Below, in pieces: positions 1 through 64,000 of a DNA stretch of 64,000 bases (positions within the stretch are counted from its first letter, which is position 1; each line of letters starts with the position of its first letter). Made by a program: the position numbers and the translations under genes. The stretch is from Hydrolagus colliei (taxonomy: Eukaryota): assembly GCA_035084275.1 (NCBI GenBank), contig CM068745.1, forward strand, positions 87,792,001 to 87,856,000, given 5' to 3'. The notes below the pieces were generated by a model. The model ran no database searches and was not told the origin of the DNA. It worked only from the letters and a program-made list of their open reading frames with translations.

Positions 1-207
1 TCATGGACAGAGCAGAGAATTGGTTTTAAAACATAGAAGAATATAGAGACACTATATAGAGACACTCTATAGACACTCTAACATCAATACAGGATTATTG
101 GGGCCAAATGTTTCTGAATTGTAATAGAATTGTAATTTCTATGAGGACGACTGTACAAACGGAAACTTTGAAGTCGTGTATAAATAAATGTCCTGCTTGT
201 TTTTCAG

Positions 208-1349
208 CTCGTCCAATAGTCAAGTTAAGAGAAGAGGCTCTGCCTTTGTCAGATGGTACCAAACAGCTGGTCTGTGAATCGCTGGAGTTCTACCCTCCCG
301 ATATTCAGATATCCTGGTTTGAGGATGGACAGTTCATCGCCAATGGGACAGACAATGGGACCCTCCAATCTAACAGCGACGGCTCATTCTCCGTCACCAG
401 TTTCCTGAATCTTTCTGTGTCCGTGGGGAATGAAACGAAAAATTATTCTTGCCAAGTGAATCACTCCACGCTGTCCGCGCCCGTCATTGAATGGATTCCT
501 GTCAATCTTCACGGTGTTCATCTCAACGACTCTTCGGGTGAGTTGCTATTCTTTTGCCTCCTTCCCGGAGCAGAAAGCGTCTTAATGCTGTGACGTGGGA
601 AAGGCAACTCGAAGTGCTTCGGGAATAAACCAGTGAGTGTCGTGACTGTGTAATGAGTCAATTCATCGTACAGCGTACTCGGTGAAGAGCTTTGAGACGT
701 TTCAAAGACGTCATCAGGGCCTGTATCAGATGCAAGGGTGTTATTATCATACTGTCATGGCAAATAAGAGAATTAATAATATTATTATTACGTATTTTTG
801 TGAGATGCTATTTACCTCCTTACTGGAGCAGAAATTGTCTCACATTGTTATGTAGGAGGGCAACTCAAAGTGCTTCAGGAATAAACCACCGAGTGTAATG
901 CTTGTGTCATTTGTCAGTCATTATCCCGACGTAATAAATATCACAAACCAGTGGATACCAGCGCTGAAAAGGGTGATTGCACCTGCGGATAGAGTCACGC
1001 CCAAGCGTTGTGACAAGAGTAATAGTGAATGTCTCCCCATCGATCTATCACTAATATAGTACTGTATCACCTGTGAGAATTAACACATTCACACTGCGAT
1101 TTTCACTCCATTGCGGTGTTATTAGATATATCAATCGAAGTTGTTGTTATTGGTCGAAAGTCTACTCTGTGGTGCAAAGCCGGTAATTCAGCATTTAATT
1201 CATGTCATCAACGATTCTTAATTTCATGTCATTCACAGATCCTGATAACTTTGCGTGGCTGTGGATACCAATAGCCGGCAGTGTAATCCTGATGATTGGA
1301 GTTGTGGTGGTGGTTATGGTTGTCCTATTCTTTAAACACTCAGCTTCAA
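208..1349 (+). CDS. 3' part of a B7-H6/NCR3LG1-like Ig-superfamily membrane protein: C1-set exon 208-537 and transmembrane exon 1239-1349; 5' exons lie upstream of the window
   Basis: Acceptor ttttcag|208 and donor 537|gtgagt; acceptor ttcacag|1239 and donor 1349|gtaagt; all junctions phase 1. Translation ARPIV...LVCESLEFYPPDIQISW...NSDGSFSVTSFL...YSCQVNHSTLSAP has the C1-set pattern (C..FYP..I..W, DG.F...S.L, Y.C.V.H) and resembles the B7-H6 C domain. The TM exon gives FAWLWIPIAGSVILMIGVVVVVMVVLFFKH. Confidence 0.8.
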
Positions 1350-1583
1350 GTAAGTTCTCATCTCTTTTGTACCTTTGTTTTTTGGTCAACCTGGTACCTG
1401 ATATGTGCGGAAACCCATCACCATGCTTCAGAATATCCAAACCAGATTGAGAGTTCCACGTAGGTAATAATAATAATAATAATAGTAATAATCCTTGCAT
1501 TTGATATGGCACTTTTCACAGAATTTACAGAATGTCTTTACAGAATGTACTGTAAAGTGAATTGACTGTACGACTCCTTATGT

Positions 1584-1930
1584 GGAGCTCCTGTGGCTCA
1601 GTGGTTAGAGCGCTTGTCTTGCAAGTTGGGGAGACCAAACTGGGGAGACCTGTGTTCGAATCCAGGCAGGTCAGGGCCAAAACTTGGGCAAGTTTCCTTA
1701 CTCCACACACCTAATAATAATCCTCCCCCCAAAAAAACCCACAATAATAAAATTGGTCATTCCAATCCACGATTGTTTGTGGGACACTGCTGTGCGCAAT
1801 TGGCTGCCGCGATTCGCCCACAAATATATACAGTCAATTCACAGTATATTCTGTGAAGCGCTTTGGGACATCGATAAGATGTGAAAAGCGCTATATCAAA
1901 TGCAAGGATTATTATTATTATTATTATTAT
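1584..1930 (+). mobile_element. Full-length tRNA-derived SINE (dominant family of this window)
   Basis: tRNA-like head with A box (tggctcagtgg) and B box (gttcgaatcc), shared body ctgtttgtgggacactgctgtgcgcaattggctgccg, tail gtgaaaagcgctatatcaaatgcaagga(tta)n. Many copies in the window. Confidence 0.9.
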
Positions 1931-2056
1931 ATTTGTGGCTGCCATTTGCTCACAGGAGCGTCCCCACAAACAGTGATATGTTGCCTACACATGTGAATTT
2001 CCCTGTGTCTGGAATGGAATGCAAGAATGCTCTCTCTCTCTCTCATCTAATTCCAG

Positions 2057-2238
2057 AGAATATTAGGCGCAGGTTGGGCCAATGTCAAGATTTTTGGGGA
2101 CCCCCAGAGTGTGCGTCTGCGAATCTCGTGGAGTTTAACCAGCAAACACGACGTAAAGCAATAATATTGAAAGTACTGTCTGGCAAGCCTCCCACTTCAT
2201 GTCCAGCTAGGACCACCTTTCTTACCAATGAGGTCTAA
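2057..2238 (+). CDS. Candidate cytoplasmic-tail terminal exon of the B7-H6-like gene
   Basis: (TC)n-rich tract and ttccag acceptor at 2056. Phase-1 entry is in frame and open for 182 nt: (K)NIRRRLGQCQDFWG...FLTNEV*. A basic cluster follows the TM segment. No homology support. Confidence 0.35.
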
Positions 2239-3199
2239 ATAGAGTCATTTCAAATGGAAGTCCTTAACCGAGGACTCTTAACCAATGCCTCGTACATTTG
2301 CTGTGACTTGAGGAGAATTCCCAAGAGCCGATGTGACACACTTTGGGTTACAAGAAGGACTTTCCCTGCTGCTCAGATTCTATAAATAGGGAAATAAGGA
2401 CAACATTATTTAAGGAATCCTGTTTGAAATGCCCCAGCATTCTAGGCCAAAATACATCCATTTCAGGCATTCCTTACAGTTGACCTGATACAAATTTAAC
2501 TTTCAAACAAGTGTTTGTTATTGAACTTGACCCCATTTACATGTTGCAACTTGTATAATTTTATCAGATAAGCCGCGACAGACTTTATTAAATGTCTGAC
2601 CTTCTTCCTCCTTCGTTTGATTCAGAAACAAAAGCTCCTTCGCCCAGAGACATACCGGTAACACCGAAAGATCAACATGATGTGAGAGAACAAGTGCCAG
2701 AATCAACTAATAATGAGGAGTTTGGCATATACACATTACTCGGTCAAGGACTGCGTTTGCCTGTTTGAACAAGCGATCTCTTTTACGGTCTGATATGGTC
2801 AAAAACCAAGTTACATTTTTGCAAGACTCTGACAGTAGAGCTATTGAAGGATGGTGGATACGTCCGTATGTTTTTTGAATGTTTTACAGACTCTTAAGTT
2901 ATTGCCTCACTGATACCGAGACTACGGTATCTTGTGTGGTGACATGCAAGCGTTGTTTATGTAAAGTAAAAGTCTTGGATTGCGATGTTGTTGTTGGAAA
3001 AAAAAACTAAATACTTATCTAAAAATAATAAGATACGGCACACAGGTAGTTTTTTTCACGACTACTCCCAGTCTCCAGCCAGTGCCTTGGGACATCCTCC
3101 CGACATGAAAGGCGATATACAAATGAGATTTTGTTGTTGTATTTTCTGCCACCTCTCATATGTTTCATGCGTGCGGAATACACTGACCGCACAAAACTG

Positions 3200-3425
3200 T
3201 GGAGCTCCTGTAGCTCAGTGGGTTAGAGCGCTCGCCTTACGAGCGTGACACCTGTGTTCGAATTCAGGCAGGTCAGGTGGCGAAACCTTGGGCAAGTTTC
3301 CTTACGCCAGACACACGCCTAATACTCCACAAGCCACACTATATTCTGTGAATGAAGCGCGTTGAGACGTCGATAAGATGTGAAAAGCGCTATATCAAAC
3401 GCAAGGATTATTATTCTTATTATCA
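3200..3425 (+). mobile_element. Internally deleted copy of the same tRNA-SINE
   Basis: Head gagctcctgtagctcagtgggttagagcgc joined to tail gtgaagcgcgttgagacgtcg...caaggattatt, with the central body missing. Confidence 0.8.
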
Positions 3426-3549
3426 TAATCAAAGTTAGACCTGCAATGTGTGTGTGGCAATGACGGTAGGCATATTAAGTTTAATGTAATGCCCACATTT
3501 TAATACATTTTAAAAATCATTTATCAGTTGAAACTCAAATCAGACAGTC

Positions 3550-4230
3550 ACATCTAGGCTTGACCACGCCAACACCCTACTTGTCGGCCGTCCCGATTCT
3601 TCATTCCACAAAATGCAAATCGTCCAGAACTCTGGAGCATTTTGTTCCTCTCCCACATCCAGACCCCATCATCCCCACCCTCGCCCGGCTCCACTAGCTC
3701 CCCCAACTCCCAGAGAATTCAAAACCTTTATCCTCGCCTTCAAGGCCCTGCGCGGCCTTGCCCCTTGCTACCCCTGTGACCCGCTAAACCAATATCAACC
3801 TATCCGCTCCCTCCGCATCGCCTGCCTGGCCAAACCCACCGTCTGCGATCGGGTCTTCAGTCTCTCTGACACCACTCACTCCATCCAACATTACTTTTGC
3901 TTTGCTCCCTCCATCCCGCCCTCTTTGAACGCACATCTCTAGACCTCTTTGACCACGCCTTCAGCCACCCTCCTACAACAACAACAACAACTACTTTGAT
4001 TTATATAGCGCCCTCCACGCCGGACGACGTCTCAGAGCGCTTCACAATAGCGGATCCCGGGACCAAGCCAGGGGCAGGGGGGAGGAAGGTGACCAAAAGC
4101 TCGGTCGGAGAGAAAGGTCTTTAGCTGTGTGACCTGAAGCTGGGAAGAGAGGGGGACGAGGCGAAGGGAGTGTGGAAGGGAGTTCCAGAGCCTCGGGGCA
4201 TAGTGGCTGAAGGCCACTACGAGGGTGGAG
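3550..4230. mobile_element. Two L2-type LINE 3' fragments in opposite orientation (about 3550-3980 on +, 3985-4230 on -)
   Basis: L2 C-terminal motifs: FKTFILAFKALRGLAPCYPCD on +, and AFSHYAPRLWNSLPHSLRL...LKTFL on -. Confidence 0.7.
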
Positions 4231-4839
4231 CGGAGGATTCGGGGGATGGGAGAGAGCCTACCTCTCACCCCCCGCCTCCCAACTCTCCAAACTCGCTGAA
4301 GCCAAACTACCTCCCACCCCCCCATCACCCCCCACCACCCCCCCGCTTGGGTCCCAATCTTGACTCTCCATGGATCAACATTACAATGAATGAACGCATC
4401 CAATAATAACAATTCGATATAGTCTTTTGACTTCTTGAGACATCTGAGGTGCTTTGCTGAATATACTGTAAATTGAATTGACTTTTTTTTGTTGGGGGTT
4501 GGGAGGAGGGGGGTGAGAGGTAGGCTCTCTCTCTCGAAGTGCACTGTCCTATCTAAAACTAACGTTTGGTGTGAAACGCTAGCACAGTTCCTAATATAAA
4601 ATACTGTATTATCATAAACGTATTGCTCAGCAAAAGAGTTCCGCCAAACTGGTTTGGCAGCAGCGGTCACAATGCACTGATTGCGTGACAATGCATAATA
4701 CAGTACAGTAGACCAAAGTACAAACAGTAAGAGGAAGAGAGCTGCGAGGAACCTTTGGGAAAAAGACAACGATTGAATATGTAAGTACAGGAGAGGAAAT
4801 ATGTTCAAATAGTGTTTAGTAACAGTGTATGTGATTCAA

Positions 4840-5065
4840 CCCATCAGTCAACACACACTTTTTTCCTTTTCCTTTGTCTTCTTTCTCTCCATTGCCTTCC
4901 ATGTCCTGCCTCTCCCCACTTTAACGTCCTTAAGAAACCTCTCCCTCCGAACAAGCCCCAGTCCTGACGAAGGGTTGTGGAGCCGAAACGTTGACTCACT
5001 TTCCTCTCTCCATGGATGCTGCCTGACCTGCTGAGTTTCCCTCAGCAACTTCTATTTTGTGTTTT
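4840..5065 (+). mobile_element. Penelope-like element 3' terminal fragment
   Basis: ctgacgaagggttgtggagccgaaacgttgactcac...gatgctgcctgacctgctgagt is the same terminus found attached to the GIY-YIG remnant at 29490-30392. Confidence 0.7.
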
Positions 5066-5249
5066 ACGTTAAACATGTATTAGCTTTTAATGTCGTGTAC
5101 AACTTTTCACGTAGCAGTACAACTTTTTCACTTGATTTTGATTCACAATACGGGGTGGGGTGCCTGGAGTGTTGTACTAGAAGCTGTGTTGCTGTAGCGT
5201 TTTACTGGTGCTCAGAGACAACATCAACAGCGGCAACAGAATCACATTT

Positions 5250-5510
5250 CGAGAGCGCCTTTCACGTCGGGAGGACGTCCCAAGGCACTGAACAGTCAGG
5301 GGTTAGGAACCGAGCATATATGTGGGGTGGCACAGTTGGGATGAGGGAGGGCAGAGAGGTACGAGGGCGGCTGAAGGCACACGGTCAAAGGGGAGGCTCT
5401 TGAGATCGGTCTTGAAGGAGAGGCAAGGGAGGGAGCAAGTTGAAGGAATGGATCGCCTTTCTGCCCCCGTCCGGCAGACACGATAAATCTCCTTGGGCTC
5501 AGTCCTACTC
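5250..5510 (-). mobile_element. L2-type 3' fragment
   Basis: gagcgcctttcacgtcgggaggacgtcccaaggcactgaacagtcaggg terminus shared with the other L2 ends in the window. Confidence 0.65.
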
Positions 5511-7312
5511 CCATCCAAACCAGCTGTCATCACTTCCCCTCCTTAAAAAAAACTACTCTTAATCCCTTCAACCTCGCGCATTTTCATACTGTCCGTTTTC
5601 AAACCCGCCTTTCCTGGCCAAAGCTCTCATTGCAAATGCCTCATTGCAAACCAACTTCACTCACACGTCTCCCTCCACTCCCGACTTGAACGCTAACAGA
5701 TATCACCCAGCTCGGAAACAGCACTGGTCAAAGGATCAAATAAAGTCCTCTCTCTCTCTCTCGCTCTCTATGACCAAGATTCCCTTCAGCCACCTCGCCA
5801 CGAAACTCTGGAAACTCTCTCCCTCATTCCCCCCCAGCCTTGCCCACTCCTTTAAATCTCATCTAAAGATCTTCCTTTTTAATTGGCCTTACGATCTCCT
5901 CCCCACTGCCTCCGATTCGTTGTCATTAATACCGCTGTCAAGTGTAGTGGCCCTAACTGTAAGGATTTTAACCCGAGAATCTGAACGTCAGTGAAAGACT
6001 GATGTGCAGAGCGGAAGTATCCTTTTATCCCTGGGAAACATCACAAACCGAACTTGACTGTATGAATATATATCCATAATTTCATCCACACGTACACAAT
6101 TACTACAGCCTACAGTAAAATCCTTCAAGCTCTTTGAGACCTTTCGACAACTCAACAAGGTGCTGTATAAAATGCAAGGATTATTACTACTAATATTAGA
6201 ATGCCCTGGTTATTATTATTAATAATAATTTTATTAATATTAACAATATTTATAAATATTTTACTTGAACAAAAGCAGATTTTTTTTAGCAGATACACTT
6301 GCCATAGCTACTGTACGGTAAAATAAAATTATATTTGCTGTACACATTTCAGTTTCCAACTTAAAAATCTCATGCATTGCATGAGTATTCGGGTTGGACT
6401 TTTCAGACCCTGTCCTTTCGCCGTTCTAAAGCTTCCTAAAGTTAATATCTAATCTAGGTTAAACAGAACAAACATACCAACAAGTCCGCTCTAAGGGTAT
6501 GTCCACAAAATGTTTTGCAAGATACGGGGCTATAAAATCAATGTCAAGTCATATAATTCCAAACTCGCGTATTGAATTCATTTGGTTTGTAATACTTCAT
6601 GCCTTAAGCAGTGTTGACATTGTTGCTTAGTTAATTGGTGATTTGATTTTTAATTGGACTTGCCAAATAAAATGTTTCCACAAGATTACGATGGAAACAA
6701 ACCAATCTGCTGTCATTTCTGGTAAAAGTGACATGAGAAACCTATGTAAAGGCAGTTGGTGGCTTAGGACGAGAGAATGTTCAGCCTCCCCACCCACCCT
6801 TCAATCGATCTACAGCTCACCTCTTTCAGGGGTCTGAGCTGTGAGGACCACTGGCAATCCTCCAAGGACCTTCTTGTGTGCCATTTGACCGCTGCGCTTG
6901 CCTACATATACACAGTCAGTATACTTGCCATCAGTTAGGTTGTTAAGTACTTTGAGTTGCTTTGAAGGTCTATCAAATAGAAGGATTATTATTAGCAAAC
7001 AGGTTTGACTTAGAATAAAATACTTTGGGGACGGAGGTGAGTCACTCAATGTTTCTCCAACCGCCTCTCTCTTCTCCCTCCCCCACTCCCCCCTCCCCCC
7101 TCACTCTCTCCTCCCTCCTTTTTAGACAAAAGTAATTCACCGACAATATATACAACATCTCACCACTTTACAGTATATCCTGCGAAGCACTCAGTGACGC
7201 CCCACGTGAGGAGGCGATAAGACGTTATGGCAAACGATAGGATTATTTATCAATTACTGTTAAGTCTGCTTGCTCAATTTAGAATCACCGAGTCATTTTA
7301 CGTCTCTCATTC

Positions 7313-7444
7313 AGAAATGCTGCACAGCTTCGATTAAATAACGAGCCTCTTCAACAGAAGGATGATTCGTGAAGTCAACCTTCTGCTCTGCACTGAGAAG
7401 GGAGGTGCCGATGTTTCAACTTTGTGGGCTCTTTTTGTGATATG
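7313..7444 (+). other. Putative 5'-UTR exon of HHLA2 ending in ATG
   Basis: Acceptor tctcattcag, strong donor gatatg|gtaaga at 7445, 0.6 kb upstream of the leader exon; contains several short uORFs. Confidence 0.5.
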
Positions 7445-7494
7445 GTAAGAACTTTGGTCTCTCTATTTTACTTCAACGAAAGCCGTTTAGTTGA

Positions 7495-7765
7495 CAGCCT
7501 GGATGGGTCGATTGCTCTCTCGCCTCTTAGTCTGGAACTCCATCCCGCAATCCCTTCGCCTCGCTTCCTCCCTATCCTCCTTCAAGGCCGGTCTCAAGAC
7601 CTTCCTCTTCGACCGCGCCTTCTGCTCCCATCCTAACTCTCCCCCCTTTCCTACTCTCCTTCCCCCTATCCCGAACCCCCCAACCCCACTCCCCCCCCCA
7701 GCTCCCCCCACCCCCGTTGCTCCGAGCCTTGGGACGTCCATCTGTAATCGTGTTGTTGTTGTTAG
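7495..7765 (+). mobile_element. L2-type LINE 3' end
   Basis: [31 protein letters not shown] followed by gccttgggacgtcc...(gtt)n tail. Confidence 0.8.
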
Positions 7766-8068
7766 TCGGAAGGCTGTGAGGATTTTGAGCTAAATGATCA
7801 ATGTTGAGGGAACTTCCATTGTCTAGGGTTGAGGTTGTGTTCAGTTTCCTGAAGCTCCATTTTACCTGGCTCGGATAAAACATTGCGGATTCTCATGCCA
7901 ATCATTGTGCGTGGAGCTAATATATTCTGGGAGTCAGCTGATAAGGTGTAAGCCAAACACATCGAGTATTTTGAAATAGTTCTGTTGGATTTCAACCGAA
8001 CCATTATTTTTTTTGTTTCACTTTTAGAATTTGGACTCTACACATTGTGAACTGAAGGAACCCGAGAA

Positions 8069-11000
8069 ATGTTCCCTCATATATTTTCCATCTGCGTTTT
8101 CTTGCAAATTTCAAGTTCGGGTAAGTGCAACCTGTCACCCGGTGTAAGTTTTGGCGAGCGTTTCTCGGTTGGTTAATAACTCTTAAGATAATAATGAAAC
8201 ACCGGGAACTAGATGAGAAAGATGAAAGTGATAGCCTCATGGAGTAAACGCACAGGTCCCCAAAAGTTATGTTTAACTATCCATTGTGCCGTCTGCCGTG
8301 GCGGTGGTGTGGCCTTCATCTCCAGAGCGCCACTCGTTCTATCCCCCTAATTCCTCTGGCTCATTTGACTCATTCGAGCACCTTACCCTCTGCCTTCCCT
8401 CCAATACCTTCCCGCAAAATCGTCCTCATCACCGATATCACCAGCACCGATGAGGCCATCTCCGACCACCACTCAATAGTCTTCAACTCCTCGATCCCTC
8501 TCCTCCACCGCCACCAAACCCACCTCCATCCTCTACTGCCTCTGGAAGATATTCTCCCCACAATTCCTCTCTGCAGCCCTGGAATCATCCCCTCTGGTCT
8601 ACCACCCCCTCTGGCCTACCACCCACACTGACTTATCCTCCTCACTCACTCACTATCCTCCATAGTACCTCCTGCACTATCCTCGATTCCCTTATCCCCG
8701 TCACCTCCCGAACTGCCTCCTACTCATGAACCTCACCCTAGTTCACCAGCCACCTCCATTCTCCCAAGGGTCAGGTGCGCCTATTCTCTCCTCAAATTCT
8801 GACCATGAGGAGATGCTGGATTTCCTCGACTCCAAAATCGAGGGAATCCGTTCAGCTGCCTCTGCGCTCCCAATTGGCAGACCTCCCCCACGCACATTCC
8901 GACCCCGACCTATTCCTCCTTCCACATTTTCAAACCTGTCTCCCACTCCTCTGTCTTCACCACCATATCAACCATGAAGCTCATCACTTACTCCCTTGAC
9001 TCCATCCCACCCCTCTCCTTACCTCCCAGCTTGAAACAGTCGTTGCTTCCATACTTTGCTCTTTCCTCCCACTCCCGCCACATGAGGCCCTCCAATCTCA
9101 CAACATGGAAACTGCTCTGGTCAAGGTCACAAACGAGAGCCTGTCCATTTGTGACCAGGGCTCCTCGTCCTACCTCGATGCTGCTTTCGACAACAGGACC
9201 ACTCAATCCTTCTCCAGTTCCTCTCCTCTCCTCTCATCTCAAGCTTCAAGGTCCTGTGCTTGACTGGTTGAGGTCTCAACTCTCACACCGCCTCCAATTT
9301 TTCTCCGCCAACAGTTTCTCTTCCAGCCCCCGCACCGTCTCGTGCGGTATTCCTAAACGATAATAAATTGGTCATTTCAATCCACGGCTGTCTGTGGGAC
9401 ACTGCTGCGTGCTCCCGAAGTTTCGCCCACCAATGTACAGTCAATTCACTTTACAGTACATTCCGTGAAGTGCTTTTGAGACGTCTAGAAGATGTGAAAA
9501 GCGCCATATCAAATGCAAGGATTATTATTATTATTATGAGTTAATTTGTGTGACTTGATTTATTTCAGTTGGCGACATTGTTGCTGTTATTTCCAAAGAT
9601 ATTGTTCTACCATGTGGATTTCCCTCGACTGACCTGGGCCACATAATACTTCACTGGACTCGGGGAAAGAACAGTGTTGTCCACAGCTTTTATCAACGCA
9701 GAGATCAATTTGACAACCAAGAACAACCCTACCGAGGAAGAACCAAGCTGTTCACCAGTGAAATCACCCGTGGCAATGGATCCCTTCTTCTTTCAAGACT
9801 TAACATTAACGACGAAGGAGAATACAAATGTTACGTTAGCACACCAGTTGGAAAATTCGAAAGCCAGATTTTCCTCAAAGTAGGAGGTGAGAATGCATGC
9901 AATTGAATACTGAAGTAAAGCTTTGGGAACTTAAATTGCACCATTGATATTACCTTGCGTATCCCGGTTTGGTTGCACCCGCATGTTACTGGAGGAGGAG
10001 TGCAGGCAAATATGAATAACGAGTGCATTTTGCATAGGATCTCTCCCATCTAGGAGGATGTCTTAAAATGTTTTGCTGCATACGTGGAGTGTCCGTGTCT
10101 TCTGTGGGCAAATGTGGCAGCCAATTTGCGCATGCCAATGTCTCACCAACAGAGCTAGAGTGAATGATCACTTTCATTTGGGAGATTGTTGGCCAAGACA
10201 ATGGATAGATTCTAATGTATCTCAATTATTCACACGCAAGATGAAAATTGTATTATTTTCTTTCAGCGGAATATCGCAATTTGACGCTGACCCCACCGAA
10301 TATGCTCTCTGTTGAGACTATGCCTGTACGTCTTAACTGTTCAGGATCTGGGGGATATCCAAAGCCTATACTGTCATGGCAGATAGTAACCAATGACAGT
10401 AAGAACGAGAAGAGTTTCAGCCCATGCATCGACATATCTAATGATACAGATGGACGTTTTATGGTTCAAAGCTATTTGAATATTACCCCAGCATCAAATC
10501 AAACCTACAAATGCAATATTAAGAACGATCTCCTAAATCAGTTGTGGACTGGATCCTGGAAGATGCAAGGTATTGACTTACTTAATATTCATTCAGGGTT
10601 GTTTTCATGTGAAAAAAAAACTGCCACAGTATTGGGATTTGCATGGGAGTTGATTAGAAAAAGAAAATGTTATTTTCTTCTAACTCCTTAAAGCTTATTT
10701 GTAAATAATCCAGGTTCACTGCATACAGTCTTGAGGGAGAGGGAATAAAAAATTATTGGAGAAGTATCAAAAGGGGTGTCAGGCTCATGTCAGCCCCAGC
10801 ACAGACTCATTGGATTTATTGGACTTGTTGGGCCAAACAATGCTTTTAATGTTTCATAGTTTCGCCCACAAATATACAGTCAATTCACTTTAAAGTATAT
10901 TCGGTGAAGCGCTTTGAGACGTCGATCAGATGTGAAAAGCGCTGTATCAAATGCAAGGATTATTATATATTTATAGTTGTAATTCAATTGGTTGACAAAA

Positions 11001-14000
11001 TATTTTATACTGTAGGATATCTGCAAAATTTTGAAAAAGGCCGAATTTATTTAAACCCAGAACCTCTTAACTCAAAGTCCAGTGCTACTGGCTGCTATAT
11101 GTTTTGCTGATATGTTGTTATCATTTATTGTGAACGCTTTTCGAACGTCTCATTAACCATACTGGCTGCAGTCTGTTGAGAAACACCACATCTAATTGGA
11201 AGCCGAGCTCTGAGACTCGTGATGTGATGATTATCACTGATGATATTCGGCTACCGCCAGTCTCGGGGAAAAGCATATAAATCCCGTTTCGCGTGATGCA
11301 ATGTAACAACTTTGCTACGTATTAAATATTCCTCTTCTGTTGGGAAGGCACACGGGACGGAAAAGTCGGGCAAAGCGTCACTCTCCACCACGTTTATTCT
11401 GAGGCTGATTCTTCGGACTTGACAATCGCGTGGAGATTTAAGAACACAGAGAACTCGTCGTCAGAAATGGTCTGCAGCTGGCCGGGCCAAGATAGGGTAG
11501 GGAATGCAAAGTGTCGGAACGAACGGGCGACAACAGAAGGCGAATGGAATGCATTCCTTGATTTGCTCGAAGTCACTGGAGAAAACTCAGGAGAATACAC
11601 GTGTGAAATCAGATCCAAGAGTTCCACAAAACTGTTCACCAACATTCTGATACTAGGTAAGTTGTCCATGATTTTTGCAATTGATTATACTGTCGCTCTC
11701 TGCTTGGATCAGTTCCGTCGTTCTTGGTAAAAAAAAAAAAAGTGGGAAATGCGGAGGACTGTACTACAAAAAGGCAAGAAAGGGATACAAAGAAAGTAAT
11801 AGGAGGAGCAGAAAGTAAGTTTGAAAAAAAAATCTACAAGGCTTGGTGTTGTCTGCAAACTTGGATATCAACCTTTCTATTCCTTTATCCAAGTCGTTCG
11901 TATATATGGCAAAAACATGGATATAAACTAGTAAATTGTGCAGATGGGAGTATGAAATTACAAAGCCTTCCATGGCCTCGCCCCACCCTCCCTCTGCGAC
12001 CTCCTGCCAAAACCTGCCCACCCCCTCCGCCCAGCCTGCTCCACATCCCCCGACCCACCTGCCCCACCATTTACGTCCAAGCCTTCAGCCACTCTCCTCC
12101 CAACCTCTGGAACTCCATCTCGCAGTCCCTCCACCTCACCCCCCCACCCACCCCTGGACTCCTTCAAGTCCCAACCTTAAGACCCTCCTCTTCGACGGTC
12201 CCATCGTCACCCCCACCACCCCACCACCCCATCCCCACCTCCACTTTCTCACCAACCTCCCCATCCCCGACCCTCTGGTCTGATACAATGACTGTCCAGC
12301 ACCTTGGGACATCTTCTCTGAAGCGCTTTGAGACGTTGATAAAATGTGAAAAGCGCTATATCAAATGCAAGGATTATTATTATTATTATTATTATTATCC
12401 ATGGCTTGAAAGGGGCTATACAAGTGTAATTTTGTTGTTGTTGTGTATACTCTCGTTCTATCATCTCGCTGCATTTCTGAAGTATTGATATCGCAAACAG
12501 GTTTCGTTTTTCAATCGCGTTCAAAATGTTACGCACACAAACTTCTACACTCCTAATGTTACACACAGTACTGAGGTCTCCTCTGAGATGCCGCCTTTCA
12601 CGATTGAAGAGAGTCCCTAGCTTGTCAAATACCTGCTCAAAGCTCAATCCCCTAAGACTGGGTGGGGACCATTCCCATTGCTCTCCTCCACGCTACCCCT
12701 CGGCCTTCTGTCACCCTCCCCCCTCTCTCCCTCCCCTCCCCCCCTCCCACCTCTCTCCCTCCCCTCCCCCCCTCCCCCCCTCCCACCTCTCCTGCCCCTA
12801 CCCCGTGCTCCCCCCGACCCCTGACTGTTTAGCGCCTTGGGACGTCCTGCCGATGTGAAAGAGACGCTCTATCAATGTCACCTTTTGCTTGTCTCTGTTT
12901 CCTGGCGACCAGAATTGTACGCAGTACTCCGGGTGTGGTCTGAACAATCGGTGGTTTGAGGCGTTGCATAATAGGATTACCTCCCTCTTCAGGGTGTTGT
13001 TAGTTACGGACGACAAGCGCTGTGTGCAAAAAGTACCTTTAAATGTTAGTAGTTGAATTGCCGTAACGTCAACAGGTTTAGTTGCAATGCTCAGATTTTT
13101 GACATTGCCTAGATTGCTTGTTGAGTTGGGGTGTGGTAAGATTTCCTGACACAGACGTCTACCTCTGAAACATGTCACATTTCCAACCAGACCAGTCTAA
13201 CTGCGTTCACCGGGAATAATCGAGATGCCAGTGACTCCGTATCTGGCCGATTAACAACAATTCAGCCGCGTGTGTGACTGTAACTTTCCGCTTATTTCGT
13301 GCATGTTTTATGATGTTGTTTGTAATTACAGTACTAACGTTTGCAACTTGAATCGCAAAGCACTGCTTTTTTTTGTTTAAAGCGAACAAGACGCTCAATT
13401 GTTAGCACTTCCGCAAGTACAATCCTGACCTCTACCGGCTCCACAGACCTCGGTATTGATTTCAATCATTTCAGGCCATTACAGCTCACCTTCCCCCTCT
13501 TCTGCGACCATCTGATCCGCCTGTTCTTTGGCAATTTCTCCCCCCCCCCCTCTTCTCTCCAGTTTTGTTGCAATCACCCGTTTTACAACACTAACGCCTA
13601 TTTAACCCTCATCTCCTGCCCTCCACCCCATGTGTCTTCCTTGCCCTGCCTCCCCCCCATCTCTTTTAGTCCTTAAAAATCTCTCCCCCCCAACATGCCA
13701 GTTCTGACGAAGGGTCGTGGACCTGAAACGATGACTCACTTTCCTTTCACTATAGATGCTGCCTGACCTGCTGAGTGTTCACAGCGACTTGTTTTTGGAT
13801 CATTAACTGTTCAGTTTTAAACGTGCATGTCTATTCAGCATTTGTTTACAGTTGATCAAAACGTACTTTGGCTGTTGAAGGTCAGCTCTTGTCACTACAC
13901 TTCAACAGTAATTAACTGTGAATCACTTTGAGGCATTTCAACTTGGTAAAGGTCTAAAAAAAATGAATATTCTTCTTTTTCAGAAGCGTTACCCGAAGAA

Positions 14001-14108
14001 ATCCAACAGAGGAATCACTCTGCAGTTATTGCTGCTATTGTACTTGCATTTGCGCTACAATTTGCTGTTGCCGTGATGTTACTGTGCACCCGGCACGGAA
14101 GGCGCTAA
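8069..14108 (+). CDS. HHLA2: HHLA2 / B7-H7: join(8069-8120, 9569-9886, 10267-10569, 11348-11656, 13984-14108), 368 aa; leader-IgV-IgC-IgV-TM with a 7-aa tail
   Basis: All introns GT-AG and phase 1; the CDS sums to 1107 nt. Leader MFPHIFSICVFLQISSS. V1 ...LFTSEITRGNGSLLLSRLNINDEGEYKCYV...IFLKVG and C ...LNITPASNQTYKCNIKNDLLNQLWTGSWKMQ match human HHLA2 (LFYNEIQNGNASL...VVLKVG; LNITGSNSSYECTIENSLLKQTWTGRWTMK). V-C-V architecture is diagnostic, and the gene is convergent with CIP2A as in human 3q13. The V2 acceptor (gggaag|11348) is the least certain boundary. Confidence 0.93.
8290..9355 (+). mobile_element. Degraded L2 ORF2 remnant (endonuclease end to RT) in an HHLA2 intron
   Basis: AISDHHSIVFN (AP-endonuclease SDH motif), MLDFLDSKIEGIR, and LQGPVLDWLRSQLSHRLQF...SSSPRTVSCGIP (RT region), with frameshifts. 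Confidence 0.8.
11790..13180 (-). mobile_element. Fragmented CR1 ORF2 pieces, interrupted by an L2 3' end (about 11960-12320, +) and a SINE tail
   Basis: FAIYTNDLDKGIERLISKFADNTK, LFRPHPEYCVQFWSP and RGDLSTVCNI are CR1 RT and C-terminal motifs. Confidence 0.7.
13420..13800 (+). mobile_element. Penelope-like element 3' end
   Basis: ORF end ...DLGIDFNHFR, then gttctgacgaagggtcgtggacctgaaacg...gatgctgcctgacctgctgagt terminus. Confidence 0.75.
13880..13978 (+). mobile_element. Old DeuSINE-type (SacSINE1/AmnSINE1-like) 3' tail abutting the HHLA2 TM-exon acceptor
   Basis: gtcactacacttcaacagta...ctgtgaatcactttgagg...gtaaaggtct...aaatgaatattcttcttttt resembles the DeuSINE tail (GTGACTACACTTCAAAAGTA...CTGTAAAGCGCTTTGG...GTGAAAGGCGCTATATAAATGCAAGTCTTTCTTT) as recalled. 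Confidence 0.55.
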
Positions 14109-14113
14109 ATAAA
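14108..14113 (+). terminator. AATAAA overlapping the HHLA2 stop codon
   Basis: cgcTAAATAAAtc: stop at 14106-14108, AATAAA at 14108-14113. Confidence 0.5.
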
Positions 14114-14771
14114 TCAAAGTTGTTGTTGTTGCCAAATATCCATTTAGCTTCTGTAAACCCCGCAAGCCCAAAACTCTTAATTAATGAAACACTTAGAAGA
14201 TGTGAAAAGCGTTATATCAAATTCAAGGATTATTATTATTAAGCCTAATAAGCAGCAGAAAACCTACCAGACTGCTATACAATATCAAGCTAGTTGATCT
14301 CCAACAGAACTACCCCTTACAGAATACTGTAAGGTTCGCCAGAAAGAGACTTTACCCAATACAGGTGGTGTGGATTACAAATTGTTTAATGTCATACACA
14401 ATTCACAGGTTAATACTTTTAATACACACAATTTATTATTTCATTACGTTACACTAAAACAGTAAGATTCAACCAAGCCGATATTACCCGATTCCATTGG
14501 CGAAGTCGTTGACCGCCTCACAACTGTTGCTCCTACCACAATTCCAATTATTCCCAAATTACATCTTTTATGTGTTTCTAACTCCAACTTGAATTGCTCG
14601 CCTTGAATATGCCAGAATCTGGCCATTAAATATGCTGCCTCCCATAGCTTGCTATTATTCCTAAATAGCACCAAACTATACGATCTTTGTGGGAGCATTA
14701 AGTTGGCACAAATCCTTTTCCACACATACACCAACCAACAAGGACCAATGAGTGTCCATCAGGTGAAACCA

Positions 14772-15080
14772 CGGAGCTCCTGTAGCTCAGTGGTTAAGAG
14801 CACTCGCCTTGCAAGCTGTGTTCGAATACAGGTAGGTCAAGGCGAAACCTTGGGCAAGTTTCTTTACTCCACATGCCTAATAATAATCCCTCCCCCCCAA
14901 AAAAACACAATCATAAAATTGGTCACTTCAATCCACGACTGTTTGTGGGGACACTGCTGTGCGCAATTGGCTGCTGTTTTGCCCACAAATATAGTCAATT
15001 AACTTTACAGTATATTCTATGAAGCTTTGAGATGTCAATAAGATGTGAAAAGCGCTACATCAAATGCAAGGATTATTATA
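14772..15080 (+). mobile_element. Full-length tRNA-SINE between the HHLA2 and CIP2A stop codons
   Basis: Head ggagctcctgtagctcagtggttaagagc, shared body, and caaggattattat tail. Confidence 0.9.
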
Positions 15081-16231
15081 AGAAAACTAGCTATCTTTCC
15101 CTTCATAACACAGGGGCCGATTATAGCAACTATTCATTCCCATGGTTAAGATCAACTAATTCAACAATGATCAAGGATTAAATCTCAAAGATTTCTCATC
15201 TGTATTGCAATCACACAACTACCTCCTCTAGATCCCTTTCGCTTAACTGCAAAAATAATTGCTTTTTGTGATAATAATGTAATTTAATTCTGATAGTTTT
15301 TCAATAGTAATAAAGGACATGACTAAATTAAACAATTAGCCCCTTATAGAAACATTTGCAGCAAAGAAGATTAAAATAATTTACAGTACCTGTACAGAGT
15401 ATATAATATTATGGTTTTATGTATTTTTATTTTGTATCATGCCATAACATGCATTTTGGTTTTGTATTTGCAATAAATCTGATGATTTTAATCTACTGAT
15501 TTTGTAAATAAACTTCCATTCAGATCTAACTGATTAATGAATTAAACTCCAGATGAATTTGCACGAGCCAAATTGCCAATGTTCTCTGCTGTAGCGCTGT
15601 GCTTCTAATGAAAAACTCAACTTCCAAGTATAAATACATCGCTACAGATAGTGCAAAATAATCTTTATTTTTTAAAAAAATGTAGCTGTTACACAGTAAT
15701 TCATCAGTTATATTAAAATATTTTGGTGACCAGAATAGGAATTTTAGAGAACAAAGACTAGTGCGAGGTTCCTTAGCAAAATGAGGTGGGACTGTCCATC
15801 CTGGTCTTTTGTTAGTCCAAGGCCACAGAACTGCCGAGACGGGTCATAGATTGTTTTTTAAAGACCGCCAAATTGATTGTCGGGGAAATGGAAATGCAGT
15901 CCAGTCCAACAATCTATCTCTGGAATCTATGTGTTTGTGGGATACTCTTAAGCATGGTGATGGGTTTGCATATTTGTCAGACACCTGGCAAAATAAAAGC
16001 ACAGACAAAAATTTTAATGAATCTCTCTCCTGATCTATATGTTTACTGATAAATTAGGAGGTGATTTTTCTCATGAGAGCATTAAGGAACTAACTACAAA
16101 TATTTGACTGAGAATAAATATGTAGAATAAATCCCAGAGGAAAAAGTGTATTCGGTCAGCTTACTGCAAGAGAGGGAAAATCAATTCTATTTCTATGAAT
16201 AATTAGATTAAAACATCATAAAAAGCAAAGG

Positions 16232-19200
16232 CTACAGGTTGATATTTACAGCATTTGATGGTACTTTGCCACCACTCAGATTGTGAATCATTGCTATCAT
16301 GTGCGAGTGCTTGCCGAGTTCCTCTTCTTGAACTTTAAGAAGAGTTTCCTTTTCATTCAAACGTCCCTCCAACTGTGATTTCTGCACCTCTAAGGACGAA
16401 ACCTGTGGGGTACAGACAGAATAAACATATACGGGGGGTGCACATGCATGGTGTTCCGTTTGAGGTCGGCAGAGAACAAAGTGAGGCCCCAGGGCTAGTA
16501 ACAACAACAAAATTACACTTGTTTAGCGCCTTTCACATCGGCAGGACGTCTCAAGGTACTGGACAGCCAATGGGGTTGGACGAAAATGGGGAAGAAAGGG
16601 TCCTGGAGCTTGGTCCGTGAGAGGACCTGGGCTGTAGAGTTCTGCAGCCAATGGAGGGAGGAGGTGGGAAGGCTGACAAGCAGGGTGCTGGCATAGTCAA
16701 GCTTGGACATGATGAAGGCTTGAATGAGAGTTTCAGCGGCCCGAGGGGTGAGGTAGTGGCAGAGTCGGGCAATGATGCGGAGGTGAGGGAAGGGAGAGCG
16801 GTCATGGCATGGATGTGGGGGAGAAAGGACAGTTGAGGATCGAACAAGACCAAAGTTCCTGACTGGCTTAGGGAGGTGGAGGTGGAATTTTATTCTGCGC
16901 ATGCGCGCGCATTCGGAGGTACTCGCGTATTCGGTGGTGCACGCGCATTAAAATTTCCAATATCGGCATATCGATATGAAAAATTATATCGATATAACCG
17001 ATATATTGATACATCGCCGGACACTACTTTCTAGCATATTAACCAGTCCAGATAAATTTTATTGCATTTAATAGGAAATTCAAGAGGACTTGGGCAGATG
17101 CATAACTTAAGCAATTTTTACAGATGTGGCATATGCGAGTTGTCCATACCCATACCATTTATAGCACAGTAAAACCTCGACAATCCGGCACGGTTGGGCC
17201 CATTCATCTACCGGATTTCAGAGTTTGCCGGTATTTAGAAACCTACCTGGAAATGGCTGGGAAAGCCCCAAGTACTGTATGCTGTAAACACAGGATTGAA
17301 GCCAAACAATGCTTGAGCTCCACCCCGAGCGCCAGACGACAGAGCAGCGCCAGTGTGAACTGCAAGCAGCTGTTCCGAACATCGGAAGATTTGCCCGACA
17401 TTGGAAAAAAATTATGCTGCATGTATTTTTAAATCTTGCCAGTTTTAGGGAGTTACCAGCTTTCGGAATGTCAGATTATCGAGGTTTTACTGTACACACA
17501 ATCTTTTCAAAAGAAAAATTATGTGCAACCGAGAACAAACCCGTAAACTAGATTGGTGAGTGCAGAATTAAAGGAAACAAAATTCCCGCTAGGTTTGAAA
17601 ACTCGATTAAATACAGAATAACATTTGTATCTTTCATGTCGAGAGAACGTTCCAAAGCGCTAAAAAAGAAGTAAAATTACAAATAAATGTTATTTACCTT
17701 AATGCTGAGTTCTTTTCTTGTTAATTCTGTCTTACTCAGCTCTTTTCTAAGACTGTCAATAGTTTCATCCATGTAATTTTTCTCTTTCTCAGTCTTTTTT
17801 ACCTTTTCCTCTTGTGTCTTGATCTTTTGTTGTAAACCTGTCAAAGAATACGGATTAATCTTAATTTATTTAAATTAGTAGTTTAATAATAATACTTGCA
17901 TCTGATACAGCACCTTTTCAGGTCTTCGAAATGTGCTTCACAGAGTATACTGTAAAGTGAATTGACTGTATATTTTGGAGGCAAAACTTCATACAAATTT
18001 GCTGCCCAGTTTGCCTACAGTAAAATACAGTAAATCCTGTGACGCATTTTGAAATATCCTGTGTAAGGTGCTTTATTAAATGCAAGGAATATTATTTAAA
18101 CATTTTTCAATTAACTTAAGCAGCAAACTACAAAATCAAAACACTTACCTAGTATTTTGTTGTCCTTTTCCTGTATCTCTTTGCATAATTCATTCCTCTG
18201 CCCATCCAACTCTTTCATTTGAACAATACATCTAAAATGTTGAAATATTTGTTATGATGATACAATGGTAAAATGTATTTACGATAGGTAACAAATAATT
18301 GTTAACTCTTTCTACCCTCATCTGTGGATATAGATTTTACCGATTAAACTTTAATAAACAAACAAGGTCATAGAAATCCACAAGCGCATAACTTCTGTAG
18401 AATTAGTGTATTGAATGCATTTGCAAATTCACGTACAAATATTTGTTTGGCACCGTTTGTTAAAATCTATCAATCAGATTTTTCAGCATAATGGATTAGA
18501 TTAAAATTCTTAAATTTTATAGGGACCCACGGTTTATTAACCCATTACATAATTCTACATCATTTGAATTCATAATATGACCCTTCATTTAACACTAGCA
18601 AATTGTTATACCACCAGCAACAATGCAAAAGCAACCAAATATGAATGCAATTTGCTTTATATCTCATCACAATGTCTAGAATTTTTAAACTCAACTAAAA
18701 TGCTGCAAATAATTGCAGTTCAAAATTGCATATTGCTTGCATGCAACTGAATTTACAATGTATAAATTGAGCCAATGTCTTCCTTCCTCATGCATAGAAT
18801 CAGTTATCCAATTTGAAGTGATTGTCATGTTTTATTTATTATTTTAGCTGAATATCCTGTGTGCAGGATATGAGAACTTGAAGAAACAAGGGGAAAAAAA
18901 ATCTTAAAAATCCTGAAAAATCTTAAATCTTTTCATCTTTATACACTAATTCTAGTCACATATCAAGAAACTTACTTACTTATCATTCTGTTGTTTAAGG
19001 GAATCATAACGTTTCTTAAGCATTTCGGTTTGCCTCTGTTCATTCTGAAGTTCTTTCAGCTGCCTTTCAACAGCTTCGTGTCTAAAAATATATTGATGTT
19101 AGGTTTAGTCGAATCATTAGGCTTATTTTATGTTTAATAAATAAATCAAGGTGTATATAATAAGTAGTATAACATTAGAAATTTAGGTATGAAACTAAGA

Positions 19201-22200
19201 AGGCTGCAGAATTGCAGAAACCAGCCATGTCGCTAAAAGAACTGAATGTAACTAGGTTGGCATCAGTTGTAGTAGATATGGTAAGTGTGAACGATGGAGA
19301 ACGTAAACATGTTCAGTTACAGTCGTCAATATAACTACTCTTTGTCTTCCCAAAGGTGGGAAAGTCACAGGGTAAGCGAGGAGGCAGACAAACAGGCCTG
19401 GGTAGATGGGGAAGTCTTTTACAATAAGATATTTGAGAAAACAGGAATGTTTGAGAACCGCTTTGCTAGTCAAGATAAGCGAGGCTGATGGAGAAGTATA
19501 AAGATAGGAGGGAAAGTGTGGCTCATCACAACAGTTGGGGAATATCTCAAGGGGGAAACCGAGATCTCCAGCCTGCCACTGTTGTCCAGAACTACTGGAA
19601 CAGGTAGCATGGTTCCAGTTGTTCTGTTTTACATACAAGGAAGGTCCAGTTACAGAAGCAATCGTCTGGTCTTACTAGGCTCAGTGAATTGACTAAATAG
19701 AGCACGAGAGATGATGTACTGAAGCTGTTATAACTGACTGCTCCAAAACCGGCCGTATAGTTTTATTATTTGTAGTAGCATTATACTAGTTTTGTATGTG
19801 TTACTTTGATTAATAAATCTCTATTACACCTTAATTGGATTGTCGGGTCCAATTTCGAACCTCGGGCTCGGAAATCCCAACAGATGTAAACATAAAAATC
19901 CTGAAATATTGAGCAAACATCGATTTATACATGCATGAGATAGTGAACAAAATTAACTGTAGTTCATTTTTCTTATACATTTAGCAATAATGTAAGTAAA
20001 GCTGCAATAGGTGGAAATATGAAGGGAACTGGTCTGTAAATTGCAGAGATGCAAATCACACTGTGCACCATGTAATACATTTCCTAAAAGCTAAACAACA
20101 ACAACAAAATTGCACTTGTAAAGCGCCTTTCACGTCGAGAGGACGTCTCACAGCGCTGAACAGTCTGGTCGGCACCCAAGTGGGGAAGTGGGGGGGGTCA
20201 AAGTAGTGGGAAGGGAAAGGAGAGTGGGCGAGGGGGAAGAGTTAGTAGGGCAGCCGAAGGCGTGGTCAAAGAGGAAGGTCTCAACACTAAAATGTATTTC
20301 AGAGACAATAATCCATCAAAGATATAGCCGGCATGGTTTGGGTTACACTGCAAGCTTTGAGAAATATATTGTAAAAGGCTGTGCTATACTAAACTGGAAA
20401 AGTAAAACCTGTAATAACCAATTAAGTTGTAATCCCCCACATCTATTTGTCTCTCTGTGTGAATCATGGGTTAATATTCCCCCTCCAAATCATTTTATTC
20501 CTCATATGCATTGTATCATTCTAGGTCTCCACCGATACAATTTTAAAATTGCTGCTAGGAGATGCACAGCCAAGAACAGCCCAGGTTGAATTCTCTCAAA
20601 TTTTCTTTCTGGATGGCCTCCACATAATGGCATGAATAGGGTTGGGGGCTAGTGCATGGATTCCTGTGGCCAAACATCTTACACACTGTGGTCTGTACAA
20701 TTAGCTCAATTGTGCTACATGTACTAATCTGCTGCTGATGCTCAAATTGCTTTCTTGAAGATAGCAAACAAAAAGCACACATGAAATATTCACTAACCTT
20801 TGAGCACGATGCACCGATTCAACCTTTAAAGATTCATGTTCTTCTGCAATAGCCTGCAATTTACGAATCTCCTCGAAAAGTTTCTCCATGTCGGTTTTGG
20901 CACGTTCGGCCTCCGTCAGTTGGGTCTTCAGCATTCCGTCGAGTTCCTCGTTTTTTCTCTCTGCATCCATCAGAAGTGAAGCCAGTTGCCGTGTCTGGTT
21001 TAAATGTAAAATTCATAGAATCAAGAATGATGTTCGGAGACAAATCACAAAATTCAGCGACAAGATCGTTTTTTTTTCAAAGGAATCTCTTGGGTAAGTT
21101 GCATGGATAAGCTCCATGGAGGAGTTCCACTCCTGCCTGAAACTGTTGCTGTTACACTGTACATGCAGTAAAACATGCAGAAATCATCTAGTGCGCAGTA
21201 AGCAAGTTAGCTGGTTGTGCACAAGCTAAAACAAACTGCTATCGTACCTCAGTGCAATTCAGGTTGAGATTTTATGGACCCTAAACATAAAGGTACAGGT
21301 TGTAAACACTGTACAATGTTATTTATACCCTGATATATTTTTAGTCATTCCATTGTAAGTACTTCACATATTTTGTGAAGTCCTTTGAGGTGTCCTCCTG
21401 ATGAGAAAGGCGCCATAGCAAATCTAAGGATTATTATTATTATTTAAATATACCTCTGCTTCTCCATGGGCTCTCTGACAGCGGTATTGGGTAATCAGGC
21501 GATCAGCCTGTGCCAGGGCCAGTGCCTTAGCCTCCAATAGGTCCTGTAAGCGAGTTTCCTTAGACTAAAAGAAAACGCAGTTCAATTATACTATTACGGA
21601 GATCATTCTACTGTATTACTTTCTAACCATTCCAGCATTTCCAATAGGTCCCCGGTCACCATGATATATCACACTGTATAAACTGTAAGAGAAAAGCAAT
21701 CCCAATTGTACTTGAAAAATATGGATTTGAATTTAAAACATTCAAAATGGTAGAAAAATCAAGGGTTAGTAGAAAAATATAGAATTGAATTTTAAAAATT
21801 CAAAATGGTACAAAAATCCCCCCAAAAGCATTTATTTAAAGCAATCTAATCCTTGAATCAGAAAATGTGAAATTATTAATGCACCACAAATACTGAAACT
21901 ACCTTTTGAAGGAGCCCATTACAATGTTTATTTTCCCTTTAACTGATCTAGGATTCATTTTAGAAAGTACTTACTGCAAGAGATGACAGCTTCTGTTCAT
22001 ACACATCCATCATCTCGGAAAGTCTCACATCCTTGACTTGTTCCTTCAACTGTGTAATAAGTATAACATCAAATTAGGTACTTAACCAAAGAAATACATT
22101 CTTAATATGTTGAAAAACAGAGAGTACTTGTAGAATAATATGGCCGGTGGAGAAATGAGAACTAGTATAGGTGAAACATGACTTGTAGAAGGATTTGAAA

Positions 22201-25200
22201 AACTCAGGTTACAGAATTCTGAATTAGTTGGAAATGGAGCTGGAAATGAAAGCACCAGAAAAGTTAAATATTAGGAAATTTAATTTTCAACCTAACAAGT
22301 TGTTTAAACATGCAGACATGCAAATTTTCCTCCCTTACCCAGTTTCTGAATGGTGTGCAATATCATAGAATCATAGAATTTTACAGCACAAAAGGAGGCC
22401 ATTCGGTCCATCTAGTCTGTGCTGGCTCTTTGAAAAGAACAACTCAATCCCACTGCCCAGTTTTCTCCCCATAACCTAACAGATCTATTCTCCCTAAATG
22501 TCCTATTGCATTTATGCTCTGTAGTGTCATACTAACTGGAAAGGTGGAGAGCTTAATTACGATGAGTGAAGATAATGATTTCATTCGATGTTGTTCCTTT
22601 ACAATAATATGATCGGCGTCAACAAATAATGGAATAGAAGTAATCTATCCCATAAACCCAATTAGTTGCTACCAACCTCTACTCCCGACTGCAGCTTCTG
22701 AATTAGTTCATGAATATTTTCTCTGGAAACACTGGCATTATTTGAAGACTTTGGATGAGAACCATTCAAAGAGGCTATAAAGTTTGTTGAAGTTTGCTGT
22801 ATAGGATTTTTTTTCGCTACATGTTCCAATTGTTGCTGCTTACATGCATTGTTTGCTGCAATCGCTTCTCCAAGCCTGAAAAGGAATGAAATAGCAATAA
22901 CATTCAGCGTTCTCTGTTTCAAAATCCTCACATGGAAAATGATAGAATTGACATGCTTTCAATATTTTCTCGTAAAACAAGCAGAAATTCAAATGAATAA
23001 TAATCATTAGTTTGCATTTGACACATACATCTGATATGTCTTAGTCTCAAAGTGCTTCACAGAATATATTGTAAAGTGAATTGACTGCTATAAGTATGTC
23101 AGATAAAAGATTCTACCCTCAAAAACTGCATTCAGTCTGACCACTTCTATAATCCATACAAAGGTATTCAAGGTAGAATGCATTTAAAGACATTATACAC
23201 AAGTCTGGAGGTATAACAATCTTAAGACACTTAAGGCGGCTTGGTATCCCACTCATTCGAAAAGGACTTTTAAAAAATCAGGATCCTGGACGCAGTTACT
23301 GATCAATGGTGACATAATGATTAATGCAAGCTTTTGGAACAGCTCAAAAAAAAGTTCAATATACTGCACTATAGAATACAGATCATCTCACAATTACTAC
23401 TAAAATCACGAAGCTCAATGATTCAGAAGCTACTCATTCTAAAAACACACAGTAGAAAATGTGCTTAAAGTTTCTTTTTAAATGTTGTTGGCTGTTTCTG
23501 TAGAGTAATGTACTCCTCAGCAGCTAAATTAGATGCCTCTGCTTCTTATGCAATCACAACACAAAATTAAAATCTTCTCCCTAGGTTACGTAAATCAATA
23601 AAAGTAATAAATTGTAGATTTTAAATTACTTGTACAAAATGTTGTTTCCACTTAATCTACACAAAGATAGAAACAATAAAGACAAAACGATTGATTTTAA
23701 AAACTGGGATTATTTTGCTGTATCCATTAGGTGCAGGAACCATGTTTAAAAAAATCATTAAGAGTATGCATTTTCATTTACAAAAATGTACAAAACATAG
23801 CATTTATTTTGTGTACAATATAGCTGCTTTGGTTAAAGGGGTCATTTTGATCATCACTTACAATACAGCAGGAAATTCAGGTAAAGGCGCTGCCTCAAAC
23901 AAAATCTGTAATCCAAGTTGCACATGTTCTCTGTGCTCTGACGTCAAAGCAAATGACAATGGCGTAATGAGTCGTTGGTCCTGTAAAAATACATAAATTA
24001 TAAACTGCAATAATTTATAACACTAGACATGCTGTATACATTTTTAATGAAAAGTTTATCTTTTCATTTAAATTTACAGACATTTACTTGCTAATGATGT
24101 TCTGGCAAGTGTCAAAATACCATGAAAACCATACACCAGTTTGAATATCTACTATATTTAAAATGCAGCTAAAGAAACATATGTCTTGCAAGCTTCACAA
24201 AATGTGAGTCAAAATATATTACTGTGTATTAATTACACTTTAGTGTACTAGCAGTTTAGCAAGAATAGTAAGAAACACAAAGGCAAAACAATTTTTGCTA
24301 TTTTAATGTCTTTTAATGCCCGAATACCTGCAAAATTGTATAGAAACCTGCTTCCATGTTGGGCACTAATTGGTTGACCCTGTTCATCAGTTGAAGTGTT
24401 TTCAAAATGATATCAGTGCCAGTTTTGCTGTCAAAATGAAACAAGGAAATTGAAATTTACATATTAAAAATAATAGATTAGACAAGAAAACTTTACGATA
24501 GCCTGGCCTCTAAAAATACATTTTATTATAATTCCCAAGCATTAACGCGCCCTACCATCGGTAGCCTAGCTTTCAGCCTCTCTGCTCCCACCCTTTGGAA
24601 CTCCATCCCACAATCCCTTCACCTTGCCTCCTTCAAGAGGCCTTCTGTTCGACTGTTCCTTCAGCCTTCGTCCTACCTTTCTGTCCTCCCTCATCACAAA
24701 CCTGCCCATTCCCCCATGCTTGAGACCTGACCCGACTGTCCAGCGCATTGGGACATCCTCCCAACATGAAAGCCACTCTACAAATGTAATGTTGTTGTTG
24801 TTAACAAATGGGTAGTCTGGGAGCAGTTTACAAAGTTGAAGCATTATACAGTATATGGTTCAAGCATCTATAATGTAACTGTGAAGTAAATGGATTTTCA
24901 GTTCATATATCCTCATGTCATCCTGATCAGCTGATAAGCAGAAGAGACTGATTGTTTAGGAATGGTATATGTTTCCTTCTTGTACCAACATTAAGCAGGC
25001 TTGTGATAAAAAAAAATACATGCAGTTTAGAGCTCCCCCTGCAGTATCAGGGCTAGAATTAATATGTTTGCATTTCTCAGTTTCCATCCTTTTGCTTTCT
25101 GAGCAAGTGTGCTCAATTGTCAGTTAGTGGAACACTGTTCAGGTCTTTGCCATGGATCCCATAAATAGATGGTGACTGTCAACACAACAGTTTAGGAAAA

Positions 25201-28200
25201 AAGCGTAACATCACCTTGTGTAACTTACCATAGCTCTAAATCTACCTTGCTCCCATAGCCAATTTCCATCCTGTTGTGCGTAAACTGATATTCCAGAAGC
25301 GAGATACAGTTGTTCAAAGTCAAAACTTTAGCAACGTGAAGTTTCATTGTATCATCTCCACAAATTAGTAGAAACTGTTAAGGAAGAGAACATCCGCTCT
25401 AACACCCCACTATTTCCTTACTTTCTAATCATAATAGCCTGCAATAATTCTTCACACAGTACCATAACCAGCACTGTAAACAGTAAGTGCAGCATTGATG
25501 TCCTATTTTGTCAAACATTTTGATATTCATAATATTAGTATTTGAAAATTAGGAAACAATACAGAAACAGAGCAGTTTAGATTAACAATACTGCAGTTCA
25601 AAACATGCTAGGAATACTCTGCTGTTAGAATCAAGTGGCTCAGAGACACATAGAGCTGGAACTGATCAGCGACTCATCGTAATGGCACTGGTCGAACACA
25701 GTGAATGAAAAATACCCAAGTTAAGTTATCTGTTCAAAAAGGATATCTAATAGAACATCAATAGTCTTGGCAATTCGATCGTACTTTTTCTTTACAAGTC
25801 CACCCTCGAGAGGATGTTCTGGAATCTGAAACTGTTCCAAGAGAACAGGCAAAAGGAGCTCCAGAAACGGCTGAACTGTAGCCCAAAGAGTAGAATCAAT
25901 CACTTCCTGGATAGAATAAGAATGTAGAGTTACAAAATAAATAGAAAAACACACTTTTTTTTTAAAAAAGGCAATTGGCCTCCAGTTAATTTTAGATCAA
26001 CATCTGATCTTACATTCATTGCAAAAATAAAAATGTAGACATACTATATTCCAACTTAAATCTGATATAATAATAATCCTTAAATTTTATATAGCGCTAT
26101 TAACGTCTTCTAAACATCTCAAAGCACTTCACAGAATATACTGTAAAGTGGATTGACAGTATGTTTGTGGGCGAAATGCAACACAATTAAAAGTTATCAA
26201 AGGTAGAGCATTACTCAAAAAAATTGATTTAATTATGTAAAAGGGGTGCTTTTTTCCTTTAAAATACACTGTGGTGATTTTCGTACTTTATTGTGCATTC
26301 TTCAGATCTGAAACTAATATACATTTTTTAAACTTGTATTTCATATAGAGCCTACCACATCTGAAGAACCATTCAAAGCACTTCACAGCATATACTGTAA
26401 AGTGTATTGACCTCATATTTTGTAGATAAATACCACGGCCAATTTGCATACAGCAATGTCCCCCAAAGAGGCTTAATTATTAGGTGAGGCATATGACTAA
26501 TTTTCTCTGAGAGAGTGTTGGTCAAGGTAGTGGAAGAAGTTTATGGCATCTTTAATGTCTACCTAAACAGGCAAATGGGATCTTCGTTTAATGCATCATC
26601 GAAGTGCACTTCTAAGTCACAGTACACTAAAATCAGCAATATACGTCTACAATAACAACTTGCATTTATTCTTCACATAGAATACCTTCTCAAAGGATTT
26701 AACATCTAGAATTCAAACATATCTTCTACTTGGTTGACTGAATTCTTTGTCTACCAGCAATTGTACAGCTATATGAACATTAGCTTTCAACTTATTCACA
26801 TTGGAACATTCTAAGACTGTACCTCAAATACCTCCTTGAGAAGTACCAGGGCCAACAATGAGCAACTCTCAGGAGTTTCCAGCGGTTGACTGGACCAATG
26901 GATAAGGCTAATGATTGGCTCTGAAGATTTAACTTGTGGTTTGAGTTTAGTTGCTGTAGGTGATTGCTGCAAGGAGGCCTCAAACATTGTGTGGCATAAT
27001 ATTCGACGGAGACTGGTCACTGAACAGAAAGCAAGTAGTAATTCAAGGATCTGTAAAAAAGGAGTTTAAAGAACAAAATTTCAAACCAGATCTTCTATTG
27101 TTAGATTAGAAGCACAGTAGAATACTATCAATCCTTAATCAGCCTTAATTTTTCTGCATCTATCATTGTATTCCAATAGCTATACACAACTGAATGCAGT
27201 TTAAGAATATTAGGTTCACCAGCAATGTAAAATTATTTTCCAGTGTAGAAATTTCTTGCCACATTTCATCCTATCTCTGCCAGAAAATATACTGGTAATA
27301 ATCTAATATACTTCTAAGTCAACAGAATACTCTTCAACAACCAATAGCAATATTAAAACATAACTCTCTAGACCAATGGAGCCTCCACATGTAAGAATGC
27401 ACTATAATAATACAATACTTGCAATTAATATAGTGCCTTATCACGTCATTGAGACGTCTCAAAGTGCTTCACAAGATATTCTGTAACGTAGACTAAATTT
27501 TAACTTTTATTTAAATAATTATAATAATGATTATGTTGCAATTATACACTTAAAATAATTCACTAAAAATCTTGTACATCAATTAATTAGTTAGTATTTG
27601 TCATCCACATACATACCTTTGTTGCTGAATCTGAGTCTTTGCCATGCAGAAGACCTAGAACTTGGGACAGGCATAAATTAAAGTATTCATATCTAAAATT
27701 GAGAGGAAAAAACAAATTCAATTGAATTCATTTAAACACCAGGAATACTTTTCCACATTTATATTCTGTATAATTTATTGCTACAAACTATATCACGTTA
27801 AATGATTTCTTAATAGAGTTTTCAATACAAACAGATATACTAGAGGCAATAACTTTCAAAATGCACAGCTATGATAGCCAAGTCTTTTGCTAGGCAGTGA
27901 TATTAATGTGAATGTCAAGGTATGTTCAAAGAAGGGGTACAGGGCAAACTTGCACCTTGATATCCATAAGAATGCCAAAATGCACTTGCATCTTTTCAAG
28001 AAACAATCAATTATAGATGTATTAACTTCTGGAGAATTTATGAGAGAAAGAAGCAAAAAATCATCAGGTCCCGATGACATTTTTTGTTAAAACTCGTGGG
28101 CATGAGCAAACTGCTCAAATTAGGCATTTCTAAACCAAAGTTCAAAACAATGTGGAGAGAAAAAGAAATGAAATATAAATTTATCCTCCCTATGTTTAGT

Positions 28201-31200
28201 GAGTCAACACTAAACATTAAGTCAAATGCCTAAAAGACATACCCTTGGCTACATTAAATAACAATTTAGTGGACAGGCTATATGGCTTGCCTTTTGAGAA
28301 AAGGGTTCACAGTTGTGAGATTCACGCTGTTAGACCGACAAAGCTTGTTTTACCTTTGAAGATAATCTGCCATCTTTGGATTTCTGAGAAGATCCACTAG
28401 CAGATCAACGGTATAGTTTCTGGTCAGTGTTCCATCTCCATTAATCAGAATATTAAATATAAGCTGAAAGGTCTGATGGATATTTTTGGCATGAAATATC
28501 TGTGTTCAAAACAAAAGGAGAATTCACCTTATTTGCAAATCATCACGCTGATTTATAAATGGTCATGGTCCACTCTCCTGGGAAGAGGGTGGGGCTAGCC
28601 TGTTTTTTCTTCTTAATGAGACTTTAGGATAACTATATTAACTAAGATAGCTATTAAAATAATGAAGGTATGAATACTTTTAACTAATATATTGACGTCC
28701 AAATGTAATACAGTATTTGAAAACCAGATGCGTTATATTAATTGTGCCTTGTAGTTGGAGAATATTGGATTGTGAGATTTACAATATGGCAAATTTAAAA
28801 CCAACAAAGTCCAAACAGGACCTGTAAATAAAACCACTGTCAATTTCCCACGGCTGCCCTGCTTTAGAGAGCTTTTTTTCAAAACTTTGCCAGCTTGGAA
28901 GCTTTGGCCTTCATTAATTCCGCAAGAACATATCTGTGAAGTGGGAGTCATTATAAACAAGACAAATACAGTGTGTAAATGTTAAATTTTATAATCTCAC
29001 TATGCATATAACAAATACTGCACATTATTGATTTTCTAAATGATTTCCTTTGTTTCATCGTTTATTTCATTTTTAAATAAACAATGAAACTAATCCTGCA
29101 TTTATATTGCCTATTTGGTGGTGAATTGCTGTGATTATGGCAATTATCCACTGTCAAATATTACATATTTATAAATATTAAAGGATGGTTATTCATTCAG
29201 AGATTCAATTCTATTTATTCCATGCTTTTATAGGAATTTAATTTGTATGCCAATTAGATGAATATATTTTGTCTCAAATGCTGATTTGTTTTAAATATTC
29301 AATGCAGGGTCGGAGGAGAGGGGATGAGGGGGCGGCGTGGTTGGGCTGTTTGTTGTAAGTGCTGAGATTTGGAGCTCCTTGTTTGTCTGTTTAGGTGGAC
29401 ATTAAAGATCCCACAACGGTATTCAAGAATAGAAGAGTATTTCTCCTAATATCCTGACCAACAATCCTCCAGATAAGTATAAACACAGAAATCACTGGGA
29501 CACGCAGCAGGTCAGGCAGCATACAGAGAGAGAGGAAAATTAGATAACTTTTCAGATCTATGAACCATTCTACAGAATTGGTGGATGTTGGAAGGGAGAA
29601 GATTATATGGAGAAGCAGAGAAGGAGGGTGCGGGGAAAGAGAGACAAAGGAAACATTTTTAGAAGGAGGACAGAAAATCATGAGATTAGAGGTGTTGATG
29701 GTGCAAGACAAAAGGCAATAAGGAGATTATAAACAAACAGACATGTCTAAAAACCAGAGGATGTGTTAATAATAATAATAATCCTTGCATACAGCGTTTT
29801 TCACGTCTTCTAGACACCTCAAACCTTTACAGAATAAACTGCAAAGCGAAACGACTGTGTATTTGTAGGCGTAACCCGGCAGCCAATTGCACAAACAGCC
29901 ATGGATTGAAATGACCATTTTATTATTGGGGGTTTTCCGAGGGATTATGATCAGGCATGTGGAGTAAGAAAACTTGCCCAAGGTTTCACGTTGCTTGGAA
30001 TTGAAATTTGCAAGGCGAGTGCTCTAACCACTGAGCTATAGATACCTACACTAATGGTTATACAAGAGGGGGAGTGGGGGGAGAGGCAAGGCTGAGAGAA
30101 GATTGGAGCTATGGTTAAGATCTGAAGTGGTTAAATCAACATTGAACGCAGAGGACTCTAAGGAGCTCAGGAGGTGGATGAAGTGCTGTTCTTCTGAGCT
30201 TCATTAGAACAGTGTAGGAGGCCATGGATAGAGAGGTCACAGTGGGAGTGGAAAGGAGAATTAAATGGCAAGCAACCCGAGGCTCAGGGTTGCACTTACT
30301 GAAGGAACGGAGGTGTTCTACAAAGCGATCAACCTATCTGCGATTGGTCTCCCCGATGTAGAGGGGACCACACCGTGAGCAGCGAATACAGTGCTTTCGA
30401 TGTACCTCCTTCACCCCGTCCTCCACCCTCCCCAATCCTTATCCCAGCTCGGATCCAGAATACTGTCTGTCCAACATCCTGGGACGTCCTCTCTTGATGT
30501 GAAAGGCGCCATACAAACTTAATTTGTTTTTGTGGGAACATATTCAAGTAATACTCTAATAATGGTTGTTTGAAGGAGTGGGAAAGGAGAATCAAGAATC
30601 AGATAAAGAAGCCTTATCAGATCCTACCTTCTTGCCAACCTCTTCATTTAGCGTTAGACTTGCCAGTATCGATATTGCAAAAACCACCGTAGTCAAACTG
30701 CTGTGACCTAAAAATCTAATCAGAGTCCGGTAAAATCCTTTTATGTCATTCTGTGGGAAAGACAAAAGAAGATAAGAAAACACAAACAATCTTCCACCTT
30801 AAGTAATTTAGATAATAATAAAAATGATAAAATTATTAAGTAGATAAAAATCTATTACTACAACCAGATTTATTATTAACATCTTACCAAAGATTTGATA
30901 TGAGTTTGAACAGCAACATTGCGACGACAAAGATTTGCCATTAATCCTAAACATGACATTGTTATCTCATCCTCTGGTGCTTGACTATAAATTAAAAACA
31001 TAAATGTTAATCAACCTCAATTAGCTAACTTGGAACAGATTTCAATATTGTGCAAATTGCCAGAGAATTAAGCAGATTGATTTTTCAAGATTCAAAACGT
31101 GCATCTCTCGTCTGATATTATTACCACAACAAATTAGATATGAAAAGAGCCTTTCACATTGTGTGGACATCCCAAGATGTTAGACAGACAGTATTTCAGA

Positions 31201-34200
31201 CCCAAGCTGGGGGTCGGGATTGGGGAGTGTGGTGGTGGGGGGGTAGAGGTTGATCGAAAGCATGGTCAAAGAGGGTCTTGAGGTGGGTCTTGAAGGAGGC
31301 AAGGGATGGAACAAGGTAAAGGTACTGCAAGATTGAGTTCCAGAGGGTGGGGCCACAATCGCTGAAGGTGGAACTGCCGAGGCAGCAGACGTGAAGCAGG
31401 GAGGAGCCGGCTGAGCGGAGGGAATGGACAGGTTGGTAGGGGTTTAGGAGGTCATAGAGGTAGGGGGAAGCGAGGCCTTGAAGGGCTTTGAAGTTGAGGA
31501 CCAGGATCTTGAACTGTATCCTCTGTGTGATAGGAAGCCAGTGGAGTCGGGCGAGGATGGGGGTGATAGGGTCACGGAACTAGGTGCAGGAGAGGACACG
31601 GGCTGCAGAGTTCTGGGTGATCTGAAGTCTGTGGAGGGAGGAATTGAGGAAATCGACAAGCAAGTAGTTTGCATAAACAAGCCTGGATTCTACGAATGCA
31701 TGTATGAGTTTCGGCAGCCTGAGGTGTGAGACAGTGGAGGAGTCAGGCAATGTTGCAGACTAGGGGGAAGGCATAGTAGATTATGGCACAGTTGTGCAGT
31801 AGAAAAGATAGTTGAGGATCAAACAAGGTGCCGAGGTTCCGGATTGACATAATGAGATGGACTGTGCGTCCATGGATAGTGATGCTGTCTGCGCCTGAGG
31901 TTTGGAGGCAGTGATGGAAGCCAATTAGCAGGGCAACTGTTTTGTTGACATTCAACAGATGAAAGTTAATTCTCATCAAGGACATTCTGTCAAGAGAGCA
32001 GTGGTCCTGGAGTCAAGGGTGAACTTAGAGAGATAAAGTTGAGTATCATCCGCATACATGTGGAAGTTAACCTGATGTCTGCGGATGATGTCACCAAGAG
32101 GTAGCATATATAGCTGTTGGACGGAGCCCTGAGGAATGCTGCAGAAGACGGTGCGGGGCTAGAGGAGAAACCATTTGTGGAGATAAAGTGGAAGTGGTAT
32201 GAGAGGTACAAACTGAACCATTCAAGGACAGAATCATGAAGGTTGAGGTGAGAGGATAAGCTGTTGGTGAGGGTAGAGTGGTCAACGATATCCAGAGGAG
32301 GGATTTGTTCCTAATTGGAGGTGGGGGCATAAATAATGGAATAACAGGTATCATTGCTGTGTAGCTTTAGGTTATTTTGACGCTATAGCTGTATGCAAAG
32401 CTACACAATTCACAAAAAAAAAGTGATTGGTGTAGCTTAATAAGACCAAAGCTATTCAACTTACATATGTTTAATTAGAAATGCAAACAGATCATTAATA
32501 TTTGCACTGCCATGAAAAACTCTGGTGTTGTAAGTTATTCTCTGCAGAAGCTGTATGCTCTGTTGAAGAAGTGAAAAGATGTCAAATTTATTATTGTTCA
32601 AATCAGGCAGATAATATATATTTATATATATCACATACAATAGAAATGTGACAATCAAGCATTAAATAAACAAGGTTGTTGATTTTAAATAAACAAGATT
32701 TATTTAACCTGATGTGGTTAAACTGATCAACTGTCCTAAAATAACTGATCAACCATCCTAAAATAATTGATCAACTGTCCACGCCCAAAGTCCAGCCTGC
32801 TCCATGTCCCCTGTTCAGCCCATGCCAACATTGGCGGTCAGGCCTTCAGCCTCTCTGCCCCATCCTCTGGAACTTACATTCCCTTCAACTCGCTCCCTCC
32901 CTTGACGCCTTTAAAGGATGCGTCAGGACCCTCCACTTTGACCGCGCCTTCGTCCACCCTCCTCGCTTGGGTCTAGATCCCTGACTGTTCAGCGCCTTGG
33001 GACATCCTCCCGAAGGGAAAGGTGCTTTATAAATGTGATTTTATATTGTTTGTAGTATGTCCTCTACAAATTGTCTTTGATCAGTGAATGGAAAATTCCC
33101 TCAGGTGCTTGGGGATTTTTCAAAATGATGAACATTAAAAATGCTTTGTTCAAAATTTCTGGGCCATGCCTTCAAACAGCCCAAGAGCTTTGAAATACCG
33201 AGGGGAATGATTCTCGGTAATGAATCATATAATTCTAGTGAGATTCATGCTGCCTATTCTGAACATTTGCTGCAGAAATTCGAGTGATTCAACATGTAGT
33301 GAAAATAAAAACAAAAATGCAGATTAAAATGAATATTATGCTGCCTTTATCTCCATGTTCCACAGAATCTGAGTTCTTTTTTCCCCAAGAAGAGTAGACT
33401 AAGAACGTTTGGCATAGAACTTTTTTTTTTTTTAAATGAGTTTATTCTGTAAAATTCTCAATGCAAAACACTGTTTCATTACATACTAGAATTTCTCCTT
33501 GCATCAAAATAATTGATTGATTATAATCCATCATACCTGGAGTACAACTTGCTCACCAGGTGTTGCGCTATTATGATGAACCACTGCTGCAAGTGTGCTA
33601 ATCAGGTTATAAATTGTATTCAAAGCCTCTCTGCTCTCATTGTCTGATGCTGTAAAGAAAATAATTATGAAAAAGGTAAGAATTTGAATACGCAATACCA
33701 AGGAATGATCTGACAAAACGCAGGATCACATTTTGTAGGACTGGATCTCAAGCACAGTACTGTATATTAATGATCCTCAAGTATAATGCACCAGAGGAAA
33801 TGTCCTCAGAGTTAAGTTACAATCTCAAGTAATACGCCAGGCACTGATCATAAGATAGGAATCCCTCGTTTTTGGTAACTAACAAGTATGCAGATTAAAA
33901 ATTATAATTACACATAGTTCAGTTTTCAGAAGATTAAAGAAAAAAGTAGTAACAGTTGATCTAACACTGAGTTACTATAATAAAATCATACCTAATTCTG
34001 TGAGTAATCCAATAATCTTCAGAGTTAGGGACACATTTGTGTTAGGATCAGCAATAAGATCTACAAGACTATTCAAACATTCACTTGGCAAACTCTGATT
34101 TGATGCAAACACCATCACCGCTTTCATCCCATAGATCACCTATAGTGAAAAAAAACATTTCTTTTTAAAAACTTCCTGTTAGCAATATTGCATTTTTGTT

Positions 34201-34638
34201 AACAACAGTACAGATAAACAATTATGTAAAACAATATGCTGCTTCCATGTAATAGTGTCCAATTCATATCAATTCAACTTGAGTCAGTTAATTATGTATT
34301 GTTCTATTTCCATTAACTCCTATGGGAGTCTACAACAATCTGGCCCCCTTAATTTAATTTTGATAAGTTCTACATTTAAAAAATATGCTTATTCGCATCA
34401 ATACATCCCAGGTTAGAGATGTGTTTGGAGATGACATTATCAAACCATTCCTACATTATTAAATGCAACTTGTATAAGTTTTCTAGGAATCCACTCCCAA
34501 TACATAGTGTATACAATACAGTGCAAGCATACTTACATCCAATTGTCTCTGGACTTGTGAAGCATTGACTTCTGACTTAACATTTTTATACTGGCTAATA
34601 GCCAACAGCAGAGACTTCATGCAAGTAGTCAAATCCAT
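16232..34638 (-). CDS. CIP2A: CIP2A (KIAA1524), 21 coding exons, 907 aa: 34638-34537, 34139-33992, 33649-33537, 32559-32465, 30984-30888, 30750-30628, 28499-28354, 27692-27617, 27050-26823, 25906-25747, 25367-25229, 24427-24328, 23980-23862, 22875-22677, 22049-21975, 21564-21454, 20994-20798, 19081-18980, 18231-18149, 17837-17698, 16402-16232
   Basis: Exons join in frame (2724 nt). N-terminus [23 protein letters not shown], internal [20 protein letters not shown] and [19 protein letters not shown], and C-terminus [16 protein letters not shown] are colinear with human CIP2A. Confidence 0.97.
16500..16880 (-). mobile_element. L2 fragment in the last CIP2A intron
   Basis: [32 protein letters not shown], an L2 ORF2 C-terminal motif. 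Confidence 0.85.
16890..17026. mobile_element. Truncated copy of the hAT-like MITE found at 44813-45309
   Basis: Shares the gcgcattcgg repeats and the right end atatcgatataaccgatat...gccggacacta. Confidence 0.7.
17167..17492. mobile_element. Tc1/mariner (Tigger/pogo-like) non-autonomous element
   Basis: TIRs cagtaaaacctcgacaatccg / cagattatcgaggttttactg; TA follows the right end, while the left flank is CA. Confidence 0.75.
19247..19882 (+). mobile_element. Putative solo LTR
   Basis: TGT...ACA termini, AATAAA about 70 nt before the end, GC-richer than the flanking intron. No TSD found. Confidence 0.45.
22362..22490 (-). mobile_element. CR1 3' tail fragment
   Basis: (atagaatc)n tail plus ttttacagcacaaaaggaggccattcgg, the same terminus as 51067-51472. 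Confidence 0.8.
25368..25746 (-). other. CIP2A: U12-type AT-AC intron (intron 10 of the CIP2A CDS)
   Basis: 5' splice site |ATATCCTTT, branch point TTCCTTAAC (25385-25377), 3' end ...tttctAC|. Only this junction keeps exons 10 and 11 in frame. Confidence 0.93.
29391..29475 (+). mobile_element. Deu-domain relic of an ancient DeuSINE
   Basis: aggtggacattaaagatcccacaacggtattcaagaatag...cctgaccaaca resembles the Deu core AGGTGGACGTTAAAGATCCCATGGCACTATTCGAAGAAG...CCTGGCCAATA as recalled. Confidence 0.6.
29490..30392 (-). mobile_element. Penelope-like retroelement remnant (GIY-YIG endonuclease end plus 3' terminus), interrupted by a SINE
   Basis: Minus strand reads [28 protein letters not shown] and ends FNVDFNHF-like; terminal cctgacctgctgcgtg block lies near 29500. 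Confidence 0.85.
29765..30040 (-). mobile_element. tRNA-SINE nested in the Penelope remnant
   Basis: Head tagctcagtggttagagcac at 30040, (tta)n tail at 29765. Confidence 0.85.
31140..32330 (-). mobile_element. L2 ORF2 remnant with the RT catalytic motif
   Basis: Minus strand [16 protein letters not shown] near 32030-32075, followed by L2 C-terminal motifs and a 3' end. Confidence 0.85.
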
Positions 34639-35049
34639 TCCTGGGTAAAATAAATTAAATGAAGACAGATTTTATAGCCTTACTTGCTTCTCTCCTACAT
34701 TGAAACTTATTCTTACACTCTTAAAACTTTTTTTAAAAAAAATTCTGACCTTCAGTAATTTGCTTCTGCATTTATTTCTAGCTTTCAGCGCTTTGGACAT
34801 GAAAGGCGCTCTACAAATGTAATTTTGTTGTTGTTGTTGTTATTGTGGTGGTGGTGGTGTGTAGCTTCATGTTACTAATCCTATAAGAAAATGTGACACA
34901 GATCAACACTACACCAAAACAACTATTACGTCTATTTATAACACCCAATTGCTAATGTGTAACGGTACAATCCTCCTCAGTTAATCGTACTCCCCGGTTT
35001 TTTAGCCAACAGCAAATTTTGACACTGGACAATGGTTTTAAAGAGTCCA

Positions 35050-36480
35050 TTTATGGACTCCCATAAAAGACTCCCCGGCAAGTCGCGGCTATGGCAGCTA
35101 TGTCAACGTTTCGGGTCCACGAACCCACCCGGAGTCGGGACCGGTTCCGAGCCCCGATCCCGACAAGAGGGTCGTGGACCCGAAGCGTCGAATCGCTTTT
35201 CCCTTCTCCATTCCTCCGCCCGTTTTGGGGTTGCGGATTCCCAGCACCCGGAGCACCGCGTTTCGCGTTTCTTTAGAAGAAAAAAAAAGATTTCAAACAG
35301 ATCCCGGGGATCCCTGGTTGGGAAGCGCTCCGAGACGTGGAGCGAGGGCGCCGTATAAAGCCAAGTTGTTGTAGTTGTTGTTGTTGTTGTAGATTTTTCC
35401 CCGGCTCGGTCGCGCGCCTTGTCGCGCGTGGAAACCCGCGGCTTGCTAGGCGTACATCCAGACCTTGCCTCCCACCCTTACACGTGGTAATCCCAGAGAC
35501 AAGATGGCCTGGAAATGGAGCGAGGGAGGAGGGAGGGAGCGCGTCAGGTTGAACAACAGTGACAGCACCACCCCCTCCCCACTCACCCCTGTCTCTTTAC
35601 CGTGTGTCGATGGCTCCCTGCCTCTCCCCCTCCTCTCCCCACTATGTCTTACTCGATGTGTATGTGTGAGTATATAATATATGTGTGTGTGTGTCTCCTC
35701 TTCGCCCTGTTGTTTCTCTCTCTCTCTCTCTCTCTCCCCCACTGTCACTCCTTTTTCTTCCCCTCCGCCTGTGTATGTATATATGTATGCATTATGTCTA
35801 TGTGTATGTATGTATTATGTATGTGTGTGTATCATGTATGTATTATGTACGTATGTAGTGTATGTATGTGTGTGTGGACACAGTACTCGGTGTATATATA
35901 ACTGTATTTGTAGACGTCCGCTGCCGCCAACCGTCCGGCCTCGCGCTCCCAGTTCAAATCTAGGAATCTACCATTTGCCATGTAAGCGGCGGGGGGGTGG
36001 TGGGAGGAGGCTGGCACCTTGTCCAATACGGTACAACAAACCCCCAAACCAGAACTGCGGTTCAACATAACCCCGCCCTCTCCCCCCCTATTTTTGCTCA
36101 TCAATGGTTCTTCCCATCCAACCCAGCCGCGATTCGCAGACGGTATGTGCACGCCAACTGATCACTTCCACAGACTGGCAGAGAGGAGATGGAGAGGAGG
36201 AGGGGGAGGTGGGAGGGCTCACCCGGTAATCCATTACCTGAGTGTGTGTCTATGTGTGTATGTGAAGAGCCTTTGAGCGGAGAACAAACACTGAATGAAT
36301 CACGTCTCAGGCTGTAGTCTCGGCCATCTTGACGTTCGTTTGTTTTTCTCCGCCGCGCTGTCTCACCAACCCGCGCGCATGCGTCGTGTGTTGATCTCCT
36401 GGGCTGACAGCGACCTGACAGAGAGGAGGAGGAGAGACAGGTCATCAGTCAACACACAACACACAGGCATGCAGCCCTGA
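35050..36480. promoter_or_regulatory. CpG-rich promoter / non-coding first-exon region of CIP2A
   Basis: High CpG density. The ATG exon starts at an acceptor (34640), so an upstream exon is required. Motifs: YY1-like CAAGATGGCCG (36331-36321, -), NRF1-like GCGCATGCG (36375-36383), donor CAG|GTAATG at 36238 (-), CHR-like TTTGAA on - at 35953-35958 and 35292-35297. Confidence 0.65.
35680..35890. repeat. Compound (TG)n/(TC)n/(TATG)n microsatellite
   Basis: Directly visible simple repeats. Confidence 0.9.
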
Positions 36481-36706
36481 GACAGCAACACACACAGAGA
36501 GAGAGAGAGAGAGATGGTGGTCAGGCAGGTCATCTGTGGAGAAAGGAAAGTGAGACAAAGGCCCTGGTCCACGACCCTTCATCGGGGATCCGAGAATTAT
36601 TTATGGCAGGAAAGGAGGCCATTCAGGCAATCCAGTCTGTGCCGGCTGCTGTTTGAAAAGATCTGGATCTGGATGAAAAGCGTCTCGGGGCCCCATCCGG
36701 ACTCAA

Positions 36707-39700
36707 CCCTCCAGGACTGCCATTCCCCCCCCCCCCCCACCTCCAGGACTGCCATTCCCCCCCCCCCCCCACCCCACCTCCAGGGCTGCCATTCTCCCCC
36801 CCCCCCCCCCACCCCACCTCCAGGGCTGCCATTCCCCCCCCCCCCCCCACCTCCAGGACTGCCATTCCCCCCCCCCCCCCCCCCACCTCCAGGACTGCCA
36901 TTCCCCCCCCCCCCCACCTCCAGGACTGCCGTTCTCCCCCCCCCCCCCCCCCCCACCTCCAGGGCTGCCATTCCCCCCCCCCCCCCACCTCCAGGGCTGC
37001 CATTCCCCCCCCCCCCCCACCACCACCTCCAGGACTGCCATTCCCCCCCCCCACCACCACCTCCAGGACTGCCATTCCACCCCCCCCACCACCACCTCCA
37101 GGACTGCCATTCCCCCCCCCCCACCACCACCTCCAGGACTGCCATTCCCCCCCCCCCCCCACCACCACCTCCAGGACTGCCATTCCCCCCCACCCCACCT
37201 CCAGGACTGCCATTCCCCCCCCCCCACCACCACCTCCAGGACTGCCATTCCCCCCCCCCCCCCCCACCACCACCTCCAGGACTGCCATTCCCCCCCCCCC
37301 ACCACCACCACCTCCAGGACTGCCATTCCCCCCCACCCCACCTCCAGGACTGCCATTCCCCCCCCCCCACCACCACCTCCAGGACTGCCATTCCCCCCCC
37401 CCCCCCCCACCACCACCTCCAGGACTGCCATTCCCCCCCCCCCACCACCACCTCCAGGACTGCCATTCCCCCCCCCCCACCACCACCTCCAGGACTGCCA
37501 TTCCCCCCCCCCCCCCACCACCACCTCCAGGACTGCCATTCCCCCCCACCCCACCTCCAGGACTGCCATTCCCCCCCCCCCACCACCACCTCCAGGACTG
37601 CCATTCCCCCCCCCCCCCCCCACCACCACCTCCAGGACTGCCATTCCCCCCCCCCCACCACCACCACCTCCAGGACTGCCATTCCCCCCCACCCCACCTC
37701 CAGGACTGCCATTCCCCCCCCCCCACCACCACCTCCAGGACTGCCATTCCCCCCCCCCCCCCCACCACCACCTCCAGGACTGCCATTCCCCCCCCCCCAC
37801 CACCACCTCCAGGACTGCCATTCCCCCCCCCCCCCCCCCACCTCCAGGACTGCCATTCCCCCCCCCCCCCCCACCACCACCACCTCCAGGACTGCCATTC
37901 CCCCCCCCCCACCTCCAGGACTGCCATTCCCCCCCCCCCCCCCCCCACCTCCAGGACTGCCATTCCCCCCCCCCCCCCCCCACCTCCAGGACTGCCATTC
38001 CCCCCCCCCCCCCCCCCCCCCCCACCTCCAGGACTGCCATTCCCCCCCCCCCCACCTCCAGGACTGCCGTTCTCCCCCCCCCCCCCCCCCACCTCCAGGA
38101 CTGCCATTCCCCCACCCCCCGCCTCCCCACCTCCAGGACTGCCATTCTCCCCCCCCCCACCTCCAGGACTGCCATTCCCCCCCCCCCCCCCCCCCACCAC
38201 CAGGACTGCCATTCCCCCCCCCCCCCCCCCCCCGCCTTCCCACCTCCAGGACTGCCATTCCCCCCCCCCCCCCGCACCTCCAGGACTGCCATTCACCCCC
38301 CCCCCCCCACCTCCAGGGCTGCCATTCCCCCCCCCCCCACCTCCAGGACTGCCATTCTCCCCCCCCCCACCTCCAGGACTGCCATTCCCCCCCCCCCCCC
38401 CCCCACCTCCAGGGCTGCCATTCCCCCCCCCCCCGCACCTCCAGGACTGCCATTCACCCCCCCCCCCCCCCCCACCACCAGGACTGCCATTCCCCCCCCC
38501 CCCCCCGCCTCCCCACCTCCAGGACTGCCATTCCCCCCCCCCCCGCACCTCCAGGACTGCCATTCACCCCCCCCCCCCACCTCCAGGGCTGCCATTCCCC
38601 CCCCCCCCCACCTCCAGGGCTGCCATTCCCCCCCCCCCACCTCCAGGGCTGCCATTCCCCCCCCCCCCCCCCCCCACCACCACCTCCAGGACTGCCATTC
38701 CCCCCCCCCCACCACCACCTCCAGGACTGCCATTCCCCCCCCCCCCCCACCACCACCTCCAGGACTGCCATTCCCCCCCCACCACCTCCAGGACTGCCAT
38801 TCCCCCCCCCCCCCCCCCCACCTCCAGGACTGCCATTCCCCCCCCCCCCCCCCCCACCTCCAGGACTGCCATTCCCCCCCCCCCCCCCCCCCCACCTCCA
38901 GGACTGCCATTCCCCCACCCCCCGCCTCCCCACCTCCAGGACTGCCATTCTCCCCCCCCCCACCTCCAGGACTGCCATTCCCCCCCCCCCCCCCCCCCCA
39001 CCACCAGGACTGCCATTCCCCCCCCCCCCCCCCCCCCCAGCCTTCCCACCTCCAGGACTGCCATTCCCCCCCCCCCCCCGCACCTCCAGGACTGCCATTC
39101 ACCCCCCCCCCCTCCCCCACCTCCAGGGCTGCCATTCCCCCCCCCCCACCTCCAGGACTGCCATTCCCCCCCCCCCCCCCCCCCCACCTCCAGGACTGCC
39201 ATTCCCCCCCCCACCCACCACCACCTCCAGGACTGCCATTCCCCCCCCCCCCCCCACCTCCAGGACTGCCATTCCCCCCCCCCCCCCCCCCCCCCACCAC
39301 CAGGACTGCCATTCCCCCCCCCCCCCCCGCCTCCCCACCTCCAGGACTGCCATTCCCCCCGCCTCCCCACCTCCAGCACTGCCATTCCCCCCCCCCCCCC
39401 CACCTCCAGGACTGCCATTCCCCCCCACCTCCAGGACTGCCATTCCCCCCCCCCCACCTCCAGGACTGCCGTTCTCCCCCCCCCCCCCCCCCCCCCACCT
39501 CCAGGACTGCCATTCCCCCACCCCCCGCCTCCCCACCTCCAGGACTGCCATTCCCCCCCCCCCCACCTCCAGGACTGCCGTTCTCCCCCCCCCCCCCCCC
39601 CCCCCCACCTCCAGGACTGCCATTCTCCCCCCCCCCACCTCCAGGACTGCCATTCCCCCCCCCCCCCCCCCCCCCCCCCACCTCCAGGGCTGCCATTCCC

Positions 39701-42700
39701 CCCCCCCCGCACCTCCAGGACTGCCATTCACCCCCCCCCCCCCCCCCCCCACCACCAGGACTGCCATTCCCCCCCCCCACCACCTCCAGGGCTGCCATTC
39801 CCCCCCCCCCCCACCTCCAGGTCTGCCATTCCCCCCCCCCCCACCTCCAGGGCTGCCATTCCCCCCCCCCCCCCACCACCACCTCCAGGACTGCCATTCC
39901 CCCCCCCCCCCCCCCCACCTCCAGGACTGCCATTCCCCCACCCCCCGCCTCCCCACCTCCAGGACTGCCATTCTCCCCCCCCCCACCTCCAGGACTGCCA
40001 TTCCCCCCCCCCCCCCCCCCCCCACCACCAGGACTGCCATTCCCCCCCCCCCCCCCCCCGCCTTCCCACCTCCAGGACTGCCATTCCCCCCCCCCCCCCG
40101 CACCTCCAGGACTGCCATTCACCCCCCCCCCCCTCCCCCACCTCCAGGGCTGCCATTCCCCCCCCCCCACCTCCAGGACTGCCATTCCCCCCCCCCCCCC
40201 CCCCCACCTCCAGGACTGCCATTCCCCCCCCCACCCACCACCACCTCCAGGACTGCCATTCCCCCCACCTCCAGGACTGCCATTCCCCCCCCCCCCCCCC
40301 CCCCCACCACCAGGACTGCCATTCCCCCCCCCCCCCCCCCGCCTCCCCACCTCCAGGACTGCCATTCCCCCCGCCTCCCCACCTCCAGCACTGCCATTCC
40401 CCCCCCCCCCCCCACCTCCAGGACTGCCATTCCCCCCCACCTCCAGGACTGCCATTCCCCCCCCCCCCACCTCCAGGACTGCCGTTCTCCCCCCCCCCCC
40501 CCCCCCCCCACCTCCAGGACTGCCATTCCCCCACCCCCCGCCTCCCCACCTCCAGGACTGCCATTCCCCCCCCCCCCACCTCCAGGACTGCCGTTCTCCC
40601 CCCCCCCCCCCCCCACCTCCAGGACTGCCATTCTCCCCCCCCCCACCTCCAGGACTGCCATTCCCCCCCCCCCCCCCCCCCCCACCTCCAGGGCTGCCAT
40701 TCCCCCCCCCCCGCACCTCCAGGACTGCCATTCACCCCCCCCCCCCCCCCCCCCACCACCAGGACTGCCATTCCCCCCCCCCACCACCTCCAGGGCTGCC
40801 ATTCCCCCCCCCCCCACCTCCAGGTCTGCCATTCCCCCCCCCCCACCTCCAGGGCTGCCATTCCCCCCCCCCCCCCACCACCACCTCCAGGACTGCCATT
40901 CCCCCCCCCCCACCACCACCTCCAGGACTGCCATTCCCCCCCCCCCCCCCACCACCACCTCCAGGACTGCCATTCCCCCCCCCCCCCCCCACCTCCAGGA
41001 CTGCCATTCCCCCNNNNNNNNNNNNNNNNNNNNNNNNNNNNNNNNNNNNNNNNNNNNNNNNNNNNNNNNNNNNNNNNNNNNNNNNNNNNNNNNNNNNNNN
41101 NNNNNNNNNNNNNNNNNNNNNNNNNNNNNNNNNNNNNNNNNNNNNCCATTCCCCCCCCCCCCCACCTCCAGGGCTGCCATTCCCCCCCCCCCACCTCCAG
41201 GGCTGCCATTCCCCCCCCCCCCACCTCCAGGGCTGCCATTCCCCCCCCCCCCACCTCCAGGGCTGCCATTCCACCCCCCCCCCCCCCCCACCTCCAGGAC
41301 TGCCATTCCCCCCCCCCCCCACCTCCAGGACTGCCATTCCCCCCCCCCCCACCTCCAGGACTGCCGTTCTCCCCCCCCCCCCCCCCCCCCCACCTCCAGG
41401 ACTGCCATTCCCCCACCTCCCCACCTCCAGGACTGCCATTCTCCCCCCCCCACCTCCAGGACTGCCATTCCCCCCCCCCCCCCCCCCACCTCCAGGGCTG
41501 CCATTCCCCCCCCCCCGCACCTCCAGGACTGCCATTCACCCCCCCCCCACCACCAGGACTGCCATTCCCCCCCCCCCCCCCCACCACCTCCAGGGCTGCC
41601 ATTCCCCCCCCCCCCACCTCCAGGGCTGCCATTCCCCCCCCCCCACCTCCAGGGCTGCCATTCCACCCCCCCCCCCCCCCCACCTCCAGGACTGCCATTC
41701 CCCCCCCCCCCCACCTCCAGGACTGCCATTCCCCCACCCCCCGCCTCCCCACCTCCAGGACTGCCATTCTCCCCCCCCCACCTCCAGGACTGCCATTCCC
41801 CCCCCCCCCCCCCCCACCTCCAGGGCTGCCATTCCCCCCCCCCCGCACCTCCAGGACANNNNNNNNNNNNNNNNNNNNNNNNNNNNNNNNNNNNNNNNNN
41901 NNNNNNNNNNNNNNNNNNNNNNNNNNNNNNNNNNNNNNNNNNNNNNNNNNNNNNNNNNNNNNNNNNNNNNNNNNNNNNNNNNNNNNNNNNNNNNNNNNNN
42001 NNNNNNNNNNNNNNNNNNNNNNNNNNNNNNNNNNNNNNNNNNNNNNNNNNNNNNNNNNTCCCCCCACCACCACCTCCAGGGCTGCCATTCCCCCCCCCCC
42101 CACCCCACCTCCAGGACTGCCATTCCCCCCCCCCCCACCCCACCTCCAGGACTGCCATTCCCCCCCACCCCACCTCCAGGACTGCCATTCCCCCCCCCAC
42201 CCCCCCCCCCACCTCAGGGCTGCCATTCCCCCCCCCCCCACCTCCAGGACTGCCATCCCCCCCCCCCACCTCCAGGGCTGCCATTCCCCCCCCCCCCCCC
42301 CCCACCTCCAGGACTGCCATTCCCCCCACCTCCAGGACTGCCATTCCCCCCCCCCCCCCACCTCCAGGACTGCCATTCCCCCCCCCCCCCACCTCCAGGA
42401 CTGCCATTCCCCCCCACCCCACCTCCAGGACTGCCATTCCCCCCCCACCCACCCCCCACCTCCAGGGCTGCCATTCCCCCCCCCCCCACCTCCAGGACTG
42501 CCATCCCCCCCCCCCACCTCCAGGGCTGCCATTCCCCCCCCCCCCCCCCCCCCACCTCCAGGACTGCCATTCCCCCCCCCCCCCCCCCACCTCCAGGACT
42601 GCCATTCCCCCCCCCCCCCACCTCCAGGACTGCCATTCCCCCCCCCCCACCTCCAGGACTGCCATTCCCCCCCCCCCCCCCACCTCCAGGACTGCCATTC

Positions 42701-43960
42701 CCCCCCCCCCCCCCCCCACCTCCAGGACTGCCATTCCCCCCCCCCCCCCCCCCACCACCTCCAGGGCTGCCATTCCCCCCCACCCCACCTCCAGGACTGC
42801 CATTCCCCCCCCCCCCCCACCACCACCTCCAGGACTGCCATTCCCCCCCCCCCCCCCCCCCCCACCACCTCCAGGACTGCCATTCCCCCCCCCCCCCCCC
42901 CACCACCTCCAGGACTGCCATTCCCCCCCCCCCCCCCACCACCACTCCAGGACTGCCATTCCCCCCCCCCCCCCACCACCACCTCCAGGACTGCCATTCC
43001 CCCCCCCCCCACCACCACCTCCAGGACTGCCATTCCCCCCCCCCCCCCCCACCTCCAGGGCTGCCATCCCCCCCCCCCACCTCCAGGGCTGCCATTCCCC
43101 CCCCCCCCACCACCACCTCCAGGACTGCCATTCCCCCTCCCCCCCCCCCCCCCACCTCCAGGGCTGCCATCCCCCCCCCCCCCACCTCCAGGGCTGCCAT
43201 TCTCCCCCCCCCACCACCACCTCCAGGACTGCCATTCTCCCCCCCCCACCACCACCTCCAGGACTGCCATTCTCCCCCACCTCCAGGACTGCCATTCCCC
43301 CCCCCCACCACCACCACCTCCAGGACTGCCATTCCCCCCCCCCACCACCACCACCTCCAGGACTGCCATTCCCCCCCCCACCACCACCACCTCCAGGACT
43401 GCCATTCTCCCCCCCCCCCCCCCACCTCCAGGACTGCCATTCTCCCCCCCCCCCCCACCTCCAGGACTGCCATTTCCCCCCCCCCCCCACCTCCAGGACT
43501 GCCATTCCCCCCCCCCCCCCCCCCCACCTCCAGGACTGCCATTCCCCCCCCCCCACCTCCAGGACTGCCATTCCCCCCCTCCCCCCCCCCACCTCCAGGA
43601 CTGCCATTCCCCCCACCACCACCTCCAGGACTGCCATTCCCCCCCCCCCCCACCACCACCTCCAGGACTGCCATTCCCCCCCACCTCCAGGGCTGCCATT
43701 CCCCCCCCATCCCGTCCCCCCACCTCCAGGACTGCCATTCCCCCCCACCCCCAGGACTGCCATTCCCCCCCCCTCCCACTGCCTCCAGGACTTCCATTCC
43801 CACCCGCCTCCAGGATTTCCATTCTCTCTCCCCCCCACCTCCAGGACTTGCATCCTCTCTCCCCACCCCACTGCCTCCAGGACTTCCATTCCCCCCCCCC
43901 ACCCACCTCCAGGACTTCCATCTTCTCTCCCACTCCGTCCCCAGGACTTCTATCCCCCCC
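36707..43960. repeat. ~7.2 kb minisatellite, unit CACCTCCAGGRCTGCCATTC + variable (C)n/(CCA)n spacer; two N gaps (41014-41145, 41859-42058)
   Basis: An estimated 200 or more tandem units with an almost invariant ~20-nt core. Units degenerate at the right edge (from about 43730). Confidence 0.98.
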
Positions 43961-44812
43961 CCACCCCATCCTCTCTACCATCCGCTCTACCATCTTCCCC
44001 ACCACACAGATTTCCATCCGCCAATCAAGCTACTCCTTGAATGAGTTCTCGTGTCCTCCCCCCCCCCCCCACCTACCCACCCATCTCCACCACCTTTCCT
44101 GCCAACCTTGCTCCGCGTTGATTTCCCTCTGAATAACGAAACAACAACAACTTTGATTTATATAGCGCTCTCCACGACCGGACGGCTTCTCAGAGCGATA
44201 ATATTGCTGTATCCTAAAGCATCGAGTTTACTTTTACAATGCCATTGGAAATTTAAACGGCTCTATGAGTCGTCTTCTTGGATGCCATGTTTGCCTTTGC
44301 AATTTACAGGATGTGCCGAAAGGCCTCCTTAATCCCAAACTAATTGTGAATGGGTTTTGGGGGAAATTTAGGGAATCTGCTTCTGACGTCCCATACGGAG
44401 CAGTTGAAAACTTGAATTTTACAGCGGAGAGCCCCATATCCACAATAATCGGTATTAGCTCCCATGTGGATATGTAAACAAGTTATCTTTCAAAATGCAA
44501 TGTGCAGTACTGATCAAAAATCAGGAGCTACACTGTCACTATCATACACAAAATGCGAACCATTCTCACTCGTATACTCACAGATCAACCCTTTTCTCTG
44601 CCCACACATGAAGATTCTCTGAGATATTCTGTGACTGTCTCAGACTGCCACCTCCGATTAAGTGGAAGGATGCCATCTGGAAGGAGTCAGTCCTCTGCTG
44701 TGGTTGTCCTAGCTGGATCATACAGCGTGAATCTTGTCAGACAATATATGCAAAGTTAAGCAGTGCAGTTTTCACTCATTAAACCAGCAGTACCCCATCC
44801 TAAGGTCCCAGG

Positions 44813-45309
44813 TAGGGTCCCGTCGATTTGGAAATTTTCCGATATCGATATATCGGTGGGCTCATATCAATATATATCAATATTTCCGGGATTTTTAATA
44901 CTGCACATGCGCGCGCATTCGGAGGGGTGCCCGCATTTGGGGGGATGCGCACATTCAGGGGTGTGCGCGCATTCGGGGGTACACACACATTCGGGGGTAC
45001 GCGCTCATTCGGGGGCATGTGCGCATTCGGAGGTGCGCTCACATTCCAGTGTGCACGCGCATTCGGGGGTGCGAGCGCATTCCATGCTCTAGGCCCTGGA
45101 GGTTTGCAATGCCGGCGACAAGGTAAGTTGGAAAAGTTTGCTTTATACCGATAATACCGATATATCGCTGGAAACGATATACCGATATTTACAATATTTT
45201 TTAGATAGAATTTTTCTATATATCGATATATTTTAAATTCTGATATCAGCATATCAATATGAAAAATTATATTGATATAACCGATATATCGATATATTGC
45301 CGGACACTA
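44813..45309. mobile_element. hAT-like MITE with internal ~18-bp GCGCATTCGG tandem repeats
   Basis: Imperfect TIRs TAGGGTCCCG / (reverse complement) TAGTGTCCGG, ATATCGATAT subterminal repeats, 8-bp flanks gtcccagg / gttgcagg (6/8 match, consistent with a decayed hAT TSD). Confidence 0.75.
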
Positions 45310-45386
45310 GTTGCAGGTAAGGGGAAATTTAAATGTATAGTTGACAAGCATGTTTGGAGCTCTCAGTCAGGTTAGATACTTTTTTA

Positions 45387-45677
45387 AGGTGACAAGTGGG
45401 GTAAAAAATAAAAATATTTTTTGTGTCAAAGTATACTTTGAACTATATACTTTCATAAATAAACTGTTTGGTGAAATAAACTTATTTCCAAATATATGGT
45501 AAAGAATAAGAATTCAACAATAAAACTTATGTCATATGTGACATTCCCTATATTTCTTTGGAAATAAGTTTATTTCACCAATCGAAACAGTTTATTTCTG
45601 AAAGTATATAGTTTGACATGAAAGTACACTTTGACATGAAAAAATATATTTTTTATTTTTTACCCCACTTGCCACCT
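45387..45677. mobile_element. Near-palindromic (fold-back) MITE
   Basis: aggtgacaagtggggtaaaaaataaaaa...ttttattttttaccccacttgccacct, with internal arms (aaactgttt/gtgaaataaacttatttccaaa) mirrored across the centre. Confidence 0.8.
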
Positions 45678-45939
45678 ATCAGGTGTTTTTCTACACATGG
45701 CAGCCTGCTGACAAAATAAAACTTCTCCAAAGGTGTATTTTTTGCTCTCTGGTTCCGACTCTGTAAATGCCTGATTTAGATTGCCATCTGACATGCTGAT
45801 TTTCATTCAGATTAAAATAGTTGATGTGAGAGAAATTAGTCTCTTAGATCCTCCACAATGTGGCATTAGTGAGCCACATGGTCAATCATGAGTATGACCA
45901 TGGAGTTTTAGGTTTGAGTTCTGAGAGGAGAGAGGTGTT

Positions 45940-48188
45940 CAAGCCCGTACGCAGGGGGGGTGCGACGGGTGCGTACGCACCCCCCCCAAATTATAAAAGG
46001 TCCACATTTTCCGGGGTAGAGAATTGTATTTTTTATCAAATTTAAATACCAAGTAAATTTATTGAACATTTGAGTCACAATCAGTTCTTCAAAACTATGT
46101 ATAAATTATAAATACACATCTTTGAATGATTTAGTATTAATATAAAATTATCGAGTCGCGCACCAGAATCGGCGTCTACCCCAAACATACCGCGTCGATA
46201 GACCAGTCCATGACGCGGCGAGTCTGTGACTCGTGATTGGATAAACATAGGCGCCAAGACTCAAATCCTCGTTTGGAAATCATCCCGTAAACAGCCACAA
46301 GGGGCAGCACCACTACTGGAGTTAAAATCATCTTTTCATCTCATCACCGTAAGTAAAAATTGCTCAAGTGTTGAGAGGTGTGACTGTAATGCTAGCAAAC
46401 AATGACGACATATTTACAAGATTCTGAGAAATTAAAGCTTTTGAGAACCCAACAAAAAAGTTATATGTGTCTGGACGGGAATGCCTATCTTTAAAAAAAA
46501 TACTCATGGACGTAGGCCTAGGCTTTAGCGCCTATTCCACGTGGTGTGTCAATCGTAAATCATCCCGTATACAGTCACTACATAAAAAGGTAGTACCACT
46601 TTGTGGAAGCTGAAATCGTATTTTAATCTGATAAATGTAAGTAAAAATGACTTAAGTTTTGATAGGCGTGTTTCTGAAATATCATGTTTCTTGTTTTGTC
46701 TTGATTATCACGTTTGATTTATATTATTAAAGATGTTTTCCTGTCATTAAAAATTGCTTTTAGAGACGTCCACTGGCGTGCAAAAAACATATGACCGCAA
46801 AGATAAACAGTGCGACTTTATTTCACGTTCAGTTTTGTACCCAGAGTGAAAAAACATCAATGTCGCACGAATTTGGCATAAAAATAGGTTCACCATCATC
46901 TGATCGAGTGAACTCGGGCATTGACAACCACACTTCTGCACTGATCCCTTCTCTCCATGCAGCCTGACAACTCCCGCCTGCCAATACCCCAATCGCGCTC
47001 CAGAGTATCGATGTAGGTTAGGGTCGGTCTACCTCGTGTTCTGTGACCGTGCAATGGTTCCCATAGGATAGTAGGACTATGGACAGTTTCCTCCCGGCTT
47101 CTCCAGCTATGTCCGCTAAACCTAAGACGCCTCTGCGGTAATGTCTGTGATACCAGTGTGGTGGTGTACCATATAGCTCACTATTTGTCAGATGCTGTCG
47201 CCAGTAAACGTTCAGGGCGGCTCTTAGAAGCCTCGTATATACCTCACGAGTCACCTAATCTCCTGGGTTTGCCTAAGCCAGCATTCTGCTCCGTATAGGA
47301 GCGACTTTCAGCCCTCGCGTTAATGCACATTCATTATAATATGGAAATCGATATTGGTAGAGCGGTTGACGTATTCGCTTCAAAGCGACCGAGGCGTCTC
47401 GAATACGGAACGCTATTAAATAATTAATTTCCCCTCCCTTATTTCTAAAGTATTTTTTCGTCAGATCAGTATTGCTTGATGGGCCACTTCCTTTCATTTT
47501 GATTCTAACTAAATAAATAAATAAAAACTAACTACACTATTGCTCACAGTTCAACGATATTTTCAGGATAATGCTGATAACAGGCTTGTAACACGTGTGA
47601 ATTAACTGTTTGACACTGATTTTCAGTTTTTGTATATTTTCTTGTCTTTTATAAAATTTGCTTTGCTGGAATATCTGAGCACATCATTCATACTTTACTC
47701 TTACATTATTGTTCATTACAGTCCGAAAGAAATTTAGTCTTAGGATAACAATGCAGAACAACTTATTAATTACCGTCAATCTGTAGTTTATGATCATTTT
47801 CTCTATACGCATACATTTATCAAGCATTCGTCATTGTACTGTGTTAATTGGATTGTAATTTACTTTATCGTTCACATTCCTTACATCATCGAGTCAACAA
47901 TCGTCTTTGGTTTTATCGGCGAACACATTCTACCTTCCCAAAAAATTTAGACACGGACTACCGGGGAAAATAAAAACACTGAATAAATAATGATGCTCTT
48001 AAACACCAAGGGCGTGAAACATTTACCGTTCATATTGGATCTTCTGAACCGATTAAATAAGACCTCAAACTGTGTAAAACGTCAGAGCCTCGAGGGGGCT
48101 TCGGGGGCAGCCCCCAAGCCCCCGGCCATTGTTGGTCCCATCACTAGCAATTCGCACCCCCCCATTAAACATCCTGCGTACGGCCCTG
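45940..48188. mobile_element. Non-autonomous hAT-like DNA transposon (~2.25 kb)
   Basis: 16-bp TIRs CAAGCCCGTACGCAGG / CCTGCGTACGGCCCTG with G-rich subtermini. No clear TSD and no transposase recognised. Confidence 0.7.
46890..47440 (-). mobile_element. 5'-truncated RTE-clade LINE fragment nested in the hAT-like element
   Basis: Frameshifted SLLYGAECW, YTRLLRAALNVYWRQHLTNSELYG, GRPTLTYIDTLERD, then an atgatggtga tail. Confidence 0.8.
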
Positions 48189-48429
48189 CTGTTTGCAATA
48201 GCCATTTTCTCACATTTCAAGTGGAGGGCAGAGAGGGTAGGAGAGTGGCCAAAGGGAATGTGGGATGGAGTTCCAGAGGGTGGAGGCATTTGACTCATAT
48301 CCAAAATCAGCTGATAATACCTGAGATTCAAACTTAGTGTAGATAAGAGTGTTTAAGTGACAAAAGAAAGTCTTTCCAAGCCCATTCATGAGATTTTGGC
48401 CTAACTCAGTTGAGTTAACAAACAAACAA

Positions 48430-49200
48430 ACAAAATTACATTTATAGAATGCCTTTCACGTCGGGAGGACAGTCAGGTCGGGACTTGAGCGAGGAGCAGG
48501 GGATGGAAAGGTTTGGGAGGGCGGCAGAAGGCACAATGGAAGAGGAGGATCTTGGGACCGGCTTTGAAGGAGGCAACGGAGGAAACGAGGCGAAGGGACT
48601 GGGATGGAGTTCCAGAGTGTGGGGACAGAGAGGCAGAAAACCCATCCACCAATGGTAGCGCAGGCCGGGCGGTGGACATGGAGCAGACAGGAGCCCGCTG
48701 AACGGAGGGGGAGGGCAGGTTCATAAGGGGACAGCGGGTCGGAGCAATAGGAGGGGGCAAGGCCGTGAATTACCTTGAAAGTGAGAACGAGGATCTTGAA
48801 TTCAATCCTCTGGGGGATGGGGAGCCAATGGAGCCGGGCGAAGGTGGGAGTGATGAGGTCGCGGAGCTTGAGGAAGGCCACAAGCTGCAGAGTTCTGGAT
48901 GATCTGCAGCTTGTGAAGGGAAGAGCCAGGAAGGCCGACGAGGGAGTTTCCATAGTCGAACCGCAGAGTTCTGGATGATTTGCAGTGTATAGAGGGAGCA
49001 ATTGGAAAGGCCAACAAGAAGGGAATAGATGCAGTCGAGCCTGGATGTGATGAAGGCATAAATGAGAATTTCAGAGGCCTGAGGGGGTGAGCTAGTGGCG
49101 GAGTCGGGCAATGTTGCGGAAGTAAGGGAAGGCGGAGTGGGTCATGCCTTGGTTGTGGGGGAGGAAAGACAGTTGAGGATCGAACCTAGGATCCTAACTA
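48430..49200 (-). mobile_element. L2 3' fragment with a partial internal duplication
   Basis: ILIYAFITSRLDC...LQIIQNSA occurs twice; LHWLPIPQRIEFKILVLTFK; LWNSIP. Confidence 0.85.
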
Positions 49201-49619
49201 GTTTGGTGAAGTGGGGTGTACAGCCATGGAGGTTCATGCTGCCAGTGCCTGAAGTGTGAAGGCACTGGCGTGAGCCAATCGGGAGGGCCTGATAATAATC
49301 CCTATATATTAAAAAAAATTGGTTGTTTCAATCCACGACTGTTTGTGGGACACTGCTGTGCGCAAATGGCTGCCGCGTTTCACCGGCAAATGTACAGTCA
49401 ATTCACTTTACAATATATTCTGTGAAGCGCTTTGAGACGTCTAGAAGACGTGAAAAGCGCTATATCAAATGCAAGGATTATTATTATTTTATAACGTAAT
49501 GCTAATTCGCTGCACCAATGTCCTGCTAACAGCCACAAAGTGAATCGCCATTTTTTCTCTGGAGAATTGCTTTCTAGGATACTGGGAGCAAAAGAGAGTT
49601 TTGTGTAGCTGACTATTTT

Positions 49620-50180
49620 ACCAACTGAATACAGCTTCCTGAGAAGCTGTGGGTTTCTTCGTGGTGTAAAGACACAAGTCTGATAACGGTGATGAATTGA
49701 GGTGGATACTTGCTAACCCAATGGTGAAGAGTGTAAAAAGCATGGTCCCAATCAGGAGGCCCAGCTATCTCCAGGGACAGGTTTTAAAATACGTTTTCAA
49801 TTTAAAAATAATATTAAGAATGACGGTCTCAGTGCCGCCATTCACGGCTTGCCCAGCTGTGAGGTATTTCGCCCAAGCTGGGACAAAGAGCTGTTTTCTT
49901 TCTTTAAATTCCTCTTTCAGAGAATAAAATAAATTCCACCAATGTATGTTGCACGCAGCCATTTGAATTGCTTCTGAAGAACAAAGGCCCCACAGATCAG
50001 CAGATGTGCAATACTGTGTTGGTAGCAGTGGCTTTGTGTTTCTTGGGTTTTAGGAGTTACTTTTAGAATGCGCTTCATTGTACTTCCATCGCAGAGCTTT
50101 CACATCGACAAACTCCGATCACATTTGCGTAGCACACCAGCACTGATACCACAGAGATTGTTGTGCTGCTGTGGTTTATT
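49620..50180 (-). mobile_element. Possible highly degraded L1/Tx1 RT fragment
   Basis: Patchy motifs in different frames: TISVV, FVDVKAL, DWDHAFYTL...PPQFITVIRL. Confidence 0.35.
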
Positions 50181-50493
50181 TGTGATGTTTATTTCTGAAG
50201 TGTGTGGCTGCCTACATTCAGGCTCTCAAATAAACTACTTCCTGAAGGTTAGAGTTTACAACGACCGATATTAAAGTAATTTTCAGTGAACTATTCTGCG
50301 AGTCATTGGATCGTTTTATTTAGTACACTTGGTAAAATATTGTTTGTGGGGACTGTGTTTATCCTTCTCTGAATGTTTAGTTGTTTGCTTTTTTTTACAC
50401 AGCGTCCCAACATGCCTCCATGAAAAATATGGAGCAAAAATAGGTGACCCAAAATGTTTGAAACAAAAGGGGGGGTGGGGGATAAAGAATATA

Positions 50494-51482
50494 CCGTATA
50501 TCTCCATGTATAAGGCGCACCCGCCATTTTTGACCTTTTCTTGGTGAAAAAAAAACGGAAGCATTTTCAATGATATTGCCGACAGAAGGGAGGAGAGACA
50601 GATAGGTAGGGAGAGAGAGAGGTAGGCAGCCAGGCAGCCAGGGAGGGAGAGAGGGAGGCAGGGAGAGAGAGAGGGAGAGAGGCAGGCCGGCAGCCCGGGA
50701 GAGAGAGGGAGAGAGGCAGGCCGGCAGCCTGGGAGAGAGAGGGAGAGAGGCAGGCCGGCACGCAGGCAGGCAGGCAGGGAGGGAGGGAGAGAGAGCGGCA
50801 GGGAGGGAGGCAGGCAGACTGGGTTCGGCAGAAGGTAAGCACAGCACTGAAGTCCGCTGCTGCTGCCGCTGCCCGGGCGGCCGAGGCCGAAGCCCCGTCA
50901 CCCGCTCCCCCCCAACCCCCGACAGACACTGACCAAACCCCGGCTGACAGCGCGCCGGCCGCCCCTCCTGTTTACTGTATTTCCGAGGCTCAAAATTGCT
51001 TGTACCTGCGCATAGGGCGCACCGACTACTTTCGAGATCTTCCGACCTGAAAAAAAGTGCGCCTTATACACAGAGATAGAATCATAGAATCATAGAATCA
51101 TAGAATTTTACGGCACAAAAGGAGGCCATTCGGCCCATCTAGTCTGTGCCGGCTCTTTGAAAAGAGCGATTCAATCCCACTGCCCTGCCCGCTCCCCATA
51201 GCCTAATAGACCCGTTCTTCCTAAATAAAGATCTAATTCCCTTTTAAAAGTTGTTATCGAATCAGCCTCCACCACCTTTTCAGGCAATGCATTCCAGATT
51301 CGAACAACTCGCTGAGTGAAAAAATTTCTCCTCAGCTCCCCTCTACTGTGCCTTGAAACTATTTTAAATCTGTGACCACGAGTCACAGATTCACCCACGA
51401 GTGGAAATAGTTTTTCTCTATTTGCCCTGTCGAAACCCCTCATGATCTTATAAACCTCTATTAGGTCTCCCCATATATACGG
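50494..51482. mobile_element. Tc1/mariner-superfamily MITE with TA TSDs; right TIR split by a CR1 insertion
   Basis: TA|CCGTATATCTCCATGTATAAGGCGCAC at the left end; GTGCGCCTTATACACAGAGATA [CR1] TATACGG|TA at the right end. Confidence 0.8.
51067..51472 (-). mobile_element. 5'-truncated CR1 LINE, well preserved
   Basis: Uninterrupted GDLIEVYKIMRGFDRANREKLF...FFTQRVVRIWNALP...FKRELD and a (gattctat)n tail. Confidence 0.95.
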
Positions 51483-52139
51483 TAATAAAGAATCAAGCAA
51501 CTTACAAACTAGGTAAATGCACAAACATAATACTGGATTGTTATATTATTTTAAGATGAATGAATATAACAAAGAAAATTTGCTTCATTTTGTTCACCAG
51601 TTATTTAAATGTTTTAAGGCAGGAAAAAAGCAATAGTTTTGTTCACTTTGGACAGAATGTTAAAAGTTTTTGTACTTGATTTCCATTTACTTGAATTGTT
51701 AAATTGATTTTTGAATCAGTTTCCGTGATTCAGGGATTTCTGCATAGGATCGAGGCTGATCTCAGTTTGACATCCTCCCTGCACACATCAGAATAAGTAT
51801 ATTTTTATTCCAAATAACCAATAAGCATAACAACTAAAATCTAAGATGGCTCTGCAAGGTTGAACTCAGAATCGTGCTGTTCTTTCGCAATTTCACCCCC
51901 TCTTTGTTTAACGTTACTAAAACCTCGTCTCTCCAGTATTGTTGCAATCCCCACCCCCCTCCTTTTGTTTCATGGTCATTTCAATCCATGACTGTGTGTG
52001 GGACACTGCTGTGCGCAATTGGCTGCTGCGATTCGCCCACAAATATATACAGTCAATTCACTTTACAGTACATTCTGTGAAGCGCTTTGGGACGTTGGTA
52101 AGATGTGGAAAGCGCTATATCAAATGCAAGGATTATTAT

Positions 52140-52370
52140 AACATTAACATCTCTTTAACCCATAATCTCCTGCCCTCTACCCCATTTTCTCCTTTGTCTT
52201 CCTTGCCCGGTCTCTCCCTCCCTGTTCGTCCTCAACAGCCTCTCCCTCCCGACATGCCCCAGTTTTGACGAAGGGTCATGGACCTGAAACGTTGATTCAC
52301 TTTTCCTTTCTCCATAGATGCTGCCTGACCTGCTGAGTGTTCCCAGCTATTTCTGTTTTTGTTTCAGAAT
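52140..52370 (+). mobile_element. Penelope-like 3' terminus
   Basis: gttttgacgaagggtcatggacctgaaacgttg...gatgctgcctgacctgctgagt. Confidence 0.75.
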
Positions 52371-52779
52371 AGTGCTAACCTGCCTTGGTGCCATGTTGTA
52401 CTCTAGGCTGCGTTTGATTGTAACGTTGCAGGCTATTCAGTGCCTTGGGACGTCCACCCGATGTGAAAGGGGCTATATAAATGTAATTTTGTTGTATTCA
52501 ACACAACAACATCGCAACTTAAGGTGACATGACAAAAATACGAATAGTATTCAAATGTGTTCGCTCCCCCACCCCACTGGCTGTTCATGCTGTGCTGAAA
52601 TCACATTACTAGGTTCATCAATTGGCGTTAAGTAAGATTTCACAGTATTGTTCCATTGGCATTGATAGGAAACCATATGTCTGTCTTATCATTGGTCTTA
52701 CAGTAGTATATGCACTCACTGTGGAAAAATGACAACAACCCACAATGTGGTGGCTGCAATTGACGCACATAATAGTGAC

Positions 52780-53050
52780 CACGGGTTTGAATTTCAATTT
52801 CTCACTTATTTCCTTATACCTGTTAGAGAACGAAATAATTACTGGAGGGTGAATGTCGAATGTTTGTGATAGGGCAGGTCGTCTTTCTCTCTCCGTAATT
52901 GGTGATTTGCGAGGTTTCCCTACCCCACGGAGAGTCTTCTGAAAGCGTTGAACGTTCAAGGCGGAGAAACGTTAGCAAGCCTGCCACTGAAGTTTTAGCC
53001 ACTTTATAGACTTCTGACAGCAAGGGTGAGCATGTCACCCCATTGACCAG
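52780..53050 (-). mobile_element. Possible Tc1 transposase N-terminal relic
   Basis: VQRFQKT...GKPRKSPITERERR resembles the Tc1 GRPRK linker region; frameshifted and short. Confidence 0.35.
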
Positions 53051-54660
53051 TAAAGTGTATAACACAGAATTAGGTACAGTATTTGGTATCTGTTAGTGTC
53101 AGGAGATCATTGACATGGGATAACAGCAAATAGCTCATTTGTTCCTGTTCATGAATTATTCTCACTTTCTTTATCACTCCGTTCCCCATCGTACCCACTT
53201 TTTCACCCTGGTTATCACACATAGCAGAGCCATTTTAGATTTCAATGGATTAGAGGAAGTAGTTTTTCCTTTTCCACCTGCAATCTGGCATTGGGGTAGC
53301 TTTCAGCACAATGGGTTCCTGGGATGCAAGCAACCATTGTGCTGAGGATGTTTCAAAGCGCTTCACAGGACTCAATGTAAAGTGCTGTGACTGTATATTT
53401 GGTGTGCGAATTTGCACACAAGAATGTCCAACAGAGAGCCATGGAAAGAAAGACCGCTTTATTTGGGGATTGTTGACCAGGACACCAAACAAATTCATCT
53501 TTTTTGAGTAGTACCATGGGATCAGGCAATCGGGGCCTCAGTTTTGACATCTCATCCAAAGAACAGCACCCCAAAAAGTGCGATCCCGCCCCCCACCTCA
53601 ACCCAGATGCATTGGAGTCTCAGTATTGATTCCATGAATTCCAAGCCCATCAGCAACAACAACAACTTGCATTTATATAGCGTCCCTCATGTGAGATAGT
53701 GCTGCACAGTGGCAGTCTTAACGCCGAGGGGGCTAAGCAGGTCGAATGGGTTGGGAGGTGCGAGGGCATGAAAGTATGTGAAAGTGAGTAAGAGGATCTT
53801 AAAATAAATTATTTTGGTAATTGGGAGCCAGTGGTACCTGGCAAGGAGCCAATTATAAGATAACATTTTAATTACGTTAGCTACGGTTTAGATAGAGCAA
53901 TGTTTGACTAGTGCCTTAGGTATTCTTCTCATTTTTGACACTGTGTGTAAAGCACAACAAATTATGCTCAGAATGATTTATCTTTAATTGGACCAATATT
54001 TTTTATTCATGAACAATGTTTATTAAGCTTTAATTTCCACCAGAGATGTTATACGTCAGGTATAACGTCAGCTAAAGAATAAAAAAAAACACAAACAATT
54101 TAAAAAAAGACATAAAAATAACAAGACAGGCCTTCTGATAAATATAGAATTCATTGAAGCAGGAAAGTCAACTGATTAGATCAAATATGGGTCAAATGAT
54201 GGCGAGCCAGTTATATTTTTATGCAGTTATCATTGCGATTGTTTAAAGATGCTTATCATGAAAAAGTGCCATTAAAGCTTTGATGAACAATGACAGGAAG
54301 TCTCACTTGTACAAGAAGCAATTTTAACCCGTACCTGTAACAAATTTAGAATCCACCAATAAAGTAAATGAGATTTGTTTTTTGTTTTTAATTCCTCCCA
54401 AATCCAGGTCATTTCAATTTTAACATCCACTAAATTAGTGAATTAACAATCACCGGGCATGATAATTATTATATCCCAAGTAGCAATTTGCATCTCATAT
54501 CATTTCATTTGATTGATCTAATTGTCTATTTCATGTATCCTAAAAGAGGATAATATACGACGATGGTATTATGAATAAGAACAGTTTGATGGCCTGGATT
54601 AGGTTCAACCCGACTACTTTCACAGAAAGGAAAACACCAGATGCCAAAACAAAAGCACTT

Positions 54661-55067
54661 TGTAACGCCCCACGTGGGGGGGACGTTGACATTATTATTA
54701 GGACGTTATTTCGTCTCTGTGTGAAGTGCCATCATGAAATACAACAATTTGAAAAAGTGCCGGCAGTTAGGTTCGTCTTTTCCTTTTCAAAAATGAGTCT
54801 AGAGAGAGAGAGATCGGTGATCTCATGCAATATTAGACCAGGACACACATAGTTTTGACTCTGGATGCAAAACATGATAGGGAGTTCCTTTCCCTTATAG
54901 CACCAAGCATCACATTCACCAATATTGTGAAACCCAATAAAATCCTTGGTTAGTGCGATCATGTCAGTGAAGTCTCCTCAGCCTGGAATCTTATCCGAGA
55001 CAGGCATTAGGTCAGCTGTGATAGTGGAAGACAGTGACGTGAACACACAAAGCACTACATAGTGACA
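54661..55067 (+). mobile_element. Possible solo LTR
   Basis: TGTAAC start, AATAAA near 54937, GTGACA end. No TSD. Confidence 0.3.
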
Positions 55068-55670
55068 ACCCAGATAACGTTACCATTAGCAAAAGTTTCT
55101 ATACAACGCGGTAATTGAATGACAGAGTACAAAATCGAATCCAAGGAGCATTACATCCATTAAAAGTATTTAATGAAAATCCTTCAACAAATATAACTAT
55201 TCAAACCCAGTAAAATAGAAGCCAGATAAAAATTTTAGGACAATAGAACATTGGAGCCTCAGACTTTCTTTCCTTTACGTAACTCAAAAGGTTGACTTAA
55301 AACATGAAATGGTTAACAGAAGAATATTTTTGATGAGAATTACATCATTTTATTTACTGTCAAATGGAAATTCTACTTTCTAAAAAATACTTAATATTCA
55401 TGAAGAATATCAACAGTCTATTTGCCATCACAGGGGTATGAGATTCCATGTGTCATTTTTTGTCATCGTATCTGGTAAAGGCAAAGTGCTGGCAATTCCT
55501 AATATAATGATGGATTTCTATATCATTTACAACATTAGAGTCTACCTTGTGGGACTAGATCAAAGCGTGCTGATTGTCTGAAGGAGAAAGGTTTACCGAA
55601 TACTTTGACGAGGCCCCGTTTAAGAAAAAGACAGAAGCCGGTTCCGTCAGTCTGATGATTTTGGTTATTT

Positions 55671-58600
55671 TCAGGAATGGAGCACTTCCACGTAAGCACT
55701 CTCGTCAATTTCTACGAGAAAAAAACACAAATATATGAACACCGGGTGCGTGGAGAGATTCATCCTTTACAAGTTATCATCCTCGATTTCTAACAAAACT
55801 ATTGTGAGCTCCTTTGATTTCCTCCTCCTGATGTGTCAATCATCACTGGCTTTTTGGTGAACAGCTCACTTGGCCACTGGCCTCACATTATTCTGCTTTC
55901 CAACAGTTGGCCATCATTTTAAAAAAATGACACTTTGCTATATAATCCTGCGCTTTGAGACACTTTCCTGGTGTAAAAAGTGCTATATCAAATGTAAAAA
56001 TTCTCATTCTCCTCCCACTAACCAGACAAATAGATATTATCAGTGGATATAGAGAAAGCCAGGCAAATAGTATTGAGCTGCAGATCTAAGAAAATACTGA
56101 CAGGCTGAATGGCTTAATCCTATTCTATATTCCTGTGTTCTCTACAGAAATGGTTGAACGCAGAACACCAAATACCTGTACAGTGAAACCTGCATAAGTC
56201 TTTATAACATTGGATAATCACTTAAGTCGGACATTCAAAACCTATTCAAATTCTTTGCGCGATTCACATTAATCACCCCCTAACTCATTACGTAATTTCA
56301 TTTTCCGCAATTCAATGCGATTCCAATGCGATTCCAACGCTTGCTGGTAAATGCATGTGCAGGTCAAGACACATTAACTCGCTGGCAAGGTAATCTTGAG
56401 GCTTCTTTTATAAATGTGATGGTTTCGCTCGCAAATATACAGTCAGTCAGTTCACGTTACAGTACACTCTGTGAAGCGCTTTGAGACGTCTAGAAAATGT
56501 GAAAAAGCACTCCCATTAAATGCAAGGATTATTATTGATTTATTATTATTAGGACTGATACGGCTTCGGTGAGTTTTTATTGTGATGCGTTCTGCTTGTG
56601 CACAGTCAGACTCTTGTCTCATAATATCTGTGTTGTATTTATGAATTTTCAGAAATCATAAACTGCTCCAGCATTCTATATAAATGCAAGTTGGGACGTC
56701 CTCCCGACGTGAAAGGCTCTAAAAATGTCATTTTGTTGTTGTTGCTGTTGTGATTTTCTCTGTGCACTCTTTCCGTTGAAATAAAAGGATTCAAGAAAAA
56801 AAATATTAGATTACAGAGAGATTAGATTTTTTTTTTAAAAAGGCTATTTATAAAAGTGGAGGACAAACTTGTCATACCTTCATAATCATTATCCTCTTCG
56901 TTGGTTAATTTATCTTTGGCATTCATCAGAGGGTGGCACAATGGAATTACAAGACCTTGACCTGGCTTACTGTAGTGAGCAATTAAATCCCCAAGGCTTT
57001 TGAAGTATACTTCTTTAATGTTGGATCCAACCTGTGTAAGGATGATAAAATAGAATAAAAATGAAGCACTGGCTATTCCAGTCCACACTGGAATTTGCTT
57101 AACTGGATACTTCTAGACGTCTCAAAGCGCTTCACAGAATATACTGTAAAGTGAAACAAAAACAGAAGTTGCTGGGAAAACTCTAGCAGGTCAGGCAGCA
57201 TCCATGGAGAAAGGAAAGCGAGTCAACGTTTCCGGGTCCACGACGCTCCGTCAGCACCGACGTCACTTTGTCACTTACTGTCAAGTGAATTGACTGAACA
57301 CTTGTGGGCGAAATGCGACAGCCAATTGCGCACAGTAGCGTCCCCCCACACAAACAGCCGTGGATTGAAATGACCGATTTTGTTATTGTGTTGTTTTTTT
57401 GAAGGGATTATTATTAGGCCTGTGGAGTAAGGAAACTTACCCAAGGTTTCGCCCTGACCTGCCTGGATTCGAACACAGGTCTCACGTTTGTAAGGCGGGT
57501 GCTCTAACCACTGAGCTACAGGAGCTCCACATCTTTATATTACCATTGGAATCCTGTAGCTCAGTGATTAGAGCACTCGCCCCACATTGGTGAAAAGCCA
57601 GGGATGGATTCCCAGCAGGGCGACATGTTGGTCAATTTTCTTTACTCCACATGCCCTCTGTGTGTATCCAGCAGTATGTAGGAAACCGGCTGTTAGTGGA
57701 TTGGTCGATCACTTGAAGCGCTCTGAGATGCCGTCCGGCATGGAGGGAGCTACATACATCAAAGTTGTTGTTGTTTTTCTGATGGTGCAAATTGTACCAT
57801 TGGAACACGGCTTAATAATAGGAAAAGCTTTATAGAACCCAAGGTTATATAGAGCAAGAAATCACACAAACGATGAAAAAGGGAGAAACACACTCACATA
57901 CACAAATCATAGAGGAAAACACATCAAATTATTTGTAACGCAAGTCACGTGTTGGCAAGAGTGATTATTTTAATTTAATTTGACCCACTGGCTGCGGAGG
58001 GCTTTACAGTATAAGACATTATTATTATTATCTAGTCTGCTCTCGGAGCGAGCTATGATCCCCACGGTTTTCCCCCATCTCCTTTTAACCTCTATCTTTT
58101 TTTGAAACTTGTCTACCTCCCTCTTCCAACCCAGAATAGATTCTGCTTCTGCCACGTTGCTAGAAGGGCATTCCACATCCAAGTGAAACAAAAAATGTTC
58201 GACGATCATTTTCTGCACTATGGCGACAAGTCATCGAATTGCGAAATCGTAGATATTTACTGCACAAAGGCCCATGTGGCTCAGTGTTTAGAGCACTTGC
58301 CTCGCAAGCAAGAAGACCTGGGTTTGATTCCAGGGCAGAGCAAAACGTTGGTTAAGTTTCCTTACTCCACACCCGCCTGTTTATTTACCCAGCAGTTAGT
58401 GGGAACCCGGTTTCCACGAGTAATAATCCCTCCAAAAATTAGAATGAAACAAAATTTGGTCACTCAATCCACAACTGTTTTTGGGACACTGCTAGGCGCA
58501 ATTTGCTGCCGAGTTTTGCCCATGAAATATACAACCATATATATAGATATATATATACACAGTAAGTGTTTGTCTGCAAAACCTAACAGGTTTAACACGT

Positions 58601-59748
58601 TATTTAACACATTAATAATCCATCCAAAAAAAACATATAATAAAACCACATGATAAAAATTGGTCATTTCAATCCACAACTGTTTGTGGGGACGCTGCTG
58701 TGCGCAACTGGCTGCCGCCTTTCGCCCACAAAAATACAGTATATTTCACTTTACAATATATTCTGTGAAGCGCTTTGAGACGTCGAAGGTGTGAAAAGCG
58801 CTATATCAAATGCAAGGATTATTGTTATTAGTAGAAATCAATTCAATTTCTGGTATATTCTGTGAAGCGCTTTGAGGCATCTCGAAGACATGATAAGACA
58901 CTATATCAAATGCAAGGATTATTATTAGTAGTAGTATTATCTAGTCTGCATCAACTCTTAGAGCAAGCTATGATTCCCACCATATCCCAGTGAAACAATT
59001 TTTACAACGCCCACTTTCGCTCTACATTCACAAATCATATACTGTACTTGTATTCTTACCTGAAACATGAAATATCCTTTATTATTCTTCATAATTCGGT
59101 AGGTATGTACATTTCGCTTATACCTGAAGATGAAAGGGATATGAGCATAGTGTTATTAGCCACCAGAATTGGCTGAGTTTTAATAGAATTATTTCACAGC
59201 AAATGGAGACAGATTTGGGGATATCAAGAAGACTTTGAAGAACTGCAAAATATCAGCTTTCAAACTAATAGTAAATTTAAGAGCTTATTGTGTTTGTCTC
59301 CCCCCCAACTCCCAACTCCCGCCCTTCACACCATCTCTCCCCCCCACATACTCCTCCTTTCCCCACCATCCATCCACACACAAACACATACACTCTCTCC
59401 TCTCACACATTCCCCACTCCACCCTGCACACACACACACCCTCTCCGCTAACCACCCCTACCCCACCAACCCACACACACACACATACACTCTTCCCTCC
59501 CCACCCCCACCCCAAGTCACAAACATTCCTCACCCGTTTTTAAAAATGAATAACTAGTCATTCTGTGAACAAAATTGTACATTTTGTCACATCGCAACTT
59601 ACAATACGCAGAGGCATAATGCACCAGGAACAGTCTCGCTCTCTCGCAATAAATAGCTCCCCTCTGTGCCTTTCAGTCTGAATAAATCTTCACACTCTGT
59701 TTTGCTGATACATCCATGGAAACATGGCAGTGGTTCTCTGCCTGACAT
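55671..59748 (-). CDS. SH2D1B: SH2D1B/EAT-2-like single-SH2 adaptor: join(59748-59603, 59123-59060, 57031-56878, 55711-55671), 134 aa
   Basis: MSGREPLPCFHGCISKTECEDLFRLKGTEGSYLLRESETVPGALCLCVL|YKRNVHTYRIMKNNKGYFMFQ|VGSNIKEVYFKSLGDLIAHYSKPGQGLVIPLCHPLMNAKDKLTNEEDNDYE|EIDESAYVEVLHS*. All introns GT-AG, phases 2/0/1, with the 64-nt second exon of SAP/EAT-2 genes. C-terminal YVEVL matches EAT-2 YVDVL; Lys sits at the SAP Arg78 position. AATAAA on - near 55350. Confidence 0.9.
57110..57780. mobile_element. Head-to-head pair of tRNA-SINEs (57110-57530 on -, with a Penelope terminus inserted; 57550-57780 on +)
   Basis: Heads ...ctgagctacaggagctcc (57500-57528) and cctgtagctcagtg (57553), about 25 nt apart. 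Confidence 0.8.
58270..58930 (+). mobile_element. Cluster of three tandem SINE copies/tails in SH2D1B-like intron 2
   Basis: Head at 58270; bodies at 58450-58560 and 58650-58830; extra tail at 58855-58930. Confidence 0.8.
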
Positions 59749-61079
59749 TTACTTTGGTTTTATCCAATGTCTCCTAGAACCACATTGGGAATCTTGACAG
59801 ATTACTTCTGGTGGGAATCAGGAAATAAGAGCATCGTATTAACATTATTCATTTAATCAATCATTTAAATGGACTATGATTCCTCTCGGATTTTGTTCCA
59901 CCGACCACATCTGGCGGGGCATTCTATTATCATTTCTGAGCGAAATGTATTTTTTTTCAGAACCCCCACCATTTATTTACATGTCGGCCGACTTAAACCT
60001 CTGCCCTCTGTTTGCTGACTCACCAAACAGTAGAAATTATTTCTCCCTCGTGACTTTTATCAAAACGCTTCCTTCATTATGAAGACCTCTGTCAAGTCAC
60101 CCCTCACCCTTTTCTGTTCCAGCAAGAAAAAAGTCCCACTTCCCCTTGTGTCTGCTCTTAGACTAATTCATAGACCTTGCCTTCTTTTCTCCCCCGGCCC
60201 CATTTCCACGACTGTTTGTGGGACGCTGCTGTGCGCAATTTGGCTGCCGCGTTTCGCCCACAAATATACAGTCAATTCTCCCACTCTCCTTCTCCCTAAC
60301 CCGACCCCTCCTCCACTGCTCTGGTCCCTACCTTTAGGACGTTGTTGTATTCTGTGAAGCGCTTTGAGACGTCGATCAGATGTGGAAAGCGCTATACAAA
60401 TGTAAGTATTACTATTATTATTATTTATAATTCACTCACCCGGTTATCATCTCGTAAATCTATATATCCCTTGATGTCTTTCCTAAAGTGGGATGACCCA
60501 CTAGTCCAATTATGGTCTAATCAACAATTCAGTGCTTTGTTTTCATATTGATATGCCTATTTATAAAACCTGAGATTGAAATTGTTTTCTTTCTGGTAGC
60601 TTTGCTATCATGTACGCGCATTATCCCTGAAATTCCTTTACTACTTCGTTCTGTTTAATATTTTACCAACATTCATCTTGAGTGCACAGGGGCTTCTAAT
60701 TTGACGGCACTGTGTTTAATTGCAATTTTTTTTCTCTACTGCACACACCGGCTCTCGATCAGAAATTCCACCAGCCTCTATTTATTAAGCGTCTGCGAGA
60801 GGCCACAATTTGGCAAATTGTCGAATTCAGTCTTAACTTTCAAGTCAGCTTTCACGAGCTCTTAAAAGCGACTAAGAAAATAAAATGGACTCGTGCATTT
60901 GCTTACAGCCATGCAGCGGCAGCAATTACCGCGCTTCTAAACGTTTTGAGGCATTTTAACATTACTAGGAATATTACGAGGGATGTGTCCTTGGCATCTA
61001 AATCTACACCATCCAATAATGCACACAAGCAGATATTCATTAAAAATTTCATGAAGATATCAGCCAACACACCATACAT

Positions 61080-61290
61080 TTGTTGATAGCAAATCCACAT
61101 TGCCAGGAACATTCATTAAATGATCAATAATGACACCCAGATCCCTTTCCTTGTCCACTTCTGCTGCTGGACTGAGCTTTATAATATATACTGTTTCAAT
61201 AACAATTAGCGTACATTTAAAGTTCATACTTTTATTCTCTCCTATCGTAACTTTGCCAAACTTTAGCCAATACCGGTATTTATCTGTAGC
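61080..61290 (-). mobile_element. CR1 fragment
   Basis: KERDLGVIID motif in ORF 61060-61332. Confidence 0.6.
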
Positions 61291-61304
61291 AGAGGAGTCC
61301 TTAC

Positions 61305-61420
61305 CTTGATCCTGTAGCAAGTAGCAATACAATCGGTGGAAAGCTTAAGAATCCCCGTTATTCAGCTATCAGTATTAATCTGCTTCTGTGTGTCTCGGTA
61401 TTGAGTTAAACAGGAAGTCA
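61305..61420 (-). promoter_or_regulatory. Candidate non-coding first exon/promoter of the SH2D1B-like gene
   Basis: Donor AAG|GTAAGG at 61305 and ETS site CAGGAAGT at 61411-61418. A second ETS-like CAGGAAAT lies near 59819, just upstream of the ATG exon. Confidence 0.35.
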
Positions 61421-62727
61421 AGCAATGGCTAAAGGGTGAAGTCAAATGAATTCGACCTTCGGATCTGATGGAGAGATAAACGTGACCCACAAAGCTAGGC
61501 TAGGCTAGTTTCCTGTAAAAGTCTCTGTCGCGTCTTTGTCATTTTATGTACACCGCACATGAGAAGGCCAGCGACAGGTCTTGTGAGTCTATGAATCACC
61601 TGGATTGGAAACAGACTCGACTAAAAACAAAACATGTTGTAATTAGAAGTTACAGATCCAGACGTCTGCTTGACGTGAGAACACACCCTTTAAAGAATAA
61701 CTTTTTTTAAATCGATCAGCGGTTTAAAAACACTACAGCTCCCACGATAGCTCAGTGGATTGAACAAGTGACTTGCATTGTGTAAGAGATTGTAACAGTC
61801 CCACATCCGCCAATCAACTAACAATCAAGTTCCTACTCACTGCTGGGTAAACAGAGGTGTGTTAAAGCGCTCTGAGACGCCGTCCGGCGTGGAGGGCACT
61901 ATATAAATCGAAGTAGTTGTTGTTGTTGTGTGGAGTAAGGAAACTTGCCTACGGTTTCACCCTGTTCAGGAATCGAACCCGGGTCCTCTCGCTTGAGAGG
62001 CAAGTGCTCTTACCTATATACTACTGTACAAGGACTCCACGAATTAAATTGGTTTAAAATATATGGTTCATACTTGCAAGCCTTAGCAAAAGCATATATA
62101 CATAACGACGAAGCTTCACTTTTATGCCTAGAAAAACTCACCCGGGAGCGGATGAATAATTTCAGTGTGGTTTTGTTTGTTGTGTTAATTATCTGCTCAC
62201 TAAAAAGTATTTGTTCTTTCGATTTTAGCCGTAAGTATGGCTAAAAGTCATTACTACCTGAACAACAAATCCTACTACAGCAGCTTTTATATACGTTGGC
62301 GTTTGCTCAACATTCATGTTCAATTGTACAGATAGAAATCACCCATTGACCAGTTACCATTTATGGTATTTGAGGCAACCTTTCCCTTCATTGCCTTGGT
62401 GAGTTGTTATTGCAATATATAATGTGTGATAATGTATTTAAATTTATTTTGAGTTTGAGGTGTCCACATTTTGCAGAATTGTCAAATCGATTGTCTCCCA
62501 TTTAAGTACCACCAAAAAGATACTCAACTCAGAATGCAAATTGTACAGAAAACAATGTGTTTGGCCTTCCTCACACTGTGGAACTCCCTCCCGCAGCCCC
62601 TCCTCCTCGCTTCCTTCCTGGGTGCTGACGTTTCCTAATCCAATTGTGAATTTCTAGATAACTTTGGTGGGCCTCGGTGAGAAACAGAAGGAAGCTGGCT
62701 CCGTCGGTCTGATGGTTTCAGTTACTT

Positions 62728-63776
62728 TCAGGAAGGGAGCGCTTCTGCGCATTCAGGATCCCCAACTTCTAGATTTAAAAAAACGCAAATACTGTAAATA
62801 ACACAGGCTGCAAGGAGAAATTCACCGTTTACAGGTGACACGGTATTTTAAGATTAAACGGTTTTGCAGACTCAAACTAGGTAGCATTTCAGGTGCGTAA
62901 AAGGTTTCGACATGCTCATAGCTTCACAAAACAAGTTATTTCTTATTTTACGAGACTACTAGATAGATAGATCCCGTAGCTCAGTGGTTAGAGCACTCAC
63001 CTTGCAAGCGAGAGACCTGGGTTCGATTCCAGGCAGGTCAGGGCGAAACCTTGGGCAAGTTTCGTTACTCCACATGCCTGATAACAATCCCTCCGAAAAA
63101 ATAATAATTTGGGTCACTCAATCCACGACTGTTTTGGGGACATTGCTGTGCGCAATTGGCTGCCGCAAAACAACAACAACAAAATGACATGTGTCTTTCG
63201 CGTCCCGTTGAACAGAATCAGTGTTTCCATTGCCAATGCCTCACTCACACCAGGATGACATCCCGAAGAGCTTCACAGGATTGCACCGCAGAGTGTAGTG
63301 ACTGTGTTGGTTTGCAGACAAACGTGGCAGCCACTTGCGCACCGTGGTATGTCGTAAACACACGCGGGTGTGAGCTGAAAGATCCTGGCGTGTGGGGCTC
63401 AAATCCATTGAGAGACAAAATGGTTTGAAAAGAAGGGAGCTGCTAAAAATAGCTGCTTCCCTTCCACTGCTCTTCACCACATCCACCCACAACCACACAC
63501 ACTCTCACACACTCTCACACACACACACGCACTCACACACACACAAACACACGCGCACTATTGCTTTGAAAGTTAGCACATCCAGCCGTGCACAGTGGAA
63601 GGTTTGAAAACCATAAAGTGGAGAACAAACGTGTCAGAATAATTAACCTCTTGTTTGCTCAACTTATCCTTGGCCTTCTTCAGAGGCTGGCGAAAGGAGG
63701 TCAAAAGACCCTTTCCACAGTAAGCAATTAAATCCACAAGGCTTTTGAAGTATATTTCTTTAGAGCTGGATTCGGC
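62728..63776 (-). pseudogene. Exons 3-4 of a tandem SH2D1B-like paralog, probably a pseudogene (63776-~63632; 62768-62728); exons 1-2 would lie beyond the window
   Basis: AESSSKEIYFKSLVDLIAYCGKGLLTSFRQPLKKAKDKLSKQEVNYSD and EVGDPECAEALPS* are colinear with copy 1, as are the flanking introns and 3' UTR. The exon-3 acceptor acag has become aatcg, and the donor GT is removed by a small deletion. Confidence 0.8.
62972..63180 (+). mobile_element. tRNA-SINE in intron 3 of the paralog
   Basis: Intact A and B boxes; anticodon-like stem-loop CTCAC-CTTGCAA-GCGAG (TGC, tRNA-Ala-like). Confidence 0.85.
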
Positions 63777-64000
63777 CGATTGTAAAGATAATCAAACAGA
63801 GTGAGAACGAAGCTGTGCGCAATTGGCTGCCGTGATTCGCCCACAAATATGTATACAGTCAATTCACTTTACAGTGTATTCTGTGAAGCGCTTTGGGACG
63901 TCGATAAACAAGAACATCGTATTGACATTCTTTAATGAATAGACAATTTCAATTGACTGTGTGGTTTCTGAAAATGTATCAAATCCATCCATATACATAT

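Follow-up and report, generated by a model that had tools for sequence, protein, structure and literature searches.

The closest described systems are mouse EAT-2 (Sh2d1b1; structure 1i3z), human EAT-2 (SH2D1B; 5kaz) and SAP (SH2D1A; 1d4t and 1m27). Mouse EAT-2 has two tail tyrosines, Y120 (encoded by exon 3) and Y127 (encoded by exon 4); phosphorylated Y127 binds PLC-gamma's N-terminal SH2 domain, the SH2 domains of Grb-2, Fyn, Lck and Hck do not bind, and no partner was found for Y120 (PMC3978279). The EAT-2 tail is phosphorylated by Fyn, Lck, Src and Lyn (PMC3978279). The first tail tyrosine has been lost in primates, human EAT-2 included (PMC3978279), and the human tail phosphorylated at Y127 binds PLC-gamma1/2 (PMC3958483); an earlier measurement, as cited in PMC3958483, gave a KD of about 1 uM for binding of the human tail to Fyn. 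SAP differs in its Arg78, through which it binds the SH3 domain of Fyn, and no tyrosine occurs in the tail of human SAP (PMC3978279). Motif-based prediction of partners has failed once in the EAT-2 family, in the mouse protein, for which PLC-gamma was the only binder.

Here, we describe the SH2D1B gene of Hydrolagus in a 64-kb window (the whole stretch of DNA analysed). The gene is an intact cartilaginous-fish orthologue of SH2D1B (EAT-2) and a new member of a known family; the comparative insight that it offers is modest. It was predicted as four exons on the minus strand (59748-55671), every intron being GT...AG, with the following features:

59603..59748, minus strand: exon 1, ATG through the first two bases of codon 49, N-terminal half of the SH2 domain
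59060..59123, minus strand: exon 2, third base of codon 49 through codon 70, with T56-Y57-R58
56878..57031, minus strand: exon 3, codons 71-121 and the first base of codon 122
55712..56877, minus strand: intron 3, phase 1, interrupting the codon at +2 in the first tyrosine motif
55671..55711, minus strand: exon 4, AA ATT ... TGA, finishing Glu122 and followed by I123, DESA, Y128, VEVLHS and stop

Exon 1 contains the phosphotyrosine (pTyr)-binding Arg35 (59646-59644) and Cys45 and ends at the donor CGTATT/gtaagt; exon 2 lies between the acceptor catcttcag/G and the donor TTTCAG/gtaaga. Exon 3 encodes the C-terminal part of the SH2 domain, with Lys81 at 57001-56999, and the start of the tail, with the Tyr120 codon (TAT) at 56884-56882. 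The exon 4 acceptor stands behind a long pyrimidine tract (tttgtgtttttttctcgtag), and this exon holds the codons of Tyr128 (TAC, 55694-55692) and His133 (55679-55677). The spliced coding sequence (405 nt) yields a product of 134 aa with the C-terminal end ...NEEDNDYEEIDESAYVEVLHS before the stop codon, consisting of one SH2 domain and the tail ...DNDY120EEIDESAY128VEVLHS.

The YEEI motif is present in the spliced product only, because TAT GAA G closes exon 3 and AA ATT opens exon 4; the assembled model, with its GT-AG introns, thus agrees with the earlier note, which had proposed that splicing of exons 3 and 4 creates the motif, and the PLC-gamma-type YVEV that the note had also claimed is present in the product as Y128-V-E-V. 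Reading through the exon 3 donor gives an alternative product ending DNDYEGMTSL... and a stop. The codon is split at the same site by a phase-1 intron in Carcharodon, Amblyraja, Polypterus, Chanos and Numida, and the split YEEI codon is this conserved intron of the SH2D1B family, nothing more. The suggestion of a hybrid SAP/EAT-2 tail peculiar to this gene did not hold, since the tail is the standard two-tyrosine tail of EAT-2 and its split codon is common to these five vertebrates and to mouse (PMC3978279).

Orthologues were gathered by profile searches and an exhaustive search of representative proteins. The Hydrolagus protein matched the Pfam SH2 domain at residues 10-90 (5e-16), and a ranking of solved structures (PDB) placed mouse EAT-2 1i3z (5e-30) ahead of human SH2D1B 5kaz (1.6e-26) and SAP (1e-23). 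In an ML tree, whose deep branches were poorly resolved, it grouped with Callorhinchus (100/99; with sharks added, 98/94), and the SAP clade stood apart. R35, C45, T56, Y57, R58 and F80 are all present and are unchanged in 122 orthologues. Its earlier description as an EAT-2-type adaptor is borne out by the PDB ranking, the SH2 signature residues and the clade with cartilaginous-fish SH2D1B, and the conservation that had been read from the pTyr-binding Arg, the Cys and T-Y-R extends, as invariance, to all 122 orthologues. The protein shares with SAP the SH2 fold, the equivalents of R32, C42, T53 and R55 and a Y-F before the R78 position, but it falls outside SAP/SH2D1A, with Lys81 instead of Arg78 and a placement outside the SAP clade. 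From its conserved binding residues, it is predicted to bind the ITSMs of SLAM-family receptors. In the AF2 model, pLDDT was > 90 at residues 10-105 and 47-63 in the tail, which, from this low model confidence, was read as disordered.

The nearest protein is the SH2D1B-like protein of Callorhinchus milii (XP_007894087.1, paralogue a; 134 aa, 74% identity), which has the same exon 3/4 junction and the tail ...DNDCEEIDDSEYVEVLPS, with 10/13 exon 4 residues identical. It differs in reading CEEI, with Cys for the first Tyr, and in a second motif whose -1 and +5 residues, Glu and Pro, are the usual ones. Mouse EAT-2 is alike in its single SAP-type SH2 domain, four exons, second motif (Y-V-[D/E]-V) and pair of tail tyrosines (120, at the close of exon 3, and 127/128, in exon 4), and Y120 and Y128 of Hydrolagus correspond to its Y120 and Y127; it differs in its first motif (YENT, Grb2/3BP2-type, versus YEEI here), in Pro at the R78 column (Lys here) and in ending LP (LHS here). 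Human EAT-2 has the SH2 domain in common with the Hydrolagus protein, as well as a C-terminal YV[D/E]V whose tyrosine, in the human protein, binds PLC-gamma. The SH2D1B proteins of bichir, sturgeon and toad have an exact YEEI with YV[D/V]VLP 8 residues on, and the split codon of Polypterus is identical; they differ in a longer linker between SH2 domain and tail and, in sturgeons, in Pro at the R78-equivalent position.

The first tyrosine is kept in ~145/147 full-length tails. Its motif is Y-x-[E/D]-[I/V] in 12/14 Chondrichthyes (YEEV 9, YDEV 2, YEEI 1); it is also usual in early-branching ray-finned fish (YEEI in bichir and sturgeon, YEDI in gar; YEEV in eels), and it is Y-x-E-[IV] in 16/16 amphibians (exact YEEI in toads), YDEV or YDEI in turtles (YDEV 5) and chiefly YDEI in birds (YDEI 27, YDEV 6). 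By contrast, Y-x-N is found in most teleosts (Clupeocephala) and in mammals. Changes at +2 between E/D and N recur, having occurred in a skate, an osteoglossomorph, Clupeocephala and mammals. Because shuffling of the 28-residue tail gave YEEI in 0.3% and Y[ED]E[IV] in 1.6% of shuffles, the single sequence is only suggestive of a real motif; conservation over ~150 orthologues shows that the motif is not due to chance. Judged from the same comparison, EAT-2 has had its first tyrosine (mouse Y120) since ancient times, and the ancestral form of its motif is Y-x-[E/D]-[I/V], not the Grb2-type Y-E-N of mouse. The earlier note had called for a tail alignment across relatives, and this found Y-x-[E/D]-[I/V] conserved from sharks to birds, the opposite of the refuting outcome that the note had named. 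No open-access paper linking EAT-2 with YEEI was found, and a broad literature query on SH2D1B evolution in shark and teleost gave nothing relevant.

The optimal ligand of Src-family SH2 domains is established to be pYEEI; the SH2 consensus of Nck is pY-D-E-V/I (classical form pYDEV), and that of Fes is pY-E-x-V/I. Asp directly precedes Y120, and Src kinases prefer Ile before a substrate tyrosine. Y120-E-E-I sits in the tail segment with pLDDT 47-63, taken as accessible. As a motif, pYEEI fits docking of a Src-family SH2 domain, and the Y120 site appears to suit the Src-family preference best and those of Fes and Nck less well, and it does not match the Grb2-type Y-x-N form. Docking of pY120 to an SH2 domain of Nck, Fes, Vav or the Tec family, feeding actin or guanine-nucleotide-exchange pathways rather than a Src kinase, is unlikely; it would agree with the classical Nck motif and with a +1 Asp as frequent as Glu (birds, turtles and the two cartilaginous fish with YDEV), but in the Hydrolagus protein the +1 and +3 residues are E and I, the optimum for the Src family. 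Since +1 varies between Asp and Glu across the family, the constant features are E/D at +2 and I/V at +3.

It is somewhat unlikely that Y120 lacks its own effector and is an accessory phosphosite in an acidic tail, tuning, for instance, Y128 phosphorylation, PLC-gamma tandem-SH2 avidity or turnover; at such a site, positions +1 to +3 would be free to drift as long as they stayed loosely acidic/hydrophobic. The tyrosine is dispensable in some lineages, because it is Cys in Callorhinchus paralogue a and lost in primates, and this role would also suit the lack of a mouse partner (PMC3978279), the repeated changes between E/D and N at +2 and tyrosines merely 8-9 residues apart. However, the tyrosine is kept in nearly all full-length tails, and I/V at +3 has been held for > 400 My in most non-teleost lineages, exceeding mere acidic-spacer constraint.

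In its strong form, the hybrid proposal has pYEEI replacing the Arg78-SH3 route of SAP as the dedicated recruiter of a Src-family kinase to SLAM-type receptors in a true SAP/EAT-2 hybrid, and this we regard as rather doubtful. The motif is the exact Src-SH2 optimum, its class prevails among cartilaginous fish (12/14), the cartilaginous-fish SAP-like proteins found have no Arg at R78 (Ser in skates, Gln in Heptranchias), and the KD cited for the human tail and Fyn (PMC3958483) points the same way. Against this, Callorhinchus has CEEI, mouse EAT-2 (YENT) does not bind Src-family SH2 domains (PMC3978279), dozens of orthologues share the motif class and do not leave this gene set apart, and Lys81, the majority state in the family, replaces Arg conservatively.

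Lys81 aligns with SAP Arg78, right behind the invariant Phe. The equivalent residue in SH2D1B is K in 69, R in 39 and P in 7 of 122 orthologues, i.e., basic (K/R) in 108/122; Pro at this column is limited to mammals, frogs and sturgeons, most birds have Arg, and a basic residue is the rule in non-mammalian EAT-2. The earlier note was right that Lys stands in place of SAP Arg78, but Lys81 is not distinctive, because Lys is the commonest residue at this column and Arg occurs in most birds. Since the replacement is conservative and the family majority state, loss of the SH3 route does not follow from it. That Lys81 still binds an SH3 domain as in SAP, the protein using both SAP-type and EAT-2-type routes, is nonetheless very unlikely: the prevalence of basic residues at the column and the similarity of the adjacent Y79-F80 to SAP Y76-F77 would allow it, but the next residues are S-L-G-D versus K-I-K-N in SAP, the published test of the position concerns R78 (as R78A), and EAT-2 is described in the literature as lacking SH3-domain binding (PMC3958483).

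Y128-V-E-V-L belongs to the C-terminal Y-V/I-x-V class, a predicted site for the PLC-gamma N-SH2 domain, and Y-V-x-V-L-P is nearly invariant among SH2D1B orthologues. Here, the motif is unusual in having Ala at -1 (versus D/E in 115/121 orthologues) and His133 at +5 (versus Pro in 117/121), a combination that could weaken PLC-gamma binding. The Y132 region of LAT likewise has an acidic stretch and a tyrosine standing a few residues ahead of the PLC-gamma N-SH2 site pY-L/V-V-V-L-P; LAT differs in being a transmembrane scaffold without an SH2 domain, and the likeness of the tails is a lead only. One may speculate that S-A-Y128-V-E-V is an ITSM-like ligand for the SH2 domain of the same protein; a Ser at -2 is common (66/121), but it is not conserved among sharks or frogs. 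The tail was ruled out as an ITAM, with tyrosines 8 residues apart versus 10-12 in ITAMs.

We consider it highly probable that the gene is an intact SH2D1B orthologue with the ancestral two-tyrosine tail. By analogy with mammalian EAT-2, the SH2 domain would engage SLAM-family receptors at their phosphorylated ITSMs, the tail would be a substrate of Src-family kinases, and pY128 (YVEVL, equivalent to YVDVLP at mouse/human Y127) would recruit PLC-gamma via its N-terminal SH2 domain. For Y120, the predicted partner is a protein with a Src-type SH2 domain, most probably one of the Src-family kinases. Such a two-site adaptor, with a Src-type SH2 protein on Y120 and PLC-gamma on Y128, is the most likely working model, and this behaviour would be a general property of ancestral EAT-2, with no novelty here.

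A broader claim, that the ancestral EAT-2 of jawed vertebrates was an adaptor for two effectors, with Y-E-E-I/V for Src-family SH2 domains and the second tyrosine for PLC-gamma, is, together with its evolutionary corollaries, quite unlikely. If it were true, the pTyr route would be the main access to Src kinases for SLAM-type receptors in cartilaginous fish, in which the few SAP-like proteins found are without Arg78, and the site would later have been re-targeted to Y-x-N independently (Clupeocephala, a skate and mammals) and lost in primates. Because the first tyrosine is ancient, its ancestral motif Y-x-[E/D]-[I/V] and the R78 column as a rule basic outside mammals, we suggest that the textbook split between SAP R78 and EAT-2 tail tyrosines may be a mammalian simplification.

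For annotation, the locus provides a clean cartilaginous-fish SH2D1B gene model and a dead tandem copy, represented in the window by two remnants:

63642..63776, minus strand: remnant resembling exon 3, from a second SH2D1B-like copy lying upstream (tblastn; DNA alignment, 83% identity)
62728..62768, minus strand: exon-4-like remnant of the second copy (DNA alignment, 78% identity), reading (E)VGDPECAEALPS and a stop

The exon-3-like remnant has lost its AG acceptor; its P-G-Q is gone through a 9-bp deletion, and its donor through one of 8 bp. In the exon-4-like remnant, downstream of which 3'UTR homology extends, the second tyrosine motif is destroyed because Y is changed to C and both V to A. 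The neighbouring copy is clearly dead. Exons 1-2 of this copy are expected past the window end. That the intact gene is itself decaying as a relaxed duplicate is highly improbable; its dead neighbour and the rare Ala at -1 and His at +5 of its second motif could be taken that way, but the open reading frame is intact, with canonical splice sites in four exons, and all family-invariant SH2 residues are retained.

The 64-kb window also contains B7-H3-like and C1-set Ig exons, and no recognisable mammalian SH2D1B neighbour (SLAM/FcR region) was found in it. A scan of 55-64 kb with ARAGORN gave no tRNA genes, although intron 2 carries tRNA-like SINE heads.

Four exons with canonical GT-AG introns make up the SH2D1B (EAT-2) gene:

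59748-59603, minus strand, SH2D1B exon 1
59123-59060, minus strand, SH2D1B exon 2
57031-56878, minus strand, SH2D1B exon 3
55711-55671, minus strand, SH2D1B exon 4

Joined, they gave a 405-nt coding sequence and a 134-amino-acid protein (MSGREPLPCFHGCISKTECEDLFRLKGTEGSYLLRESETVPGALCLCVLYKRNVHTYRIMKNNKGYFMFQVGSNIKEVYFKSLGDLIAHYSKPGQGLVIPLCHPLMNAKDKLTNEEDNDYEEIDESAYVEVLHS); the limits proposed in the earlier note (55671-59748) coincide exactly with this model's stop and start codons. Much of intron 1 was taken up by microsatellite-like GT/GGG sequence, purine-rich when read on the gene strand (59290-59530).

The protein had a single SH2 domain (Pfam, 5e-16). Against all solved structures, mouse EAT-2 (1i3z, 5e-30) ranked ahead of human SH2D1B (5kaz, 1.6e-26) and SAP (~1e-23), with SHIP, SYK, and SHP-2 below SAP. 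The closest database protein was "SH2D1B-like" from Callorhinchus milii (XP_007894087.1; 74% identity, equal length); identity to shark and ray SH2D1B was 49 to 59%, which points to a holocephalan other than C. milii as the most likely source of the sequence. In the maximum-likelihood tree, the protein grouped with the two Callorhinchus proteins (100/99), and this group in turn clustered with shark SH2D1B (98/94), within the EAT-2 part of the tree and apart from SAP. Ranking, nearest protein, and tree placement all bear out the assignment as an EAT-2-like adaptor, and the gene is an intact orthologue of EAT-2 whose product has a flexible tail with two tyrosines. Residues R35, C45, T56, Y57, R58, and F80 were invariant across 122 orthologues. 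The AlphaFold2 model (57 orthologues), with pLDDT >90 for residues 10 to 105 and 47 to 63 for residues 110 to 134, predicts an SH2 domain followed by a flexible tail.

Exon 3 ended in GAT TAT GAA G|gtatga and exon 4 began tttgtgtttttttctcgtag|AA ATT GAC, so the YEEI is made by splicing; the unspliced frame past exon 3 read DNDYEGMTSL and on to a stop, confirming that the motif forms only in the spliced product. When the tail's own 28 residues were shuffled, YEEI arose in 0.3% and Y[ED]E[IV] in 1.6% of trials. The second Callorhinchus model, A0A4W3K8L8, also runs on as DNDYEGMTSL at its end, identical to the exon-3 read-through (56878-56860), and therefore looks like an annotation that misses exon 4; the first 15 bases of intron 3 seem conserved between the two species. 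In all five other loci checked, the intron likewise followed the first base of the +2 codon:

Carcharodon, TAT GAA G|AA GTT, YEEV
Polypterus, TAT GAA G|AA ATC, YEEI
Numida, TAT AAT G|AA ATG, YNEM
Chanos, TAT GAA A|AT GTT, YENV
Amblyraja, TAT GAA A|AT GTT, YENV

By this comparison, the split codon is the SH2D1B family's own intron position, and a Glu-to-Asn change at +2 (G|AA to A|AT) therefore needs one substitution on each side of the intron. Asp forms (G|AT), present in gar, Denticeps, and one deep-sea eel, look like intermediates of this switch. It arose separately in four groups: a skate, an osteoglossomorph, the clupeocephalan teleosts, and the mammals.

Two tail tyrosines, Y120 (exon 3) and Y127 (exon 4), were described in mouse and reported for "most other nonprimate species"; primates keep Y127 alone, and the YENT around mouse Y120 is a Grb-2/3BP2-type site with no known partner (Pérez-Quintero et al., PMC3978279). 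The two motifs, at Y120 and Y128 here, are therefore the orthologous sites, and the tail is the family's standard one. First motifs in tails from about 150 full-length orthologues were as follows:

Chondrichthyes (n=14), YEEV in 9, YDEV in 2, YEEI in 1 (this protein), YENV in 1 (Amblyraja), CEEI in 1 (Callorhinchus)
Polypterus and sturgeons, YEEI
Gar, YEDI
Eels and tarpon, YEEV or YEDV
Amphibians, Y-x-E-[IV] in 16/16, three of them exact YEEI
Turtles, YDEV or YDEI
Birds, mostly YDEI
Clupeocephalan teleosts, Y-x-N-x in 39/40
Mammals, Y-x-N-x in 5/5 (marsupials YVNV, placentals YENS)

The second motif was nearly everywhere Y-V-x-V-L-P (among 121 orthologues, Val +1 in 110, Val +3 in 116, Leu +4 in 112, and Pro +5 in 117), and the tyrosines were 8 or 9 residues apart in 117/122. 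In this protein it departs a little from the consensus, having Ala at -1 and, at +5, His; this His133 is a recent change, because a dead neighboring copy still encodes LPS. The remnants of that copy lie upstream of the gene:

63776-63642, minus strand, exon-3-like remnant of a second SH2D1B-like copy
62768-62728, minus strand, exon-4-like remnant of the same copy

In the former, both splice sites (the AG acceptor and the GT donor) are gone and there are two deletions, of 9 bp and 8 bp; the latter reads EVGDPECAEALPS before a stop, its tyrosine gone and the second motif destroyed (ECAEALPS). Exons 1 and 2 would lie past the end of the window. Callorhinchus likewise has two SH2D1B-like genes.

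By analogy with mammals, the SH2 domain would bind ITSM, Src-family kinases would phosphorylate the tail, and the second tyrosine would recruit PLC-gamma. Y-E-E-I is reportedly the Src-family SH2 optimum (Songyang 1993), and the first motif matches it. Several points speak against trusting the motif: in the work of Wilson et al., Fyn was not recovered with pY127 despite a KD of ~1 μM for Fyn from their earlier work, as cited there for comparison with these pull-downs (PMC3958483); Callorhinchus and primates do without the first tyrosine; and the off-consensus second motif tempers trust in motif matching. pYDEV is an Nck SH2 motif. Family-wide, the first motif was constant only in having E/D at +2 and, at +3, I/V, so Nck, Fes, or others remain candidate partners of the first phosphotyrosine. 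The proposed hybrid SAP/EAT-2 mechanism is a reasonable hypothesis for ancestral EAT-2 in general, not for this locus in particular. No paper connecting EAT-2 with YEEI was found in the open-access literature.

Lys81, directly after the invariant Phe, occupies the SAP R78 column, so SAP Arg78 is indeed missing, as the earlier note had it, but not distinctively: the column held K in 69 of 122 orthologues, R in 39 (nearly all birds), P in 7 (mammals, frogs, and sturgeon), and others in 7. Lys is therefore the usual SH2D1B state, and probably the ancestral one. That EAT-2 has no such basic residue is true of the mammals in the set and not of the family as a whole; bird Arg contradicts the general statement. 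Most bird proteins (P0172-P0278) combined this Arg (F-R-T-L-K) with a YDEI first motif. The three cartilaginous-fish SAP-like sequences seen also had no Arg78 (Ser in skates, Gln in Heptranchias, the latter a long, poorly placed branch in the maximum-likelihood tree). Skate "SH2D1A-like" proteins (Leucoraja and Amblyraja; P0008/P0162) have EERAYMEMLGI at the C-terminus, its tyrosine set in a Y-M-x-M motif of the PI3K p85 type; the human SAP tail has no such tyrosine. Specialists in SLAM/SAP biology may find this pattern, read from sequence alone, of interest: a first motif that was ancestrally of Src type, repeated shifts to Y-x-N, and K/R in the R78 column.

Other features of the window were as follows:

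60-590, plus strand, C1-set Ig constant-type exon (Pfam 5e-17, motif YSCQVNH)
9559-9903, plus strand, B7-family IgV exon, B7-H3/CD276-like (best solved structure CD276/B7-H3, 1.9e-23)
10245-10688, plus strand, B7-family IgC exon, B7-H3/CD276-like (best solved structure CD276/B7-H3, 1.6e-8)
36708-43966, 7-kb C-rich minisatellite (30-38-bp unit, CCACCTCCAGGACTGCCATTC then a C run, repeated ~200 times)
56469, 57116, 58763, 60352, 63881, example positions of the 22-mer CTGTGAAGCGCTTTGAGACGTC

VTCN1 and butyrophilins ranked after CD276/B7-H3 for both B7 exons. The top PDB match of the C1-set exon was nurse-shark UrIg2 V-C1-C2-C3 (9dmx, 1.5e-27), a score that sums several domains; ordinary Ig heavy and light chains scored almost as well, and descriptions of UrIg2 to date come from elasmobranchs (PMC12227049). 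The 22-mer had 17 copies window-wide (≤3 mismatches; 0 expected), often near tRNA-like heads (GCTCAGTGGTTAGAGCAC) in SH2D1B intron 2, and is therefore a high-copy SINE-like element; ARAGORN called no tRNA gene at these heads. The minisatellite (GC, ~70%; GC skew, ~-0.74) was interrupted by N gaps and contained spurious open reading frames of up to 2508 amino acids.
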